DNA of 64,000 bases from an uncultured Acidobacteriota bacterium (GTDB lineage: Bacteria > Acidobacteriota > Thermoanaerobaculia > Multivoradales > JAHEKO01), in assembly GCA_963713825.1 (NCBI GenBank), contig CAVQNG010000003.1, forward strand, positions 1,760,001 to 1,824,000, written 5' to 3'. The position numbers and the translations under genes were made by a program. How positions within the stretch are numbered: the stretch's first letter is position 1; every line of letters begins with the position of its first letter. Under the pieces are notes generated by a model. That model did not search any database. It saw only the letters and a list, made by a program, of their open reading frames with translations, and was not told the origin of the DNA. This document shows, piece by piece, positions 1 to 64,000 of this stretch.

Positions 1-1183
1 AAACTCCGCCACGGGTCTGAGCCAGGATATTGGTGCCATGAGCGATGGCGAAGGACAGGAGAAAGACCAGGCTGGCTGCGGCTCCAGCGGTGGCCACGTC
101 CGGAACGAGGAGAAGGACTGCCAGGACCACAGCGACCGTTGCCACGATTGCCGTCATCGGTGTGCCGCGAGTCGAGTGGATGAAGCCGATGCTCTCGGGC
201 AGGCTTCGATCTCGAGCCATGGTCAACGCCACCCGTGAGGCGGCGAGGAGGTTGGCGTGGAGGGCGGACAGCATGGAGAGCACCGCAGCGACGATGACCA
301 GCCAGAATCCGAAGGGGCCGAGAAAATTTCTTGCGGCCTGTGCCACCACCGTAGCGGGATTCTGCTGGCTCATCTCCAAGATCGAGCCGCCTGCGTCCAC
401 TCCGACAGTCGTGATGACGAAAAGCAGGGGAAGGTAGGTGGCCAGGGCAATCGCGAGCGACAGGATCATTGCTCTTGGAATCGTCTTGCGGGCATCTCGA
501 ACCTCGCCGCCGACGGCGGCGATCAGATCGAAGCCTTGCAGGGCGATGAAGGTGAAGCCCATGGCCTGAAACAGCCCCAGGGAGCCGCCGGGGAAGAAGG
601 GCCTCAGATTCGTTACCGCCGCGTCGGGAGATCGCTGAGCCAGCGCCCACAGGCCTCCCGCGATCAAGACGACGAAGACCAGAATCTTGCCCACGGTGGC
701 CCACTGTCGGCCTCCTGGGCTACTCCGCACCAGTCCGACGCCGTAGAAGAGGATCGCGCCAGTCGCTAGAACGACCAGGACTACCCGGTGGCTCACCCAT
801 TCGAAGCTTCTACCGAAGCTGGCTTGCAAGATGGTGTCGACAGCAGTGGCAGCGTAGGCAGCGAAACCCAACGCGTAGAGGACTGCGGCGACGATCGACG
901 CCATCCAGACCACCCAACCCACAAGAAAGGCCGCCTCGCCCTCGAGCACCTTCTTGGCGAAAGAGTAGGTGCCTCCCGATTCGGGAAAGGCTGACGACAT
1001 TTCGGCGAAGCTCAGCACCGTGAGGAACGCGATCAGGCCATTCAGGGCGAAGGCCAGCATTGCGCTGGGGCCGGTGGCTGAAAAAGCCACCCCTGCCAGA
1101 GCCAGGATTCCTCCCCCGACGATGGCACCCACACCGATACCGGTGGCTCCCCAGAAGCCGATGGATCTTTGGTCTTCCGACAC
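1..1183 (-). CDS. APC-family amino acid permease (3' end runs off the window)
   Basis: Not in the ORF track; translated by hand from GTG at 1183 (GAAGGA upstream): MSEDQRSIGFWGATGIGVGAIVGGGILALAGVAFSATGPSAMLAFALNGLIAFLTVLSFAEMSSAFPESGGTYSFAKK. This has the APC TM1 (G-x-x-V-G-G-G-I) and E-x5-P-x-S-GG-x-Y motifs. Confidence 0.9.
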   Translation of the reverse strand, partial: MSEDQRSIGFWGATGIGVGAIVGGGILALAGVAFSATGPSAMLAFALNGLIAFLTVLSFAEMSSAFPESGGTYSFAKKVLEGEAAFLVGWVVWMASIVAAVLYALGFAAYAATAVDTILQASFGRSFEWVSHRVVLVVLATGAILFYGVGLVRSSPGGRQWATVGKILVFVVLIAGGLWALAQRSPDAAVTNLRPFFPGGSLGLFQAMGFTFIALQGFDLIAAVGGEVRDARKTIPRAMILSLAIALATYLPLLFVITTVGVDAGGSILEMSQQNPATVVAQAARNFLGPFGFWLVIVAAVLSMLSALHANLLAASRVALTMARDRSLPESIGFIHSTRGTPMTAIVATVAVVLAVLLLVPDVATAGAAASLVFLLSFAIAHGTNILAQTRGGV

Positions 1184-1246
1184 GGATGTTTCCTTCGAGC
1201 AGTGCTGGGAAGGGTTCTCGGAAGCCTCCAGCCCGCCCGTAATTGG

Positions 1247-2191
1247 TTACCTCAAGTTTCGCATTCGTTTGGAGATGAGGGAAGGCACAGAAAGGACGGG
1301 ACAACTCGCCGTCTGAATGACCCGCTTCGCTACGCTGCCCAGGAATTCTCGGCCAGCAGCGAACGAACCGCGTCCACCCAGTGCGATGACATCGACTTCT
1401 TCCTGATTCGCTGCCCGCACGATCTCCGCGGCCGGTATTCCGTCGCGCAACAGCACACGAGCTGCGGCCCCATCCAGTCCGAATGTGTTCGAGAGTACAG
1501 CCAGCCTCTCCTTCAGAAGAGCCCGGCATTCTGCGACGTACTCTCCCCACAACTGACTCACTGCGATGTCCCTGTCCAAGCCCTTCGGCGTGTGGAGGAC
1601 CGAAAGCAGCAACATGGACACGTCGCGCTCATGGACGCGGAAGATCTCCTGAGCCGCGATGGCTGCAGCGTCGGCTTCGATGGAGAAATCAGTAGCGACG
1701 AGAATTCGGTGGGGAAGAGAGGCTCCCAGCCTCGCCTTCGGCCCGACGCTCAGAACGGGACAACTCGCCCCTTCGGCCACGCGCTCGGTGGTGCTGCCCA
1801 CCAAAAGGTCGTCGACGCCCCCCTCACCTCGAGTGCCCATCACGATGAGACCAGCCCGCTCCCAATCCGCCACTTTCAAGATCGACACCGAGGGTCGATC
1901 GTGAAGGAGGTGGCTCTGCACAGGCTGATCCGGGCTCCGAATGCTTTCTGCCAACTCTGCCAGGCGACGATCTGCGTCCCCGATTGAGACCTCGGCGAGC
2001 GGAGACAAGATGTCGTGTCGGCTAAGCAGAGGTAACGTCCGGGACACCGCGTGGACCAAATGGAGTTGCGCCCCATGGGTGCGAGCGATCGTCATGGCCC
2101 ACGAGAGGGCCACATCCGATGGATCCGAGAAGTCGGTAGCGGAGACGATCGACCGCAGGGTGCGGGCGGACGGTTGGTTCACAGATTCCAT
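1247..2191 (-). CDS. Universal stress protein, tandem USP domains
   Basis: Two copies of ATDFS, plus LIVMGTRG...LLVGSTTERV...CPVL and IALGGRG...FLGSVAKRV...CPVL. Confidence 0.93.
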   Translation of the reverse strand: MESVNQPSARTLRSIVSATDFSDPSDVALSWAMTIARTHGAQLHLVHAVSRTLPLLSRHDILSPLAEVSIGDADRRLAELAESIRSPDQPVQSHLLHDRPSVSILKVADWERAGLIVMGTRGEGGVDDLLVGSTTERVAEGASCPVLSVGPKARLGASLPHRILVATDFSIEADAAAIAAQEIFRVHERDVSMLLLSVLHTPKGLDRDIAVSQLWGEYVAECRALLKERLAVLSNTFGLDGAAARVLLRDGIPAAEIVRAANQEEVDVIALGGRGSFAAGREFLGSVAKRVIQTASCPVLSVPSLISKRMRNLR

Positions 2192-2221
2192 TCAGATTCC
2201 TTAGCGCCGACCGTCTCGGAT

Positions 2222-4597
2222 TCAGACCTTCTGCTCGTGGATCTCGGCAAGAGTCAACTCCTTGAGGTGTTCCACCAGAGACACCAAGTGACGAATCTGT
2301 ATCTCCCAGATCGCCCTGCCCTTTTCCGCGGTGGCGAGGGTCGGATCGCCAAAAACGCCTGACTTCGAGATGTGCTCCGTTCTAGCGTACCAGCCAACGC
2401 TGTACTTGGAGGTGAAGTCCAGATACTTGGAGGAGAACTTCGGCACGAGTGCCTTCGCCTTCTTCATGTCGACCAACTCGGGCCGAACGGCGAGCGATGT
2501 GCTGGTCTCGATCTCGCCGGCGTGGACGTCATTCTTGGTCTCGGTGATGGCATAGATGTCCGTATCGCTAGTCTCGCCGCTGTCGACGCAGGTGAAGATC
2601 CGGGTGTCGCGGTTGATCATCTGAGCCGCATGGTGCAGGGTCGCCGAGTTTCCGCCGTGGCCGTTGATGATGATCAACTTGGCAATGCCGTTGCGCGCCG
2701 CACTGACTCCGACATCGTAAACGAACCTGGCCAAAGACTCGTTCGACACGCTCAGCGTGCCTGGAAAGCTGTCGTGATGATACGAAACACCATATGGGAT
2801 CAACGGAAGGACCAGGGGCCGAGGTTCTTGACAGGCCTTGGCCACCTCGTGGGCGAGATAGTCGGCGTCGAACGCATCGGTGTCCACGGGCAGGTGAGGG
2901 CCGTGCTGCTCGATCGCTCCAACCGGGAGCAGCGCTATGTCCACGCCCCGCAGGATCTTCTTCGCTTCCGGCCACGAGAGCTGGGCCCATTCATATCGTC
3001 CGTCGGCTGGCCTAGCGTTCTTGAGGCGTGGTCCCGAAGCGGGGTTTGGACCCGGCTTGGCGAGTAGGTTCTTGGCATTCAGGGCTGGATCGCCCAGCAG
3101 ATCGAATGGCACCCACTGTTTGCCATGATGCCGAAGAGACCCTTCGGCGTGCGACAGGAGAATCTCGTACAGGCGCCTCCGAATAGGCAAGGGCACCTCA
3201 TCGATCGGCGAGCGGTCCCTGTGGAAGCGCAGCATCAGCGGCTCGCGGCGGCGAGCGGCGCGGACATTGCCGATTCGGGGCTCGGAGATCAGCTGCTTTT
3301 CATGGAGTAGGGCCCCCATGTGCTCGACAGCAGCTCGTTCTTGGTGCACTCCCTTGTCGACCAAGCTTCTCAGGATTCCCTCCACCTGATCGGCTCGGTA
3401 GCCTGCCAGCGATGGGTTCAGATCGCAGGCCAGCAGCATCCCGGCGATCCGGCGGCACTTCTCGCACTTGCCGCAGGGGAGCATCTTGCCATCCACCTCA
3501 TGGGCCGCATGGCAGGAGACCTGCAGCTCGAGCAAGGATGGGTAGCGCTCGGCCAGGGTCTTCTGGATGAGGAGCTCCGACATGGGCCTCAGAGCGGAAA
3601 GCTGCCGGACTCCCCAGTGCTTTTTCGCGTAGTAGCGGCTCAGAGCATGGTCGAAGTAGCGGCTCTGATCATAGAGGCCATCGAAGTGCGGAACTCCCCT
3701 ATGGGAGGCCTTGACAGTGGTGTCGTATTCGTCGCCGATCAGCAGGTGACCGATTCCCCGCTTGCGGAGCAATGGAAGTGCTCCGAAAAGGAACACAGCG
3801 ACGGTCCACAGACGAATCGGATACTCGTCCGATCGCAGACGTTGAAAGTCGGGGCGTACGAGGGACAAATGCCGCAGCATCCAGTTGAAGATCCGGTCCG
3901 AGTTGGTCCAGACCCGGGAGGTGTTTGGCACTGTCCGCCTGAACTCGCGGAAAGCGTTGATGGCGGTGAACCAGTGACGGCCCGACTCGTTGATGTAGAT
4001 CGGATGCACGTCGCACTCCAGCTCACGGAGCAGGCCAAAGGTAAGGAGGCTGTCCTTGCCGCCGCTGGAGAGAACCGAGTACAGGTCCGAGTCGCCCTGC
4101 CAGCCAGTGAAGGTTCCGGCGACTGCGGGCTCGAAGAGGACCCGAGCGTTTACGTAGTTGTCTCGTCGCTCGAGGGGCAGGCCAGCAAACTCGGGCGTCA
4201 AGAAGGCGTTGGGCTGTTGGATCTTCTTGACGTAGATCTCGCGTGCGGTATTGGCGAGCATCTCCTGGACGAATCGTCGATCCGTAGCATCGAAGTGGCC
4301 ATCAAACACGATCTCCTTGCAGAACAGACCGTAGTTCAGAGCCACCTGAACCGCGATCATGCTCGCCAGGTTCGAGCTGGCGGGATCCTCCGGGTCGAAG
4401 ACCTCCTCTTCGTAGCGGTACGTAAGCCTCTCTTCGTAGGTGTTCCCGTCTCTGGATACGACGAATGGTGCGATGAGCTGATTCGGCTTCGTGATGACCG
4501 GACCAACGGTCAGCTTGTCGATAACCTGGAGAACCGAAAGGGGATCCTCTTTCCCGATCGCTCGGCCTTGCTGGAGGTGGGCTTCGGTGGCGGACAT
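2222..4597 (-). CDS. Fusion protein: N-terminal PP-loop adenylating domain (MurL/QueC-like, Zn site) and C-terminal creatininase/MftE-family amidohydrolase
   Basis: PP-loop SSGGKDS, SALRPMSELLI and SCH-x11-CGKCEKC in the N-terminal ~520 aa. Creatininase motifs LPVGAIEQHGPHLPVDTD, YGVSYHH, NGHGGN and HAGEIETS in the last ~260 aa. RBS GAGAGG upstream. Confidence 0.85.
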   Translation of the reverse strand: MSATEAHLQQGRAIGKEDPLSVLQVIDKLTVGPVITKPNQLIAPFVVSRDGNTYEERLTYRYEEEVFDPEDPASSNLASMIAVQVALNYGLFCKEIVFDGHFDATDRRFVQEMLANTAREIYVKKIQQPNAFLTPEFAGLPLERRDNYVNARVLFEPAVAGTFTGWQGDSDLYSVLSSGGKDSLLTFGLLRELECDVHPIYINESGRHWFTAINAFREFRRTVPNTSRVWTNSDRIFNWMLRHLSLVRPDFQRLRSDEYPIRLWTVAVFLFGALPLLRKRGIGHLLIGDEYDTTVKASHRGVPHFDGLYDQSRYFDHALSRYYAKKHWGVRQLSALRPMSELLIQKTLAERYPSLLELQVSCHAAHEVDGKMLPCGKCEKCRRIAGMLLACDLNPSLAGYRADQVEGILRSLVDKGVHQERAAVEHMGALLHEKQLISEPRIGNVRAARRREPLMLRFHRDRSPIDEVPLPIRRRLYEILLSHAEGSLRHHGKQWVPFDLLGDPALNAKNLLAKPGPNPASGPRLKNARPADGRYEWAQLSWPEAKKILRGVDIALLPVGAIEQHGPHLPVDTDAFDADYLAHEVAKACQEPRPLVLPLIPYGVSYHHDSFPGTLSVSNESLARFVYDVGVSAARNGIAKLIIINGHGGNSATLHHAAQMINRDTRIFTCVDSGETSDTDIYAITETKNDVHAGEIETSTSLAVRPELVDMKKAKALVPKFSSKYLDFTSKYSVGWYARTEHISKSGVFGDPTLATAEKGRAIWEIQIRHLVSLVEHLKELTLAEIHEQKV

Positions 4598-5682
4598 GAA
4601 CCTCTCTCCTTGGAGTTCAAGAAGGGCTGAAGCGCGTCAATGACGGCTCCACACCCTTCGCGTAAGGGATAGCAGGCAGGTAGTCCCGTTCTCTGTTGGG
4701 TACTCTTCTTTGCAGACGATGCTGCGTGTGTCGCTAGATGCTCGTCGTTCAGTGTGATCGCAACCACTGGCTTTCCAGAGATCAACTCGATGGCCTCGAT
4801 CTGGGTTTCCAGCGGGTGAATTGGATAGCCCGGAAAGCCGTCGTACTCGGCTCGGGCCGGAGCATGCTGCAACACGACGACGTCTGGTCGCCCGGCTGCC
4901 AGAAGCTCGAAGCCTCCAGGATAGGCGGGGTTCATCAAGCTGCCCTGTCCTTCCAACAGGATCACATCTGGGCGCTCTTCGTTCCATGCCGTCCATACGG
5001 CATGCTCGATTTCACCGGTTACAAAGTCGTTGACCAGGGAGTCCAGGATGACCCCGTATCGAGCCCCTTGCATCCAGGCGGTCTGTCCGGTACCCACTAG
5101 TTCTGTAGAGCGGCCTCGGATTTCCAGTCCGTCTCGCAACATCCAGGCGGTTGTACGTTTTCCGACAGCCGAGTCCGTTCCCAGCACAGCGACCTTCAGG
5201 CACGCGACTTCCTCGATCTTGCCGCTGAAGAAGTGCATATTCTTGATTGGAGGGGGCTTTCGCACATCACGAATCTTCACACCACGCTCAGCTGCGGCAG
5301 CCGAAATCTCGGCATCGTCGCTCAGGAATTCGTGCAACCCCGAGTCGATATTCAACCCTGCATGGATGGCATCAAGAACGTTCCGTCGTCCAGATTCTGG
5401 CAAGCGACCTCCGTCTGGTGCCAACCCGACGACGAAGTGGGTGGCAGGAGCGCCCTGCAACCGAGCTTTCAAGAGCGCCTCGGAAAGATCCTCAGTAATC
5501 CGGATTCCGTTCCAGTTGTGGTCGAGAACCTCTCCTGCATCGCGCCCGGCCAGGCCGGAATCAACAACGGCCAGGATTCGATATCGCGCAGAGCGGCGAA
5601 CCAGTCCGTGGGCCGTTTTCCCGTAGGTAGTGCCAAATGCACCTTCGCAATACACGATTGCATTGCCTTCTGGATGTTTCAT
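4510..5682 (-). CDS. DUF1611 family protein (DgcN D-glutamate N-acetyltransferase-like)
   Basis: GKTAHGLVR, GLAPDGGRLP, SGLHEFLSDD, GTDSAVGKRTT, TGQTAWMQG, EGQGSL and VVLQHAPAR are characteristic DUF1611 motifs. Confidence 0.88.
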   Translation of the reverse strand: MKHPEGNAIVYCEGAFGTTYGKTAHGLVRRSARYRILAVVDSGLAGRDAGEVLDHNWNGIRITEDLSEALLKARLQGAPATHFVVGLAPDGGRLPESGRRNVLDAIHAGLNIDSGLHEFLSDDAEISAAAAERGVKIRDVRKPPPIKNMHFFSGKIEEVACLKVAVLGTDSAVGKRTTAWMLRDGLEIRGRSTELVGTGQTAWMQGARYGVILDSLVNDFVTGEIEHAVWTAWNEERPDVILLEGQGSLMNPAYPGGFELLAAGRPDVVVLQHAPARAEYDGFPGYPIHPLETQIEAIELISGKPVVAITLNDEHLATHAASSAKKSTQQRTGLPACYPLREGCGAVIDALQPFLNSKERGSCPPPKPTSSKAERSGKRIPFRFSRLSTS

Positions 5683-6755
5683 TTCTTCCTCCCTGTGAGG
5701 ATTGCTACGTATCGGTCGCCTGAGAACGGGTCTTCAGAATGTCTCTCGAGTAGAGAGATCAGGCCAGCGGTCGCTGCCGGCAGTACATTCAGACTCTCCT
5801 CCTCCGCCAGCTTGCGAGTCGTCTGGAGCATCGCTTTGTCACTGACATTGGATGCCCAGCCACCGCTCGATCGGATCGCGTCGAGGGCGAGATCGCCGTC
5901 CAGAGAGTTCCAATTGATCAGGGGCTCGTTGACAGCGGTTTCGCGAATCTTCTCCGGACTTAGTGGCTCACAGTGGAGCAGATTCTTGCGGTAGGAGCGA
6001 ACAATGGGATTCTTGCCGTAGGTGGAGCCCGCCGCCATGCGAGGAATGCGCGACGTCTTACCCCTTCTGTAGAGGCTGATGAAACCCTTGTGGATTCCCG
6101 CCAGGGTCGTTCCGTTCGAAACTGGAACTGCTACCACTGCGGGTGCGTCCCTCAGCTCGTCGTAGATCTCGTAGGCGATCTGTCCGTAGGCGCTGAGCTG
6201 AATCGCGGTGTTGGCGCCGCCCGGATTGGCATCGTAGAACTCGTGTTGGTCCGCCAGCTGTTGCGAGGCTTCGACCGCACGTTCGTAGTCGCCCGGCACC
6301 CGGCGAATCGTGGCCCTCTCGGATTCGATCTCCTGGATCCGTCGTGTTTGGTACCCGGCTGGAATCAGAATCACCGCTTCGAGCCCGGCCAGTCGAGCTG
6401 CCTCGGCGACGGCTACTCCGTAGTTACCGCAGGTGGCCACGGTGACGGTGTCGAAACCACGGCGCAGCGCATCCATGACCTGAGCGAAGGCGATGCGGTC
6501 CTTCTGGGTGCCGCTGGGGTTCGCGCCTTCGAACTTCAGGAACAGCTGGCGCAGGCCGGTCTCCCGCTCGAGGTGGCGGCCGCGGGTCAACGCTGTATCA
6601 CCGACCTCCGACTCGAAGATGTCCTCGTACCATTCGAGACGCTCCTCGATTGAGAGCTCCGGATCGGCGGCGCTCTCCATGGCCTTGCGGATACGAGGTC
6701 CTTGTAGCGGTTGGCCCACCGCGCCGTCCAGCAGGTTGAAACTCTGCTCGCTCAT
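5679..6755 (-). CDS. PLP-dependent fold-type II enzyme, threonine synthase-like
   Basis: LKFEGANPSGTQKDR (PLP lysine), ATCGNYG, VPVSNGTTLAG and ILTG. Start moved to ATG 6755 (MSEQSF) to avoid overlap with the upstream CDS. ATGA overlap with the DUF1611 gene. Confidence 0.88.
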   Translation of the reverse strand: MSEQSFNLLDGAVGQPLQGPRIRKAMESAADPELSIEERLEWYEDIFESEVGDTALTRGRHLERETGLRQLFLKFEGANPSGTQKDRIAFAQVMDALRRGFDTVTVATCGNYGVAVAEAARLAGLEAVILIPAGYQTRRIQEIESERATIRRVPGDYERAVEASQQLADQHEFYDANPGGANTAIQLSAYGQIAYEIYDELRDAPAVVAVPVSNGTTLAGIHKGFISLYRRGKTSRIPRMAAGSTYGKNPIVRSYRKNLLHCEPLSPEKIRETAVNEPLINWNSLDGDLALDAIRSSGGWASNVSDKAMLQTTRKLAEEESLNVLPAATAGLISLLERHSEDPFSGDRYVAILTGRKK

Positions 6756-6780
6756 CGACCTGATCTCGGGGGTAGGATGC

Positions 6781-7320
6781 CTAGCGTTTTGGGCCGCCCC
6801 GCGGGCGGTGAATCCGTCTGTCGACAATGACCGAAGGGTTGTCGTACTCGAAGTCGTCATCCGGCAGATCGTCATCGATCTCGTCGAATCCGAGATCCTC
6901 GCTCACGTCGGGCCCTGTCGATATCCAATCAACTCGAGCCGGTCGCTCCTGTCTCAAGGTCGATTTAAGCTCCTCAAAGGACTCGCAGAGCTGGTCCCAG
7001 GAGTCACCGATGCGCTCGACGACATCCTCTCGGGAGGCGTTGCCCTGCGCAAAGCAGCTCCTGATCTCCATGCGAAGCATGAGGGCTTCGCGGTAGATCT
7101 CCTCGGCCTCCACGGCGAGATTGGGGAGCTCGTTCGCATCGTCATAGGTGGAACGGGCTTCGAGCCCGGCCACTCGGGCCATGAAGCGCTTGAGCTCTCG
7201 GTCGAGATCCTTGAGGTATCTCTTCCCGGATCTCGCGGCAGATCTCTCGCTGCTGTGGGCTCCGACAACCCATTCATCCTGCTGTCGATCACGGTGCCTG
7301 GGCGTTGCCTTCTTGCTCAT
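6781..7320 (-). CDS. Hypothetical protein (helical core, very acidic C-terminal segment); first gene of the sigma54 operon
   Basis: 179-aa ORF with strong RBS (GGAGGAAGGAAC-ATG) directly downstream of the -24/-12 promoter; tail DLGFDEIDDDLPDDDFEYD. Confidence 0.7.
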   Translation of the reverse strand: MSKKATPRHRDRQQDEWVVGAHSSERSAARSGKRYLKDLDRELKRFMARVAGLEARSTYDDANELPNLAVEAEEIYREALMLRMEIRSCFAQGNASREDVVERIGDSWDQLCESFEELKSTLRQERPARVDWISTGPDVSEDLGFDEIDDDLPDDDFEYDNPSVIVDRRIHRPRGGPKR

Positions 7321-7383
7321 GTTCCTTCCTCCAGTGGTTCGTCCTGTGCTCGAATTTGTGGAGCGTAGACGAGGAGTCCAAAG

Positions 7384-7399
7384 GCAAATTGGATGCCAA
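7384..7399 (-). promoter_or_regulatory. Sigma54 (-24/-12) promoter of the leftward operon
   Basis: Minus strand reads TTGGCATCCAATTTGC, i.e. GG-N10-GC matching TGGCAC-N5-TTGC. It lies 63 nt upstream of the 7320 start and next to a bEBP gene. Confidence 0.88.
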
Positions 7400-7493
7400 T
7401 TCCGCCCAGGCGCTCCAGAACCTGAAGAGAGTAGTCATTCTGCTGCGATTTCCAGTATTGGAGGATTTCGAATCAGGGGGGCGGCGGTATGTT

Positions 7494-7552
7494 TCGGAAT
7501 AAGAATACCGACAAGAAAAGAATTGATTTACCGATCGGAAATAGAATACAGT
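7494..7552. promoter_or_regulatory. Three tandem imperfect 18-bp sites, probable bEBP enhancer (UAS)
   Basis: TCGGAATAAGAATACCGA (7494-7511), AAAGAATTGATTTACCGA (7517-7534) and TCGGAAATAGAATACAGT (7535-7552), in an AT-rich patch about 95-155 bp upstream of the sigma54 promoter. Confidence 0.6.
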
Positions 7553-7573
7553 TTCAGTCGGGAGGACGACCCT

Positions 7574-9016
7574 ATGCTAATTCGCCTTCTTCTTCTCGTC
7601 GAAACGAGCGACCTGCGCGGTCGCCTCGCAGAGTCCTTGGCTGAGCTTGGAGCGCTGGTGTTCGTCGAGTCCGAACCCGACAGGCTCTGGGGTCGCCTCG
7701 GGGAAGATTCCTTCGATCTCGTGGTAGCCACCCGGTCGATGCTTCCTACCGATGTCGAAAGATCGATCGAAGAGATTCGCGAGCTGCCGTACCGGCCGGA
7801 GGTGATCGTCTTGGCGGATCTCGCCGAGGCGGAAGAGCGGACAGCCCTCCAGAAGGGCGGCGCTTTTGCCGTGATCGACAAGACGCTGTCGCCGGAGCCT
7901 CTGATCCAGACCCTCCGCACGGTTCTATTGCGTTTTCAAGAGCTCGGTGTCAGTCGATTGAGAGAGTCTCGTTCGCAGCGCTCGAGACTCGATGACTTCG
8001 CCTCCGAGAGCCCAGCCATGCGGCGACTCCTCGAGCTTGCTCGGCGTGTCTCCAATACCGACACATCGTTGTTGGTTCTCGGGGAAACGGGTGTCGGCAA
8101 GGAATGGTTGGCGCGGGCGATCCACTCGGAAGGTGCCCGCAGCGCTTTGCCCTTCATTGCGGTCAACTGCGCTGCAGTACCGGAGACCCTTTTGGAGAGC
8201 GAGCTTTTCGGGCACGAGAGGGGGGCCTTCACCGGCGCTGTCCGCGCCCGCCGAGGTTGCTTCGAGCTCGCTCATCGCGGCACCCTGTTCCTGGACGAGA
8301 TCGGTGACATTCCGGTCCATCTTCAGGCCAAGCTGCTACGGGCCCTTCAGGAGAGAGAGATCCAGCGCCTGGGTGCGGAGAGCTCGATGCGGGTGGACGT
8401 TCGGGTTATCGCGGCCACGAACCAGAATCTGGAACTGGCGATCGAAGATGGGCTGTTCCGGCCGGATCTCTTCTACCGGCTGAGCGTGGTGACCCTGACC
8501 ATACCTCCACTTCGAGAAAGACGAGAGGACATTGTGCCACTGATCGAGAACTACCTGGAGGATTTCCGTCAGCAGATGGGTCGCTTGGACATCGAGGGGA
8601 TCGAAGAGTCAGCGCTCGAAGCCATGTGCAACTACGAATGGCCGGGCAATGTCCGCGAGCTCATCAACGTCGTGGAGCGGGCCACGTTGCTGTGTGATGG
8701 AGAGGTGATCACGGACGAGCACCTTCCTGATGCCATAGCCGGCGGTTTGCACCCCTACCTGCAGACGGAGGGTTCCGGCGATCCGTCCTCTGCCTTCGAG
8801 CCTCTTCTGGGCGGGGCCTTGGCGGCAGGCAGGAACCAACTGGTGGAGTCGTTCGAGCGAGAGTATCTCTCGAGGCTACTCGAACGGACTTCCGGCAACA
8901 TCGCGGAAACGGCTCGTACCGCAGGCATCGATCCACGCACCCTCTACAACAAGATGAAGGCCTACGATCTGCGCAAGGAAGACTTCCGAGCGTCGCCGCG
9001 TCGGCCTCGACAGTAG
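7574..9016 (+). CDS. Sigma54-dependent enhancer-binding protein (NtrC/Fis family) with degenerate receiver domain
   Basis: Walker A GETGVGKE, ESELFGHERGAFTGA, LFLDEIG, WPGNVREL and a C-terminal Fis HTH. RBS GGAGG before ATG 7574. Confidence 0.95.
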   Translation: MLIRLLLLVETSDLRGRLAESLAELGALVFVESEPDRLWGRLGEDSFDLVVATRSMLPTDVERSIEEIRELPYRPEVIVLADLAEAEERTALQKGGAFAVIDKTLSPEPLIQTLRTVLLRFQELGVSRLRESRSQRSRLDDFASESPAMRRLLELARRVSNTDTSLLVLGETGVGKEWLARAIHSEGARSALPFIAVNCAAVPETLLESELFGHERGAFTGAVRARRGCFELAHRGTLFLDEIGDIPVHLQAKLLRALQEREIQRLGAESSMRVDVRVIAATNQNLELAIEDGLFRPDLFYRLSVVTLTIPPLRERREDIVPLIENYLEDFRQQMGRLDIEGIEESALEAMCNYEWPGNVRELINVVERATLLCDGEVITDEHLPDAIAGGLHPYLQTEGSGDPSSAFEPLLGGALAAGRNQLVESFEREYLSRLLERTSGNIAETARTAGIDPRTLYNKMKAYDLRKEDFRASPRRPRQ

Positions 9017-9031
9017 TCCGGTCTGCCCTTG

Positions 9032-10102
9032 CTACGGTTCGACGACGAGAACGCTCGACGCCAGATCTTCGGACACCCGATCCTCGAGGCCGACGGCCTC
9101 GGAGCGCAGCCGTAGCAACTGGGAAGGCTTGACTCCCTTGGGCAACTTGCCGAGATTGCAGACCGGCTCACCCGGACTGATCGCGGGTAGCGTCGTCATG
9201 CCGATGACGGCAGCATTGAAAGGGGCGGTCAGAAAGCTGCGCTCGCGTCCGAGCAGGGTCGTATTCGTCGCAATCGGGTCGTCCTTGTCGATGATGTCTC
9301 CTGGATGGACATGGAACCGAAGAAATCCGCCCAGCTCAGCGCGAATCCACTTCGACTTCTCGATGACGAGCTGATATTTGGGGCGTTCCAGGTCACCGTC
9401 GAGCATGTCGAGGCTGCGAAGAACGTTCTTGATTCCCCGCTCCGCGGATTCGACGATGGCGGGCTCGACCTTCCAGACCTCGCCGCCTTCCATGATGATG
9501 GTCGGGCAACCGGCTCGACAGGCAGCACGGCGAAAGGCACCCTTGGGGCCGATTCCGTTCATGATGATCTCCGATCCGAACGCCTCCGCGAGCCGTCGCA
9601 CCTCAGGGTCGCTCATATCGGCGCGCACATTTGGATAGTTCGTGCGACGAACGGCCGCGGTATGCAGGTCGATGCCATAGTCGCACCGCATTACGATCTC
9701 ATCGAAGATCGCGTGTGCCATCCGGCTGGCGAGACTTCCTGTCGAGGATCCAGGAAACGACCGGTTCAGGTCGCGCCGATCCGGCAGATAGCGGGAATGC
9801 CGTTCAAAGGCGGGGAGGTTGAGCACGGGCACGAGAATGACTGCACCACGTCGTAGCTGGAATTCTTCGTCCTTGATCAAGTGACGAACCGCTCCTGTTC
9901 CATTGATCTCGTCCCCGTGAAGAGCGGCCGTGACGAAAACGACCGGACCGTCCTCGGTTGCGCGGCGAATGTGAATTGGAATTTGTACCGTCATGCTGCT
10001 GTAGCTTTCGCCCACAGCGAGATAGACGTCGCGTGACTCACCCGCCGCAATGGCCATGCCGTTCCACTCGTCGATCGGCTTTCGTTGGCGAGGCTCGGTC
10101 AT
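9032..10102 (-). CDS. Succinylglutamate desuccinylase/aspartoacylase (M14-like) family protein
   Basis: HGDEING, RDLNRSFPG, IDLHT and MEGGE motifs; usual partner of rimK. Confidence 0.92.
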   Translation of the reverse strand: MTEPRQRKPIDEWNGMAIAAGESRDVYLAVGESYSSMTVQIPIHIRRATEDGPVVFVTAALHGDEINGTGAVRHLIKDEEFQLRRGAVILVPVLNLPAFERHSRYLPDRRDLNRSFPGSSTGSLASRMAHAIFDEIVMRCDYGIDLHTAAVRRTNYPNVRADMSDPEVRRLAEAFGSEIIMNGIGPKGAFRRAACRAGCPTIIMEGGEVWKVEPAIVESAERGIKNVLRSLDMLDGDLERPKYQLVIEKSKWIRAELGGFLRFHVHPGDIIDKDDPIATNTTLLGRERSFLTAPFNAAVIGMTTLPAISPGEPVCNLGKLPKGVKPSQLLRLRSEAVGLEDRVSEDLASSVLVVEP

Positions 10103-10109
10103 GGCTGTC

Positions 10110-11360
10110 TCAGCCCGCTACCGGTGTGTCTGAATCGTCAGGCGATGGGCTCGGGGTGGTCAGGACCTCATCGGCTACCGGCAGGTCGGGTAGTTCCTGG
10201 GTCTTGGGGCGTCGACTGCGGCGCACCTTGGCCGGAATCAGCCCCCGCATCAGGTCGAGCTTGCCGAAGCAGAGCAGCCGATCGCCAGCTTCCAGCAGCC
10301 GATGCGATCGCGGATTCGGAATGACGGTCGTGCCACGGTAGAGCGTCAGCACGTTGATGTCCCTATCGCGCAAACCCGACTCGTTGATCGCCTTACCGAC
10401 GTACTCCGAACCTTCTGGAATATGAATCTCGGTAACACCATAGCCCCGACTCACGGTCAGGCGCTGGCGCAGGTCGATCTCCGGAAAGTCGACTTGAGCG
10501 GCAATGTAGTCGATGATCGCCCCGGCCACATCGAGCTGTGTGGCCCCCTCGATGCCTTCCAGACCGGGCGAGGAATTCACTTCCATGATCTGAGGTCCAT
10601 CGCGGCCCTCGAGCATGTCCACGCCAGCAACTCGTAGCCCCATGATCTGGGCGGCTCTCACGGCGGTCTCACTGTAGGTCGGATCGAGAGTGAGGGGTTC
10701 GGTTCGACCGCCACGATGGACATTGCTGCGGAACTCCTGACCCTGTGCGACCCGGCGCATGGCGGCAACCACCTGGTCGCCCACAACAAAGGCCCGGATG
10801 TCCCGACCCTTGCTCTCGGCGACGAACTTCTGGATCAGCACGTTCTGCTTTTGGAGTTGGAGCAGCTCGATAATCGCTTCAGCCGAGCTGGCGGACTCGG
10901 CGAGCAGCACGCCGATGCCCTGCGTGCCTTCCAGCAGCTTGATGACGACCGGCGCCCCTCCCACTCTGTCGATTGCCGGCAATACATCTCTCTTGTCGCG
11001 AACGAAGGTCGTCTCCGGGATACCGATCTGATGTCGGCTCAGGATCTGCAAACTGCGGAGCTTGTCTCGAGAGTTGGTGATGCCCGCCGACGAGTTAGCG
11101 CAAAAGACATCCATCTGCTCGAACTGTCGCACCACTGCTGTTCCGAAGTAGGTGATGGACGCGCCGATTCGCGGCAGCACTGCATCATATTGAGACAGAT
11201 GCTTTTGCCGGAAAAAAAGGTCCGGAGCGCCTGCCCGCAAGTCAATCGCGAACTTCAAGGTGTCGAGGACCTTGATCTGGTGCCCTCGTTGCTCCGCCGC
11301 CTCGCGGAGTCGTCGTGTGCTGTAGCAGCGTGGGCTGCACGACAGGATTCCAAGTTTCAT
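10110..11360 (-). CDS. rimK: RimK-family ATP-grasp alpha-L-glutamate ligase with C-terminal TrkA-C (RCK_C) domain
   Basis: YSTRRLREAA, DAVLPRIGASIT, RDKLRSLQ, KLLEGTQGIGV, FRSNVHRGG and EVNSSPGLEG, followed by EIHIPEGSEYVGKAINESGLRDRDINVLTLYRG...LEAGDRLLCFG. Confidence 0.95.
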   Translation of the reverse strand: MKLGILSCSPRCYSTRRLREAAEQRGHQIKVLDTLKFAIDLRAGAPDLFFRQKHLSQYDAVLPRIGASITYFGTAVVRQFEQMDVFCANSSAGITNSRDKLRSLQILSRHQIGIPETTFVRDKRDVLPAIDRVGGAPVVIKLLEGTQGIGVLLAESASSAEAIIELLQLQKQNVLIQKFVAESKGRDIRAFVVGDQVVAAMRRVAQGQEFRSNVHRGGRTEPLTLDPTYSETAVRAAQIMGLRVAGVDMLEGRDGPQIMEVNSSPGLEGIEGATQLDVAGAIIDYIAAQVDFPEIDLRQRLTVSRGYGVTEIHIPEGSEYVGKAINESGLRDRDINVLTLYRGTTVIPNPRSHRLLEAGDRLLCFGKLDLMRGLIPAKVRRSRRPKTQELPDLPVADEVLTTPSPSPDDSDTPVAG

Positions 11361-11383
11361 GGGTAGTCCATATCTTGAGAGAT

Positions 11384-11875
11384 TTAGCTGCGGTGCCGAC
11401 CCGCAAGCCTGGATTTCGACTTCTTTCGTTTCGGTTTGCCGCCGTAGTAGGAGTTCCCACCGTCGACGAGAAAGCGCCGCCGGAAGGCCTGGCGACCCAG
11501 CAACATGCGGAAGCCCATGGCATCTCGATTGGCAAGAGTCAGCTCGACCGGCCAGGTAGACCCGAGCAGCGTGATGTTGGTGACGATGACCGGCCGCAGC
11601 GTAGCTTTGCCACTCGAGCTGCGGACCGAGCGGAAGTCCAGGACCGCTGCCTCCGCCCGCACCTCCTGGACCGTGCTTCGCTGGATGGGATGAACCTTGA
11701 AACGCACCCAGTTGGCTCCCCTTCGGTCGCAGTACTGCAGATCGTAGGCATGTAGCGATGACGAGCGAGCGCCAGTGTCGACCTTCGCCTTGATCCTCTC
11801 GATTCCCATGTCAGGTAGCCGGACCCATTCACGCCAGCCGACGATCAGCCTGTCTGACCTTGCATCCTTCGCCAT
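11384..11875 (-). CDS. RimB-like retropepsin-fold protease ('ATP-dependent zinc protease' family)
   Basis: VGWREWV, KAKVDTGARSSSLHA and MGFRMLLGR; directly upstream of rimK. Confidence 0.92.
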   Translation of the reverse strand: MAKDARSDRLIVGWREWVRLPDMGIERIKAKVDTGARSSSLHAYDLQYCDRRGANWVRFKVHPIQRSTVQEVRAEAAVLDFRSVRSSSGKATLRPVIVTNITLLGSTWPVELTLANRDAMGFRMLLGRQAFRRRFLVDGGNSYYGGKPKRKKSKSRLAGRHRS

Positions 11876-11980
11876 ATCTCTGCTCTCGATCGCGGCTCCT
11901 GCCGCGCAGGGCTCCTAGCTTACACGTGATGGTCCACACGCTGTCCGGGACCATTTCTACCCTCGGCCCCAGAGCCTTGC

Positions 11981-12904
11981 TTACTCTTCCAGTCTTGCGA
12001 GGAACTCGAGAATGCTCGAGGTGAAGGCCTCTGTCCCATCCACAAAGAGCCAGTGGCCAGATCCTTCCACTGTCACGAGTTCTGAGCCGAACATGCTCTC
12101 GTGGATCCTTTCGGCGTATTCGACCGGCATTGGGTCGGCCTCACCGTGGATGATCAGGGTCGGGCAGTGGATGGCCTGGAGGTCGTCGTGCAGGTCGAAC
12201 TCTCCGACAGAATGGAGCATCAGCTCTGCCACCGTGTTGCTGTGTTGGATGGTGTTCTCGGTAAACGTCAGGTCCATCTTGGAGACGAGGGATTGGTCTG
12301 CGAAATAGGGTTTGAAGAACACTCGCCAGAACCTCTCGACCGCTTGGGGATCGCCAGCTTGATAGTCGTCCGAGGAGTAGATCTCCTCGAGCAGAGCGGC
12401 GTCTTCCGGGAGGCGATCGGCCTGGTATCGGGCACGCATCTCGTCGAAGCTCTCGTGTGAGGCGGCCGTCGAGGCGAGAACTAGGGATCTCAGGTTGTCT
12501 GGGTGGCGAATGCCGTAGTGCATCGCCAGGATCCCACCCCAGGAATGCCCTAATAGGTTCATCTTCTCGATACCGAACGCTTCCCGAACTGCTTCGATGT
12601 CGGCGATGAAGGTGTCGATGGAAATCGATTCAGCGTTGACAGGGCCGGAAGAGAGGCCGGTGCCACGCTGGTCGTAGAGGATGACTTTGTGCTGCTCCGC
12701 AAGCTCCCAAATGTAGGGTAAGAACTGGCGGTGATCGAATCCGGGTCCTCCATGGAGAACGACGAGTGGCTCCCCGGATCCCATGGTCTTGAAGAACAGC
12801 GACGTTCCATTGACCTCCAGGAAGCCTTCCTCGATGATTGGCGCGCCGGCGCAGGGTACAGATGCGAATGCGACGAGAAACACGATCAGCGTGAGTTGTT
12901 TCAC
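11981..12904 (-). CDS. Secreted alpha/beta hydrolase, proline iminopeptidase-like
   Basis: Signal peptide; LHGGPG, YDQRGTGLS, GHSWGG nucleophile elbow and GSGH; GGAGG before the GTG start. Confidence 0.9.
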   Translation of the reverse strand: MKQLTLIVFLVAFASVPCAGAPIIEEGFLEVNGTSLFFKTMGSGEPLVVLHGGPGFDHRQFLPYIWELAEQHKVILYDQRGTGLSSGPVNAESISIDTFIADIEAVREAFGIEKMNLLGHSWGGILAMHYGIRHPDNLRSLVLASTAASHESFDEMRARYQADRLPEDAALLEEIYSSDDYQAGDPQAVERFWRVFFKPYFADQSLVSKMDLTFTENTIQHSNTVAELMLHSVGEFDLHDDLQAIHCPTLIIHGEADPMPVEYAERIHESMFGSELVTVEGSGHWLFVDGTEAFTSSILEFLARLEE

Positions 12905-13105
12905 CTTGGCCTCCAGGCGCTCGCTCTCGGAACTGGTAATCGAGGGCGGATGGCCTCACCAGATGGGTACGGATCTGCTCGCTGCACGTTTCAGAATCGA
13001 GGCCTCCCCCGGACGAACTGTTACACCGCAGAATCTTGAATCGCGTCAGCGACAGGAGTAGCGTGGCGGTGAGGCCACGACTTTTCGGTCCAAAAGGAGG
13101 AGCGG

Positions 13106-13714
13106 GTGAAGAAGGTCCGCTCGGTGAGGCCGACGATTTTCCTTGTGGTGTTGGCCCTCGTGTCGGCATCGTGCGCGACGTCCGATCCGTATCCCGAGGA
13201 TTGGTCACCGATCATCACAGCCGAGAAGGGCGACTGTTCCGCATTCATCGGCACCTTCGACAATGGCTATTCGGCGTCGAGCCATGATGCGATTCCGATG
13301 ATAGGTGGCCTGATCGCACTGTTGATCGGAACGGCGAAGCCAGCCGGGACCTCAGGTGCCAAACCCGTCACTCGCGTAACGATCGAACGCCCTTTGCCCG
13401 ATCTTCTGGTGGTGAGCGGCCTCAACTACAGTGAGCCCGTCCGTCAAGGAGAGCGTCGTACCTCTCGCACATCCTGCTCTGAGAAGGGTCTGTCCATCGC
13501 GGGGAAATTCAGCGGCACGAACGCTGAGAATGTCGTCGGATTCGTCTCCGCTAGCGGTCATCTGCAGAGAGCAGCGAACGGTGATCTGGTAGGGCGGATC
13601 CGATCGACGTTCACCGGGATCGCACTTCTCGTACCCATGACGTCTTCGGCCACCAGCTGGTACAGATTCCGTCAGATCGAGCCTGAGCCGACACCTGACG
13701 ACCCGGTGCAGTAG
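13106..13714 (+). CDS. Hypothetical lipoprotein
   Basis: AAGGAGG RBS, GTG start, basic N-region, hydrophobic stretch and lipobox-like VSASC. Confidence 0.65.
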   Translation: MKKVRSVRPTIFLVVLALVSASCATSDPYPEDWSPIITAEKGDCSAFIGTFDNGYSASSHDAIPMIGGLIALLIGTAKPAGTSGAKPVTRVTIERPLPDLLVVSGLNYSEPVRQGERRTSRTSCSEKGLSIAGKFSGTNAENVVGFVSASGHLQRAANGDLVGRIRSTFTGIALLVPMTSSATSWYRFRQIEPEPTPDDPVQ

Positions 13715-13794
13715 AATCGCCCCACTCATCGCTCTGAATGTAGGGCTGGCACCTGGGGGAGCAGGGTTGAATTGCCTTGTCCGGTATGACCCTC

Positions 13795-13824
13795 TCCAGG
13801 ACCCAGGACCCAGGACCCAAGGAC
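13795..13824 (+). repeat. Heptamer tandem repeat (CCCAGGA)n upstream of kinase
   Basis: tccagga cccagga cccagga cccaagga c. Confidence 0.8.
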
Positions 13825-13830
13825 TTGTTC

Positions 13831-16587
13831 ATGATTGGATCGACACTCTCCCATTTCAAGATCACAGACAAGCTGGGTGAAGGTGGCATGGGCGAGGTCT
13901 ATCTCGCCGAAGACACCAAGCTCGGTCGCGAGGTTGCCATCAAGGTCCTGCCCGAGGCCGTGGCCGCCGATCCCGAGCGCCTGGCCCGCTTCGAGCGCGA
14001 AGCCAAGGTCCTGGCGTCACTCAACCACTCCAATATCGCCGGCATTTTCTCCTTCGAACATGCCGAACGGGAGGGCCCAGGACCCGAGCCCCAAGCCCCA
14101 GGACCCCAAGACCCCACGACCTCGAGACCTTCCATTCACTTCCTCGTCATGGAACTGGCCTCCGGCGAGGACCTGTCTCAGCGATTGGCCCGCGGCGCGA
14201 TGTCAGTCGACGAGGCCGTGCCCATCGCTCGGCAGATCGCCGAGGCGCTGGAAGCGGCACACGAGCAGGGCATCATCCACCGAGACTTGAAGCCCGGCAA
14301 TATCAAGGTCACACCCGAGGGGCAGGTCAAGGTCCTCGACTTCGGGCTCGCCAAAGCGCTCGAGTCTCAGAACGCAGGTTCCGAAAGGCAGAACCTGTCC
14401 ATGTCTCCCACGCTCACAGCTCAGATGACCACCGCTGGAATGCTCTTGGGCACGGCGGCGTACATGAGCCCGGAGCAGGCCAAGGGGCTCGAGGCCGACC
14501 GCCGAGCAGACGTCTGGGCCTTCGGCGTGGTCTTCTGGGAGATGCTGACCGGCCAGCGCCTCTTCCAAGGCGACTCGGTGTCCGACACACTGGCGGCTGT
14601 TCTCCGGGACGAGATCGATGGTGAATCTCTGCCAGAGAACGTGCCACCGACGACCAGGGCACTGCTGGCTCGTTGCCTCGATCGGGACCCCAGGTCTCGC
14701 CTGCGAGACATCGGTGAGGCCCGGGTAGCGTTGGCGACGCTCGAGTCGGGCGGCGAAACGTCGACGCTGTTGAGCTCCTTCGGAGCCATTGCACCTCGGG
14801 AAGCAGTGGCGGCACCTTCTTCGAAGCTACCCTGGATGGTTGCCGGACTGGCGATCCTGGCTGCCGTTGCGCTTGGAGCGATGTGGCTGGGAAGGAAGGA
14901 CACGCCAAGACCTCTGGTCCAGAGTGCGATCCTGGCGCCTGAAGGCACGACCCTCGATGTTGGCAACGGGCTGGCACTATCCCCGGACGGCACCGAGTTG
15001 GCCCTCATCGCAGTGGGCGAGGATGGAGTTCGCCACTTGTGGGTTCGTCCGTTGGCGAGTTCGACGCCCAGGCTCCTGGAGGGGACGGATGGAGCCATGT
15101 ATCCGTTCTGGTCGCCCGATGCCCGGAATCTCGGCTTCATAGGTGAGGGAAATCTGAAGCGGATCGCAGCTAACGGAGGCCCCGTCCAGACTCTGGCACC
15201 GGTCAAGGAAGGCCGGGGTGGAGTCTGGAGCCCAGACGGGAAGATCATCTACGCGCCTGATTTTCGGGGTGGACTCTCGGTTGTACCTGCCGCGGGCGGT
15301 GAGTCGGTGGAGTTGACCGAGGTCGACATGGAGCGAGGCGAGACCGCCCATCGATTCCCAGTCTTGCTTCCCGATGGCGAGCACGTGCTGTTCCTGTCCC
15401 AAACGGCCGAGGGCGGAAGTCGTTTCGACGACAGCCGGATCGAAGTCGTTTCCATCGAGACAGGCGAGCGAAGACCTGTGTTGGACGCGAATTCGTCGGT
15501 GACCTACTCCTCCTCTGGTCACTTGCTGTTCTGGAGAGATGGCAGCCTCATGGTCGTGGCGTTCGACGCCGGTTCGGCCAGTGTCGAGGGGGATCCAGTA
15601 CCCGTGGCGGAAGACATCGCCTACACGGGCAATGAGTATGCGGTGTTTTCGATCTCGCAGACGGATCATCTCGTTTACTGGGCTGGGGCCAGCACGGGGG
15701 CACAGACTAGGCTCTACGTCATGGATAGGGAGGGTAATCAGATCGGTGATCCATCCCCTCCTGACCTCCACGGTCAGGTGGCGGTCAGTCACGACGGCAG
15801 GCGAGCCGCCTATAGGGGTGCCGATAATACGACCCTGTGGATTCGTGACCTGTCGAGAGGAACGTCGACGCGATTCACCTTCGAGGATGGCGATCACTTT
15901 TCGCCGCTCTGGTCGCCCGATGACAAATCGATCGTCTACACGACGAACCGGAGTGGAATTCACCAGGTCTTTCGCAAGCTCTCCTCGGGTCTCGGTGGCG
16001 AGGAGTTGATCGTCGAGCTGGAGGAGGAGAACTCCCCCGATCTGGCAGACCTGGCGACTTGGGACTGGTCAAAGGATGGTCGCTATCTGAGCATGGATAT
16101 CCAGAACCGGGACACCGATGTCGATATCTCGCTCTTCGACCTCCAGGAACAGAAGCTGACGACCCTGATTCAGAGCCCGTTCTTCGAGTCCCAGGGTCAC
16201 TTCTCGCCCGAAGGTGGGTGGCTCGCCTATTCCTCCGGAGAATCCGGGCAGTTTCAGGTTTTCATCGTTCCTCTGTCCGGACAGGGGGGCAAGTTCCAGG
16301 TCTCCACCGATGGAGGACTGCACCCGCAGTGGCATCCGAGTGGCAGGTCACTCTTCTTTCTGAGCCCCCAGATCGAGCTGATGGAAGTCGAGTTGGAGCT
16401 CGGCGAGGAAGTCGAGATCGGTTTGCCAAAGAGTCTGTTCCGCATTCGGCATCCGTTCAATAGCGATGCTCCCTACCAGGTGATGCCCGACGGTGAGACC
16501 TTCCTGGTCAATCAGTTCGACGAAGCAGGGGCGGCCGCGCCGATGACCCTGGTGCAGAAGTGGACCGCGCTCCTGCAGGACGAGTAG
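13831..16587 (+). CDS. Hanks-type Ser/Thr kinase with TM helix and TolB/PD40 beta-propeller
   Basis: GEGGMGEV, VAIK, HRDLKPGN, DFG and YMSPEQ; TM helix; repeated WSPDG-type motifs. Start MIGSTLSHF chosen by analogy with the paralogues in this window. Confidence 0.95.
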   Translation: MIGSTLSHFKITDKLGEGGMGEVYLAEDTKLGREVAIKVLPEAVAADPERLARFEREAKVLASLNHSNIAGIFSFEHAEREGPGPEPQAPGPQDPTTSRPSIHFLVMELASGEDLSQRLARGAMSVDEAVPIARQIAEALEAAHEQGIIHRDLKPGNIKVTPEGQVKVLDFGLAKALESQNAGSERQNLSMSPTLTAQMTTAGMLLGTAAYMSPEQAKGLEADRRADVWAFGVVFWEMLTGQRLFQGDSVSDTLAAVLRDEIDGESLPENVPPTTRALLARCLDRDPRSRLRDIGEARVALATLESGGETSTLLSSFGAIAPREAVAAPSSKLPWMVAGLAILAAVALGAMWLGRKDTPRPLVQSAILAPEGTTLDVGNGLALSPDGTELALIAVGEDGVRHLWVRPLASSTPRLLEGTDGAMYPFWSPDARNLGFIGEGNLKRIAANGGPVQTLAPVKEGRGGVWSPDGKIIYAPDFRGGLSVVPAAGGESVELTEVDMERGETAHRFPVLLPDGEHVLFLSQTAEGGSRFDDSRIEVVSIETGERRPVLDANSSVTYSSSGHLLFWRDGSLMVVAFDAGSASVEGDPVPVAEDIAYTGNEYAVFSISQTDHLVYWAGASTGAQTRLYVMDREGNQIGDPSPPDLHGQVAVSHDGRRAAYRGADNTTLWIRDLSRGTSTRFTFEDGDHFSPLWSPDDKSIVYTTNRSGIHQVFRKLSSGLGGEELIVELEEENSPDLADLATWDWSKDGRYLSMDIQNRDTDVDISLFDLQEQKLTTLIQSPFFESQGHFSPEGGWLAYSSGESGQFQVFIVPLSGQGGKFQVSTDGGLHPQWHPSGRSLFFLSPQIELMEVELELGEEVEIGLPKSLFRIRHPFNSDAPYQVMPDGETFLVNQFDEAGAAAPMTLVQKWTALLQDE
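14074..14132 (+). repeat. In-frame 7/8-mer tandem repeat inside the kinase N-lobe
   Basis: cccagga cccgagc cccaagc cccagga ccccaaga ccccacga cctcgaga, encoding GPGPEPQAPGPQDPTTSRP. Confidence 0.8.
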
Positions 16588-16609
16588 GTCAACGTCGGTG
16601 CGTCGACCG

Positions 16610-16630
16610 TCCTGGGGCTTGGGTCCTGGG
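16610..16630 (-). repeat. Heptamer tandem repeat, inverted, downstream of kinase
   Basis: Reverse complement reads cccagga cccaagc cccagga. Confidence 0.75.
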
Positions 16631-16633
16631 CGC

Positions 16634-16663
16634 TGAAGCGGCCGCCGCCTCTGGCGGCCGGAG
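16634..16663 (+). repeat. REP-like palindrome, family A copy 1
   Basis: TGAAGC GGCCGCC GCCTCT GGCGGCC GGAG. Confidence 0.65.
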
Positions 16664-16710
16664 TGAGGTAAGGTTCTGAGCTACCGATTCCCCTCCTCGA
16701 GGATCTTCCA

Positions 16711-17628
16711 ATGAGAGCCATGATTCTGATTGTTGTCGCCTGCCTACTCCTGGTGCCGGTAGCGTCCACTGCGGAGGAGGCTCCCGCCGCGCCACCTACG
16801 ATGCCGGAGGTTCTGGAGAGCTCTGCTACCTCTGATTGGCAGCCTCTCGACCCTGCAAACACCCTGGTTCTGGATCTGTCGGGCGGTCGGGTGATCATGG
16901 CGCTGGCGCCCGACTTTGCGCCCGATCATGTCGACAACATCAAGGCCCTGGTTGCGGAGCGGTTCTACGATGATCTGGTCGTGGTGCGGTCGCAGGACAA
17001 CTACGTCGTGCAGTGGGGCGACCCGGCCGAGGATCCTGAAGACCGCAAGCCCGTCAAGAAGGCCCGCGCCTCACTTGCCCCAGAGTTCGATCGGGCCCTG
17101 AGCGATGATCTGCCGGTCACGCTGCTCGCCGATGGTGATGTCTATGCGCCACAGGTGGGATTCGCTGGTGGATTTCCGGTGGCTGTCGACCCGAAGGCCG
17201 GGCGCATGTGGCTGACACACTGCTACGGCATGGTCGGCGTGGGTCGCGATGTCGCACTCGACTCAGGCAACGGTGGCGAGATGTACGTCGTCATCGGCCA
17301 GGCACCTCGCCACCTGGATCTCAATGTCACCCTGGTCGGCAGGGTCGTGAAGGGGATCGAGCATCTCTCGACCCTGCCTCGAGGCACTGGGCCGTTGGGT
17401 TTCTATGAAGAACCCGAGCAGTTTGTCGAGATCGAATCGATGCGCCTCGGCAGCGAGATCCCGAGGTCCGACTGGCAAGACTGGGAGATCCTGCGGACTG
17501 ACACGCCGACCTTCGAGGCCCTCGTCGAGTCACGACGCAATCGCCACGAGTCGTGGTTTGCCTCACCGACTGGCCACATCGGGCTCTGCAACGTCCCCCT
17601 GCCCGTGCGGCCAGTCGCCGAGAACTGA
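16711..17628 (+). CDS. Secreted cyclophilin-type peptidyl-prolyl isomerase
   Basis: Signal peptide; FAPDHVDNIKAL, FYDDL, RSQDNYVVQWGD, YVVIGQAPRHLD and VGRVVKG. Confidence 0.88.
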   Translation: MRAMILIVVACLLLVPVASTAEEAPAAPPTMPEVLESSATSDWQPLDPANTLVLDLSGGRVIMALAPDFAPDHVDNIKALVAERFYDDLVVVRSQDNYVVQWGDPAEDPEDRKPVKKARASLAPEFDRALSDDLPVTLLADGDVYAPQVGFAGGFPVAVDPKAGRMWLTHCYGMVGVGRDVALDSGNGGEMYVVIGQAPRHLDLNVTLVGRVVKGIEHLSTLPRGTGPLGFYEEPEQFVEIESMRLGSEIPRSDWQDWEILRTDTPTFEALVESRRNRHESWFASPTGHIGLCNVPLPVRPVAEN

Positions 17629-17641
17629 GTTTCTTCGCGAA

Positions 17642-18880
17642 TCAGCCTTCGTGGTGGATCCTCATCTCTTCCGCCATCTTCTGGATGTCGGCGAGGTCGC
17701 GGACCATCTCACTCCAGCCGTACCAGAGCGCGTAGTCGGGGTTGGCGTGGAACGCGCCCTGGAATGCCCGCATCCGATGCTTCAGATGCATCTCGAACAG
17801 GGTCTGCTCGATCGGCGTCGGGGCATCGTGGAACGTCAGCAGATCCGGAAAGGCGTAGGCATAACCTTCGGGCTTCTCGAGAATGCCGTCGGCATAGAGG
17901 CCGGTAATGACGCGGATCGCCTCGGCCAGCAGATGGTCCACTTCGCGAATCAGGTCATCACCCTTGGCCATTTCGGCCTTGGCGAAGCTCTCGGAGTGAC
18001 AGTCGCTGCAAGCCTCCAGAATCTTGGCCCGCTCGGCGTCGAACTCCTCCTGGGTCAGGCGCGCGACCTGAGCCGCCTTGACGACTTCCAGGCGGGCAGT
18101 CGGATTGCCCTCCGGATCGAGCACGCCCAGAGCCTGCAGAATCGTGATCTGGTCGGCCTTCCACTGCGGGTCCTCGGGAAGCGGCAGCCGGACCGCGAGG
18201 AAGCCCCACGGGGTGCGGACCTCATGATCACCGTTGCGCATGTGGCAGGTCTGGCAGGTCGGGGCGGCCGCGGTCTCGGGCAGGATGCCGTTCTGTTTCA
18301 GGAGATAGCGCACACCGTGCTTCGAAGCGGAGTACATCTCCCACTGCGGATGGTCGAAGCCCATGTGGCAGGTCTGGCAGGCCTGGGGCTGCCGAGCTTC
18401 CTCGAGAGAGAAGGCGTGTCTTGTATGGCAGGCGTCGCAGGAGGCGTGGCCGAATTTCGAACCCTCGTCCTTGAGCTGCTGGATGACCTCTTCGGATTTG
18501 ATGCCCAGCTTATGACAACCGCCGCAGCCCTTCATGCCCTGGGTCAGCGCCATCGGCAGTGCATGGGTGGTGGGCATGGCTTCCATGGCCGCCCAGGCCA
18601 GTGCGTGCTTGCCGGCGGAGAACTGCGTCACCTGGTCGGAATGACATTCGTTACAGGTGTTGAGCGTCGGCAATGAGACTTTGTCGATGTCGTCGGCACT
18701 CGAATGTCCATCTCCGTGGCAGGCGTCGCAGGCGATATCGGCCTCCGAGTGCTTGCTCAGATTCCAGTCGTCGACGATATTGGGCGTGACCTCCGTGTGG
18801 CAGTCCACACAAACGTTGGCCGCGGATGGAGCCGCCAAGAGGACAAAGCTGCACAGGGTTAGCAGTATGGCTCGAGACAT
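17642..18880 (-). CDS. Octaheme cytochrome c, hydroxylamine oxidoreductase (HAO) family
   Basis: Signal peptide; eight CxxCH motifs (CVDCH, CDACH, CNECH, CGGCH, CDACH, CQTCH, CQTCH, CSDCH); CHTRHAFS, CHMGFDHPQWEMY..SKHG and FHANPDY. Confidence 0.9.
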   Translation of the reverse strand: MSRAILLTLCSFVLLAAPSAANVCVDCHTEVTPNIVDDWNLSKHSEADIACDACHGDGHSSADDIDKVSLPTLNTCNECHSDQVTQFSAGKHALAWAAMEAMPTTHALPMALTQGMKGCGGCHKLGIKSEEVIQQLKDEGSKFGHASCDACHTRHAFSLEEARQPQACQTCHMGFDHPQWEMYSASKHGVRYLLKQNGILPETAAAPTCQTCHMRNGDHEVRTPWGFLAVRLPLPEDPQWKADQITILQALGVLDPEGNPTARLEVVKAAQVARLTQEEFDAERAKILEACSDCHSESFAKAEMAKGDDLIREVDHLLAEAIRVITGLYADGILEKPEGYAYAFPDLLTFHDAPTPIEQTLFEMHLKHRMRAFQGAFHANPDYALWYGWSEMVRDLADIQKMAEEMRIHHEG

Positions 18881-19106
18881 GGTCTTTCCTCCCCGAGTTG
18901 GCGCACATGCCGAGCGGATTTGCGGAGTTCGCCCCAGTGTGCGAATCGATGGTTACTGCTTGAAATCATTCTAGTGCAATTTACTGGTGAGACGGGGTGG
19001 ATGGACATGATAGGCGTCATGTCATGGCTCGTTCGAGATGAGTCAGCCGCTCGAACCTCGGATCTCGGCTAGAATCTCCGCACCACTTTGGAAAGGAGAA
19101 GTTGCG

Positions 19107-19679
19107 ATGCGTGGAACTGCTTTGCTCGTCTGTCTGGTGCTGTCTCTGGCCGCTCCGGCTCTCGCCGAACATCACGAGGGCGATGGCTCGATGTTCACGG
19201 GCACCATGGCCGGCAATTTCGAGTTCGTTTCAGGTCGGTTGGTGCAATTGGCCGAGGCGATGCCAGAAGAGCTTTTCACCTGGCGGCCTGCCGAAGGCGT
19301 TCGATCGACTTCGGAGACCCTGATGCACGTGGTGGGCGCCAATTTCGGGTTGCCCATGATGCTTGGTGTGGCCCCGCCGGACGGGATGGAGATGTCCGAG
19401 GACATGAGGGCGAAGATGCAGGAGATGGAGAAGAACGTGACGGCCAAGGCGGATGTCATCGCCAAGCTCCAGAAGTCGATCGCTTACGGTAAGGGCGCCA
19501 TCGGTGATTTTCCCACCGCCAACCTTGGTGATGAGGTCGAGTTCTTCGGGATGAAGATGACGAAAGGCGGCGTGCTACTGATCCTTCTCAGTCACTCCCA
19601 CGAACACCTTGGCCAGCTGATAGCCTACGCCCGAAGCAACGATGTCGTGCCGCCCTGGAGCGAGCCGAAGCCCGAGTAA
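19107..19679 (+). CDS. Secreted DinB-family protein
   Basis: AAGGAG RBS; signal peptide; WRPAEGVRSTSETLMHV and HSHEHLGQLIAYAR..VVPPWS. Confidence 0.88.
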   Translation: MRGTALLVCLVLSLAAPALAEHHEGDGSMFTGTMAGNFEFVSGRLVQLAEAMPEELFTWRPAEGVRSTSETLMHVVGANFGLPMMLGVAPPDGMEMSEDMRAKMQEMEKNVTAKADVIAKLQKSIAYGKGAIGDFPTANLGDEVEFFGMKMTKGGVLLILLSHSHEHLGQLIAYARSNDVVPPWSEPKPE

Positions 19680-19702
19680 CCCGAGTACAAGGAGGAGGCA
19701 CC

Positions 19703-20998
19703 ATGAGATCTATGGGTGTCGCTTTGGTGATGTTGGTCGCGTTGTCCCCAGCGGTCGTGAGCGGGGCTACGTTCACCGTCACTTCAACCGCTGACAGTGG
19801 TGTAGGGACGCTACGGCAGGCGATCATCGATGCCAACGCGAATCCGGGTGAGGACAGGATCGAGTTCGCAATCCCCGAGGGAGAATGCTCGGCGGCGGGC
19901 GTCTGCACGATCGACCTCCTCGCCTTTCCGGAGGCGATCGATGAGGCTGTCGTCGTCGATGGCACGACTCAGCCCCGGTATGGCACGGCTCCAGCCAACG
20001 TGTGTGCCACGGAGACAGCCCCTTCCTATATGCGGGTCGAGATTCTGGGGGACCCTTCGGGCTTCTTCTCCCGCCACACGTTCCAGGTCGTCAGTGGGGA
20101 TCCGAGCACTATTCGCGGGCTTGCGTTGAGTCGGGGATATCCCATTGGCTTGAGATCCTCCGGTGCTCACCGTGTCCAGTGCACCCACATCGGGGTATCC
20201 GCCGATGGTTTCACCAGGGTCAGCACTTCCTCCGGAATTGTCATCGACCAGGGTGGCAATGGGGCCATCATCGGCCTCGACGGTGACGGTGTCGACGACC
20301 TGGCCGAGCGCAACGTCATCGCTGCGGGGATCGGCGTCTATATCAATGGGAACCGGAACAATGTCGTTGCCGGGAATTACTTCGGATTGGGGGCTGACGG
20401 GGTGACATCTCTGGGGTCGTCCCTGGGTGTGTACATTCGACAGGGCTCCTCGAACAACCTGGTAGGCACCAACGAGGACGATGTCTCGGATGACCTGGAG
20501 CGCAATGTGATCGGCAATTGCACCACTGGGATCAATCTCGATTCGAATGCCGGTAGTGGGGATGGGAACCTCGTCGTCGGGAATTGGATCGGGGTGGATG
20601 CCACAGGTGCCATGGCGCCAAACACGACCGCGATCTGGCTCACAGAAGGCGGCATCGATCACGAGATCCGCGACAACCAGATTCGGTGGAGCGCTGTCGG
20701 CATCAAGATCGAAGAGGATTCGTCGATGGGTGCCCTGTCGACCGGCAATTGCGTGGAAGACAACGTCGATGGTGTCATTCACGAGGGCACGGGTGTGGCG
20801 ACCTTTGAAAACAACTGGTGGGGAGCCGCGGACGGTCCCACCGGCGATGGTGCGGGGTCGGGCGACAGCGTCTCGGTTACGGGCACCGGCAGCCTGGACT
20901 TCGATCCCTGGCTCTCGAGCGTGCCGCCCCAATGCGAGATCTTCTCCGACGGCTTCGAGTCGGGAGACACCGATGCCTGGTCAGGCTCGATGCCCTGA
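19703..20998 (+). CDS. Secreted parallel beta-helix protein with CSLREA-like N-terminus and C-terminal FxDGFE..W motif
   Basis: Signal peptide; TFTVTSTADSGVGTLRQAIIDAN; repeated N.V.GN..G...G coils; NNWWG; ends IFSDGFESGDTDAWSGSMP. Confidence 0.85.
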   Translation: MRSMGVALVMLVALSPAVVSGATFTVTSTADSGVGTLRQAIIDANANPGEDRIEFAIPEGECSAAGVCTIDLLAFPEAIDEAVVVDGTTQPRYGTAPANVCATETAPSYMRVEILGDPSGFFSRHTFQVVSGDPSTIRGLALSRGYPIGLRSSGAHRVQCTHIGVSADGFTRVSTSSGIVIDQGGNGAIIGLDGDGVDDLAERNVIAAGIGVYINGNRNNVVAGNYFGLGADGVTSLGSSLGVYIRQGSSNNLVGTNEDDVSDDLERNVIGNCTTGINLDSNAGSGDGNLVVGNWIGVDATGAMAPNTTAIWLTEGGIDHEIRDNQIRWSAVGIKIEEDSSMGALSTGNCVEDNVDGVIHEGTGVATFENNWWGAADGPTGDGAGSGDSVSVTGTGSLDFDPWLSSVPPQCEIFSDGFESGDTDAWSGSMP

Positions 20999-21051
20999 CG
21001 AGACTCCGACTTGAAGAGATTCCAGCTAGCCTGCAGGCAAAGTAGAGGGAC

Positions 21052-21309
21052 TTACTTGGGCTCGATCGGTGGTGGGGCTTCGCTCCTGCCAGGAGCGGTG
21101 AAGCGCTTCTCTTTCAGGGTGCTGATCAACGTGTCGAAGTCCGTCATGGGACCGCCTTCTGTTTCGGTGGTCTCTGTCGTCTGGGGCGGCCTCTGGACTG
21201 GGACCTCGTCCTCATCGCTTTTCTTCCCACGAAACAAGCGAGGCAGAACTCTGGTGACAACGACGAAGATCGCAATGATGAGCCAGGCCCAGCTACCAAT
21301 ATCTTCCAT
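21052..21309 (-). CDS. Small single-pass membrane protein, hypothetical
   Basis: AGGAAG RBS; N-terminal hydrophobic helix followed by a charged tail; fills the gap between two genes. Confidence 0.6.
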   Translation of the reverse strand: MEDIGSWAWLIIAIFVVVTRVLPRLFRGKKSDEDEVPVQRPPQTTETTETEGGPMTDFDTLISTLKEKRFTAPGRSEAPPPIEPK

Positions 21310-21365
21310 GATCTTCCTACATCATACCTCCCCACCGGGCATGCGCTACAATGCGCCTACCTTTT

Positions 21366-24047
21366 ATGACACTTGAAGCTGGAAGCAAGCTCGGCCCGTA
21401 CGAGATCGTCGAGCCCCTGGGTGCTGGGGGCATGGGTGAGGTGTATCGGGCTCGAGATACGCGTCTCGAGCGCGAGGTAGCGATCAAGGTCCTGCCCGAG
21501 CATCTTTCCGAAAGCCCAGAGCTGCGCCAGAGGCTGGAGCGCGAGGCGCGGGTCGTGTCGAGCCTTCAACACCCGAATATCTGCACACTGCACGACATCG
21601 GCTCCGAGAACGGGATCGACTTCCTGGTCATGGAGTACCTGGACGGCGACACCCTCGCGGCACGGCTCGAGAAGGGCCCGGTGCCGATGCACGAGCTGTT
21701 TCCGATTGCGACATCGATCGCCGACGCACTCGACAAGGCGCATCGCCAGGGACTCGTGCACCGCGATCTGAAGCCCGGCAACATCATGCTGACTCGCACT
21801 GGTGCCAAGCTCCTCGACTTCGGGCTGGCCAAGGGCTCTGCGGCGCTGTCGGATCCCACAGCTCCGACCCAATCGCCAACGATGAGCCCGCTCACCACCG
21901 AGGGAATGCTGGTGGGTACGTTTCAGTACATGGCCCCCGAACAGCTCGAAGGCAAGGAAGCCGACGCCAGAAGCGACCTGTTCGCCTTCGGCTCGGTGCT
22001 GTACGAGATGGCGACCGGTCAGCGGGCTTTCCAGGGCGAGACCCAGGCGAGCTTGATCGCGTCGGTTCTGGACCGTGAGCCGGCTCCGTTGACCGAGTTG
22101 CAGCCTCTGGCACCACCTGCCCTCGACAGGGTCATCCGTACCTGTCACGCGAAGGATCCCGACGACCGCTTCCAGAGCGCCCATGATCTGAAACTGCAGA
22201 TGGAGTGGATTCGAGACGCCGGTTCTCAGGCCGGCGTGCCGATGCCTGTCGCCACGCGTCGCAAGACTCGCGAGCGGCTCGCCTGGGGCGTGGCCGCGAT
22301 TTTCGCAATCGCTGCGCTCGCCGCCGGCGCCCTACTGATGCGCGACACCTCTCCCGAGCAGCGCGTCCTCCGAGCCGAGATTGCTCCCGCGGCAGATACC
22401 GTCTTCAGCCTCAGCCCCTCAGCGCCAGGCCCCGTGACTGTCTCGCCAGACGGGCGGAAGCTCGCCTGGGCCGCGGTCGGAAGGAACGGTAACACCATGC
22501 TGTGGGTCCGTTCGCTCGACGAGACCACATCGCGGGAGATCGAAGGCAGCGAGAGTGCTTCTTATCCCTTTTGGTCGCCGGACAGTCGCCAGGTGGGGTA
22601 CTTCGCCGAAGGCAAGTTGAAGAAAGTCGATGCCGTCGGTGGCCCTTCCATCGCCCTCACCGATGCCACGAATCCCAAAGGGGGGACTTGGAACGAAGAC
22701 GGCGTGATTCTCTTCACTCCTGTTCACAACGGCCCGATCCACAAGGTCTCTGCTAACGGAGGGCCGTCGGAACCCATCACGGAGCTCAGTGCAGAAAGAC
22801 AGGAGAACAGCCACCGTCATCCTCGATTCCTTCCTGATGGCCGACACTTCGCTTACTTCACCAGAGTGGGAGCCATGGGCACGGCCGTCGCAGGCAGTGG
22901 TATCTGGATCGCTTCGCTCGACGGCGGGGAGCCACAGCGCCTGGCCAACTCCTCCTCCCAGGCCGAGTACGCCTCTGGGCACCTGCTATTCGCTCGAGGT
23001 GACGCTCTCCTTGCTCAGCGATTCGATCTCGACCGACTCGAATTCGACGGTGAACCAAAACCACTGGTCGAAGGTGTGGTTGCCATGTCGGGTGCCGCGA
23101 TTGCGGCCTTTTCCGTTTCGCAGCAGGGACTGCTGGCCTACCAGATCGGTGGTGGGGACTTGACGACCCAGCTCGCGTGGTACAACCGCGAGGGGGCCCG
23201 TCTCAAGTCCGTGGGCGACCCGGCCTTTCACAGCGGACCGGCGCTCTCCCCAGATCAGACACGAGCGGCTGTCACGGTTGGTGATAGCGAGACCGGTGCG
23301 GGCGACATCTGGATCTACGATCTCGATCGAGATGTTCGCAGCCGCTTTACGTTCGACCCCTCCGAAGATGTCGGTGCCATCTGGTCGCCAGACGGCAAGC
23401 GAATCATCTGGGCCTCTTCTCGGGTGGCGGACTTCGACCTGTTCGGCAAAGACGTGGAAGGAGCTGGCACGGACGAAGAGCTCTTGGTCGAAGCAGTTGT
23501 CAATCTTCCCATGAGCGTTTCTCCGGACGGGCGCTACGTGGTCTACGTCAAGGGACTTGGCGGCGGCGTCAGTCATTCGGATCTCAGGATTCTGCCTCTC
23601 GAGCAGGGGGCTGAGCCGTATGATTTCGTTGCCACCGAGTTCAACGAGTGGGCGGCGCAGTTCTCACCCAATGGGCGGTGGATCGCCTACCAGTCGGACG
23701 AGTCAGGTCGTCCTGAGATCTATGTCACGACCTTCCCGGATGCGGGTCGCAAGTGGCAGGTGTCGACGGATGGCGGCGCCCAGCCTCGATGGAGAGGTGA
23801 CGGCCGTGAGCTCTATTACCTGACGCCCGCCGCCACTCTCATGGTGGCCGAAGTCGATCCAACCGGTGAGGGATTTCAGATCGGCGAGCTCATCGAGCTC
23901 TTCGACACCCCTCGACTGCAGAACGGAGTCTTCGACTACGACGTTACCTCCGACGGTGAGGGTTTCCTGATGAACACCGTCGGCGACAGCGCCTTCGAGC
24001 CCATCACCCTGGTCGTCAACTGGACCGCCGAGCTCGAGAACCGCTGA
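21366..24047 (+). CDS. Hanks-type Ser/Thr kinase with TM helix and TolB/PD40 beta-propeller
   Basis: GAGGMGEV, HRDLKPGN, DFG and YMAPEQ; TM helix; WSPD repeats; paralogue of 13831-16587. Confidence 0.95.
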   Translation: MTLEAGSKLGPYEIVEPLGAGGMGEVYRARDTRLEREVAIKVLPEHLSESPELRQRLEREARVVSSLQHPNICTLHDIGSENGIDFLVMEYLDGDTLAARLEKGPVPMHELFPIATSIADALDKAHRQGLVHRDLKPGNIMLTRTGAKLLDFGLAKGSAALSDPTAPTQSPTMSPLTTEGMLVGTFQYMAPEQLEGKEADARSDLFAFGSVLYEMATGQRAFQGETQASLIASVLDREPAPLTELQPLAPPALDRVIRTCHAKDPDDRFQSAHDLKLQMEWIRDAGSQAGVPMPVATRRKTRERLAWGVAAIFAIAALAAGALLMRDTSPEQRVLRAEIAPAADTVFSLSPSAPGPVTVSPDGRKLAWAAVGRNGNTMLWVRSLDETTSREIEGSESASYPFWSPDSRQVGYFAEGKLKKVDAVGGPSIALTDATNPKGGTWNEDGVILFTPVHNGPIHKVSANGGPSEPITELSAERQENSHRHPRFLPDGRHFAYFTRVGAMGTAVAGSGIWIASLDGGEPQRLANSSSQAEYASGHLLFARGDALLAQRFDLDRLEFDGEPKPLVEGVVAMSGAAIAAFSVSQQGLLAYQIGGGDLTTQLAWYNREGARLKSVGDPAFHSGPALSPDQTRAAVTVGDSETGAGDIWIYDLDRDVRSRFTFDPSEDVGAIWSPDGKRIIWASSRVADFDLFGKDVEGAGTDEELLVEAVVNLPMSVSPDGRYVVYVKGLGGGVSHSDLRILPLEQGAEPYDFVATEFNEWAAQFSPNGRWIAYQSDESGRPEIYVTTFPDAGRKWQVSTDGGAQPRWRGDGRELYYLTPAATLMVAEVDPTGEGFQIGELIELFDTPRLQNGVFDYDVTSDGEGFLMNTVGDSAFEPITLVVNWTAELENR

Positions 24048-24059
24048 CCGCGATTCAAG

Positions 24060-24127
24060 ATAGGGGAGGTTCTTGTGCTCCCGTCACGTCCTTGTTTTGA
24101 AGCGGCCGGCGCCCCTGCCGGCCTGAG
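24060..24127 (+). repeat. Composite of REP-like family B (24060-24083) and family A (24098-24127) between convergent genes
   Basis: ATAGGGGAGGTTCTTGTGCTCCCG and TGAAGC GGCCGGC GCCCCT GCCGGCC TGAG. Confidence 0.6.
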
Positions 24128-24133
24128 ACCGGT

Positions 24134-25090
24134 CTAGAGCCCCACCCGCTCGCCCTCCTCCGCCAATCGAAAACCCTTCTCGACTACCGCCTCGTACGCC
24201 TCGCTATCGGGCCAAAGGGCCGGGTTGGTGTGGTTGAGGTGGATGAAGCGGACCTTCGCCTTGTCTTCGGGTGCCAGCCCATCGAAGCGGTTCATGGAGT
24301 GGGTGATGAAGGGGTGAGGGAAGCCGCTCATGTCTCGACCAGGGATCTCGCCGTTGGCGAAGAAGGTGCCATCCAGGTAGGCGATGTCGACCGTCGCTAG
24401 GACCTCCTCGATGCGGGTGCCCATCTCGTCCCACTCCTCCCAGCTGTCGATGTCGGGGATGAAGAGAGCGGAGCGATTTGGGCCCTCGATCTGGAATCCG
24501 ACGACTTCGGAGTATTCCTGACGGTGAGGCACCAGGAAGGGCGTGACGGAAAGCCGCTCATTCAGCTGAGCGGCAGCGCCGTCTTCCAGCGGCTTCAGCT
24601 CGATGTTGTCGTAGGAGACGAGCTGACTCCACGGTCCGTTGGTGCGAAGGTACTCTCGCATTCGAGGCATGGCGAAGACCGGGACACCCTTGGAGCCCAT
24701 GGCCTCGTAGCCAAGGTGCATCAGTCCGGGGTAGTGCCCCATGTGTGCATGAGTCAGGAAGATTCCATCTAGCCCAGGCTTGCCCTCGGCGGGTGCAATC
24801 ACGTCGAGCCGGTGAAGTTGCTCTCGGAAGTCGGGTGTGGCGTCGAAGATCCACCGCTGCTGGCTGACCGGATCGACGAGAGCCAGGCTCGTTGCCAGCC
24901 TGCGGTGTGCCGGGTCCGACCAGCCCGGATGCTCCTTCGTGCCGGCCTGAGGGACGCCCCCGTCCTGGGAGATGCCGAGCACGACGAGATAGGGTGTGGT
25001 CTCTCCGGTCGCTGATTCCGGTCGGTCCACTGCCCAAACGAGGGCCGCGGCCAGGAGCAGGGTGCTACCGATTCCGACACGAATCACCAT
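24134..25090 (-). CDS. PqqB-like metallo-beta-lactamase fold hydrolase with signal peptide
   Basis: LGISQDGGVPQ, DATPDFREQ, LTHAHMGHY, VPHR, DGTFF and FIHLNHTNP. Confidence 0.87.
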   Translation of the reverse strand: MVIRVGIGSTLLLAAALVWAVDRPESATGETTPYLVVLGISQDGGVPQAGTKEHPGWSDPAHRRLATSLALVDPVSQQRWIFDATPDFREQLHRLDVIAPAEGKPGLDGIFLTHAHMGHYPGLMHLGYEAMGSKGVPVFAMPRMREYLRTNGPWSQLVSYDNIELKPLEDGAAAQLNERLSVTPFLVPHRQEYSEVVGFQIEGPNRSALFIPDIDSWEEWDEMGTRIEEVLATVDIAYLDGTFFANGEIPGRDMSGFPHPFITHSMNRFDGLAPEDKAKVRFIHLNHTNPALWPDSEAYEAVVEKGFRLAEEGERVGL

Positions 25091-25164
25091 TCGGGGAGCT
25101 CCTTTCGAGATCTCCCTTCCATCTTCTCATTTGGCGAAGTGATGGGGCCGCTTGGGCTTCGGCT

Positions 25165-27795
25165 TCACTCCTGGCGGAGAACGTCGATCGGACTGACTCG
25201 CGTGGCTCTCCACGCCGGCAGGAAGCAGGCGGAGGCCGCCACGAGAGCAAGGATCAGGACTGTGCCTAGATAGGAGGCTACGCTAACCGTTTGCGCCTCG
25301 AACGGCAGCCGCTCGAGGGCTAGAGTCACCAGCAGGGCCCCGGCCGCACCAAGGAGAAGTCCGAACCCCACCAGGATCAAGCCCCGTTTCAAGACCATCC
25401 GGAGTAGGTTGCCTCGGGTTGCACCCATGGCCAGGCGAATGCCGATCTCGTTGAGGCGTTGATTGACGGAATGCGCGAGCAGTCCGTACAGGCCGATCGC
25501 CGCGAGCGCCAACGCGATCGCCGAGAAGACGCCGGACGAAAGCGTTACGACCTGGAAGCCCGCCATCGATCGGTCGACGACGGATTGCAGGCTCGTCGGA
25601 TCGGCGAACAGCACGTCCTCGTCCATCTCTCTCACGATCTGGCTGATGGGTTCCTCGAATAGCAGGGGGTTGTCCGCAGTGCGGACAGCAAGCTGCATTT
25701 GCCGGGGAGCGAGCTGGAAGGTGCTCATGTACATCGCCGGATCAGGACCGAGGAAGACCTGATTGACCCGTGCGTCGGCCACCACACCGATCACCTCGTG
25801 CGGAGGCCACTCGGTGGAGCCGACAACAACGGTCTCACCGAGGGGGTTACGGCCCGGGAACAGCTTCCGAGCGACGCTCTCGGTGATCACCAGGACCCGC
25901 GGAGAGTCCCTGTCATCCGTAGTGGCGATATCCCTTCCTTGCAGCAATGGCATTTCCATCGTTTGGAAGTAGCCAGGAGGGACCCACCTCGCCATCGCCG
26001 ACTGGAGGTCGTTGTGTTGGGGCCTTTCTTGGCCGGCGGGCCAGACGGCCCAGTTCTGCCATGGGCTGGCGATCGGCAGCTTATTGATCATGCTCGCCGA
26101 CTCGACTCCGGGAACGGCCTCGATCTGATCGAGCAGTGATGCGAAGAACTGGTTTCGTTCCTCGTGCGACGGATACTTGGCTTCCGGGATGCTGACCGAG
26201 CCGGTGAGCAGGTTGGCGGACTCGAATCCCAGATCGGTGGTAACGAGCTTGACCAGGTTGCTGATGAGCAGTGCCGAGCCGACCAGGAGAAGGGTGGAGA
26301 CTGCTACTTGGACAATCACGAGGCCGCCCCACAGCCGACTGCTGCGTGCGTCTTGGGACAGCTGCCGCCCCGACTTCAGATAGAGACTGGGGTCTACCGC
26401 GGTCGCCCTCAGGGCCGGAACCACCCCGACGAGTACTCCCGTCGCGAGCGACAGGAGGAGGGCGAACAGAAGAGCACCATGGTCGATGCTGGAGCCTTCG
26501 ATTCCCAGCTCGCCGACCGGGAGCGCTCTCAGGAGAAACCGATGGAGCCCGAACGCCACACCGATCCCCGCCAGGCCCGCCAACAGCGAGACGATGACGC
26601 TCTCGGTCATCAGTTGGCGGATCAAGCGCCGGCGAGGAGCGCCCAACGCAATCCGCGTAGCGATCTCCGGCAGGCGTCGGTGGCCACGGGCCAGCAGGAG
26701 GCCAGCGACGTTGCTGCTGGCGATGAGGAGCACCAGAACTCCGGTCGCCATGAGCATGAGCAGACTGAGGCGGACCCTGGCCACCATGGCGTCGTGAAGG
26801 CCTGTGAGCGCCAGACCCTTGCTCTCGTTGCTGACGGGATGCTGCTCCTCCAAGCTGCGGGAGATCGCGTCCACTTCCTGTTGAGCCTGCCGCAGTGAGA
26901 CTCCGGGCTGGAGCCGACCGACCAGAAGATGGCTGTGGGAGTCCCGTTGTAGGTCGAACGGGCCATCCCTGTCCACCAAACGCCACAGGTCCACATCGAG
27001 CAGCGCCTGGAAGCCCTCGGGCATGACGCCGACAATTGTCGTGCTCTCTCCGTCGAGCCTCAGGGTCTTGCCTACCGCGCTCGTGGATCCACCGAGGCGG
27101 CCTTGCCAGAATTCGTAGCTGACCAGAGCGACCCCTGCACCGCCCTGATCCTCCTCCTCCATGAATGGCCGACCGACGATCGGGGTCACCCTGAGTGCGG
27201 GGAACAAGTTCCAGGTCACGAAGCCGGTGTCCACAATCTCGGCCTGGCCTTCCCCAGTGAGGGTCTGCTCCATGGTGATGTCGGCCATGGCGGCAAGGTG
27301 CTCGAACGAGCTGCTGAGCTCGAGGTAGTCGTAATAGTCCACCCTGGACACCGCGCCGGCTCGGGTGCCCGCATAGGTCTTGAAGCCGGCCACGAGCTGA
27401 TCGGGATCGGAGTAGGGGATCTGGGTCAGAAGGGCGGCGCTGACGGTGCTGAACAAGGCCGTGGTGGCACCGATGCCGAGTGCGAGGACGAGAACGGCGA
27501 CAAACGTGAAGCCGGGATTCTTGCGCAAGGTCCGGAAAGCGAGGCGGGCGTCTCGGATCAACGTGTCGAGCGCGGCGCCCGCCCTCGTTTCGCGGACCTG
27601 CTCCTTGACCTGCTCGGTGCCTCCGAGCTCGAGGCGCGCCTCACGCAGGGCGTCCTCAGGACTCATTCCCTGCTGGACCTTCTCTTCTACCAGCAGCTCG
27701 AGATAGGCCCGCAGCTCCTCGTCGAGATCTTGATCGAGCTGCTTTCTCTTCGCCAGCGACTGAAACGTGCTCCGGAGCCAGGGTAGGGCGGGCAT
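25165..27795 (-). CDS. ADOP-family duplicated ABC permease (MacB/FtsX-like)
   Basis: Permease prefix domain (LDEELRAYLELLVEE...GMSPEDALREARLELGG), PGFTFVAVLVLALGIGATTALF, two MacB-PCD/FtsX halves and EIGIRLAMGA; directly after a PadR gene. Confidence 0.93.
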   Translation of the reverse strand: MPALPWLRSTFQSLAKRKQLDQDLDEELRAYLELLVEEKVQQGMSPEDALREARLELGGTEQVKEQVRETRAGAALDTLIRDARLAFRTLRKNPGFTFVAVLVLALGIGATTALFSTVSAALLTQIPYSDPDQLVAGFKTYAGTRAGAVSRVDYYDYLELSSSFEHLAAMADITMEQTLTGEGQAEIVDTGFVTWNLFPALRVTPIVGRPFMEEEDQGGAGVALVSYEFWQGRLGGSTSAVGKTLRLDGESTTIVGVMPEGFQALLDVDLWRLVDRDGPFDLQRDSHSHLLVGRLQPGVSLRQAQQEVDAISRSLEEQHPVSNESKGLALTGLHDAMVARVRLSLLMLMATGVLVLLIASSNVAGLLLARGHRRLPEIATRIALGAPRRRLIRQLMTESVIVSLLAGLAGIGVAFGLHRFLLRALPVGELGIEGSSIDHGALLFALLLSLATGVLVGVVPALRATAVDPSLYLKSGRQLSQDARSSRLWGGLVIVQVAVSTLLLVGSALLISNLVKLVTTDLGFESANLLTGSVSIPEAKYPSHEERNQFFASLLDQIEAVPGVESASMINKLPIASPWQNWAVWPAGQERPQHNDLQSAMARWVPPGYFQTMEMPLLQGRDIATTDDRDSPRVLVITESVARKLFPGRNPLGETVVVGSTEWPPHEVIGVVADARVNQVFLGPDPAMYMSTFQLAPRQMQLAVRTADNPLLFEEPISQIVREMDEDVLFADPTSLQSVVDRSMAGFQVVTLSSGVFSAIALALAAIGLYGLLAHSVNQRLNEIGIRLAMGATRGNLLRMVLKRGLILVGFGLLLGAAGALLVTLALERLPFEAQTVSVASYLGTVLILALVAASACFLPAWRATRVSPIDVLRQE

Positions 27796-27805
27796 GCGAC
27801 TCTCC

Positions 27806-28138
27806 TCAGGAGGCCTCGAGAAGCTTCGTTATGGCAACGACGACCTGGGACCAGTTCTCTTTCTCTTCGCCCAGTCGAAGTCGGCCAGCTCGGGTCAACT
27901 CGTAGTACTTGGCGCGCCGGTTGTTCTCCGACTCACCCCAATCGCCCTGGATCCAGCCGCGCTCCTCGAGGCGATGGAGTGCGGGGAACAGGGACCCGGG
28001 CTTCACCTGGAACACCCCCTCAGTGACCTGGTCGATGCGTCGTGAGATGCCCAGCCCGTGCATGGGCTGGAGTGCCAGCGTCTTCAAGATGAGCATGTCC
28101 AGCGTTCCGCGAAGAAGATCAGCTTTGGTGGCACCCAT
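27806..28138 (-). CDS. PadR-family transcriptional regulator, acidobacterial type
   Basis: LLRGTLDMLILKTL, GSLFPALHRLE and WGESENNRRAKYYELT; GGAGG RBS. Confidence 0.95.
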   Translation of the reverse strand: MGATKADLLRGTLDMLILKTLALQPMHGLGISRRIDQVTEGVFQVKPGSLFPALHRLEERGWIQGDWGESENNRRAKYYELTRAGRLRLGEEKENWSQVVVAITKLLEAS

Positions 28139-28173
28139 TCGAACCTCCGGACGGTTTGGGTTGGATCTGTTCC

Positions 28174-28188
28174 TACAGAAAGTCTATA
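28174..28188. promoter_or_regulatory. Candidate PadR operator
   Basis: Imperfect palindrome TACAGA-AAG-TCTATA about 35 nt upstream of the padR start. Confidence 0.4.
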
Positions 28189-28232
28189 CGAGTAACAGGT
28201 ATTGATGTTTCACCTGTCATCGGAGATGAAGT

Positions 28233-28263
28233 TGAAGCGGCGGGCGCCCCTGCGGGCCGTGAG
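28233..28263 (+). repeat. REP-like palindrome, family A copy 3 (degenerate)
   Basis: TGAAGC GGCGGGC GCCCCT GCGGGCC GTGAG. Confidence 0.55.
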
Positions 28264-28285
28264 CCGGCCAATCTGGCCTGGAGGT

Positions 28286-28357
28286 GGTTTGGTGGGAGAT
28301 TCCAGGGGGTTCTTGCAGCGGAAGGGAGGAAAGCCCCCTGGGATCTCCCACCAAACC
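28286..28357. repeat. Long inverted repeat (24-bp arms), hairpin or MITE-like element
   Basis: GGTTTGGTGGGAGATTCCAGGGGG ... CCCCCTGGGATCTCCCACCAAACC, one mismatch, 24-nt loop; 32 nt downstream of the 28390 stop. Confidence 0.8.
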
Positions 28358-28389
28358 CCGTCTACTACTGTCTCGAGGTTTGAGGCCCC

Positions 28390-29823
28390 TCAGTCTTCGT
28401 CGTCGACCCAGGTCGAGGTGTCGCCCGTCTCGAAGCTGCTGGCGAAGATCACATCGATGCCTTCGGCGAATCCGATATCGACGATTCCGTCGACGACTCG
28501 TGAGCTGTTTTCGATGTCGACGGGGCTGAGGCCGCCGGGAGGATAGTTGTCTCCCATGTTTTCAGCAGGCGAGCCCGCGGTGAGGAAATAGTCGAGATTC
28601 AGGGGGTCCAGGAAGAGCGGATCGACTCCGATAAGGTTGGAGCCGGTGTCCACCGTGCCCGAGGTGGTGAGGTCGGTGCCGTTGCCGTAGGCGATGGTGT
28701 TGTAGATCGCCAGGGTGCTGGAGCCCTCACGGGTCGCGACGATTCCGGTTCCCGGATTGTCGGCGACGGTCAGGTTCACCAGATGGACAGTTCCGTTATC
28801 TTTGGTGGTCACATCCAACCCGCCACCGTCTCCCTGGGCGAGTCCAGAGTCGGTCATTCGGAACGTGTGCGAGCCGGCCTCCGTCGTATAGACCAACTGT
28901 GCAGTTGCGTCGCCTGCAACGACCTCGTTGGCCGCCCAGCCGGTTCGGACTACATGGAGTGTGGCGGCGTTCGAGGTCCTGAGGTATCCACCGCTACCAA
29001 GTGAGGTCCCGGTACCCAAGACGGAGTTCTCGAACACGAAGGTGTCGTAGAACACGCCCTTCGCATCGTCTTCCGAGAAGAGGTAGAGGCCACCACCAGC
29101 GCGTTCGCCTCCGTCACTACCCACCGAGTTTTCGAGAATGTCGCAACCGTCGATCAAGAAGGTCGAGTTGTTGCGGCCATGGATGAAAAGCCCCCCACCT
29201 CTGGCGTTACCCTGATTCCAGGTGCTCGATGTGTTTCCCTGGATCAGGCTCCCGAGGACTTCGAGTCGTTGGGTGCCTCGGAGCAATGCGTAAAGGCCGC
29301 CCCCCTGGGCTGATGGCGACTCTGTCAGGTGATTCTCGACGATCCAGAGGCTTCTCAGCACCACCTTCGCACTGTTGGTGACGTTGTTCGAAAAGACGCG
29401 AACGCCGGCACCATCTCGCGTGCCGTTTGTGAGGGTGAATCCCTCCAGCAGGAACGAACCTCCCTCGATGAGGATATTGATCGCTCTCCCGCTCGCATCC
29501 GCATCGATCACGGTGTGCTCGGGGTCTGGATCTTGGGTCGTAAAGGTCGGATCCCAGCCACCGAGAATCGAGAGACTCCCACTGTCGAAAGTGGCTGGCA
29601 CCTCGAGGTTCTCGGTGTAGGTGAGGTTCTGTTCAACCCGAATCTCTGTGTCGGCGCCGTTGACCACGGCGTCGATTGCGCTCTGAATTGTTGTATAGGT
29701 GGCACCGGGACCGACCTCGAGCACAGTCACCTGCGATGAGGCGAGCGGAGCGATCAGAACCCAGAACGCCAGGGGAGCAAACCACGGTCCGACGACGCGA
29801 GCTGCAGACAAGGAGTGAGCCAT
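28390..29823 (-). CDS. Secreted beta-helix protein with choice-of-anchor-Q-like region and C-terminal FxxxFE..W motif
   Basis: Signal peptide; YTTIQSAIDA; GGGL repeats; DPLF...YFLTAGSPAENMG...VDIGFAE; ends IFASSFETGDTSTWVDDED; GGAGG RBS. Confidence 0.85.
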   Translation of the reverse strand: MAHSLSAARVVGPWFAPLAFWVLIAPLASSQVTVLEVGPGATYTTIQSAIDAVVNGADTEIRVEQNLTYTENLEVPATFDSGSLSILGGWDPTFTTQDPDPEHTVIDADASGRAINILIEGGSFLLEGFTLTNGTRDGAGVRVFSNNVTNSAKVVLRSLWIVENHLTESPSAQGGGLYALLRGTQRLEVLGSLIQGNTSSTWNQGNARGGGLFIHGRNNSTFLIDGCDILENSVGSDGGERAGGGLYLFSEDDAKGVFYDTFVFENSVLGTGTSLGSGGYLRTSNAATLHVVRTGWAANEVVAGDATAQLVYTTEAGSHTFRMTDSGLAQGDGGGLDVTTKDNGTVHLVNLTVADNPGTGIVATREGSSTLAIYNTIAYGNGTDLTTSGTVDTGSNLIGVDPLFLDPLNLDYFLTAGSPAENMGDNYPPGGLSPVDIENSSRVVDGIVDIGFAEGIDVIFASSFETGDTSTWVDDED

Positions 29824-29974
29824 GGCAATTCCTCCATCGTGCCATTGTCGAGTACATGTAAAACCCTACTCCTCTGGAAAGCAGGCCGCAACACCCGTTT
29901 CGAAGGTAGAATCTCGGTACTCGGACCAGACAAGGGTGGTTGGCCCCATTTGGCAGGAATCCAGGTAGGACTCG

Positions 29975-32662
29975 ATGATCGGCGAGACCCTCTCTCACTA
30001 TCGGATACTCGACAAGCTCGGCAAGGGTGGGATGGGTGAGGTCTTTCTGGCCGAGGACACCACCCTCAAGCGCAAAGTTGCCCTGAAGGTGCTGCCGCCC
30101 GAGCTCGCGACGAGCCAGGAACGGCTGGAGCGGTTCCAGCGCGAAGCCGAGTCGCTGGCCTCCCTCAACCATCCCAACATCGTCACGATCCACACCGTGG
30201 AAGAGGACGGGGGTGTCCGCTTCCTGACCATGGAGTGGGTGGAGGGCCAGACCCTGGCCGAGCTGGTGGAGAAGGGGGGGCTACCCCTGGAGCGGATCTT
30301 CGAGATCGCCACCCCGCTGGCCGATGCCCTGGCCGTGGCCCACACGAAGGGCGTCGTGCACCGTGACTTGAAACCGGGCAACGTGATGGTGACGGAGGAC
30401 GGCCGGGTCAAGGTCCTCGACTTCGGCCTGGCGAAGCTCCTCGAGGAAGAGCCAGATCTTGTGGCCACCGAGATGGCCACGGAGGCCCTGACCCGGGACG
30501 GCGTCGCCATGGGCACGATCCCGTACATGTCGCCGGAGCAGGTGCAGGGCAAGGCGGTGGATCACCGCTCGGACATCTTCTCGCTGGGCATCGTTCTCTA
30601 CGAGATGTCCACCGGACAGTTGCCCTTCGAAGGTGAGACCTCGGCGGATCTGATCTCCTCGATACTGCGTGACAACCCCGATTCGGTTACCGATCTCCGA
30701 CTGGAGCTGCCTCGCCACTTCGGTCGCATCATTCGCCACTGTCTGGAGAAGGACCCACAGCGCCGGTATCAATCGGCCCTGGATGTTCGCAACGAGATCG
30801 AGGGCCTGCAAAGGGAAGTCGAATCAGGCGAGGTCCCGGTCTCGAGTATGAGTGGAGCGACTCCGGTCGCCGGAGCGGGCGGCAGCCGCAAGTGGCTGGC
30901 ACTCGTGGCCCTGGTGGTCGCCATCGCCGTGATCGGGGGGCTGGTCTGGTGGATGGGTCGGGATGGTGATCCCGAAACGAGCGAGACGGCCGCAGCGCCT
31001 GCCGAGGTCGGTCGCCAGATGATGGTCGTGCTGCCCTTCGAGAACCTCGGAGCGGCCGAGGATGAGTACTTCGCAGCCGGCATGACCGAGGAGATCACCA
31101 CCCGTCTGGCGGCGGTGAGTGGCCTCGGGGTGATCTCTCGCAAGAGTGCCATGCGATACGCGGGCACCGACAAGACCATCCAGCAGATCGGTGATGAGCT
31201 CGGCGTCCAGTATGTCCTCGAAGGGACCGTGCGTTGGGCCAGGAACGACGACGGCAGCCGGGTCCGGATCTCGCCCCAGCTCATCCAGGTCGCGGACGAC
31301 ACGAATCTCTGGGCCGACACCTACGACCGGGTCATCGACGACGTCTTCGAAGTCCAGAGCGAGATCGCTGGTGAGGTGATCCAACAACTCGGCGTTACTC
31401 TTCTCGAGCCCGAGCAAGCCTCGATCGAGGCCAGGCCCACCGAGAACATGGAGGCCTATCAGGCCTACCTGCGGGGCCTCGACCAGACCGGCCATCTGAC
31501 CTATTCCGAAGAACACCGCCTGCTCGAGATCGAGATGTTCGAGCGGGCCGTGGAGCTCGATCCCGAGTTCGCACTGGCCTGGGCGGAGCTGTCGATGGCG
31601 CACTCCGGTCTCATCAACCTCGGGATGGACAAGTCACCCGAGAGGCTGGCTCTTGCCAAGGCGGCCGTCGACCGCGCGCTAGAGCTCGACCCGGACCTTC
31701 CTGATGCTCACCTCGCAATGGCCTACTACTACTACTGGGGCCTACGCGACTATGAGCCGGCGCTCGAGGCCCTCGCCATCGCCGAGAAGAGCATGCCTGA
31801 AGATCAAGATGTCCTGATCGCCAACTTCGCGATCCGTCGGCGCCAGGGTCAGCTGGACAAGTCGCTCGAGTCCGTCGAGAGGGCCTTCGAGCTGAGCCCA
31901 CTCGAAGACGACCTGCCGAGGGAGATCGGTGTCATCCACATGATGAACCGAGATGCCAAAAGGGCCCTAGAGTCCTACGACGAGTCCATCGCGCTGGCCC
32001 CCGATCAACAGGCGGCCTACATGTTCAAGATGCTGGCCCACTGGTCTCTCGGTGATACTGGGAGCGCGCGGCAGGAGTTCGACAGAATGCCTCAAACCCC
32101 CGGCGTCTTCCTGACCTACTACCAGGTTGGACAGGACTCCATGGAGCGAAACTGGGACCAGGCTCTCCGTCATCTGGACGAGTCGCCAACCGATCTCATC
32201 GAGGGTCCTGATGTATGGATTCCTCTCGATCTATTGAGGGGCGAGCTCTACCTTCGACTCGACGACGAGGAAAGGTCGCGTCAGGCCTATCAATCCGCTC
32301 TGGAGCTCGTGGAGCAGCAGTTGGCAGTGAACCCACAGGATGCCCGTTTGCACAGCTCTCTGGGACTGATCTACGCCGGTATGGGAATGAAGGAGGAGGC
32401 AATCCGAGAGGGCCGAGAGGCGGTGAGACTCTACCCACCCGAGAAGGATGCCCTCCACGGCCCCACCCATGTCGAGAACCTGGCGCGCATCTACACAATG
32501 GTAGGCGAGCCTGACGAGGCGCTCGAGCAGCTCGATCGCTTCCTCTCGATGCCGAACTGGACCACGGCAGAGTGGGTCGATATCGACCCCAGGTACGATG
32601 CCCTGCGCGACCACCCACGCTACGAAGAAGTCCTAGGCAAGTACCGATCTGCTTCCCGGTGA
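29975..32662 (+). CDS. Hanks-type Ser/Thr kinase with TM helix, TolB-N-like domain and TPRs
   Basis: GKGGMGEV, HRDLKPGN and DFG; VVLPFENLG..EYFAAGMTEEITTRL; EAYQAYLRG; TPR helices. Confidence 0.95.
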   Translation: MIGETLSHYRILDKLGKGGMGEVFLAEDTTLKRKVALKVLPPELATSQERLERFQREAESLASLNHPNIVTIHTVEEDGGVRFLTMEWVEGQTLAELVEKGGLPLERIFEIATPLADALAVAHTKGVVHRDLKPGNVMVTEDGRVKVLDFGLAKLLEEEPDLVATEMATEALTRDGVAMGTIPYMSPEQVQGKAVDHRSDIFSLGIVLYEMSTGQLPFEGETSADLISSILRDNPDSVTDLRLELPRHFGRIIRHCLEKDPQRRYQSALDVRNEIEGLQREVESGEVPVSSMSGATPVAGAGGSRKWLALVALVVAIAVIGGLVWWMGRDGDPETSETAAAPAEVGRQMMVVLPFENLGAAEDEYFAAGMTEEITTRLAAVSGLGVISRKSAMRYAGTDKTIQQIGDELGVQYVLEGTVRWARNDDGSRVRISPQLIQVADDTNLWADTYDRVIDDVFEVQSEIAGEVIQQLGVTLLEPEQASIEARPTENMEAYQAYLRGLDQTGHLTYSEEHRLLEIEMFERAVELDPEFALAWAELSMAHSGLINLGMDKSPERLALAKAAVDRALELDPDLPDAHLAMAYYYYWGLRDYEPALEALAIAEKSMPEDQDVLIANFAIRRRQGQLDKSLESVERAFELSPLEDDLPREIGVIHMMNRDAKRALESYDESIALAPDQQAAYMFKMLAHWSLGDTGSARQEFDRMPQTPGVFLTYYQVGQDSMERNWDQALRHLDESPTDLIEGPDVWIPLDLLRGELYLRLDDEERSRQAYQSALELVEQQLAVNPQDARLHSSLGLIYAGMGMKEEAIREGREAVRLYPPEKDALHGPTHVENLARIYTMVGEPDEALEQLDRFLSMPNWTTAEWVDIDPRYDALRDHPRYEEVLGKYRSASR

Positions 32663-32773
32663 TGGGGGAGGCAGGGAGGCCTGGTCGTCGCATGGCCCCT
32701 AGACCTGAAGCTCTCCCAGCCTCTCGGCTAGAATGCGGTTCGCGAACCATCGAACGCAGTCGGGAGGAGAGGC

Positions 32774-33574
32774 ATGAGTGAGAGTCGCCTTCAGGCGGCT
32801 GCTGACGCCGCCGCAGTCTACGAAGAGTTTTTCGTTCCAGCCCTTTTCAGCCAGTGGGCGCATCCGGTGTTGAATGCTGCGGAGGTACAGGGAGGCGATC
32901 GGGTACTGGATGTGGCCTGTGGTACCGGGGTGTTAACGCGGGCCGCCGCCGAGCGGGTTGCACCGGCAGGCTCGGTCACAGGTCTCGACGCCAATCGAGG
33001 CATGTTGGCCGTGGCCGAGCGACTGGCGCCCGAGATTGACTGGGCCCATGGGGACGCTGAGTCCCTACCGTTCGATGACGAGTCGTTCGAAGCGGTCGTC
33101 AGTCAGTTTGGGCTGATGTTCTTTGCCGACCGAACTGGTGCGATTGCCGAGATGATCCGGGTTCTCGCCCCTGGTGGGCGAGTCGCGGTGGCGGTCTGGG
33201 ATAGCCTGGACAACACACCCGGCTATGCCGAGCTGGTCGGTCTGCTCCAGAGAATGTTCGGGGAGCAGGCTGCCGAAGCCCTCCGCGCTCCCTTTGCTCT
33301 CGGTGACCGTGATCAGCTCTCTTCGCTAGTGACCGGTGTCGTGGGTGCCGGTGCAACGGTCACAACCCGGAACGGAGTTGCACGCTTCCCGTCGGTGGCT
33401 TCGTGGATCCACACGGATGTGAAGGGCTGGTCACCCCTCGGTCAGCAATTGGACGAAGAGCAATTCGAGAGGCTGCAGACCGAGGCCGAAAGTACCCTGA
33501 GCTCGTTCGTCACCGAGCGGGGCACGGTCGAGTTCCCGATGCCCGCCCACATCGTCACACTCGGCAAGTCGTAG
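32774..33574 (+). CDS. Class I SAM-dependent methyltransferase (UbiE-like)
   Basis: VLDVACGTG, GDAESLPFDDESFEAV and RVLAPGGR. Confidence 0.92.
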   Translation: MSESRLQAAADAAAVYEEFFVPALFSQWAHPVLNAAEVQGGDRVLDVACGTGVLTRAAAERVAPAGSVTGLDANRGMLAVAERLAPEIDWAHGDAESLPFDDESFEAVVSQFGLMFFADRTGAIAEMIRVLAPGGRVAVAVWDSLDNTPGYAELVGLLQRMFGEQAAEALRAPFALGDRDQLSSLVTGVVGAGATVTTRNGVARFPSVASWIHTDVKGWSPLGQQLDEEQFERLQTEAESTLSSFVTERGTVEFPMPAHIVTLGKS

Positions 33575-33729
33575 TGAGCTCCGGCTAGGGCCGAGTGACC
33601 CATGACTGGTGATCTGGCAATCTCTGAAATAACGATTGACTACGAATCGGGAGACGTTTCGGCGTGGTCGATGAGGTTTCCCTAGGAGGGATCCGATCAC
33701 CGTCGCGGCGGCTCGGTGACTGATCGCAC

Positions 33730-36108
33730 CTACCTGCCTTGACCCTGGCCTTGGTACTTGTCGAGCCAGTTCTCGACCTCTTGCGTTCTCACGTGGTCGG
33801 CTCCGAGAGACTCCAGGAGAATCTCGTGGGCCAGATCCAGCTCAGATCGAGCTGCAGCAGGCTGCCCGGCCTGGGCGAGAATCCAGCCGAGCAAGCCGTG
33901 GGATTCGCCGGTCCGCCATCCCCGGTCCCCCACGGCTGCCGTGTGAACGCTCAGCGACTGGCGTGCCAGACGCTCGGCCTCCACGAGGTCGCCCTGATCG
34001 GCTAGCACCCGTGCAAGCTTGGACTCTGTGCCTGCGACGCGGAGGTGATCGGCTCCGAAGATCGTCTGCCCGAGCTGCAGCGATTCCCGCAGTCGAGCCT
34101 CGGCTTGCGCCAGCTCACCAGCTCCGTAGTAGGCAAAACCAAGATTGCCCAGGCTGATGACGACCTCGGGACTGTCGTCGCCCATGAACTCCCGCCGCAG
34201 CGCGAGGGACTCGAGATGGAGCTCGATCGCCTCCTCGAACTTGCCCTGGTCTGCCAACACCGTGGCAAGATTGTTGGTCGTATAGGCGAGGTCACTCCGA
34301 GCTTCGCCCTCAAGAATTCGCCTCTCGGTCTCCAGGGCTTGGCGCTGGAGCTCTTCTGCCTTTTCGAGATTCCCCAAGTCCGCATGGGTGTTGGCGATGT
34401 TGACCAGAGTCTGCGTGTAGTCAGGATGCTCCTTGCCGACAGCCGCCTCCGTCAGCTGCAAAACCTCCTCCGAACAGCGCAGCGAGCCTTCGAGATCACC
34501 GCTGAGCCAGTAGACCATTCCCAGTCGGTCCACGGCGTCGATCAGTCGCCGATCGTTGGGCGCCAACTCGTCCCGCCTCAGGTCGACCGCCTTTTCCAGC
34601 AGGGGCAGTGCTGTTTCAAAGTCTCCGAGGGCCTGATAGCTGTCGCCGATGGTGAATCGAATGGCCGCTTCGACCTCGGGGTCGTCGCCGAATCGACCCT
34701 CGAGATTCGCGGCCGCCTCGTCGAGGACCTCCCGCACGCTGACCTCGCGCCCGCGGGCGCTGCTGGGCTGGACGGATGACAGCATCTCCTGCAGGAAGCC
34801 TGTCACTTCCCGCGACGATGCGGCATCTCGTTCGGCGATGGCGCGATCGTGCGTTGCCCGAACAAAGCCGAGTCCCGCCAGCAGCGAGCCCGCGAGCAGG
34901 GCCAGGACCGCGATCGATCCCGCCAGCGCTCCGACCCGATGCCGCATCACCCACCGTCCCAGCCGGTAGGTCCGGCTCGGTGGGCGCGCCTGAATCGGCT
35001 CGAACCTCAGATGGCGTTGGAGGTCGTCCATGAGTCCAGATGCCGATCCGTAGCGTCGAGCCGAGTCCTTCTCCAGGGCCTTCAAGGTGATCCAGTCGAG
35101 ATCGCCGGCAACCTTACGGCGCTCCAATTTGCCCAGGCGCTGGCTGGGCGCGACGGGTAACTGCTCGCACACGACTCGCTCGATGGCGGTCGGGCTGCCG
35201 GTATCTACGTGATAGGGCTTCTCGCCTGAAATGAGCAGATAGAGAAGGACCCCGAGCGAGTAGACGTCGGTCGCCGTGGTGACTCGCTCGCCCCGCACCT
35301 GCTCGGGGCTGGCGAAGTCGGGGGTCAGGAGGCGGCCGAAAGCCACGGTGACATCCGTTTGTAGGCCACTCGGGTCGAGCAGCCGAGCGATGCCAAAGTC
35401 GAGCAGCTTGGGCTGACCGTCTGCTGTTACGAGGATGTTGCTTGGCTTGAGGTCGCGGTGGACCACCAGATTGGCGTGAGCGAAGCTGACCGCAGAGCAG
35501 ATCGACATGAACAGCTGCAGCCTTTGGCGAAGTCCCAAGCCGTCGTCGTCGCAGTACTTGTCAACAGGTACACCCTCCACGAGCTCCATCACCAGGTAGT
35601 GCAGACCGCCTCTGGTGGTTCCGCCGTCGAGCAGGCGCGCGATGTTCGGGTGTACCAGATCGGCGAGGATCTGGCGCTCCACGTGGAACCTGTCGATGGT
35701 CCCCGGAACGGCCTCTTGAACGATCTTGATGGCGACGCGCTGGTCGTAGGTGTCGACGCGCTCGGCCTCGTAGACAATTCCCATTCCGCCCCGTCCCAGC
35801 TCGCCGACCAGTCGATACTGCCCTACGAGCTCACCCGGGCCGAGTGTGGAGGGGAGCGGCGCTCCTGTGCCGGATGGGGCCCGATCCAACCGCCGGGCGA
35901 AGGACGGGTCGGAGATCACTCCGTCGATCGTGCTGGCGATGAAGCTGTCGGAGCCGTCCTCGGCGTGCAGTAGCTCCTCGACCCGGGCGCGAAGATCAGG
36001 GTCCTCGCACTCGTGTTCGAGAAATCCCTGTCGCTGGTCCGGGGGGAGGGCCATCGCCTGATGGAACAGCTCCTCGAGGAGTATCCATTTCTCAGACTCC
36101 ACCGGCAC
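33730..36108 (-). CDS. Ser/Thr kinase with TM helix and TPR repeats, partner of the ECF sigma factor
   Basis: N-terminal W..LEELFHQAM extension; GRGGMGIV, HRDLKPSN, DFG and LTPDFASPEQ; kinesin-light-chain-type TPRs; overlaps the sigma gene. Confidence 0.95.
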   Translation of the reverse strand: MPVESEKWILLEELFHQAMALPPDQRQGFLEHECEDPDLRARVEELLHAEDGSDSFIASTIDGVISDPSFARRLDRAPSGTGAPLPSTLGPGELVGQYRLVGELGRGGMGIVYEAERVDTYDQRVAIKIVQEAVPGTIDRFHVERQILADLVHPNIARLLDGGTTRGGLHYLVMELVEGVPVDKYCDDDGLGLRQRLQLFMSICSAVSFAHANLVVHRDLKPSNILVTADGQPKLLDFGIARLLDPSGLQTDVTVAFGRLLTPDFASPEQVRGERVTTATDVYSLGVLLYLLISGEKPYHVDTGSPTAIERVVCEQLPVAPSQRLGKLERRKVAGDLDWITLKALEKDSARRYGSASGLMDDLQRHLRFEPIQARPPSRTYRLGRWVMRHRVGALAGSIAVLALLAGSLLAGLGFVRATHDRAIAERDAASSREVTGFLQEMLSSVQPSSARGREVSVREVLDEAAANLEGRFGDDPEVEAAIRFTIGDSYQALGDFETALPLLEKAVDLRRDELAPNDRRLIDAVDRLGMVYWLSGDLEGSLRCSEEVLQLTEAAVGKEHPDYTQTLVNIANTHADLGNLEKAEELQRQALETERRILEGEARSDLAYTTNNLATVLADQGKFEEAIELHLESLALRREFMGDDSPEVVISLGNLGFAYYGAGELAQAEARLRESLQLGQTIFGADHLRVAGTESKLARVLADQGDLVEAERLARQSLSVHTAAVGDRGWRTGESHGLLGWILAQAGQPAAARSELDLAHEILLESLGADHVRTQEVENWLDKYQGQGQGR

Positions 36109-36676
36109 CGCCTTGGGTCAGTTCCGCGTGGAGCCAGGCCCGAGCCATCCTCATGTCGCGATCGACAGTGGCACGCGAGATGGCGAGAGCCTTTCCGGTC
36201 TCCTCGAAGTTGAGGCCACCAAAGAAGTGCAGCTCGACGACCTGCGCCTTGCGTTCATCGATCGTTGCCAATTTGTTCAGGGCGCGATCGAGATCGAGCA
36301 TGTCGGTTGCAGCTGGAGTGACAGTGGCCATGGTGGCCTCGACCAGGGAGAGCTCGGGTTGGCCTCCTCCCCGCTTGGCGCTGGTTTTGGCGCGGGCGTG
36401 ATCGACCAGAACTCTTCGCATGGCCTGTGCCGCGGCTTTGAAGAACTGGACTCTGTCCTGCCATTCGATGTCGAGCCCGACGAGCTTGGCGTAGGCCTCG
36501 TGAACCAGCGCGGTGGGTTGCAGGGTGTGCTCCACCCGTTCGCTCTTCATGTAGTGGGCAGCGAGACGACGCAGCTCGTCGTAGACCAGTGGCAGGAGGG
36601 CATCGATGGCCCCCTGCTTGCCCTCACGGCAATCGATGAGGAGCTGCGTGACGTCCCCGGTCGGGCTGTCGGTCAT
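36092..36676 (-). CDS. ECF sigma factor, TIGR02999/ECF43-like
   Basis: DVTQLL, LLPLVYDELRRLA, HTLQPTALVHEAY, MRRVLVDHAR..AKRGG, VELHFFGGL and ARAWL. Confidence 0.95.
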   Translation of the reverse strand: MTDSPTGDVTQLLIDCREGKQGAIDALLPLVYDELRRLAAHYMKSERVEHTLQPTALVHEAYAKLVGLDIEWQDRVQFFKAAAQAMRRVLVDHARAKTSAKRGGGQPELSLVEATMATVTPAATDMLDLDRALNKLATIDERKAQVVELHFFGGLNFEETGKALAISRATVDRDMRMARAWLHAELTQGGAGGV

Positions 36677-36842
36677 GCGGGCCGATATTGCCATATATCT
36701 GGTCTGGTGACAGTGACTTCCTGTGGCTGGGTGAGTACCGATGCAGCCAGATCTCGCTTAATGGTCTAGATACAAGCGAATTCAGGCTTCTAGAGATGGT
36801 GGATGGGCCATCCATCTCGATTCGACTTCGAGGAGGTCTCCA

Positions 36843-38048
36843 ATGTCGGGATCGAAGACCACGGAACAAGCCAAGGACGGCAGGGGGGGCTGGGAGAGCC
36901 GAGTAAGGAGAGCAGCCAGGCTCCTCATGGCGGTGGCTCTAGGAGCCCTCTGCTGGAGCCCGCCAGTGAGCGCGCGGGAATGTACGCTGGACCCAGCCTC
37001 GTTTCAAGCGGACTTTCAGGCCTATCTCGGTGACATCTACGAGCTGGCCGACGAAGTCGAGAGAAGAGGCCTGCCAGACGGCATCTCGCTACGTGAGCTG
37101 GCCTACGAAGCCGATGCAGCCGCACGAGCGATGACCGCAGAGCAGGAGGAAGCTCTATGCGCTTTCTTCTCCAGTCATGAAGCCCTTCGTCAGGCACCCA
37201 GAAGTCTGAGCGGGAGCCTGCGCCGGCTGCCCCAAACCTACGATGTCAGTGGCCAAGGTCGGGCCCGGGCCCTGGAGGCGACAGAGGAGGGTAAGAGCTG
37301 CTTGGGAGAACAGGGGCGGGCGGCAGTCGATCTGATCAACAAGACTGCCGACCTGGCGGGCATCGTGGGGCAGGCGATCTGCGATGCGGCTCCCTCGGGA
37401 GACCTCGTGGTTGTCAATACGGTGCTGTGCCCGATTGCCGGAGTGCTGAAGGTCACCGCGAAGGTCGCTGAATTCGTGACCAAGGTGGACGATATCTGTC
37501 AGCTCTTCAAGCAGGCATTCAACCTCGAGCAGGTCGAAAAGAAGACGGATGAGGGATTCCTCACCATGGGTCTTCGGTTCGACGACGTGGACAGCGAGCT
37601 AGGGACGTTGGCGAGACAGGTGAGCGTCGACAGCCTGGCACTTCAGGTCAGCGATGTGGACGCCGGGGTTTCCGACCTGGATCTGGAGCTCGACTCGGTG
37701 AGAGTCGATCTCGACGAGCAGCGAGACGACCGCCAGGAGTTTCAGGACCTCAACGTCCGGATCTCGATCGAGCAGCAGCTCGGGTCGGAGGCAAACGACC
37801 GGATTTCGCTCTTTCAGCTACCCGAATCGGTAGGCGGAAAGCTCGAAGAGGTCCGCGAGGTCGTGGCGGGGGCGATTCTGATGAATGACGACGCCGGTCA
37901 GGACATCGGCCTGGCCCTGACCTACTTCGCGCAAGGGGACGATCACTTCAACAACCAGGACTACAGCAACGCATTCGCGTCCTATCGACAGGCCTATCGG
38001 GAGGCGGCTCAGGCCAGGGAAATGCCGGACCCGAGCCTCAAACGATAG
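36843..38048 (+). CDS. Secreted alpha-helical/coiled-coil hypothetical protein
   Basis: GGAGG RBS; signal peptide ending VSA; six Cys in the mature part; heptad-like segment LALQVSDVDAGVSDLDLELDSVRVDL. Confidence 0.75.
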   Translation: MSGSKTTEQAKDGRGGWESRVRRAARLLMAVALGALCWSPPVSARECTLDPASFQADFQAYLGDIYELADEVERRGLPDGISLRELAYEADAAARAMTAEQEEALCAFFSSHEALRQAPRSLSGSLRRLPQTYDVSGQGRARALEATEEGKSCLGEQGRAAVDLINKTADLAGIVGQAICDAAPSGDLVVVNTVLCPIAGVLKVTAKVAEFVTKVDDICQLFKQAFNLEQVEKKTDEGFLTMGLRFDDVDSELGTLARQVSVDSLALQVSDVDAGVSDLDLELDSVRVDLDEQRDDRQEFQDLNVRISIEQQLGSEANDRISLFQLPESVGGKLEEVREVVAGAILMNDDAGQDIGLALTYFAQGDDHFNNQDYSNAFASYRQAYREAAQAREMPDPSLKR

Positions 38049-38063
38049 ATGGGGAGGCCGGAC

Positions 38064-41000
38064 ATGAGAACTACAACCCAAAGCTCTTACCAGGCAAGAC
38101 GACTCGGAGTCGCTCTCTTGGTGGCAACTGCCTTTAGTCTAGGCTCCTTGACGGCACAGGTCATTCCCACCGGTCCGCAGGTGCAAGTCAAGGACTATCC
38201 GAGCTTCTTCTTTCACCGCGGATCCGACGTAGCGGTCGTCGACCTGGACGGCAACTTCGTCGTCGTGTGGGCATCGCCGAACATGCAGAAGATCCTCGGT
38301 CAGCGTTTCGACAGCAGCGGTGCTCCCGTGGGAACGGAATTCGAGATCAGCACGGCAGGCTATCCAGGTAACAAGGAGAAACCCTCGGTGGCAGGGGATT
38401 TCGCCGGCAACTTCGTCGTCGTCTGGGAGCACGAGCGTGACGACAACCAGTACCCGGGAAGCCCCGAAGAGATCGTGGGGCGTCGGTTCGACAGCTCTGG
38501 GCCGCTCCACCCGACGGAGTTCAAGGTCAACGCGGCGAGCCCCTGGAGGCACGAGAACCCGAGTGTGACCCGTGATGGCAACTCGAACTTCGTTGTCGTG
38601 TGGCAGCGGTTCGATGACGAGAATCCTCCTGATAGGCCTCGAATCCTCGGACAGAGATTCGATGCGCAGGGAACGAAGCTAGGGGCGGAAATCGCTGTCA
38701 GCACGCTGGGTGAAGAAGAGGACGGGAAGGACGAGTTGCCCGACGTTGGCAGCAGCCTGGGTGGCGACTTCGTGGTGGTTTGGCAACAGAGTGGAGCCAA
38801 CAATGAAATCGACCCTTCAGGTGATGCCGCAGTCGGGCGTAGGTTCGATTCCTTCGGCGCCCCACAAGACGAGACCGAGTTCGTGGTGAACAGCTACACC
38901 ACAGGCTCGCAGAGCCGGCCCTCCGTCTGGGTCGGCCTCGATGGAAACTTCGTGGTCACCTGGCACGGTGAAGGCGAATCCGACGACTGGGGGATCTTTG
39001 CCAAGCAGTTCGCCTCGACCGGAGGCGCGATTGCAGACGAGTTTCTCGTCAACACGCTGACGACCGGTTTCCAGACCGAATCCGCAGTAGTAGCTGCCGA
39101 CGCGTTGGGTCATTTCGCTGTGACGTGGCACTCGAGACCCAGCGCCGGAGGGGACTACAGCCTGTTCGCGCGATGGTTCCGAAGCGACGGTCTGCCTTTC
39201 GAAGATCAGTTCGAAGTGCCGACACACACCACAGGCACCCAGGAGTCCCCTCGGATCGCCGGGGATGTCGACGGCAACTTCGTCGTCCTGTGGAACGGCG
39301 ATGGCCCAGCGGATGAAGGCTTCTCGGTGCGCCGCTTCGAGCAACCTGTCCTTCTGACCATCAACGACTTTTCGATCCAGGAGGGAGATGCGAGCGAGTC
39401 CGCGGAGGGGATTGCACTACTGACGGTCGAGGCCTCCAGGTCTCACCCGACCCTGGACGTTACCGTTGAGTACGCCACGGACGACGAGTCCGCCAGCTCC
39501 TTCGACGACTATGTGGCCTCGAGCGGAATGGTGCTCTTCGAAGCCGACACAAACGAGTTGACGGCAGCGATCGATGTGGAAGTCCTCGGCGACGATGTCT
39601 ATGAGCCCGATGAGACCTTCCTCGTCAATCTGGGTCGAGTGGAGAACGCGGCGATCGTTCGAGAGCAGGGGATCGCCACCATCCTCAACGACGACGACCC
39701 ACCGGGCATGACGATTGAAGATGCCTCGATAGAAGAGGGCAACACAGGGACGAGTGTTCTGACCTTCAGGGTCGATCTGACCGAAGTGCAGCAAGAGGAC
39801 GCCACGGTCGATTTCTCCAGTAGTGACGGCACCGCCACCGAGGGTAGTGACTACCAGGCAGGCAACGGAACGCTGACGATTCCAGGAGGCTCGACCACTG
39901 GTTTTGTCGGTATTGAGATCAACGGCGATTTCACCTCCGAGGGTGACGAATCACTTCTCGTCACTCTTTCCGACCCTTCGAACGGAACTCTTCTTCGAGA
40001 CACGGCGACAGGGACCATTCTGGACGACGATTGCGCGGTGGCAATCACTATCGATCCGTCGAGCGCGAACTACGGGATCGCCGGCGGAACCGGGGGCATC
40101 ACCGTCACGGATAGCCAGGGGTGTGGCTGGACGGCGGTGAGTAGCGAACCCTGGATCGTCATCACCTCGGCGACGAGCGGGGTTGGAAACGGCACGATCG
40201 AATATTCGATTGCCGCCAATGCCGATCCGTTGCCCAGGAACGGCTCGATCACGATCGCGGGTCAGATGTTCATCGTGACCCAGGATGGGGTTTCGTGCTC
40301 GCTCGGCCTGTCTCCGAACCTCGCGGACTTCGCGTCCGGTGGCGGTGACGGCACTTTTGCCGTATCAGACCCCGGAGTCTGTGGCTGGACTGCGGTCAGC
40401 AACGAGCCCTGGATCAAGGTGATGGCGGGCGGCAGCGGAGTCGGTAGCGGGATCGTGGAGTACTCGGTAGAGAAGAAGGCGACCCCGGGAGATCGCTCTG
40501 GGACCATCCTGGTGTCGGGCTTGCTGTTCACGGTCAACCAGGAAGGCAGTTTCTTCGACCACTTCGACGACAGTGTTCTGGCCCCGACCTGGACCTATTC
40601 GGATCCCCAGTTCTGGAGCGAGGGCAATTCGTTTCTCGAAGCCGATGTCCTCGGGGCAGGCGAGGAAGCCCAGGCAATTGCCATGCCGGCTTTTCCTGGC
40701 TGTGTCGAGTGCACAATCTCCACACGATTCGGTGTCGATGTGTTCGCTCTTGGGGATGTCGGTCTCTATGGCTGGTATGTCGACGATGACAATTTCGTTC
40801 GGCTGACCATGAGCGAGTTCACGAACGAGTGGACCCTGGTTCAAATGGTGGGTGGCGTAGAGGTGCAGAGTGTCATGACCGACTCCGAACCGATTCTCGC
40901 GAATGTCCTCTACGACATCGACTTGACCTTCGACGGCACCAAGATCAGCGCCTCCGTCGACGGGGACACAATACTGATTATGGTTCCCTGGCAGGGTACG

Positions 41001-41159
41001 CCACCGGCAGGAACGGTGGGGTTCCATGCGACTGAGACGATCGCAAACTTCGACCTGATCACGGTGCTCACGGATACCAGCACCGCTGGCCCGGTGTTGG
41101 TGTTCGGCGACAGTTTCGAAGGCGGCGACCTTACCGCCTGGTCGAGTCACAGCCCCTAG
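38064..41159 (+). CDS. Large secreted adhesin-like protein: 7-repeat propeller, 2 Calx-beta, 2 BACON-like, ConA-like domain and C-terminal FxDxFE..W motif
   Basis: GGGAGG RBS; signal peptide; seven GNFVVVW-type repeats; DxxxEPDETF and EGDESL Calx-beta motifs; two CGWTAVS.EPWI; ends VFGDSFEGGDLTAWSSHSP. Confidence 0.88.
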   Translation: MRTTTQSSYQARRLGVALLVATAFSLGSLTAQVIPTGPQVQVKDYPSFFFHRGSDVAVVDLDGNFVVVWASPNMQKILGQRFDSSGAPVGTEFEISTAGYPGNKEKPSVAGDFAGNFVVVWEHERDDNQYPGSPEEIVGRRFDSSGPLHPTEFKVNAASPWRHENPSVTRDGNSNFVVVWQRFDDENPPDRPRILGQRFDAQGTKLGAEIAVSTLGEEEDGKDELPDVGSSLGGDFVVVWQQSGANNEIDPSGDAAVGRRFDSFGAPQDETEFVVNSYTTGSQSRPSVWVGLDGNFVVTWHGEGESDDWGIFAKQFASTGGAIADEFLVNTLTTGFQTESAVVAADALGHFAVTWHSRPSAGGDYSLFARWFRSDGLPFEDQFEVPTHTTGTQESPRIAGDVDGNFVVLWNGDGPADEGFSVRRFEQPVLLTINDFSIQEGDASESAEGIALLTVEASRSHPTLDVTVEYATDDESASSFDDYVASSGMVLFEADTNELTAAIDVEVLGDDVYEPDETFLVNLGRVENAAIVREQGIATILNDDDPPGMTIEDASIEEGNTGTSVLTFRVDLTEVQQEDATVDFSSSDGTATEGSDYQAGNGTLTIPGGSTTGFVGIEINGDFTSEGDESLLVTLSDPSNGTLLRDTATGTILDDDCAVAITIDPSSANYGIAGGTGGITVTDSQGCGWTAVSSEPWIVITSATSGVGNGTIEYSIAANADPLPRNGSITIAGQMFIVTQDGVSCSLGLSPNLADFASGGGDGTFAVSDPGVCGWTAVSNEPWIKVMAGGSGVGSGIVEYSVEKKATPGDRSGTILVSGLLFTVNQEGSFFDHFDDSVLAPTWTYSDPQFWSEGNSFLEADVLGAGEEAQAIAMPAFPGCVECTISTRFGVDVFALGDVGLYGWYVDDDNFVRLTMSEFTNEWTLVQMVGGVEVQSVMTDSEPILANVLYDIDLTFDGTKISASVDGDTILIMVPWQGTPPAGTVGFHATETIANFDLITVLTDTSTAGPVLVFGDSFEGGDLTAWSSHSP

Positions 41160-41195
41160 CCGTCAGGGTCGATCGAGGCCGACGAGGGCCAAGGA

Positions 41196-41299
41196 GCAGG
41201 GGAGGGACTCACCCCCTCCCACGGGTGGCAGCAAGAGCCGCCAATATGTCAGCGGACTCACGGAGGTTCTAATGTAGGGGAGGGGCTTGCCCCCTCCCG
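41196..41299 (+). repeat. Two REP-like family B palindromes between convergent genes
   Basis: GCAGGGGAGGGACTCACCCCCTCCCA (41196-41221) and GTAGGGGAGGGGCTTGCCCCCTCCCG (41274-41299); GTAG tetranucleotide plus GC stem as in classical REPs. Confidence 0.7.
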
Positions 41300-41307
41300 A
41301 GGTTCCG

Positions 41308-42126
41308 TTAGGTACGCCGCCAGATCGAGGGACGGTGCGACAATGCCTCGAAATGAGGCCCACCTGCCGGCAGCTCCTCATGTGCCCCGACGACCAGATA
41401 TCCACCAGGATCGAGGCGTTGGTGCAGGGCAGCTAGATTCTCGCGCTGGGTCTCTTCGACGAAGTAGGTGAAGGCCAGGTTGCGGCAGAGGATCAGGTGG
41501 AAGGGGCCCTCGGGCACTTCCTGGCGAAGATCCTGGTGAGCGAACCGGATTCCCTCACGGTAGGGCTCGCGGAGGAGCAGCTGGTCCTGGTCGAGCTCCT
41601 CAAAGGCCGCGTCACGAATCTCCTTCGGCATTTCCTTCGTGCAGCCAATGGGGTAGACGGCCTGGCGAGCGCGCTCGAGTTGATGCTCGTCCGAGTCCGT
41701 AGCGGTGATATTCAAGCGTGCTGTCTTGAGCTCGGGATCGTCCGAGAGTCTGCGTAGGATGGAGATGGAGTAGGGCTCCTCGCCTGCACCGCAGCCAGCA
41801 CTCCAGATTCGAAGCTCAGACACACCATTCGACTTCACTTGTCGAGAAAGCTCGGGGAGAACCTCCTCCCCGAGCGTCTCGAAGACCCTTCGATCCCGAA
41901 AGAACCTCGAAATCGTGATTCGACAGTAGCCGTCGAGGATCGCCCACTCGTCGGGGTGCTTGCTCAGATACTCTCGGTAGCTCCTTGTGTCCCCGAGCCC
42001 CAGATCTCGTAGCCGCCGCCCGACCCGCTTGCACACCTGCCCCCGCACTTTGCGGAAACCGGGCCACCGAAAGCCCATCCTCGGCAGGGCCCACTGCAGG
42101 AAGAAGATGCACTCGGTATCTCGCAT
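41308..42126 (-). CDS. cheR: CheR-family protein-glutamate O-methyltransferase (orphan)
   Basis: ITISRFFRD, RIWSAGCGAGEEPYS, ATD, FHLILCRNLAFTYF and PGGYLVVGAHE. Confidence 0.92.
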   Translation of the reverse strand: MRDTECIFFLQWALPRMGFRWPGFRKVRGQVCKRVGRRLRDLGLGDTRSYREYLSKHPDEWAILDGYCRITISRFFRDRRVFETLGEEVLPELSRQVKSNGVSELRIWSAGCGAGEEPYSISILRRLSDDPELKTARLNITATDSDEHQLERARQAVYPIGCTKEMPKEIRDAAFEELDQDQLLLREPYREGIRFAHQDLRQEVPEGPFHLILCRNLAFTYFVEETQRENLAALHQRLDPGGYLVVGAHEELPAGGPHFEALSHRPSIWRRT

Positions 42127-42158
42127 CGCCTACCAACTGGCTATCGGCGACGACACCA

Positions 42159-43673
42159 TTACTGGCGGCGCGCATCTCGCCAGCCCAGCAGGGCAGCGAA
42201 CCACATAGCCGACCGTGGGCTGAAGGCTACCCGCCACAACCCGCCATGGATTGCCCCCTCCATGAACAACTCTGCCGGGTGATCGAGAGGAACCGCCGGA
42301 TTGGCGGCAGCTCCCTCGTACCGCAGATCGTGTACCAGCAATGCCGCCATGAGTGCATTGCTGGTGCCGGTTTCGAAGGCCTCGACGCCGAAGTAGTCGG
42401 CCCCGGCGTAGGCTGCGGCGAGAGCCGCATTGCGTACAACGGAAACGGTGTTGGTTCCTGGTGCCACGTTGCTCGACACGCGGAGACCTTGGCTCCGGGC
42501 AAGGGTCGCCCTCCACCGCTGCAACCTTTTGGCCAGGGCGTAGTTCGGGCCTTGCCCAACCACGAGGCTGTCGACAATGGCCGTCTCCTTGCCAGGCGTC
42601 AGAGGCAGCATCCCGGTGATGTTCGGAGTAAACAGGCGATTCCCGCTCAATGTGCGCAGCGATTCCTGCCATAACTTGCCTGCGTCGCGCTCCTCGTATC
42701 GTTGCCGCGCCATCTCGGCTGCCTCTCGAGGAACGGCGAAGACGTCTGTTGGTGTTGCCAGAAGGGCGAGCGTGATCCCCGATTGCTGTACCGCCAGATG
42801 CTCCATGATCGCGTCCATGGCCATGGCCACTCGCACATGCTGACTTCCGTCCAGATAGGCATATCCCCCAACGGTGAGAGGGCTATCGAGCGCCGCCAGC
42901 CAGGAGGCGATCTCTGGTGTCTCTGCGATCAGGTCCGCTCCGGCCTGGGAAGCCAGCACCGCGTCGTCGAGCTCGGGTCGGAAGGGGCTTCGAAGGGGGA
43001 GGATCAGACGGCCGTTTCCCTCCCGCGCATCGGCGATGAGTCGCTCCCAGATCGGCGGCCGATTCAGGTCGACAGCAACGATGTTCGCCCGCCAGCGGTT
43101 GAAGACCTGAAACGGGCCCATCTCGGCCCCTGCCCCCAACAAGACGATCGTCTGGTCAGCAAGGTCGAGCCACTCGGGGTTGGCCTGCACACGCCTCAGG
43201 GCCTCGGCACAAGAGGGCTCGTAGATTCCCCTGGCTTCCCAGTCATCGATCTGCCGTAGCAGGTCGCCTCCCGACAGGTGCTGTCCGGCATACGGGATAG
43301 TCAGCTCTCCTGGCGGTGAAGCATCTTGGCCCTCGATGACAGCCGTGTGCAGCTCTGTTTCTAGACTCCCCTTCATAGCCTCGGGGATGGAAAAGGTGTC
43401 TGGTCCCCTCACGAAGACCATCTCCCTGTACAGCGCACTCATGCCGTCCACGGCAACCCTCTCAGCAGCCTCGGGAGCTTTCAGCCCAGCTTCGACGAGC
43501 TTGCGATAATGGCGAGGATACCGATTGTGCCACGAGTCCTCCCGCGCGACTTCCTCCGCCGCAGCCTCGTCGATGGTGCGCAGTGCATCTGACAAGACGC
43601 GCTTGGCTGTGACAGTCGTGCCTCGCTTGTCCTCACCGGTTTGCGGGAAATTGAGGCCCTGTACTTGGTCCAT
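42159..43673 (-). CDS. Hypothetical protein with Rossmann-like GAGAEMG motif
   Basis: 504-aa ORF with host-like codon usage; IVLLGAGAEMGP followed by IVAVD; QGPNYALAKR (YxxxK). Confidence 0.75.
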   Translation of the reverse strand: MDQVQGLNFPQTGEDKRGTTVTAKRVLSDALRTIDEAAAEEVAREDSWHNRYPRHYRKLVEAGLKAPEAAERVAVDGMSALYREMVFVRGPDTFSIPEAMKGSLETELHTAVIEGQDASPPGELTIPYAGQHLSGGDLLRQIDDWEARGIYEPSCAEALRRVQANPEWLDLADQTIVLLGAGAEMGPFQVFNRWRANIVAVDLNRPPIWERLIADAREGNGRLILPLRSPFRPELDDAVLASQAGADLIAETPEIASWLAALDSPLTVGGYAYLDGSQHVRVAMAMDAIMEHLAVQQSGITLALLATPTDVFAVPREAAEMARQRYEERDAGKLWQESLRTLSGNRLFTPNITGMLPLTPGKETAIVDSLVVGQGPNYALAKRLQRWRATLARSQGLRVSSNVAPGTNTVSVVRNAALAAAYAGADYFGVEAFETGTSNALMAALLVHDLRYEGAAANPAVPLDHPAELFMEGAIHGGLWRVAFSPRSAMWFAALLGWRDARRQ

Positions 43674-43883
43674 GGTGCACCCCCAGAGATCTCAGGGTCG
43701 TTTGCGTACCCCAGTCTCGGCTTCGCACAGAGGTGGCGAGGAGCAGCGGCTTCGTGTGCTCAGCCTTGCGGATGGCGGTTCAAGGCAGGTTGCCCAGGAT
43801 CTGCCGGGGCGATTCTCAAGCTGGGCTCGCGGCATGTCGTGGTGACGAGACCGGGGTGATCTAGCGATCACTGCTGTCTGGGC

Positions 43884-44465
43884 TCAGGAGAGCGGCTCGA
43901 TCAGCTCTCGGTATCGCGGAGCGCCGAACTCATTGCCTTGGCTTTTCGCCACCGTCTCTTCGATCTCTGCGGCATGCGCAGCGAAATGGCCGGGGATGAC
44001 TTCGGAGAAGATCCTCTCCATCGTCAGGGGCGTCCCACTCGGAAAGGCGGTCTTGTTGTGCCACTGACTGTCCTCCACGTTCCTCAAAAGGGCCACCATT
44101 TTCGAATTGGCGGCGTCGTACCTCCTCAGCACTTCGTTGCGGTCGGCACCCCTTGCAGCTAGTTTGGCTGCCATGAAGTTCAACCGACGGGCGAGACGGC
44201 TGTGGAGAATCGTGGGCATCCCTTTGTTCTTCCCGGCGCGCCGTACCATCATGGCGAAGGCGATCTCCATGACACGACTCATGTGGCAGAGCACTTCTTT
44301 CACTGTCCAGCTGGTCACCACGCTCTCGAGGGCAAGCTGATTGTCACTCAATGAGCCGACGAGCTCGTGAAAGCTCCGGCGAGTCTGCTCGAGCCTCGCC
44401 TCGAGCGCTTCGCGATCGACAGGAGTCCCTGCTGTAGGCGGATCTTGATCCTGAGGGGAGGTCAA
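43884..44465 (-). CDS. DinB/MDMPI-superfamily protein
   Basis: AGGAGG RBS with TTG start; WTVKEVLCH and HFAAHAAEI. Confidence 0.8.
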   Translation of the reverse strand: MTSPQDQDPPTAGTPVDREALEARLEQTRRSFHELVGSLSDNQLALESVVTSWTVKEVLCHMSRVMEIAFAMMVRRAGKNKGMPTILHSRLARRLNFMAAKLAARGADRNEVLRRYDAANSKMVALLRNVEDSQWHNKTAFPSGTPLTMERIFSEVIPGHFAAHAAEIEETVAKSQGNEFGAPRYRELIEPLS

Positions 44466-44627
44466 GGCTGCCTCCTTTCCTTACAAGATTCACCCTCAAC
44501 CCTAGCGAGACTGCCGGTCGCAGTCCACCTGTTGTTCGGCTTCAAGCCTGGGATAGATGTCTGGTCTGCACAAAGAAAAGGCCGGGCGCGAGGCCCGGCC
44601 GAGATCGCACTCCTGTGGTGCGCAGGG

Positions 44628-45077
44628 TCAATCGTCGATCTCGCCGCCACTCCAGGTGAAGTACACCCACTTGCCGTCCTCTCTGATCAGGACGTCGGTG
44701 TATCTGCCGTGGTCGGTCTCCCGTTCTCCTTCCTTGTCCTCCGAAAGCTGAGAGTAGTAGTAGTGGGCCACGGCGGTGTCACCCTGCACCGCAATTCCGA
44801 TCGGAGTCACCTCGGCCTCCAGATTCTTCGACGATTCAGCGTTCCGTTTCCACCAGGCGCTGATCTGCTCGCGATTCCTGGGAGCGGGGGTGTCCATACC
44901 CCAAGCCAGGAGATTCGGATGGCATACCTTCGCGCACCAGTCCGTTTGATCATCGACATCCCATGTCCATTTCACTACCTTCCAAACTTCTTGCTGCTCG
45001 GCCGACCACTCCTGGCCGATTGCCGCGGGTGCGACCAATATGGCCATCAAGGCCAAAATCGTTGGAATGTGCTTCAT
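44628..45077 (-). CDS. Secreted NTF2-like (DUF4440/SnoaL) protein
   Basis: GGAGG RBS; signal peptide; GDTAVAHYY and GRYTDVLIREDGKW. Confidence 0.85.
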   Translation of the reverse strand: MKHIPTILALMAILVAPAAIGQEWSAEQQEVWKVVKWTWDVDDQTDWCAKVCHPNLLAWGMDTPAPRNREQISAWWKRNAESSKNLEAEVTPIGIAVQGDTAVAHYYYSQLSEDKEGERETDHGRYTDVLIREDGKWVYFTWSGGEIDD

Positions 45078-45323
45078 CTCTTTGCCTCCCCTCGAATGTT
45101 GACTGACAATCGTCTGCTCTGAAGCGATCATCAGCCGTTGTGCTCCTGGGCAGTCCGCAGTTCTGCGGTCCTCCAGTGCCCATGCGCGAAGCCCGGCGAG
45201 AAGGAAGCCAGGACCAGATGCTCCGCGTCCCTGGGTACGCCCCAGGTTCTACCCTTTCGTGGGTTGTGGTCGGAGCCTACCAGTCCAGATTGCCTGAACG
45301 CGAGGAGAAGGTCAGAAGGAAAA

Positions 45324-47747
45324 CTACTCGGGCAGGTTCATCTGGCGCAGGAGCTCTTGAAACCGGGGCTCGTTCCTGAGGGATCGGAGACTCGCAAAGA
45401 CACCGATGTAGGGAAGGTTCGGGTCGTGCTCCTCGAAGGCGAGGTCGAGCTGGTCGAGGGCCTCACTGGTCATGCCGGCCTTGGCGAAGGCGATGCCGGC
45501 GTACAAGGGGTAAGTCTTCATCCTCTGGTTCGGATTGTCCACGTTCGCAACGTGAAAATAAGCCAGCTCCCTCTCGGCACCCGTGAAGCCACCTTCGGCG
45601 TAACCGGCTTCCATCGCTGCCGCGGCCTCTGGTAAACCGGTGGCAGTCCAAAGTGCGACATTCGCCGCGTACGATTCTTCAAGCCTCCCCAGGCAGTAGT
45701 AGGACCTGACCAATCCGCTCAGGGCGATGGGTTGGTTTGGAGTCGCCTCGAGGACCCCGCGGTAGAAGTCGATGGCTTCATCGCACCGATCTGTCCCGTT
45801 GAGCACCACTCCGTTGAGCACAAGAACCAGAGCGTTGTACGGGTCGAGCTCCAGGGCTCGCTCCATCTGTACGGTGGCCTCGGCGGGGCGCTGGTTGATC
45901 AGCAGATAGTGAGAGTAGTAGGCCCGCACATCCGCCCAGTTCGGCTTCAGCTCGATGGCGCGCCGAAAGGCGGTCTCGGCGCCCTCCCAATCCCAATCGC
46001 TCCAGGCTCTGACGATTGCGAGTGCGTAATGGGCTTCGGCAACAGACTCGTCAATCTCGAGGGCTCTTTCTGCAGCCGCTCTTGCCTTCGGTCCAGCCTC
46101 TTCCACCGGTGTGAGGCCCATCTGCTGACGTCCGGCCCAGACCAGTGCAAGGCCAGCGTGAGCCGGGGCGTAGTCCGGATCCCTCTCGAGCGCCTGCTCG
46201 AAGTAGTGCTGGGCAGCCTCCAGACCTGCCGGGGTCATCTCGGCGATCTGGGCCTGTCCTTTGAGATAGGCCTCGTAGGCCTCCGGGTCGACTTCGCGGC
46301 TGCTGGCGAGGAGGGCTTCTTCCTGCGGTGTCAGCGTGACCTGGATCTCCTGGGCAATCGCCTGGGCCACTTCGCCCTGCAGGGTCAGGATGCTCGAGAT
46401 CTCGCGCTCGTAACGGTCGGCCCAAAGGTTCGTCTCGGTGGCGGCTTCGATGAGCTGGGCGTTGACCGCAACACGATCGCCCTCGCGTGCTACCGAGCCC
46501 TCGACGAGACCGTCGACGTTCAGCTCGCGAGCGATCTCTGCGAGCGGTTTGTCGCTGCCTTTGTAGCGCATCGCCGAGGAGCGCGAGGTCACCTGGAGTT
46601 CGGCGATTCTGGAGAGACCGGTGATCAGGGCTTCGGTCATGCCGTCAACCAGGTAGTCCTGCTCCGGGTCACCCGAGAGGTTCCTCAGCGGCAGCACTGC
46701 AAGAGAGCTGATCTGCGGACCTTGCTGGGTGACTTCGGTCGGCTCACCAGGACCTCGTCCCGTGAACCACACTACTCCGGCCACGACTGCCAGAATCAGC
46801 GCCGCGGCCAGCAGGACCCGAGCACCGATTCCGAACCGAGTGGTCTTCGACCTGGTCCGAGCGACCTCTGCTCGTCCGGCGGTCAGTTCTCCGTCGAGCT
46901 CTACAAGTTGGGCGTGCAGCTCCCGAGCCGTCGGAAAGCGATCCTCCGGGTTCTTCGCGAGACATCTCTCGATCGTGTTAACCAGGATCTGGGGGATTCC
47001 GGATCTGAGCTCGGCGACGGATTCCGGCTCGTCGCGCAGGATACTCGACATGAGAGTCGCCGAATTCTCGCCGCGAAACGGACGCAACCCGCAGGCCATC
47101 TCGTACAGCACGACTCCGAAGGAGAAGATGTCCGTCCGAGGATCCACCGGCCTTCCCTGGATCTGCTCCGGCGACATGTAGGGCACGGTGCCCACGACCA
47201 GTCCTTGCCGGGTCAGTGGCTCCATCTCGGTCTGGAGCTCGGTTTCCAGCTGCGTGTCCAACAGGGTGTGCGCCTCCTGCCGGGACTTCGCCAGGCCGAA
47301 ATCGAGCACCTTCACCCGACCTTCATTCGTCACCATGATGTTGGCTGGCTTGAGGTCACGGTGAATGATGCCCTTCTCGTGCGCTGCAGCTAGCGCATCC
47401 GTCATGGCAACGACAATCTCGAGGATCTTCTCGACAGGAAGCTCACCTCTGGAGATCACGGCCGAGAGAGGCTCGCCCTCGACCAACTGCATGGTGAGGA
47501 ACCGGATCCCGTCCGACTCCTCCACCGAGTGAATCGACACGATGTTCGGATGGTCGAGGGACGCGAGGACCCTGGCTTCCCGCTTGAAGCGGGCAAGGCT
47601 GTCCGGGTCTTCAGTGAGTGCCGCTGGCAGGACCTTGAGCGCCACGTGACGTCTGAGCGTCGTGTCTTCAGCTCGGTACACCTCACCCATCCGACCTGCT
47701 CCGAGCTTGTCGAGGACACGGTAGTGCCCCAGGGTCTGGCCGATCAT
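45324..47747 (-). CDS. Hanks-type Ser/Thr kinase with TM helix, TolB-N-like domain and TPRs
   Basis: GAGRMGEV, HRDLKPAN, DFG and YMSPEQ; SLAVLPLRNLSGDPEQDY; EAYEAYLKG; PRFQELLRQMNL. Confidence 0.95.
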   Translation of the reverse strand: MIGQTLGHYRVLDKLGAGRMGEVYRAEDTTLRRHVALKVLPAALTEDPDSLARFKREARVLASLDHPNIVSIHSVEESDGIRFLTMQLVEGEPLSAVISRGELPVEKILEIVVAMTDALAAAHEKGIIHRDLKPANIMVTNEGRVKVLDFGLAKSRQEAHTLLDTQLETELQTEMEPLTRQGLVVGTVPYMSPEQIQGRPVDPRTDIFSFGVVLYEMACGLRPFRGENSATLMSSILRDEPESVAELRSGIPQILVNTIERCLAKNPEDRFPTARELHAQLVELDGELTAGRAEVARTRSKTTRFGIGARVLLAAALILAVVAGVVWFTGRGPGEPTEVTQQGPQISSLAVLPLRNLSGDPEQDYLVDGMTEALITGLSRIAELQVTSRSSAMRYKGSDKPLAEIARELNVDGLVEGSVAREGDRVAVNAQLIEAATETNLWADRYEREISSILTLQGEVAQAIAQEIQVTLTPQEEALLASSREVDPEAYEAYLKGQAQIAEMTPAGLEAAQHYFEQALERDPDYAPAHAGLALVWAGRQQMGLTPVEEAGPKARAAAERALEIDESVAEAHYALAIVRAWSDWDWEGAETAFRRAIELKPNWADVRAYYSHYLLINQRPAEATVQMERALELDPYNALVLVLNGVVLNGTDRCDEAIDFYRGVLEATPNQPIALSGLVRSYYCLGRLEESYAANVALWTATGLPEAAAAMEAGYAEGGFTGAERELAYFHVANVDNPNQRMKTYPLYAGIAFAKAGMTSEALDQLDLAFEEHDPNLPYIGVFASLRSLRNEPRFQELLRQMNLPE

Positions 47748-47852
47748 CGAAAGCTATCCTCGATCTGACGTGTCCCTATCCTACGTTCTCGGCCACCCGC
47801 GGACACTACCCGACGGGGCGGGGCATCCCGAGTCGTGTAGCATGCTTGGCCC

Positions 47853-48821
47853 ATGGGAAGTGGACCCGCGCTCTCTGTCGTGACGATCGGCTACGAGTCG
47901 GCGGCCGACTGCCGGTTGGTGATCGGAGAGCTGGCGCGTCAGACGCTGGCGAACGAGCTCGAGGTCATCGTTGTGGCTCCGGATCGAGAGGGCCTCAGTG
48001 AGGACCACATCGAGTCCTTTGGCACCTGGCAATGGGTCACCCTCCCAGAGATTCGGATCTGTGGAACCGCCATGGCAGAGGGTTTCAGGGCGGCGGCCGG
48101 GCCCTTCGTGACCTATGCTGAGGAGCACACCTATCTCAACGACGATTGGGCCGAACAGGTTCTCGCGGCCCATAGGAAGGGCTACTCGGTCGTCGGGTTC
48201 GTCATGGAGAACGCGAACCCCGAGACGCTGACCAGCTGGGCTCACCTCTATGGCCAGTTCGGGCCGGTGGTGGCACCCGTGGAGTCGGGAGAGTCAGACT
48301 TCCTGGCGGGCCACCATGTCTCCTACAGCCGGAGCTTGCTCCTCGGCTACGGCGACTCTCTGGATGACATGTTGGAAGACGAATCGGCGCTATTCCTCGA
48401 TCTGCGATCGAAGGGAATTCGCATGTATGTCGCAGGAGAGGCCATCTCGAGACACGTCAACATCTCCAGCCTTTCTGCTTACATGCTGATGGACTACCTG
48501 GGCCAACGGAGTTTTGCCGGCGCCCGTGTGCAGGCAGGCAATTGGAGCTTTTTCAAACGCCTGGCTTTCGCTGGCGCCCTTCCGTTGATCCCATTTGTGA
48601 GATTGCGGCGGATCATTCGCGACATTCGCCGATCCGGTCGGCAGGAGTTGCTCCTGCCCAAGATCCTTTGGCCCATCGGCCTGGCCCTGTCCGCGGGCGC
48701 CTGGGGAGAGATGCTCGGCTATCTGATCGGTCCTGGCAACGCAGCCGAACGCAAAGCCCCGGCTGAGCTGCAGCGAGAGAACTATCTGGCGAAGCGGGAC
48801 CACTGGTCGAAGGCCAATTAG
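47853..48821 (+). CDS. Glycosyltransferase family 2-like protein
   Basis: LSVVTI, EVIVV, EEH in place of DxD, ED motif (LEDES) and C-terminal hydrophobic helices. Confidence 0.75.
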   Translation: MGSGPALSVVTIGYESAADCRLVIGELARQTLANELEVIVVAPDREGLSEDHIESFGTWQWVTLPEIRICGTAMAEGFRAAAGPFVTYAEEHTYLNDDWAEQVLAAHRKGYSVVGFVMENANPETLTSWAHLYGQFGPVVAPVESGESDFLAGHHVSYSRSLLLGYGDSLDDMLEDESALFLDLRSKGIRMYVAGEAISRHVNISSLSAYMLMDYLGQRSFAGARVQAGNWSFFKRLAFAGALPLIPFVRLRRIIRDIRRSGRQELLLPKILWPIGLALSAGAWGEMLGYLIGPGNAAERKAPAELQRENYLAKRDHWSKAN

Positions 48822-48922
48822 AACGCGTCGAGGAAGTCCTGGTCTTTGCCTGGTTTGGCGCGAGGAACGGTGTACATCTGACAGAACGAGGAGTCAAAAC
48901 GGGGATTTCTGACACAGACAAT

Positions 48923-48951
48923 TTGACACAACTGTCATAACAATCTACACT
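48923..48951 (+). promoter_or_regulatory. Sigma70 promoter of the TA operon with overlapping operator
   Basis: TTGACA-17 nt-TACACT; palindrome TGACA-CAAC-TGTCA overlaps the -35 box; ATG follows 7 nt after the -10 box. Confidence 0.85.
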
Positions 48952-48958
48952 CGAGACT

Positions 48959-49243
48959 ATGGTGAAGACGCGCAAGATCCAGGTGACGCTCGAGAAAGAT
49001 CAGTACGAGAAGCTGGCCGAGATCGCCGAGCGAGACGGCAAGAAGCTGGCTGCGGTGGTCCGGGAGTCGGTCGTTCAGTACTGCCTGGGCCCGGAGTCGA
49101 AGAAGGCCAAGCGGGAAGCCCTCGAGACACTCCTGGCTGAAGCTGCGCCTCCCCCCGAGGACTACGGCACCTGGGAGCGCGAGTACTCCAGGCTGAAGTC
49201 CAAGCCCGAGGACTCGAAACCCAGGCGAAGGACTGGGGGCTGA
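48959..49243 (+). CDS. RHH/CopG-type antitoxin (VapB-like)
   Basis: KTRKIQVTL beta strand followed by two helices; directly upstream of a PIN toxin. Confidence 0.82.
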   Translation: MVKTRKIQVTLEKDQYEKLAEIAERDGKKLAAVVRESVVQYCLGPESKKAKREALETLLAEAAPPPEDYGTWEREYSRLKSKPEDSKPRRRTGG

Positions 49244-49244
49244 G

Positions 49245-49673
49245 ATGGGTGCCGAAGGATCCTACTTTCTCGACGCCAACATCCTGATGTACGCCGCGGG
49301 CTCGGCTCATCCCCTGAGAGAGCCTTGCAGGGATGCGCTTGCCAGAGCGGTCGACCAGGAAGTCAGTCTGGTCACCGACGCCGAGGTACTTCAAGAGATC
49401 CTTCATCGCTACTTCTCGATCGGAAGGCCGGAGAGTGCCCGCACTATCCATCGCTCGGCGATCGATCTCTGTGACGAGGTCTTTCCGATCGATGTGAAGA
49501 ACACAACGAGAGCTCTGGAGTTGCTTCTCGCGCACCGGGAACTCACTCCACGGGATGCAATTCACGTGGCCGCGATGGAGCATCGCGGGCTCGAGCTGCT
49601 GCTTTCGACCGACCGGGATTTCGACGGTCTGCAGCAGGTCGAGCGGATCGATCCAGCTACCTTTCTTCTCTAG
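49245..49673 (+). CDS. vapC: VapC-family PIN-domain toxin
   Basis: FLDANILMY, EVLQE, RDAIHVA and STDRDFD. Confidence 0.93.
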   Translation: MGAEGSYFLDANILMYAAGSAHPLREPCRDALARAVDQEVSLVTDAEVLQEILHRYFSIGRPESARTIHRSAIDLCDEVFPIDVKNTTRALELLLAHRELTPRDAIHVAAMEHRGLELLLSTDRDFDGLQQVERIDPATFLL

Positions 49674-49717
49674 AGATCGAATAGGTTGGATTGTTCTGGT
49701 GAGCAGGTGCCAGGCAA

Positions 49718-50968
49718 TTATCGGGTCTGAGTGTGCACGGTGATCCAATCGCCAAGGAGCTGCAGCGCTTCGGGACGGATCTCGCGGCTGCCGGGCTCGG
49801 TGAAGCCATGGCCGACTCCGTCGAAGACCTGGACCGTAATGTCTGAGTCAGATCGGGCTTTCATGGTGGTCAAGCGATCGACGCTTGTCTGCACCGGGAC
49901 GTTGTCCTTTTCGTCCTCTCGGCCGTACAGCACGAGGACCGGTGCTCGGACCCTCTCCCAGTAGGGAATCGGATCAACGTCCCCATTCTTGTCCCACCAG
50001 ACTGGGCGCCGCGCTTTGGGGACTGCGCTGGCAATGGGCTGCAGGGCGATCGCAACGAGCTTCGGAAACCCCATCTGCGCCAGAGTCTGGACGCTCTCGT
50101 GGGCGAGTTGCTGGTTCGGGGAGACTGTCGCGCCAGAGAGCGAGACCACGAAGGGCAGATCGGTCCTGTCCGCAGCGGCCATCGGAGCGATCCAGCTCCC
50201 TCCCTGGCTGACTCCGACCAGACCGACGCGGGAAGCATCGATGTCCGGCTGGTGGCGTACGAAATCCACGGCGGCTTCTGTGTCGGTTACGAAGTCCTCG
50301 AACCCGGCCAGACGCCACTCGCCGGAAGAGAGCCCACTACCTCTCTTGTCGGGAAGCAGGACTGCGATCTCGCGTGACAGAAGGTGATGCGCAATCTGGA
50401 GGTACCAGAGGTTGTCGCGGTGGCTTTCGCCTGAGCCGTGGATGATGACTGCGGCTGGGTGTGGGCCAGGAGTCGTCGGAACGAAAAGGGTGCCGGAAAG
50501 CTCGATCTCGCCATTGGCAAACGAGGCGTCCCGAGGTTCGTAGGGACCGTCACAGCGGGTAGCCAGCCTGGCTTCGTTGCTCTCGTCCATCCATTCGAGA
50601 GTGGTGACCTCGGAGCTCTCACCTCTGAGTAACCTGACGTCCCGGCCTCGTTGCTCACGGCCAGGGCTCCACACGAACCGATCGGGCTCGATGAGCTCGA
50701 AGCGCTGAAGGAAGAGGTCCTCGTCCGTCGAGACGAAGGCCAGATTGCCGTCGGCAGCGTAGGTCAAGAGGACACAGGCTCCAGGCTCGATCTCGTACCA
50801 GCCGACGGCTTCGCTGAGGAGCTCTAGATCCCTTTCGGGCGGGACCCTGGACTCGATTGGATCGGGTTCGATCAGGAAGGGAATCGCCACCAGGGCGCCA
50901 ACGTAGAGGACCAGCGCGAGTCCGAGGATCCAGAGGAGAGTCTTGGTGATCGTGCGACTGGCGCTCAT
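49718..50968 (-). CDS. Membrane-anchored alpha/beta hydrolase (S9/S15-like)
   Basis: N-terminal TM helix; IHGSG, DKRGSG, GVSQGG, D..VP and GVGH. Confidence 0.88.
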   Translation of the reverse strand: MSASRTITKTLLWILGLALVLYVGALVAIPFLIEPDPIESRVPPERDLELLSEAVGWYEIEPGACVLLTYAADGNLAFVSTDEDLFLQRFELIEPDRFVWSPGREQRGRDVRLLRGESSEVTTLEWMDESNEARLATRCDGPYEPRDASFANGEIELSGTLFVPTTPGPHPAAVIIHGSGESHRDNLWYLQIAHHLLSREIAVLLPDKRGSGLSSGEWRLAGFEDFVTDTEAAVDFVRHQPDIDASRVGLVGVSQGGSWIAPMAAADRTDLPFVVSLSGATVSPNQQLAHESVQTLAQMGFPKLVAIALQPIASAVPKARRPVWWDKNGDVDPIPYWERVRAPVLVLYGREDEKDNVPVQTSVDRLTTMKARSDSDITVQVFDGVGHGFTEPGSREIRPEALQLLGDWITVHTQTR

Positions 50969-50987
50969 GACTTCCTCCCTGATCCGG

Positions 50988-53900
50988 TCAACCTTCGATC
51001 AGCAGGAACACGCCCGTCCCCGCTGGCACTTCCACAGCTGAGAGGTCCACCTCGCTGGCCTCCTGGAGCCCTTCAACCTCCGGCGCATGGGCCCGAACCT
51101 TGCCTTCCAGCTCCAGGGCGGCCAAGTCGACCCTCAGATCGACCACCTCATCGGTCTCCGACCACGACGCGACGGCTATGAGCACTCCGTCGGGCCGGGC
51201 GTAGGTTGTTGCCAGGACCTGTGGATTGTCAGTCAGCACAGGCGCGTCCTCGAGCCAATAGCCGAGCATGCGGCTCTCCGCGATGCCGAACTCGTTCATC
51301 ATGGCCCAGACGGGACGGGGGTCCGATTCCCCGTACTTTCTTGCGGTCATCCCATAGAGCAGGCCCCGGTAGGGATGTCCACCGTCCTGGAGCATCTCGC
51401 CCATGAGGCCGAAGGGCAGGCCAGCCACCTCGGTCATCCAGTAGTCGGGCCCCTGGTCGTAGTCGAAGTATTCACCGAACCAGAGACGCGAGATGAAGGG
51501 AAAGTGCTCCATGTACAGCATGGCGCTGTTGATGAAGCCGTCGCGTTCGTTGAACTGATTGGCCGAGTGGAGGTCGATGACCACCTCGTCCCGGTGCTCG
51601 TGCAAGACTGTGACCAGGCGCTTGACGGTTTCACGGCTGAAGGCGATGTCGTCCAGGTACAGGCCGTCGATGTGTTGGTTCTCCGCCAACCAGTCGAGCC
51701 CGGCGATGTAGTAGTTCGTCCACCTCGAGGTGCCCTTGTTGAGAATTGCGGCGTCATCGACCCGGAAGGCATGCCATGCCGAGTGGTAGTCGTCCTCCAG
51801 GTGCTCCTGTAGCCAGGAGTGCCCACCGCCCTCGCCGTCGTTGAGGATCTCGTCACCCAGGCTCCGGAGGGCGAACATCTCGTACGCCTTGTAGGTCAGC
51901 TCGCGGATCGTGTAGTAGAGCTTGAATTTGATGCCGAGCTCGTGCGCGCGGTCGATGTACTCGGCCTGCTTGTCGAGGTTGAAGAAGGGATAGTTGATGT
52001 AGGGGTTGATCTCGTTGGCGTGATGGATGTTCACCACAGTGCCACCCCATTCCTTCACCTGGTCCACAGGCACGTATTGGTGGACGAACCGGGTGTTGAA
52101 GTGCGCCTTGGTGTCGATCGGTTTAAAGGGCGTAATGAGGAACCGGATGTTGAAGTGCAGGGTGTCGCCGGCTGACAGCGTGCGGGGTCCGGAGTAGTTG
52201 TGTGCGATGACGGCCTCAGTCTCTTCTCGGATCTGAATCCCGCCTTGGCCCTCGTTGAACCACGATGGTGGCATCCGCAAAGGCTGGTTGCGATAGAAGT
52301 TCGTGTTCAGCGGTCGAGCGTAGTTGTCGTCGCGCAGCACGTATTGGAGGCCCTTGTTGATACCTCCGAGCCAGAGTCCCTCATGGTGGTTCTCGACGGC
52401 CCAGGTCCAGTCGATCTCCGGTGGCCGGCGGCCGCCCATGCGGCCCAGGCCCAGCATGTATGTGGCGGCTGAGGGCTCGAAGTGGATGGGGAGCGCGATG
52501 TCCTCGACGGAGACGTCGGTCAGTGCTTCCAGTGAGATGCGGTAGTCGAGCATCCCGTCGTACTCGAGAGCTCCTTCGACCGTCATGTCGAAGTGTTCGG
52601 AGGTGCTCTCGACCGTCCAGAGGGTGCCGCTACGGGTGGCTTGCTGGATCTCGAACGGCGCGGACTCGAAGGACTCGGACTGACCGTTCACGACGACCTC
52701 GAGCTCGAGGGGGCGGCCCAGGATCTGCGCGGCATCGGGGCCTACGACGAGCTCGGGTGTGAAGAAGCTGTGGATCTGATCTGGCAGTCCTGTTGTGCCG
52801 AGCTCCACTCTCCTACCGAGAATCGAAAGCGAGTGATCGTCGACGGTCACCGGCGAGAACGGCTCGATGACGAAGTCTGGATCGGTGCCGATCGTCGAGT
52901 CGAGCCAGGCCAGGCGGGTCATGAGGTCGGGCTCGTTTTCACCTCCGTTGGTGGCCCGTGCGTCCCGAACCTCCAACTCGACGCGAACCGAACGGCTGCC
53001 GGCATTGGCCGTGATTACAGTGACCGTGCCTTCGACCGTCCCCGTCGACTGTTCCTCCGGGATCCGAACGCCGATCCATAGAGGCTGGACGGTACCTGCC
53101 GGCACCGAGATGTCCTTCTCGAATGGCGCACCCTTTTCGTTGATGCCCCCGCAGGTGAAGCAGGTTAGGGTCTCGCGCCAGGCCTCGGGGAAGCCCTCGA
53201 AGGAGACCTCGAGGTCGGTCAGGTCCTCATCAGCTGCGATGACTACGACCTGGAACGTGAAGGACTCGTCCCGGAGAGCCTGGCTCGACAGGAGCTCCAT
53301 TTCGGGGCGGGTGGTCCAGTGCCAGGGGATAAGGTGTCGCATGCGGACGGGGAAGTCCCGGTGCTCCGCTACCAGCCTCCAGGCCGGGTCGGCGCCAGCC
53401 ATGAACGCGGCCGTTTCCTCCTGCGTAGCGACGACCTCCATGGGAAAGAAGCTGTGGAAGTCGTCGACCGACTGGATGTGGGTGGTTCTGGCCTGGGGAA
53501 GATCGGCAGCCGCCTGCGCTGCTTCGACCCAATCGGTGTCGGGCTCTGGGGCCATCTCGGGATAGGTGATGGTGGGGTAGTAGCTTCCCGTCGAGTGCCA
53601 GGGCATGTAGTAGACGTGGTAGGTGTCCGACCCTGGATTGGGCTGGAAGATCACATCGCCCGAGGCGTTCTCGACCCGCGTTGCCAGAGCATTGGGCACA
53701 GGTTGGCCGGTGGCGGAGTCCAGCACCACAACGGATTTGGAAGAGGGGTCGGCATCCCTCCGCCTCCAGGGAATGGTGACGGTAACGGCCTCCACCGAGG
53801 GATCTTCCACCACCACGACGGCGCGGTGATTACCCCAGGAGAAACCCTCCTCACCGGCGACCAGATGCGGGTCCCAGTTGCCGGCTTCGAAGATCACTCC

Positions 53901-54026
53901 GTCCACTTCGTTGGGAATCGGTGGCGCTCGATGGAGCGCGGTGGTCTGCGGTCGATCTTCCGAGCAGGCTGCCAGGACCAGGATGACGACCAGTCCGAGG
54001 CGACAGCGAGCGAGTACCGTCATCAT
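50988..54026 (-). CDS. DUF6067/GH123-like putative glycoside hydrolase, lipoprotein
   Basis: Lipobox LVLAAC; GNHRAVV, IPWRRRD, NIHHANEINPYINYPF, KLYYTIREL, DGLYLDD and LWFGEYFDY. Confidence 0.75.
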   Translation of the reverse strand: MMTVLARCRLGLVVILVLAACSEDRPQTTALHRAPPIPNEVDGVIFEAGNWDPHLVAGEEGFSWGNHRAVVVVEDPSVEAVTVTIPWRRRDADPSSKSVVVLDSATGQPVPNALATRVENASGDVIFQPNPGSDTYHVYYMPWHSTGSYYPTITYPEMAPEPDTDWVEAAQAAADLPQARTTHIQSVDDFHSFFPMEVVATQEETAAFMAGADPAWRLVAEHRDFPVRMRHLIPWHWTTRPEMELLSSQALRDESFTFQVVVIAADEDLTDLEVSFEGFPEAWRETLTCFTCGGINEKGAPFEKDISVPAGTVQPLWIGVRIPEEQSTGTVEGTVTVITANAGSRSVRVELEVRDARATNGGENEPDLMTRLAWLDSTIGTDPDFVIEPFSPVTVDDHSLSILGRRVELGTTGLPDQIHSFFTPELVVGPDAAQILGRPLELEVVVNGQSESFESAPFEIQQATRSGTLWTVESTSEHFDMTVEGALEYDGMLDYRISLEALTDVSVEDIALPIHFEPSAATYMLGLGRMGGRRPPEIDWTWAVENHHEGLWLGGINKGLQYVLRDDNYARPLNTNFYRNQPLRMPPSWFNEGQGGIQIREETEAVIAHNYSGPRTLSAGDTLHFNIRFLITPFKPIDTKAHFNTRFVHQYVPVDQVKEWGGTVVNIHHANEINPYINYPFFNLDKQAEYIDRAHELGIKFKLYYTIRELTYKAYEMFALRSLGDEILNDGEGGGHSWLQEHLEDDYHSAWHAFRVDDAAILNKGTSRWTNYYIAGLDWLAENQHIDGLYLDDIAFSRETVKRLVTVLHEHRDEVVIDLHSANQFNERDGFINSAMLYMEHFPFISRLWFGEYFDYDQGPDYWMTEVAGLPFGLMGEMLQDGGHPYRGLLYGMTARKYGESDPRPVWAMMNEFGIAESRMLGYWLEDAPVLTDNPQVLATTYARPDGVLIAVASWSETDEVVDLRVDLAALELEGKVRAHAPEVEGLQEASEVDLSAVEVPAGTGVFLLIEG

Positions 54027-54030
54027 CTTT

Positions 54031-56904
54031 CTACCTCCACACTCTTGGGCCCCAAGGCACCATTCGGGTCTGTGCGAGGCCCAGGAAGAAGCGCGCCAGG
54101 CTCTCGTCCGGCTCGTAGGGCCGTCCCTGACCCAGGGACTCCGGCCACTCCATGGCCGCCAGCAGGTGCTCCTCGGCCAGCGGATAGTCTCCAGTGGCGA
54201 GAGCTTCCAGGGCCACCTGCGTGTGCGCCTGCTCCCAGAGTTGATGGCTGTCTCGCGCGTTTTCGGAGGGCAGGACCTGCACGTTCGACAGAATCTCGAC
54301 AGCCGCCGCTGCCTGGTCCGTCCGGATGAACGCCTTGGCCTCCAGTAGTGCGAGATTGAAGTCGTTGGGGAAGCGGTTGCGTGCCTCCTCCAGAGCGGTC
54401 AGTGATGCCTCCCATTCGCCCTGGTCCTGGAGGTGTCGAACCAAATAGACATGCAGCACCCGAGTCTCGGGGTCCAACGACACCGCCCTGCGAAGGTCCG
54501 CGGTTCGGTGGGCACCCTGGGTCTGGTGGAGCAAGAAGCTCCTGGCGACGTAGAACGGCGCGAAGTCCGGCCGGTCGCTCAGGTCGTTCATGAGCGAGAT
54601 CGCCTCAGAGTTACGGTCCACGGCCCAGAGATTCAGGGCATGGAGGTAGGTCCAGACCCAATGCTCGCTGTACTCATCCGCCCAGTCGAGGACAGGTAGG
54701 GATTCCCGGCGATACGGGAATTGGTAGGCAACTTCGGGTTCCTTGGCAAGCGCACTCGGTTCGCCTTGAAGAAAGGCCTTCCATGCTTGGTGAACCGCGC
54801 CGCGCTCTGTACCGGCAACGCTCAGGATCGCCAACGCATCAGCCGACAGGCCGAGGTTGACGTAGCCCATGGCGAGCTCCAGCAAACTCTGGTCCGGATA
54901 CTCGCCTCCAAGTCTGCCAGCCAATGTCTCGGCGGTTGCTGGGGACGGTGTCTGCAGGTACTTCTCGGCGAAGGCAAAGTGGTGCATGGGGTCGACGGCA
55001 AGCAACTCGCGGAGCGCATTGGCGGCGAGCGTGGTGTCGCCAGTCTTCCGGCCAATGACGGCCAGCGCCCTCCATGCCGGAATGCTGTGGCGGTCGAAGT
55101 CGATCGCCAGCCGTGCATAGCGCGCGGCCTCCGAGAAGCTCTCCTCACCAATCATCAACTCTGCCAGCTGAGCATAGGCCGCAGATCGGTAGGCGGTGGA
55201 GCGGGCAGCCCATCCGAACGCGTCCCGGGCATCAGCGGTCTTGCCGATGGCTCGGTACAGCGAACCCGCGAGGAAATTGGCTTGGCCGTCGTAGGCGTCG
55301 AGTTGGAGGACTCGGTCCGCGTGCTCCAGGCCGGTCTCGTATAGGCCGGCCCGGAAGGAGAGGTCAGCCATGCCCAAGAGCGCCTCACGCTGCCAGGGCT
55401 CGGTATCCAGAGCTGCCTGGAAGAGCTCTCGTGCTTCGGCATACTGCCGACCTTTCAGGAGCTCCCGAGCCTGAAAAGCCCTTCGGTCGGCCTCTGGGAT
55501 GCTCTTGACGGCAGCCGGGTCGGTGGAGAACGGCCGGGACAGAAGCCGCGATTCCGGGTCCGAGTTGTAGTCCAGGTCCAGCCCGGCGAGCTGAACCCGG
55601 TAGTGATTCTCACCTGCCAGATCTACGGCCGCTTGCACACGACCCAAGGGAGCCAGCGCCGCCGGAATCTCGGCCGCGAGCTTCTCGCCCACCCAGATAC
55701 GCAGGGTGTCGGTCACTTCACGCAATGCGATCACGTCGACGGTGAGTTGCCCTTCTTCGACCCCGATGTGCATGGCGCCGTCCCGAGAGGCGTCGGTGAG
55801 TCCCCCGATTTCCTCTAAAGGGAACCAGGTCTCGGTCCACCGACTGGCCGACATCGGATCGAAGGTCGCCTGGGTGATGGGGTTCACTTCCTCGGTGGGG
55901 GCGTACTGGACGAACAGCCGGCCGGCCTGGAACTCCACGTACTGGCCGTCGGTGTCGGTGAGCAGTTCCTCCCAGACGCCGCCCTCGCGCGACAGCGCCC
56001 AGAGCCAGAGCTTTTGACCAGGCATCTCCTCGTGACGAGCCCAGTGGCCGAACCCGTAGTCGTCGTCCAGGTAATAGCCGCCGAAGAAGTCGTTGAGCTC
56101 GCCGACCACGTGGTAGGACTTGTGGCTCTCGAAGGTGTTGTTGCGGTAGAGCGGCAGGAACCGACCCTGGTCATCGATGGGCCAACTCCGTTCGGCTCCC
56201 GAGTGCTTCAAGTAGCGGTCCCCGGTTATGGCCATCTCGAGATCGTCCTGGGCGAAGGCCGCCGCCGTCATCCAGTTGTAGTAGGGCTGTTCGAGAGGCG
56301 TAGGGTTGTACCAGACGACGTTGGTTTCGAAGTAAGCCGCGTCTGCAGGGAGGCGGATCTCCACCCGCCAGTGGGTCCGCGATGGCAGGTCCATGCCGCC
56401 CACGAAACAGCTCACGCTACCGTCGTCGTTGTCTCGCAGGAGATAGTCCACTGGGGTTGCAGTGGCCGGCGTGTGGCCGATGACGCCGAAGTTGAACTCG
56501 ATGCCGCCGGAGGTCCATGGGCCACGCAGGGCGATGTTGCGGAACTTCATCACCTCGTTGCGGTAGATGAACTCGTGGCCCGTCTCCTTGACGACCGCGC
56601 CCCAGATCTTGCCGCCGACCTCCGGCAGGACGAACACCTCGATGTAGTCGTTCTCCAGCCGGACGACTTTCCAGTCCCGCGGCTCGGAGGCGACCGAGTA
56701 GCCCTCGAACGAGTGGTAGGGATAAAGCCGGGAATCCTTCGTCAGGATGGGGACCGGATTCGGCTCCGAGAACGGATAGGTCTCGAGAGTCAGCACCTCT
56801 TCCGAGATGCGAGCGGCCTGGGCTTGGGCCGCGATCGGCACGCAGGCAATGAGGCCGCAGAGCGCTGCGAGCAGTGGCAGGCTCGTGCGGTTCGACCGGG
56901 TCAT
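54031..56904 (-). CDS. DUF5107 domain plus TPR protein, secreted
   Basis: Signal peptide; LENDYIEVFVLPEVGGKIW, SGGIEFNF, GQKLWLW and YVEFQAG, followed by TPR helices. Confidence 0.82.
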   Translation of the reverse strand: MTRSNRTSLPLLAALCGLIACVPIAAQAQAARISEEVLTLETYPFSEPNPVPILTKDSRLYPYHSFEGYSVASEPRDWKVVRLENDYIEVFVLPEVGGKIWGAVVKETGHEFIYRNEVMKFRNIALRGPWTSGGIEFNFGVIGHTPATATPVDYLLRDNDDGSVSCFVGGMDLPSRTHWRVEIRLPADAAYFETNVVWYNPTPLEQPYYNWMTAAAFAQDDLEMAITGDRYLKHSGAERSWPIDDQGRFLPLYRNNTFESHKSYHVVGELNDFFGGYYLDDDYGFGHWARHEEMPGQKLWLWALSREGGVWEELLTDTDGQYVEFQAGRLFVQYAPTEEVNPITQATFDPMSASRWTETWFPLEEIGGLTDASRDGAMHIGVEEGQLTVDVIALREVTDTLRIWVGEKLAAEIPAALAPLGRVQAAVDLAGENHYRVQLAGLDLDYNSDPESRLLSRPFSTDPAAVKSIPEADRRAFQARELLKGRQYAEARELFQAALDTEPWQREALLGMADLSFRAGLYETGLEHADRVLQLDAYDGQANFLAGSLYRAIGKTADARDAFGWAARSTAYRSAAYAQLAELMIGEESFSEAARYARLAIDFDRHSIPAWRALAVIGRKTGDTTLAANALRELLAVDPMHHFAFAEKYLQTPSPATAETLAGRLGGEYPDQSLLELAMGYVNLGLSADALAILSVAGTERGAVHQAWKAFLQGEPSALAKEPEVAYQFPYRRESLPVLDWADEYSEHWVWTYLHALNLWAVDRNSEAISLMNDLSDRPDFAPFYVARSFLLHQTQGAHRTADLRRAVSLDPETRVLHVYLVRHLQDQGEWEASLTALEEARNRFPNDFNLALLEAKAFIRTDQAAAAVEILSNVQVLPSENARDSHQLWEQAHTQVALEALATGDYPLAEEHLLAAMEWPESLGQGRPYEPDESLARFFLGLAQTRMVPWGPRVWR

Positions 56905-57101
56905 GGGAGGTCGGAGAGAAGACTGTCTCGAAGATGCGTTAGTGCGGGAGCTTCGGCCCCTGGAGGCAGGTTACCGAGGCCTCAGAGACGGTGTCAATTC
57001 AGGGGTGACCTCCTTCACTGTGGATTCTGTAACCCTTTGCGACAATGGATTTCGACAGGTTGACGATTCTGACAACCGCGCCACTCCCGGGAGGGTCCGC
57101 G

Positions 57102-58079
57102 ATGCTCAGACCACGGGTTCGTCTCCGCGCAGTAGCACTCGCTCCAGTGTTGGTCTTTCTCCTCGCCACTTCGGCCACAAGAGGCCAGATGCTCGTGGAT
57201 CACTCCTGCACGGATCTCGACGTAGTGCCCGACACAGCGATCACCAAGGCTGCTGCCGATCTTCATATCGCCTACAACCACACCAGCCACGGTAGCCAGC
57301 TCGTGAGCGGCATGAATGCGCTCGCGAGCTTTCCCGACTACGGCGATACCTACCAATGGTCGGACAACGGCACGGCGGGGCTCGATCTCGATGACTACGG
57401 CATCCCCTGCAACGATTCCGATCTGAGTCAGGGCGACTACATCGATGGGAATGGGGTCACCCCATGGGTGACGTGCACGCGGGCGTTTCTAGACAATGCT
57501 GCCAACGCCCACATCAACGTCGTCATGTGGTCGTGGTGCAGCATTCACGGGCACGATGCCCAGCGGTACGTGGAAAACATGGAGATCCTCGTCACCGAGT
57601 ACCCGAACGTTGACTTCGTCTTCATGACCGGCCACGCGCAGGGCCAGGGTGAGGACATGACCCCCGACAGCGTGCACTACAACAACCAGCTCATTCGTGC
57701 ACACACTCAGGCCCACGGCCGCATCCTGTTCGACTTCGCCGACATCGAGGCCTACGATCCCGACGAGGCCTACTTCTGGGACCTGTTTCTCCAGGACAAC
57801 CTGGATTACAACGGCGGAAACTGGGCGGTGGAGTGGATCAGTGCCAACCCCGGATCCGAGCTCGACCAACTTACGACCGGCGATGGAGTCAACGGCTACG
57901 ACGGCCTCGGCAGTTGTGCCCATTCCGCCTCGCCGTCAGATGCGACCCTGAATTGCATCCTCAAGGGGCGCGCCGCCTGGTGGATGTTCGCAGAGCTGGC
58001 GGGCTGGCGACCGGGCCTCGTCTTCGGAGATGGCTTCGAGACCGGCGGCACTTCTGCGTGGTCCGCCACATCACCGTAG
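57102..58079 (+). CDS. Secreted hypothetical protein with C-terminal FGDGFE..W motif
   Basis: GGGAGG RBS; signal peptide; HTSHGSQL, MWSWC, FVFMTGH and LFDFADIE; ends VFGDGFETGGTSAWSATSP. Confidence 0.8.
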   Translation: MLRPRVRLRAVALAPVLVFLLATSATRGQMLVDHSCTDLDVVPDTAITKAAADLHIAYNHTSHGSQLVSGMNALASFPDYGDTYQWSDNGTAGLDLDDYGIPCNDSDLSQGDYIDGNGVTPWVTCTRAFLDNAANAHINVVMWSWCSIHGHDAQRYVENMEILVTEYPNVDFVFMTGHAQGQGEDMTPDSVHYNNQLIRAHTQAHGRILFDFADIEAYDPDEAYFWDLFLQDNLDYNGGNWAVEWISANPGSELDQLTTGDGVNGYDGLGSCAHSASPSDATLNCILKGRAAWWMFAELAGWRPGLVFGDGFETGGTSAWSATSP

Positions 58080-58101
58080 GAAATGAGGTGCCTGTCACCG
58101 A

Positions 58102-58635
58102 TTAGTGGGAGGGGACGCGCTTCCAGGCGAAGGGCACCTCTTGCACTCCATCCTTCGTGTGCATCGCCAGGTAGACCTGGATCTCGTCGGGCCCGCGGCG
58201 CTGGTAGGTGAGGCCATCGAACCACGCGTGATCCTTGTTGAAGGCAACCAGCGGGAAATCGACTGTCTCGTCCTTCTCCTCCCAGCCAGTCAGGTCGGAG
58301 TTGAAGTGCTTCAGACGGAGGAGCACGGTCTCATCCTCCTCAGTCAAGGTGAAGATCTCGTAGAACGCTGCTTCTCCGTCTTTGACGAGGCGGAACATGC
58401 CGACCATGGTGCCGCTGGCAGGAGCACTCCAGATCTCGTTGGCGGTGCCACCGAGGGCCTCGGCCTGCCAATGGCCTTCGAGCCAGGCGAAGTCGGTGAC
58501 CTTCGCGGCCGGTCCCTTGGCCCCTTCCGCCAGCTGTAGGGTGTGCTCGGTCAGCTTCTCCTGGGCTGAAAGGAACGAGGTTGAACAGATAAGCAGCGCT
58601 GAGAGTCCCGCGGCGACTCGAGATAACCTAGACAT
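58102..58635 (-). CDS. DUF6265-like secreted protein
   Basis: AGGAGG RBS; signal peptide; AWLEGHW, EIWSAP..GTMVGMFR and LKHFNSDLTGWEEK. Confidence 0.8.
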   Translation of the reverse strand: MSRLSRVAAGLSALLICSTSFLSAQEKLTEHTLQLAEGAKGPAAKVTDFAWLEGHWQAEALGGTANEIWSAPASGTMVGMFRLVKDGEAAFYEIFTLTEEDETVLLRLKHFNSDLTGWEEKDETVDFPLVAFNKDHAWFDGLTYQRRGPDEIQVYLAMHTKDGVQEVPFAWKRVPSH

Positions 58636-58700
58636 CCCTACCTCCTGTTCCTGCATCCTGCGAAAGAGTGAAATTGGCCGCATTGTACGACACCGTAGGC

Positions 58701-59735
58701 TCACCAATCTCGCCCAAGATCGACCATGCGTGCTACGAGCTCGCGCCCAAAGGAGGGATTGACGTCGCTACAGTAGGTCACAGAAGTAGACTGCTCGAGA
58801 TTGTGTGAGACCTCCAGAGCGTCTCGCGCGAAGAGCAATGATCGCTGCTTCTGGACGCGAGCTGGAATTGGCTCGCAAACGAAGTCTTGCCGATCGATGA
58901 CGTAGCCAACAGCCAGACTGTCAAACGGGTAGAAGCCTTCGGTGCCCAGATGCTCCAACCAGAACCGCATCCAGCCTCGACTCATCACCGCCAGCCATTG
59001 GGCGACCCCTCCACTTGATGAAAGGAGCGAAAGGTCGGTTGGAGTGACCGTCACCCTCTGAGCTGCCTCGAACGGGAGGAGGCTCAACGCAACGCCCGAG
59101 CTCAGGATTGCCTCGAATGCGGCAGGGTCCTGGGTGAAGTTGAAATCATGAAAGTGGAGCAGCCCGCTCGTGCCCGGAAACAGACGTCGTTGCGATGGCC
59201 TCGTCCCTCCAACGGCGACGATCTGCTGGATATTGTCAGCGACTTGAGGATGTTGAGCCAACAAGGCTGCTACATTTGTCAGCGGTCCCAACGCCAGAAT
59301 CGTCAACTGGCCCTGGTCCAGTGCCGTGGCGATCGCCGCGATCGCTGGTCTAGCAGCTCCACCGCCGGCCTGCTGAGAGCCCCGGTGCACGGGGGGCAAA
59401 TCCTCGCCGCCACTCTCGGCCCATTGATCGAGGACCGTTCGAGTGACGGCGAAGACCGTTTCCTCATCCACGTTGCCGAAGACGGTGCTGATCCCATGGA
59501 TTGTCAACTCTGGCGAGCTCAATGCCAACAGGAGAGCCCAGCAGTCATCCGCGTCGGCCGTCGCTGCTTGACCGCAAGCCGCGTCGGTGTCGATCCACAC
59601 CGATGTGGGAGCGCCGGCTGGAGAGGCCGGAGCTGCCTGACAGAGCGACGCCAGGACAAGGAAGACAAGGCTCCGGGCGAGGCCGGCCAGGCTTCCAAGA
59701 CGGACTTCATGCGGCCAAGCGACAGACAGTCTCAT
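58701..59735 (-). CDS. Nucleoside hydrolase (IUNH family), predicted secreted
   Basis: WIDTD...DADD, ISTVFGN, LGPLTNVA and FNFTQDPAA. Confidence 0.87.
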   Translation of the reverse strand: MRLSVAWPHEVRLGSLAGLARSLVFLVLASLCQAAPASPAGAPTSVWIDTDAACGQAATADADDCWALLLALSSPELTIHGISTVFGNVDEETVFAVTRTVLDQWAESGGEDLPPVHRGSQQAGGGAARPAIAAIATALDQGQLTILALGPLTNVAALLAQHPQVADNIQQIVAVGGTRPSQRRLFPGTSGLLHFHDFNFTQDPAAFEAILSSGVALSLLPFEAAQRVTVTPTDLSLLSSSGGVAQWLAVMSRGWMRFWLEHLGTEGFYPFDSLAVGYVIDRQDFVCEPIPARVQKQRSLLFARDALEVSHNLEQSTSVTYCSDVNPSFGRELVARMVDLGRDW

Positions 59736-60288
59736 AGCGCGTCGTCGAGCGACTCTGGTGAATTGGGGTGAGACCCTCCCGAAGCCGGAGCGCTTCGAGC
59801 TCTCTGATTGTGGGGAAACCCGCGTGGCGACGGACTATCGCGCGTCCGATCGCGGCTATCCAACCTGGGCAGACGAGATCGGTATAGAGGAAATACCCGT
59901 CGGGCTTCAGAACCCGCACCATTTCTGCCAACAGTGACTGCCACTCCGGAACATGGTGCGTGACCATATTGGTCGACACGATGTCAAAGGCGTTGTCATC
60001 GAACGGCAGCTGCGTTGCGTCGAGAGTCAAGAAGCGAGCGCTCTCCAGTTCGGAGCTGTCCGCTTGTGCGATGCGGATCTGTGCGGGGTCTACATCGACG
60101 CCCGCGATTTCGAGTCCGAGCGTCCTGGCGAGATGGATCGGTGCGGCTCCGTTCCCACACCCGACATCGAGGTATCGCATCCCCGGTCGAGGATCGGCAA
60201 ATCGGACCATCTCTTCGGCATGCCTGGCCACCTTGTCACTGTGGCCCCTACCGTTGACGAAGTGTTTTTCCAGTTTGCTCATTCTCAT
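59707..60288 (-). CDS. Class I SAM-dependent methyltransferase
   Basis: LDVGCGNG, DATQLPFDDNAFD and RVLKPDG. Confidence 0.9.
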   Translation of the reverse strand: MRMSKLEKHFVNGRGHSDKVARHAEEMVRFADPRPGMRYLDVGCGNGAAPIHLARTLGLEIAGVDVDPAQIRIAQADSSELESARFLTLDATQLPFDDNAFDIVSTNMVTHHVPEWQSLLAEMVRVLKPDGYFLYTDLVCPGWIAAIGRAIVRRHAGFPTIRELEALRLREGLTPIHQSRSTTRYETVCRLAA

Positions 60289-60457
60289 GTCATCTGCCTC
60301 CTTTCCGAAGCGGGACGTCCAGCACATCGGCGGTTTCCGAAGGCGAGGTCCCGTTGTATGACAAGAGAATGCCAGCCGAGCGACTCGACCGCATTGACGG
60401 TGAGTGCCGTATTTCTTGCCCAGACCGGCCAGATCTGGGCAAGGCAGTTGGCGAGAT

Positions 60458-61507
60458 CTACGGCGTTGGGTCTGGTGGCATGGCGGCTGAAGCGGCTGCG
60501 GCCTGTGCCTGGAACTCAGCTGGCGTCGTCCCTGTCCACCTCCTGAAGGCCCGATAGAAGGCGCTGAGCTCCGAGAATCCCACCAGGAATGCGACCTCGG
60601 CGATGCTGCAACGCCGATTGGTAAGGAGGTCGGCGGCCCGTTCTCGTCGCAGCTGCTCGAGCAGCACGCGAAAGCTGGTGTCCTCTTGGCGTAGGCCTCG
60701 GTGAAGAGTTCGAACGCTCATGTTGAGACTGTCGGCGACCTGACGCGCGGTTGGTGCACCCGAGCTCAGCGCTTCGACGAGTTGCTCCCGAACTCTGCCG
60801 CTGAGAGTCGAGCGAGACGGGGCCCACTGCAAGGTCGTCTCCGCGTAGCGGTCCATCATTCGGACCAGAGCCGTGTCGGCCCGAGAGTTGGGGATATCGA
60901 GGATCGTATTGGGCACGTGCAGCGCTGTCCGGCCACTCGAAAACAGCACGCCCTCCCCAAAGAGACGTCGGTGCTCCGAGATGTCGGCCGGAGCCTGGTG
61001 TGCGAAACAGACGCGACTTGGCAGCCAGTCTCGTCCCGCGACCAGCCGTCCGAAACGTACCCAGGCGGTTACGAGGAATTCTGCCGGCTGTTGCCCCACC
61101 GCCAGTCCACCGGGCAGGGAATGACTGAGAATTGCTTCTTGTATTCCCTCTTTGAGTGAGAGATCGGTGCCTTCGTGAATAAGACGTTGGTAGCGACAGG
61201 CCCGGTGGTAGGCATCGCGCAGCGTTGGACTGGAAAGGACAGCATAGGCGTGCACCTCGAAGGATCCGACCGGGGCTGCCTCCGCGAGGTGAATGCCCAC
61301 GTGCTCGTCACCTGTTGCTTCGCGCGCCACCTCCCACAGAGCCATCATCGACTCCAATGGTACGGTTCCCTCGGGATCTCCATCCACCGTATCGCGCGGT
61401 ATGGAAGCTTCGGCGAGAATCGAATCAACTGGGTGGCCGAGAGCCTCCAGGCCCGCGACCACCGGTTGGAGTCCTCGTACTGTGAGATGTGACTTCCACG
61501 CTATCAT
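60458..61507 (-). CDS. AraC-family regulator (OruR/VqsM-like N-terminal domain)
   Basis: SSPTLRDA; MSVRTLHRGL; SIAEVAFLVGFSELSAFYRAFRRWTGTTP. Confidence 0.93.
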   Translation of the reverse strand: MIAWKSHLTVRGLQPVVAGLEALGHPVDSILAEASIPRDTVDGDPEGTVPLESMMALWEVAREATGDEHVGIHLAEAAPVGSFEVHAYAVLSSPTLRDAYHRACRYQRLIHEGTDLSLKEGIQEAILSHSLPGGLAVGQQPAEFLVTAWVRFGRLVAGRDWLPSRVCFAHQAPADISEHRRLFGEGVLFSSGRTALHVPNTILDIPNSRADTALVRMMDRYAETTLQWAPSRSTLSGRVREQLVEALSSGAPTARQVADSLNMSVRTLHRGLRQEDTSFRVLLEQLRRERAADLLTNRRCSIAEVAFLVGFSELSAFYRAFRRWTGTTPAEFQAQAAAASAAMPPDPTP

Positions 61508-61692
61508 GTGGTGACCTACTTGGGAGTTGTCAGTGGGTCAGTATAGTCGCTCATGGATCGCGAACTCCGGGCGATGTGGCTGAAACCTGGTGAGATCCGC
61601 CAAGGTCTTCTGGAGCATGATAGGGATGCGCCCAGCAGAAAGGATGCCATGTAGAATCCTGCTATCCCTTATCGAGTTGAAATGAGGTGAAC

Positions 61693-62157
61693 ATGGCGGA
61701 GACCATCCAGTTCCGACTCAACGGCCAGCAGAAGACGGTGGAGACCGACGGAGACCGTAAGCTCCTGTGGGTGCTGCGGACGGATCTCGGATTGACCGGT
61801 ACCAAGTACGGTTGCGGTGAGAGCCTCTGCGGCTCGTGCACGGTAGTTGTGGATGGAGAGGCGGTGCGAACCTGCCAGCTTCCCGTTTCTGCTGTGCAGG
61901 GCAAGGAGGTCCTGACGATCGAAGGCCTTGCCAGCGGCAAGAATCTCCATCCTCTGCAGGAGGAGTTCGCCGATCGAGGGGCTCTGCAGTGCGGCTTCTG
62001 CACTCCAGGGATGATCATGAATGCCTACGGACTGATCCTCTCCAAGAAGCCGTTGTCCCGCGGTGAGATCGTCGAGGGCATGGAGGAGAACCTCTGTCGC
62101 TGTGGTGCTCATCAACGGATCGTCGAGGCGATCGAAGCCGCTTCGAGGAGGGTATAG
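61693..62157 (+). CDS. (2Fe-2S)-binding small subunit of a xanthine dehydrogenase-family oxidoreductase (IorA/CoxS-like)
   Basis: GTKYGCGESLCGSCTV, QCGFCTPG and NLCRC; GAGG RBS. Confidence 0.95.
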   Translation: MAETIQFRLNGQQKTVETDGDRKLLWVLRTDLGLTGTKYGCGESLCGSCTVVVDGEAVRTCQLPVSAVQGKEVLTIEGLASGKNLHPLQEEFADRGALQCGFCTPGMIMNAYGLILSKKPLSRGEIVEGMEENLCRCGAHQRIVEAIEAASRRV

Positions 62158-62159
62158 AG

Positions 62160-64000
62160 ATGACGATTCGAGACTTCTCTGCAGAAGAGATGCTCAGAGA
62201 ACAGATGGGCGGATTGCCGGCGACTGACGAGGCGACTCTGCCTCCTCTCGGAACCCTCGATCGGCGTCAGTTCCTCAAGGCCGTCGGTGGCGGCATCGTA
62301 GTCCTCGTTGCCATGGGAGGTTCTGGCGGCTCGGTCGTCGAGGCCCAGGGAATGGGCTATCCGGAGGATTTCAACGCCTACCTCCGCATTGGCAAGGATG
62401 GCCGGGTTACCGTTTTCTCCGGCAAGATCGAGATGGGGCAGGGCGTCATGACTTCGCTGGCCCAGATGGCCGCCGAGGAGCTGGGCGTCAGCCTGCATCG
62501 CATCGACATGATCATGGGTGACACCGATCTGTGCCCGTATGACCGCGGAACCTGGGGTTCGATGAGCACGCGGTTCTTTGGCCCGGCTGTTCGCGCTGCC
62601 GCCGCCAAGGCCCGCGAAGTGCTCCTCGACCTGGCCTCGGAGCGCTTCGGAGCTCCGATCGACAGGCTGAGGGTGAAGGATGGTGTCATCACTCTGCTTA
62701 CCGACCGATCTCGAACCTTCACCTTCGGCGATCTTGCGGGTGGCGAGCCGATCACTCACACCATCGATCGAGAAGCGGTGCTCAGAAGCGTCCGCGAATT
62801 CAAGGCGATGGGCGTGCCGACCAAGCGGCTGGACGCGCTCGACAAGGTCACGGGAAAAGCCAAGTACGCCGGAGACATCCAGTTGCCGGGCATGCTCTAC
62901 GCCCGCCAGCTGCGGCCACCTGCGCACAGCTCCGAGCTCCGCAGCGTGGAGACCTCGAAGGCCGAAGAGGTGCCTGGCGTAGTTATCGTCAACCAGGATG
63001 GTGTCGTCGCGGCGCTGCACGAAGATCCCGAGCAGGCCGAGCGCGCACTGGGCCTCATCGAGGCCAATTGGCAGACTCCAGAGCCTCACGTCGATGAGAC
63101 GACGATCTGGGACTACTTGCGATCCAAGGACCCTGGTGGCGAGCCCGATGACGTGAGGGGCAGCGTCGGGGAGGGGGCGGAAAGCTCTACGAAGCGCTTC
63201 AGCCGCACCTACTACGATGGGTACGTCGCGCACGCCCCGATCGAAACTCACACCGCGACGGCTACCGTACAAGACGGCAAGGTCACGCTTTGGGTCTCAA
63301 CGCAGTCTCCATTCGGGAATCAAGCCACGGTGGCAGACGCCCTCGGGATTCCGAAGGAGCAGGTGCGAGTCATCACCCCCTACGTAGGCGGCGGTTTCGG
63401 CGGCAAGTCCACGGCTCACCAGGCAACGGAAGCCGCTCGGCTCACCCGCATCGTCGGACGTCCGGTTCAGGTGGCATACACGCGGGCCGAGGAGTTCTTC
63501 TACGACACGTTTCAGCCAGCCGCCTTCATCGAGATCGACTCTGGCATCGATGATGGGGGCCACATCGCGCTTTGGGACTACCATGTCTTCTTCGCCGGTG
63601 ACCGGGGAGCCGAGCAGCTCTACGACGTGCCGAACAGTCAGATCGTCGTGCACAGCCAGGGATGGCGCGCGCCGGGTGTCCACCCGTTTGCCACTGGCGC
63701 TTGGCGGGCTCCCGGTGCGAACACCAACATCTTCGCCAAGGAGTCGCAGATCGATGTGATGGCGGCGGCGGCCGGGATGGACCCGATCGAATTCCGTCTG
63801 CGCAACACCAGGGACAAGCGGCTCAGAAGTGTTCTCAAAGCCGTTGCCGACGCCTACGATTGGGAGCCGCAGCCCACACCGAGTGGTCGGGGCCTGGGAG
63901 TGGCCTGCGGCATCGATGCTGGCACCTATGTGGCGCACATCGTCGAGGTGGTGGTGGACCGAACGACCGGCGAAGTTCAGGTGAAGCGAGTCGTCTGCGC
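62160..64000 (+). CDS. Molybdopterin-binding large subunit, IorB-like, with Tat motif (runs off the window)
   Basis: Translated by hand from ATG 62160: LDRRQFLKAVGGGIVVLV, AYLRIGKDGRVTVFSGKIEMGQG, KVTGKAKY, GGGFGGK and WRAPG. Confidence 0.93.
   Translation, partial: MTIRDFSAEEMLREQMGGLPATDEATLPPLGTLDRRQFLKAVGGGIVVLVAMGGSGGSVVEAQGMGYPEDFNAYLRIGKDGRVTVFSGKIEMGQGVMTSLAQMAAEELGVSLHRIDMIMGDTDLCPYDRGTWGSMSTRFFGPAVRAAAAKAREVLLDLASERFGAPIDRLRVKDGVITLLTDRSRTFTFGDLAGGEPITHTIDREAVLRSVREFKAMGVPTKRLDALDKVTGKAKYAGDIQLPGMLYARQLRPPAHSSELRSVETSKAEEVPGVVIVNQDGVVAALHEDPEQAERALGLIEANWQTPEPHVDETTIWDYLRSKDPGGEPDDVRGSVGEGAESSTKRFSRTYYDGYVAHAPIETHTATATVQDGKVTLWVSTQSPFGNQATVADALGIPKEQVRVITPYVGGGFGGKSTAHQATEAARLTRIVGRPVQVAYTRAEEFFYDTFQPAAFIEIDSGIDDGGHIALWDYHVFFAGDRGAEQLYDVPNSQIVVHSQGWRAPGVHPFATGAWRAPGANTNIFAKESQIDVMAAAAGMDPIEFRLRNTRDKRLRSVLKAVADAYDWEPQPTPSGRGLGVACGIDAGTYVAHIVEVVVDRTTGEVQVKRVVC

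Follow-up and report, generated by a model that had tools for sequence, protein, structure and literature searches.

A fold-type II PLP enzyme, a DUF1611 protein, and a PP-loop/creatininase fusion protein, usually followed by an enolase-superfamily epimerase, form a very widespread and undescribed gene cassette whose linkage is near-invariant; literature searches returned no account of its pathway. The copy studied here lies in the window, the whole 64,000-nucleotide stretch of DNA that was analysed, and is a stress-regulated, trimmed version of the canonical cassette. The three enzyme genes are probably the core of a cassette for tailoring amino acids or dipeptides. The locus comprises the following features.

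1..1183, minus strand: 5' part of an APC-family amino-acid permease (Pfam AA_permease_2, 133.9 bits)
1247..2191, minus strand: tandem universal stress protein (USP) with two USP domains, 314 aa (PF00582, 161.5 bits, two stretches)
2222..3009, minus strand: creatininase-family metal amidohydrolase domain, C-terminal in the fusion (residues ~530-791; PF02633)
3010..4597, minus strand: predicted MurL-superfamily PP-loop ATP-pyrophosphatase domain, N-terminal in the fusion (residues 1-529; hhalign, motifs)
4510..5682, minus strand: DUF1611 protein with a Rossmann-like N domain and a P-loop domain (PF17396, 89.6 bits; PF07755, 211.8 bits)
5679..6875, minus strand: fold-type II PLP enzyme of the threonine-synthase family (PF00291, 181.4 bits; NF004996, 413.7 bits)
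6781..7320, minus strand: acidic 179-aa hypothetical protein, the operon's first ORF, with no Pfam or NCBIfam family
7383..7398, minus strand: sigma54-type -24/-12 element, TGGCATCCAATTTGC(C) (sequence pattern TGGCAT-N5-TTGC)
7574..9016, plus strand: divergent NtrC-type response regulator/bEBP, about 480 aa (PF00158, 229.7 bits; AAA_lid_14; HTH_8)

An earlier note had described a leftward operon behind a sigma54 promoter with a divergent bEBP, and this layout was borne out by the ORFs, their domains, and the -24/-12-type element. The packed minus-strand operon runs from the hypothetical protein through the ThrC-family PLP enzyme, DUF1611, the fusion, and the tandem USP to the APC permease, with overlaps of 4 and 88 nt and gaps of 30-63 nt; as ORFs, the fusion spans 2222-4597 and the permease 2-1183, open at the window edge. 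The permease gene extends past that edge; its complete product has 738 aa and carries a USP domain at its C-terminus. Next on the same strand, outside the window, comes a gene for a 743-aa SLC12-type permease. A RimK+TrkA_C gene adjoins the operon neighbourhood. The sigma54-type element sits 64 nt 5' of the operon's first ATG (7320). Its pattern by itself is not rare: with up to two mismatches allowed, the window has 37 matches where 22 would be expected. Among related loci, 11 of 66 have a similar site upstream, compared with about 1% of shuffled sequences. A sigma70-like promoter was looked for in the operon region and none was found, and terminator-like sites there were no commoner than in shuffled sequence. 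The divergent activator combines REC, sigma54-AAA+, and HTH_8 domains, the Response_reg match being weak, and its start, read from the sequence, is the ATG at 7574 rather than 7148. A homologous activator is also divergent and upstream in L003, L005, and G306. The 179-aa ORF has tblastn matches only in close relatives, namely L003 and L005 (35-42% identity), G306 (62%), and G330 (35%).

The fusion family contains more than 2865 proteins, mostly fusions of ~790 aa, and was confirmed in at least 573 genomic stretches. Linkage was counted in the best 80 loci among the matches listed, which carry more than 12 phylum-level labels. The PLP gene was adjacent in all 69 evaluable loci of these 80. DUF1611 lay directly upstream of the fusion on the same strand in 77/80, so that the linkage whose survey the earlier note had proposed is conserved; scripted adjacency gave 63/72, or 71/72 once 8 loci flagged only through overlapping alignments were added. 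The creatininase domain was likewise found in 77/80. An enolase-superfamily (MR_MLE) gene stood directly downstream of the fusion in 64 of the 70 evaluable loci and 3.5-5 kb away in 2 more. Its best solved relatives are dipeptide epimerases (3JVA at 233.7 bits, 3RIT, and 1JPM/1TKK; range 216-234 bits), with which it shares an aligned D-x-D stretch, and it scores under the cut-offs for both AE-epimerase and DgcA (166.3 against 400 for the latter).

No enolase-superfamily gene was found within the window's first 13 kb or the 15 kb flanking it on the left. The earlier observation that no such racemase was visible therefore holds, and the dgcA that might have lain just beyond the left edge was not there. 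Of the same-family genomes that fall outside the window's clade and include downstream sequence, 6/6 carry the epimerase gene, and the epimerase-less loci nearest to the window form one clade with 100% support. The absence here is therefore a secondary loss; the tandem USP stands at the position of the dipeptide epimerase, together with permeases, and a tandem USP occupies the equivalent position in related loci (G306, G307, G330/L003, and L005). The frequency with which an MR_MLE gene directly follows the fusion shows that the fusion is a partner of the usual racemase and not its substitute. The proposals that the fusion replaces DgcA non-orthologously, and that it and a dgcA-type gene are mutually exclusive, are contradicted by this co-occurrence.

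The fusion protein has 791 aa and starts at the ATG at 4597, preceded by the Shine-Dalgarno sequence AAGGAGAG. Its creatininase domain (PF02633, residues 538-775, 238.6 bits) scores below the equivalog cut-offs of the MftE model (147.9 bits; 172) and the creatininase model (106.4 bits; 235), and retains 81 of the 83 positions that are at least 95% conserved across 58 other fusions, the changes being L571V and R732Y. The first ~530 residues matched no Pfam family, even at E≤10. They contain SGGKDS at 177-182 and a Cys4 site (C362, C375, C378, and C381). Across the window's three proteins, 130/134, 81/83, 117/121, and 123/125 conserved columns are kept, including all catalytic-looking ones.

Judged by profiles and a structural model, the N-domain is a distant MurL-family homologue with a QueC-like fold. 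Its profile and that of the MurL family could be aligned across 329 columns (hhalign 98.5%, E 2.8e-15); in a like-for-like comparison, one MurL-like protein gave 89% (E 2.3e-6) and one QueC 29.5% (E 5.7e-4); and an Atlas look-up of a homologue returned MurL_N/MurL_epimerase_C in 27/30 feature hits. The likeness to MurL put forward in the earlier note is upheld by these three comparisons. The AlphaFold model (pLDDT 91.1, pTM 0.89) found its best solved folds in QatC (E 3.5e-5), QueC, and Cap9, with TM-scores normalised to target of 0.69-0.73 for QueC and Cap9. The description of MurL itself as a PP-loop enzyme fared unevenly: GGKDS and CxxCxKC are carried by 9/9 MurL-family ORFs fetched, but the literature found does not state it. 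The available text of a 2021 review describes MurL as lacking known conserved domains, and that of PMC8788868 hypothesises a mechanism of adenylation, epimerisation, and hydrolysis.

The window's DUF1611, whose P-loop motif is GTDSAVGKRTT and whose gene overlaps the fusion gene at its 3' end by the 88 nt mentioned above, is DgcN-like, though its model score of 156.8 bits (cut-off 480) does not make it a DgcN equivalog. It shares 58-68% identity with cassette DUF1611s of other phyla and 41-42% with the genome's second DUF1611. In NCBIfam naming, DgcN is an N-acetyltransferase and DgcA an N-acetyl-D-Glu racemase, and the accessible part of PMC12363236 presents an irreversible racemisation pathway in which dgcN is the key gene. 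The PLP enzyme passes the 'threonine synthase' model NF004996 (cut-off 266) and falls below the cut-off of TIGR00260 (111.4 bits vs 167); a separate ThrC is encoded elsewhere in the genome (NF006050, 418 bits). Translation of the PLP enzyme probably begins at the in-frame ATG at 6755, which gives 358 aa and lies just past the stop of the upstream ORF.

As the best, if tentative, explanation, at somewhat under an even chance, we propose an ATP-driven module acting on an amino acid or dipeptide, which it would acylate, adenylate, and hydrolyse so as to edit stereochemistry or form an amide. By analogy with its relative DgcN, DUF1611 would acylate or aminoacylate an amino acid at its amino group, a substrate that the PLP enzyme, as a guess, makes or consumes. 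The MurL-like domain, acting as MurL and QueC do, would adenylate the free carboxylate, converting ATP to AMP and PPi; PPi release would fit the recurrence of a DHH-family pyrophosphatase-like gene downstream in 5 related loci. Adenylation could render C-alpha labile, through an oxazolone-type intermediate, or allow attack by an amine, and the fused creatininase-type hydrolase would open or cleave the resulting (cyclic) amide to release the product. In sum, these steps would take an N-acyl amino acid or dipeptide one way, at the cost of ATP, through a stereo-inversion or a re-linking. The enolase-type epimerase of the canonical cassette would equilibrate the same or a neighbouring stereocentre; the window's clade may have dropped this step, may perform it in trans, or may not need it because of the linked permeases. 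Against this explanation, the only characterised relatives are remote (MurL at 18-23% identity, DgcN far under its model cut-off), two epimerase-type enzymes in one cassette would be redundant, and the cassette DUF1611 may not be an acyltransferase.

A rather unlikely, yet the strongest, alternative is that the cassette makes an amino-acid-derived amide, cyclic amidine, or dipeptide serving as a compatible solute or stress protectant. QueC-clade enzymes (QueC, Cap9, and QatC), the nearest solved folds, form amides, not epimers; the PP-loop domain may accordingly work as an ATP-dependent synthetase of amides or amidines, and the creatininase as a cyclase or ring hydrolase. The tandem USP, the APC+USP and SLC12-type permeases, the RimK+TrkA_C next door, and sigma54 control would tie the cassette to osmotic or ionic stress. 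Other loci have MscS, CorA, MgtE, HSP20, a group-type chaperonin, or YitT as neighbours, and G326, G310, L073, and L075 have SLC12-type genes next to the cassette; such context genes point to stress or ion homeostasis rather than stereochemistry. Each theme, clustered from the ORFs of a custom caller, appears in a minority of loci (5-12/80). Sediment metagenomes of salt-marsh, marine, and freshwater origin contain near-identical DNA, sediment being a habitat common to the whole host community, and the presence of the cassette in 14/41 genomes (40 relatives and the window's own) is patchy, as in an accessory trait. This enzyme set is not required by any known solute, and the alternative leaves the dipeptide-epimerase partner and the MurL kinship unexplained.

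An improbable reading is that the cassette, in the manner of MurL, provides D-Glu or another D-residue for peptidoglycan where a genome has no glutamate racemase; the available literature gives MurL itself this role. No TIGR00067 glutamate racemase match was found in the window's genome or in 5/5 same-genus genomes, and among the 41 genomes 9 have the cassette without MurI, 5 have both, 6 neither, and 21 MurI alone. These relatives are not independent, however, and the split within the family is only 8:4 vs 5:7; 3 of the 6 genomes with neither are 96-97% complete. The operon has no Mur ligase, the genome encodes a YgeA-type Asp/Glu racemase (TIGR00035, 244.5 bits) and a D-amino-acid-transaminase-like protein, a homologue of the fusion exists in a Thermoplasmatota archaeon, and the sigma54/USP context is unlike that of a housekeeping function.

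About as improbable is the earlier note's scheme, in which DUF1611 N-acetylates an imported D-Glu or other D-amino acid and the fusion substitutes for DgcA and a deacetylase. In its favour, the locus lacks an enolase gene, the homology to MurL stands, the fusion includes an amidohydrolase, a permease is linked, and the window's enzymes retain their conserved residues without a linked epimerase. That lack is a derived loss in one clade, however, the epimerase accompanying the fusion in most loci; the DUF1611 score lends a D-Glu substrate no support; the invariably linked PLP enzyme has no role in such a scheme; and a second DUF1611 + MR_MLE pair on another contig, clustered with a D-aminoacylase-like gene, fits Dgc logic better. 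Least credible is a QueC/Cap9/QatC-type enzyme modifying a nucleobase, tRNA, or protein instead of a free amino acid: the solved folds, some JGI records naming homologues 7-cyano-7-deazaguanine synthase, and the absence of a PF06508 QueC match at E≤1e-20 from the window's genome and 12 relatives speak for it, but the N-domain itself lacks a Pfam QueC match, profiles favour MurL, the constant partners are amino-acid and dipeptide enzymes, and queD, queE, queF, cyclase, and defence genes were not seen in the neighbourhoods.

The proposed ATP-driven module can be compared with several known systems. With QueC, Cap9 (type IV CBASS), and QatC (QatABCD), the fusion's N-domain shares a predicted PP-loop core and C-terminal Cys ribbon, and their chemistry, carboxylate adenylation, is that proposed for it; unlike in these systems, there is no queuosine or defence context, and an extra ~160-residue N-terminal subdomain, common to MurL, does not align with QueC. 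The cassette's fourth gene in other genomes, missing from the window, resembles the dipeptide epimerases of murein-peptide recycling (YcjG and YkfB; PDB 1JPM/1TKK and 3JVA), but its cassette neighbours are ATP-dependent and PLP enzymes rather than peptidases of the MpaA or PepD type. As in the DgcN-DgcA(-deacetylase) inversion of D-glutamate, DUF1611 is mostly paired with an enolase-superfamily racemase/epimerase and an amide hydrolase, and the logic may likewise be to acylate, invert, and deacylate. In contrast to that system, both proteins score below the Dgc cut-offs, the MR_MLE protein is nearer to dipeptide epimerases, a MurL-like ATP-using domain and a PLP enzyme are added, and the window itself has no racemase. 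The MurD2-MurL route (Xanthomonas and others; NF041275; MurL_N, MurL_epimerase_C) yields D-Glu in peptidoglycan. The fusion differs from MurL in its low identity (14.9 bits against a cut-off of 700), its creatininase-family hydrolase, and its partners, a PLP enzyme, DUF1611, and usually a dipeptide epimerase in place of a Mur ligase. Homology to MurL nonetheless extends across the N-terminal subdomain, PP-loop (S/GGGKDS), and Cys4 ribbon, and the fusion presumably, like MurL, uses ATP to activate the carboxylate of the C-terminal residue of an N-acyl substrate.

Six close-packed ORFs on the minus strand were called in the first 7.3 kb of the window, and an NtrC-type activator, recognised by domain scan and start-codon reading, is transcribed away from them.

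Genes of the operon and its divergent activator, with window coordinates
6781-7320, minus strand: acidic hypothetical protein of 179 aa, without a Pfam or NCBIfam family
5679-6875, minus strand: fold-type II PLP enzyme (PALP; NF004996 'threonine synthase', 413.7 bits)
4510-5682, minus strand: DUF1611 protein, matching both Pfam DUF1611_N and DUF1611
2222-4597, minus strand: fusion protein of 791 aa, with a creatininase-family domain at residues 538-775 (238.6 bits)
1247-2191, minus strand: tandem USP protein, the operon gene after the fusion
running off the window's left edge, minus strand: APC permease, the last operon ORF inside the window
true start ATG at 7574, plus strand: divergent NtrC-type activator

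Extending the reading 15 kb to the left of the window revealed that the whole permease is a 738-aa APC+USP protein, followed on the same strand by a 743-aa SLC12-type permease, beyond which only unrelated genes lie; no enolase-superfamily gene occurs in the window or in these 15 kb. The DUF1611 and fusion genes overlap by 88 nt (4510-4597) in different frames, and residues ~21-30, the conserved beginning of the fusion protein, are encoded within the overlap. A TGGCAT-N5-TTGC element was located at 7383-7398, 64 nt ahead of the first ATG of the operon. Patterns of this type are by themselves common in the window (37 matches vs 22 expected). Similar sigma54-type sites precede 11 of 66 related loci, compared with about 1% of shuffles. 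No sigma70-like promoter was found for the operon, and terminator-like sites at the operon were no more frequent than in shuffles. With both a GG-N10-GC-type element and a divergent enhancer-binding protein present, the operon is predicted to be sigma54-dependent. ORFs, domain scans and promoter reading thus confirmed the packed operon with a sigma54-type element and divergent activator that had been described from the sequence.

Two short contigs of an estuary metatranscriptome (X20), 164 and 263 nt long with 0 and 1 differences, fall inside the fusion and DUF1611 genes (window 2700-2835 and 5361-5621). Because DNA carry-over is possible in such libraries, these contigs are a hint of expression and not proof of transcription; parts of the window lacking X20 cover, and runs with a small share, are uninformative. 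The activator's neighbours (window 9032-11360) are a deacylase-like gene of the AstE/AspA family and a glutamate ligase of RimK type whose C-terminal TrkA_C domain is of the K+-sensing type. The same pair is found near the cassette of PLP enzyme, DUF1611 protein and fusion in loci L016, L021 and L059 and in genome G326 (L107), and RimK alone in L005.

The neighbourhood of the fusion was surveyed in the best 80 of at least 573 loci, with evaluable subsets that differ per gene. The PLP gene is bound to the cassette without exception, standing just upstream in 69/69 evaluable loci. A script placed DUF1611 between that gene and the fusion in 63 of 72 evaluable loci, or in 71 of 72 once eight flagged solely for overlapping alignments are added, and it is directly upstream on the same strand in 77/80. 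Its stop codon is mostly 0-60 nt from the first aligned residue of the fusion, a pattern into which the 88-nt overlap of the window fits; the two genes overlap or abut in a comparable way in most related loci. The exceptions are L007 (8826-11578) and L082 (1-1996), where the PLP gene stands beside the fusion without DUF1611, and L004, whose upstream sequence is too short. Of the 80 loci, 77 contain the creatininase domain; L075 and L078 stop at contig ends, and L069 carries a stand-alone N-domain. Immediately downstream of the fusion, an MR_MLE enolase-superfamily gene completes the cassette in 64 of 70 evaluable loci, and in L052 and L055 it is 3.5-5 kb away. Among solved structures it is closest to dipeptide epimerases (3JVA, 233.7 bits; 3RIT, 222.2; 1JPM/1TKK, 216.3), and it scores below the cut-offs of the Thermotoga-type L-Ala-D/L-Glu epimerase (226.4 vs 500) and of DgcA (166.3 vs 400).

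These counts bear on two proposals of the earlier note. The linkage of the fusion to DUF1611 proved to be conserved, whereas the idea that the fusion substitutes for the DgcA racemase, and that the two exclude each other, is refuted: since 64 of 70 loci carry both, the fusion is a regular companion of an enolase-type epimerase and does not replace it.

Several unusual arrangements were set aside. The 855-aa DUF1611-PP-loop protein P0125 is a single metagenomic sequence, and in-frame joining of DUF1611 and the fusion occurs in 0/80 genomic loci. Very long 'PPC' ORFs are ORF-calling artefacts, as are ORF clusters c5, c8, c33 and c40, probably antisense shadow ORFs.

Among the 70 evaluable loci, the epimerase gene is missing from L003, L005, L040 and L082. 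In G306, a genome of the same genus, gene order is identical to that of the window from the SLC12-type permease through the activator; in G307 the fusion is followed by the USP and APC permease genes, and in G330, the genome of L003, by USP. Outside the window's clade, MR_MLE follows the fusion in all six same-family genomes with downstream sequence (G326, G320, G317, G309, G324 and G318), G310 and G335 ending inside the fusion and not being counted. A FastTree phylogeny of 68 fusion proteins joins the window with G306, L003 and L005 in a single clade (100% local support), placed among epimerase-bearing Acidobacteriota loci under an enclosing node of 82% support (the midpoint root serves for drawing only). 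To explain this pattern, no more would be needed than one loss of the epimerase in the lineage of the window, together with a gain of USP and permease genes at the same position. Columns conserved at ≥95% in epimerase-linked loci are largely kept in the window: 130/134 in the N-domain, 81/83 in the C-terminal domain, 117/121 in DUF1611 and 123/125 in the PLP enzyme, so that its three enzymes are still under constraint. One substitution in the hydrolase domain, R732Y (window 2402-2404), is confined to the window, L003 and L005 (3/62), all of the USP-bearing epimerase-less clade, with Arg in 59/62 fusions, and is absent from the epimerase-less L040 and L082.

No cassette-type epimerase was found elsewhere in the window's genome (G000). 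The best match, 40% identical, is an MR_MLE gene on contig C4, standing after a second DUF1611 that is 42% identical to the window's. In this cluster (L100:1123-11022), the pair comes after genes for a DDAH/ADI-like protein, an M20 peptidase and a fusion (864 aa) of D-aminopeptidase-like and amidohydrolase parts, and before a PLD-like gene and one of the Na+/H+ antiporter family. The cluster looks like Dgc-type D-amino-acid or peptide salvage and matches Dgc logic better than the window.

The N-domain of the fusion carries the PP-loop motif SGGKDS and four invariant cysteines, and Pfam offers no family for residues 1 to ~530 even at E≤10, QueC (PF06508) included. The NCBIfam MurL model matches the fusion at 14.9 bits (E 0.0069) over residues 330-383 only, below its cut-off of 700, and in a whole-genome search of G000 the fusion was the sole match to that model (12.1 bits). 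No protein of 301 Pseudomonadota genomes exceeded the cut-off either; nine MurL-family ORFs from these genomes, scoring 104-300 bits, served as the comparison set and are family homologues, not proven MurL. All nine contain GGKDS and CxxCxKC with the same spacing as the window's protein, and alignment of the N-domain family profile to the MurL-family profile by hhalign gave a probability of 98.5% (E 2.8e-15) over 329 columns, including the N-terminal subdomain of ~150 residues. The N-domain profile is also nearer to one MurL-like protein (89%, E 2.3e-6) than to QueC (29.5%, E 5.7e-4), the latter comparison using a single QueC from another genome, since G000 and the 12 relatives searched supplied no QueC sequence for a profile. 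At E≤1e-20, PF06508 finds no QueC in G000 and 12 relatives, while it is present in 9 of 14 control genomes. With the homologue P0129 as query, 27 of 30 Atlas feature hits carry MurL_N/MurL_epimerase_C.

The AlphaFold model of the N-domain (pLDDT 91.1, pTM 0.89) has its best solved fold matches in QatC (E 3.5e-5), QueC (2PG3 and 3BL5, 0.69-0.71) and Cap9 (0.73; TM-scores normalised to the target), and searching PDB sequences with the profile returned only motif-level PP-loop matches at E>0.05. The fold search could not separate MurL from QueC, because no MurL-named entry was among the listed matches. Profile comparisons, shared motifs and fold matches together nevertheless indicate that the N-domain is a MurL-superfamily member with a QueC-type core, not a MurL orthologue, and the MurL-likeness claimed for it in the earlier note is upheld. 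A 2021 review (PMC8788868) describes MurL as lacking known conserved domains, with adenylation, epimerisation and hydrolysis only hypothesised. No literature linking MurL with a PP-loop was found. In P0124, a metagenomic homologue of 825 aa, the creatininase domain is absent, and alignment reading reveals instead a region with a VLDVGCAKG-type stretch resembling a SAM methyltransferase motif.

DUF1611 scores 156.8 bits against the DgcN model NF041892 (cut-off 480) and is not a DgcN equivalog. The creatininase domain belongs to PF02633 (238.6 bits, gathering score 31.3) and lies below the cut-offs for creatininase (TIGR04448, 106.4 vs 235) and MftE (TIGR03964, 147.9 vs 172); its 81 retained columns out of 83 include EQHGPH, DTD, NGHGGN and HAGEIETS, motifs that we take to be its metal ligands. 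The PLP enzyme exceeds the cut-off of NF004996 (413.7 bits, cut-off 266) and falls below that of TIGR00260 (111.4 bits, cut-off 167), and a separate ThrC is encoded elsewhere in G000 (NF006050, 418 bits, cut-off 303).

Relatives of the N-domain number more than 2865 in a large protein collection, most of them creatininase fusions of ~790 aa with 53-84% identity. Clustering at 50% left 366 representatives, many of them fragments, together with stand-alone forms of ~480-510 aa at 27-45% identity, including one from a Thermoplasmatota archaeon and one from Methylomirabilales. Scanning one genome per species confirmed at least 573 genomic stretches, the best 80 of which bear the labels of Acidobacteriota, Desulfobacterota, Planctomycetota, Gemmatimonadota, Ignavibacteriota, Calditrichota, Latescibacterota, KSB1, Krumholzibacteriota and others. 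Nearly all of these 80 belong to uncultured sediment organisms, one being the cultured strain NaphS2, and near-identical DNA was detected in salt-marsh, marine and freshwater sediment metagenomes. The N-domain is present in 14 of 41 genomes (40 relatives and the window's own), and the cassette is therefore a patchy, accessory trait.

Two studies describe dgcN as central to an irreversible route that racemises acidic D-amino acids and their amides (PMC12363236; PMC10845958), and NCBIfam names DgcN an N-acetyltransferase and DgcA an N-acetyl-D-Glu racemase. The characterised relatives, namely DgcN, DgcA, the dipeptide epimerases and MurL, all work on N-acylated amino acids or dipeptides, at the C-terminal residue. 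Because of this shared substrate type, we tentatively propose by analogy that DUF1611 would acylate an amino acid, the MurL-like domain would adenylate, the creatininase domain would hydrolyse and the PLP enzyme would either produce the amino acid or use it up, so that the core could quite possibly spend ATP to invert or re-link an N-acyl amino acid or dipeptide in one direction only. The main rival, which we consider somewhat doubtful, keeps the other parts and makes the PP-loop domain a QueC-like amide or amidine synthetase that produces a stress metabolite. In its favour stand the USP, two permeases and neighbouring RimK-TrkA_C ligase of this locus, as well as other loci with MscS, CorA, MgtE, HSP20, chaperonin, YitT or a DHH-type pyrophosphatase-like gene, although each of these themes occurs in a minority of loci only.

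Supply of D-Glu for peptidoglycan is very unlikely. In its favour, glutamate racemase TIGR00067 has matches (E≤1e-10) in 0/6 genomes of the genus (G000 and G303-G307, 70-100% complete), and among the 41 genomes nine have the cassette without MurI, five both, six neither and 21 MurI alone. Against it, this loose association is weak once relatedness is considered, the relatives not being independent, six genomes manage with neither, G000 encodes a YgeA-type Asp/Glu racemase (C25:70728-71381) and a D-amino-acid-transaminase-like gene (C3:850328-851125), and a homologue exists in an archaeon.

Acylation, adenylation and hydrolysis by the cassette can be carried further into a more specific scheme, a speculative one that we regard as improbable in full, in which the fusion is a self-contained two-step machine for ATP-paid irreversible inversion. 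The PP-loop domain would adenylate the C-terminal carboxylate of an N-acyl amino acid or dipeptide, yielding a racemisation-prone five-membered oxazolone, and the creatininase-type domain, which hydrolyses five-membered cyclic amides, would open the ring stereoselectively. Together with DUF1611 and the PLP enzyme, it would recover from necromass or aged proteins those amino acids that are racemised or of the D form, a pathway that might be common to slow-growing sediment bacteria and archaea. In the window's clade, a stress or nitrogen signal acting through sigma54/NtrC would induce it, and dedicated permeases would supply it.

A search of the openly accessible literature found no description of the cassette's gene set. 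The window adds an epimerase-less variant with predicted sigma54 control, USP and permease genes, and it directly refutes the idea of replacement. Within its enzyme family MurL alone has been characterised, its mechanism still a hypothesis, and a large, highly conserved sister family is encoded in hundreds of uncultured sediment species of more than a dozen phyla, 55-70% identical across phyla and tied to DUF1611, the PLP enzyme and usually a dipeptide epimerase. Working out one member would establish a new ATP-dependent chemistry of amino acids or dipeptides, shed light on the action of MurL, and provide a function both for many DUF1611 proteins now at risk of a 'DgcN' label and for PLP genes that a naming model calls 'threonine synthase'. 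The window's clade offers a natural experiment, with a core that lacks the epimerase, has permeases of its own and is predicted to be regulated through sigma54.

Compared with known systems, the cassette of the window departs from the DgcN-DgcA pair, in which an enolase-superfamily racemase is adjacent, whereas the window's DUF1611 has none. The MurL system includes a MurD2-type ligase partner, and a Mur-ligase-looking ORF, judged by eye, adjoins the two best MurL-family loci of the comparison set, while no Mur-ligase domain occurs among the operon or neighbouring proteins of the window. The window's N-domain resembles MurL in its homologous N-terminal subdomain, in the loop carrying GGKDS and in the CxxCxKC ribbon.
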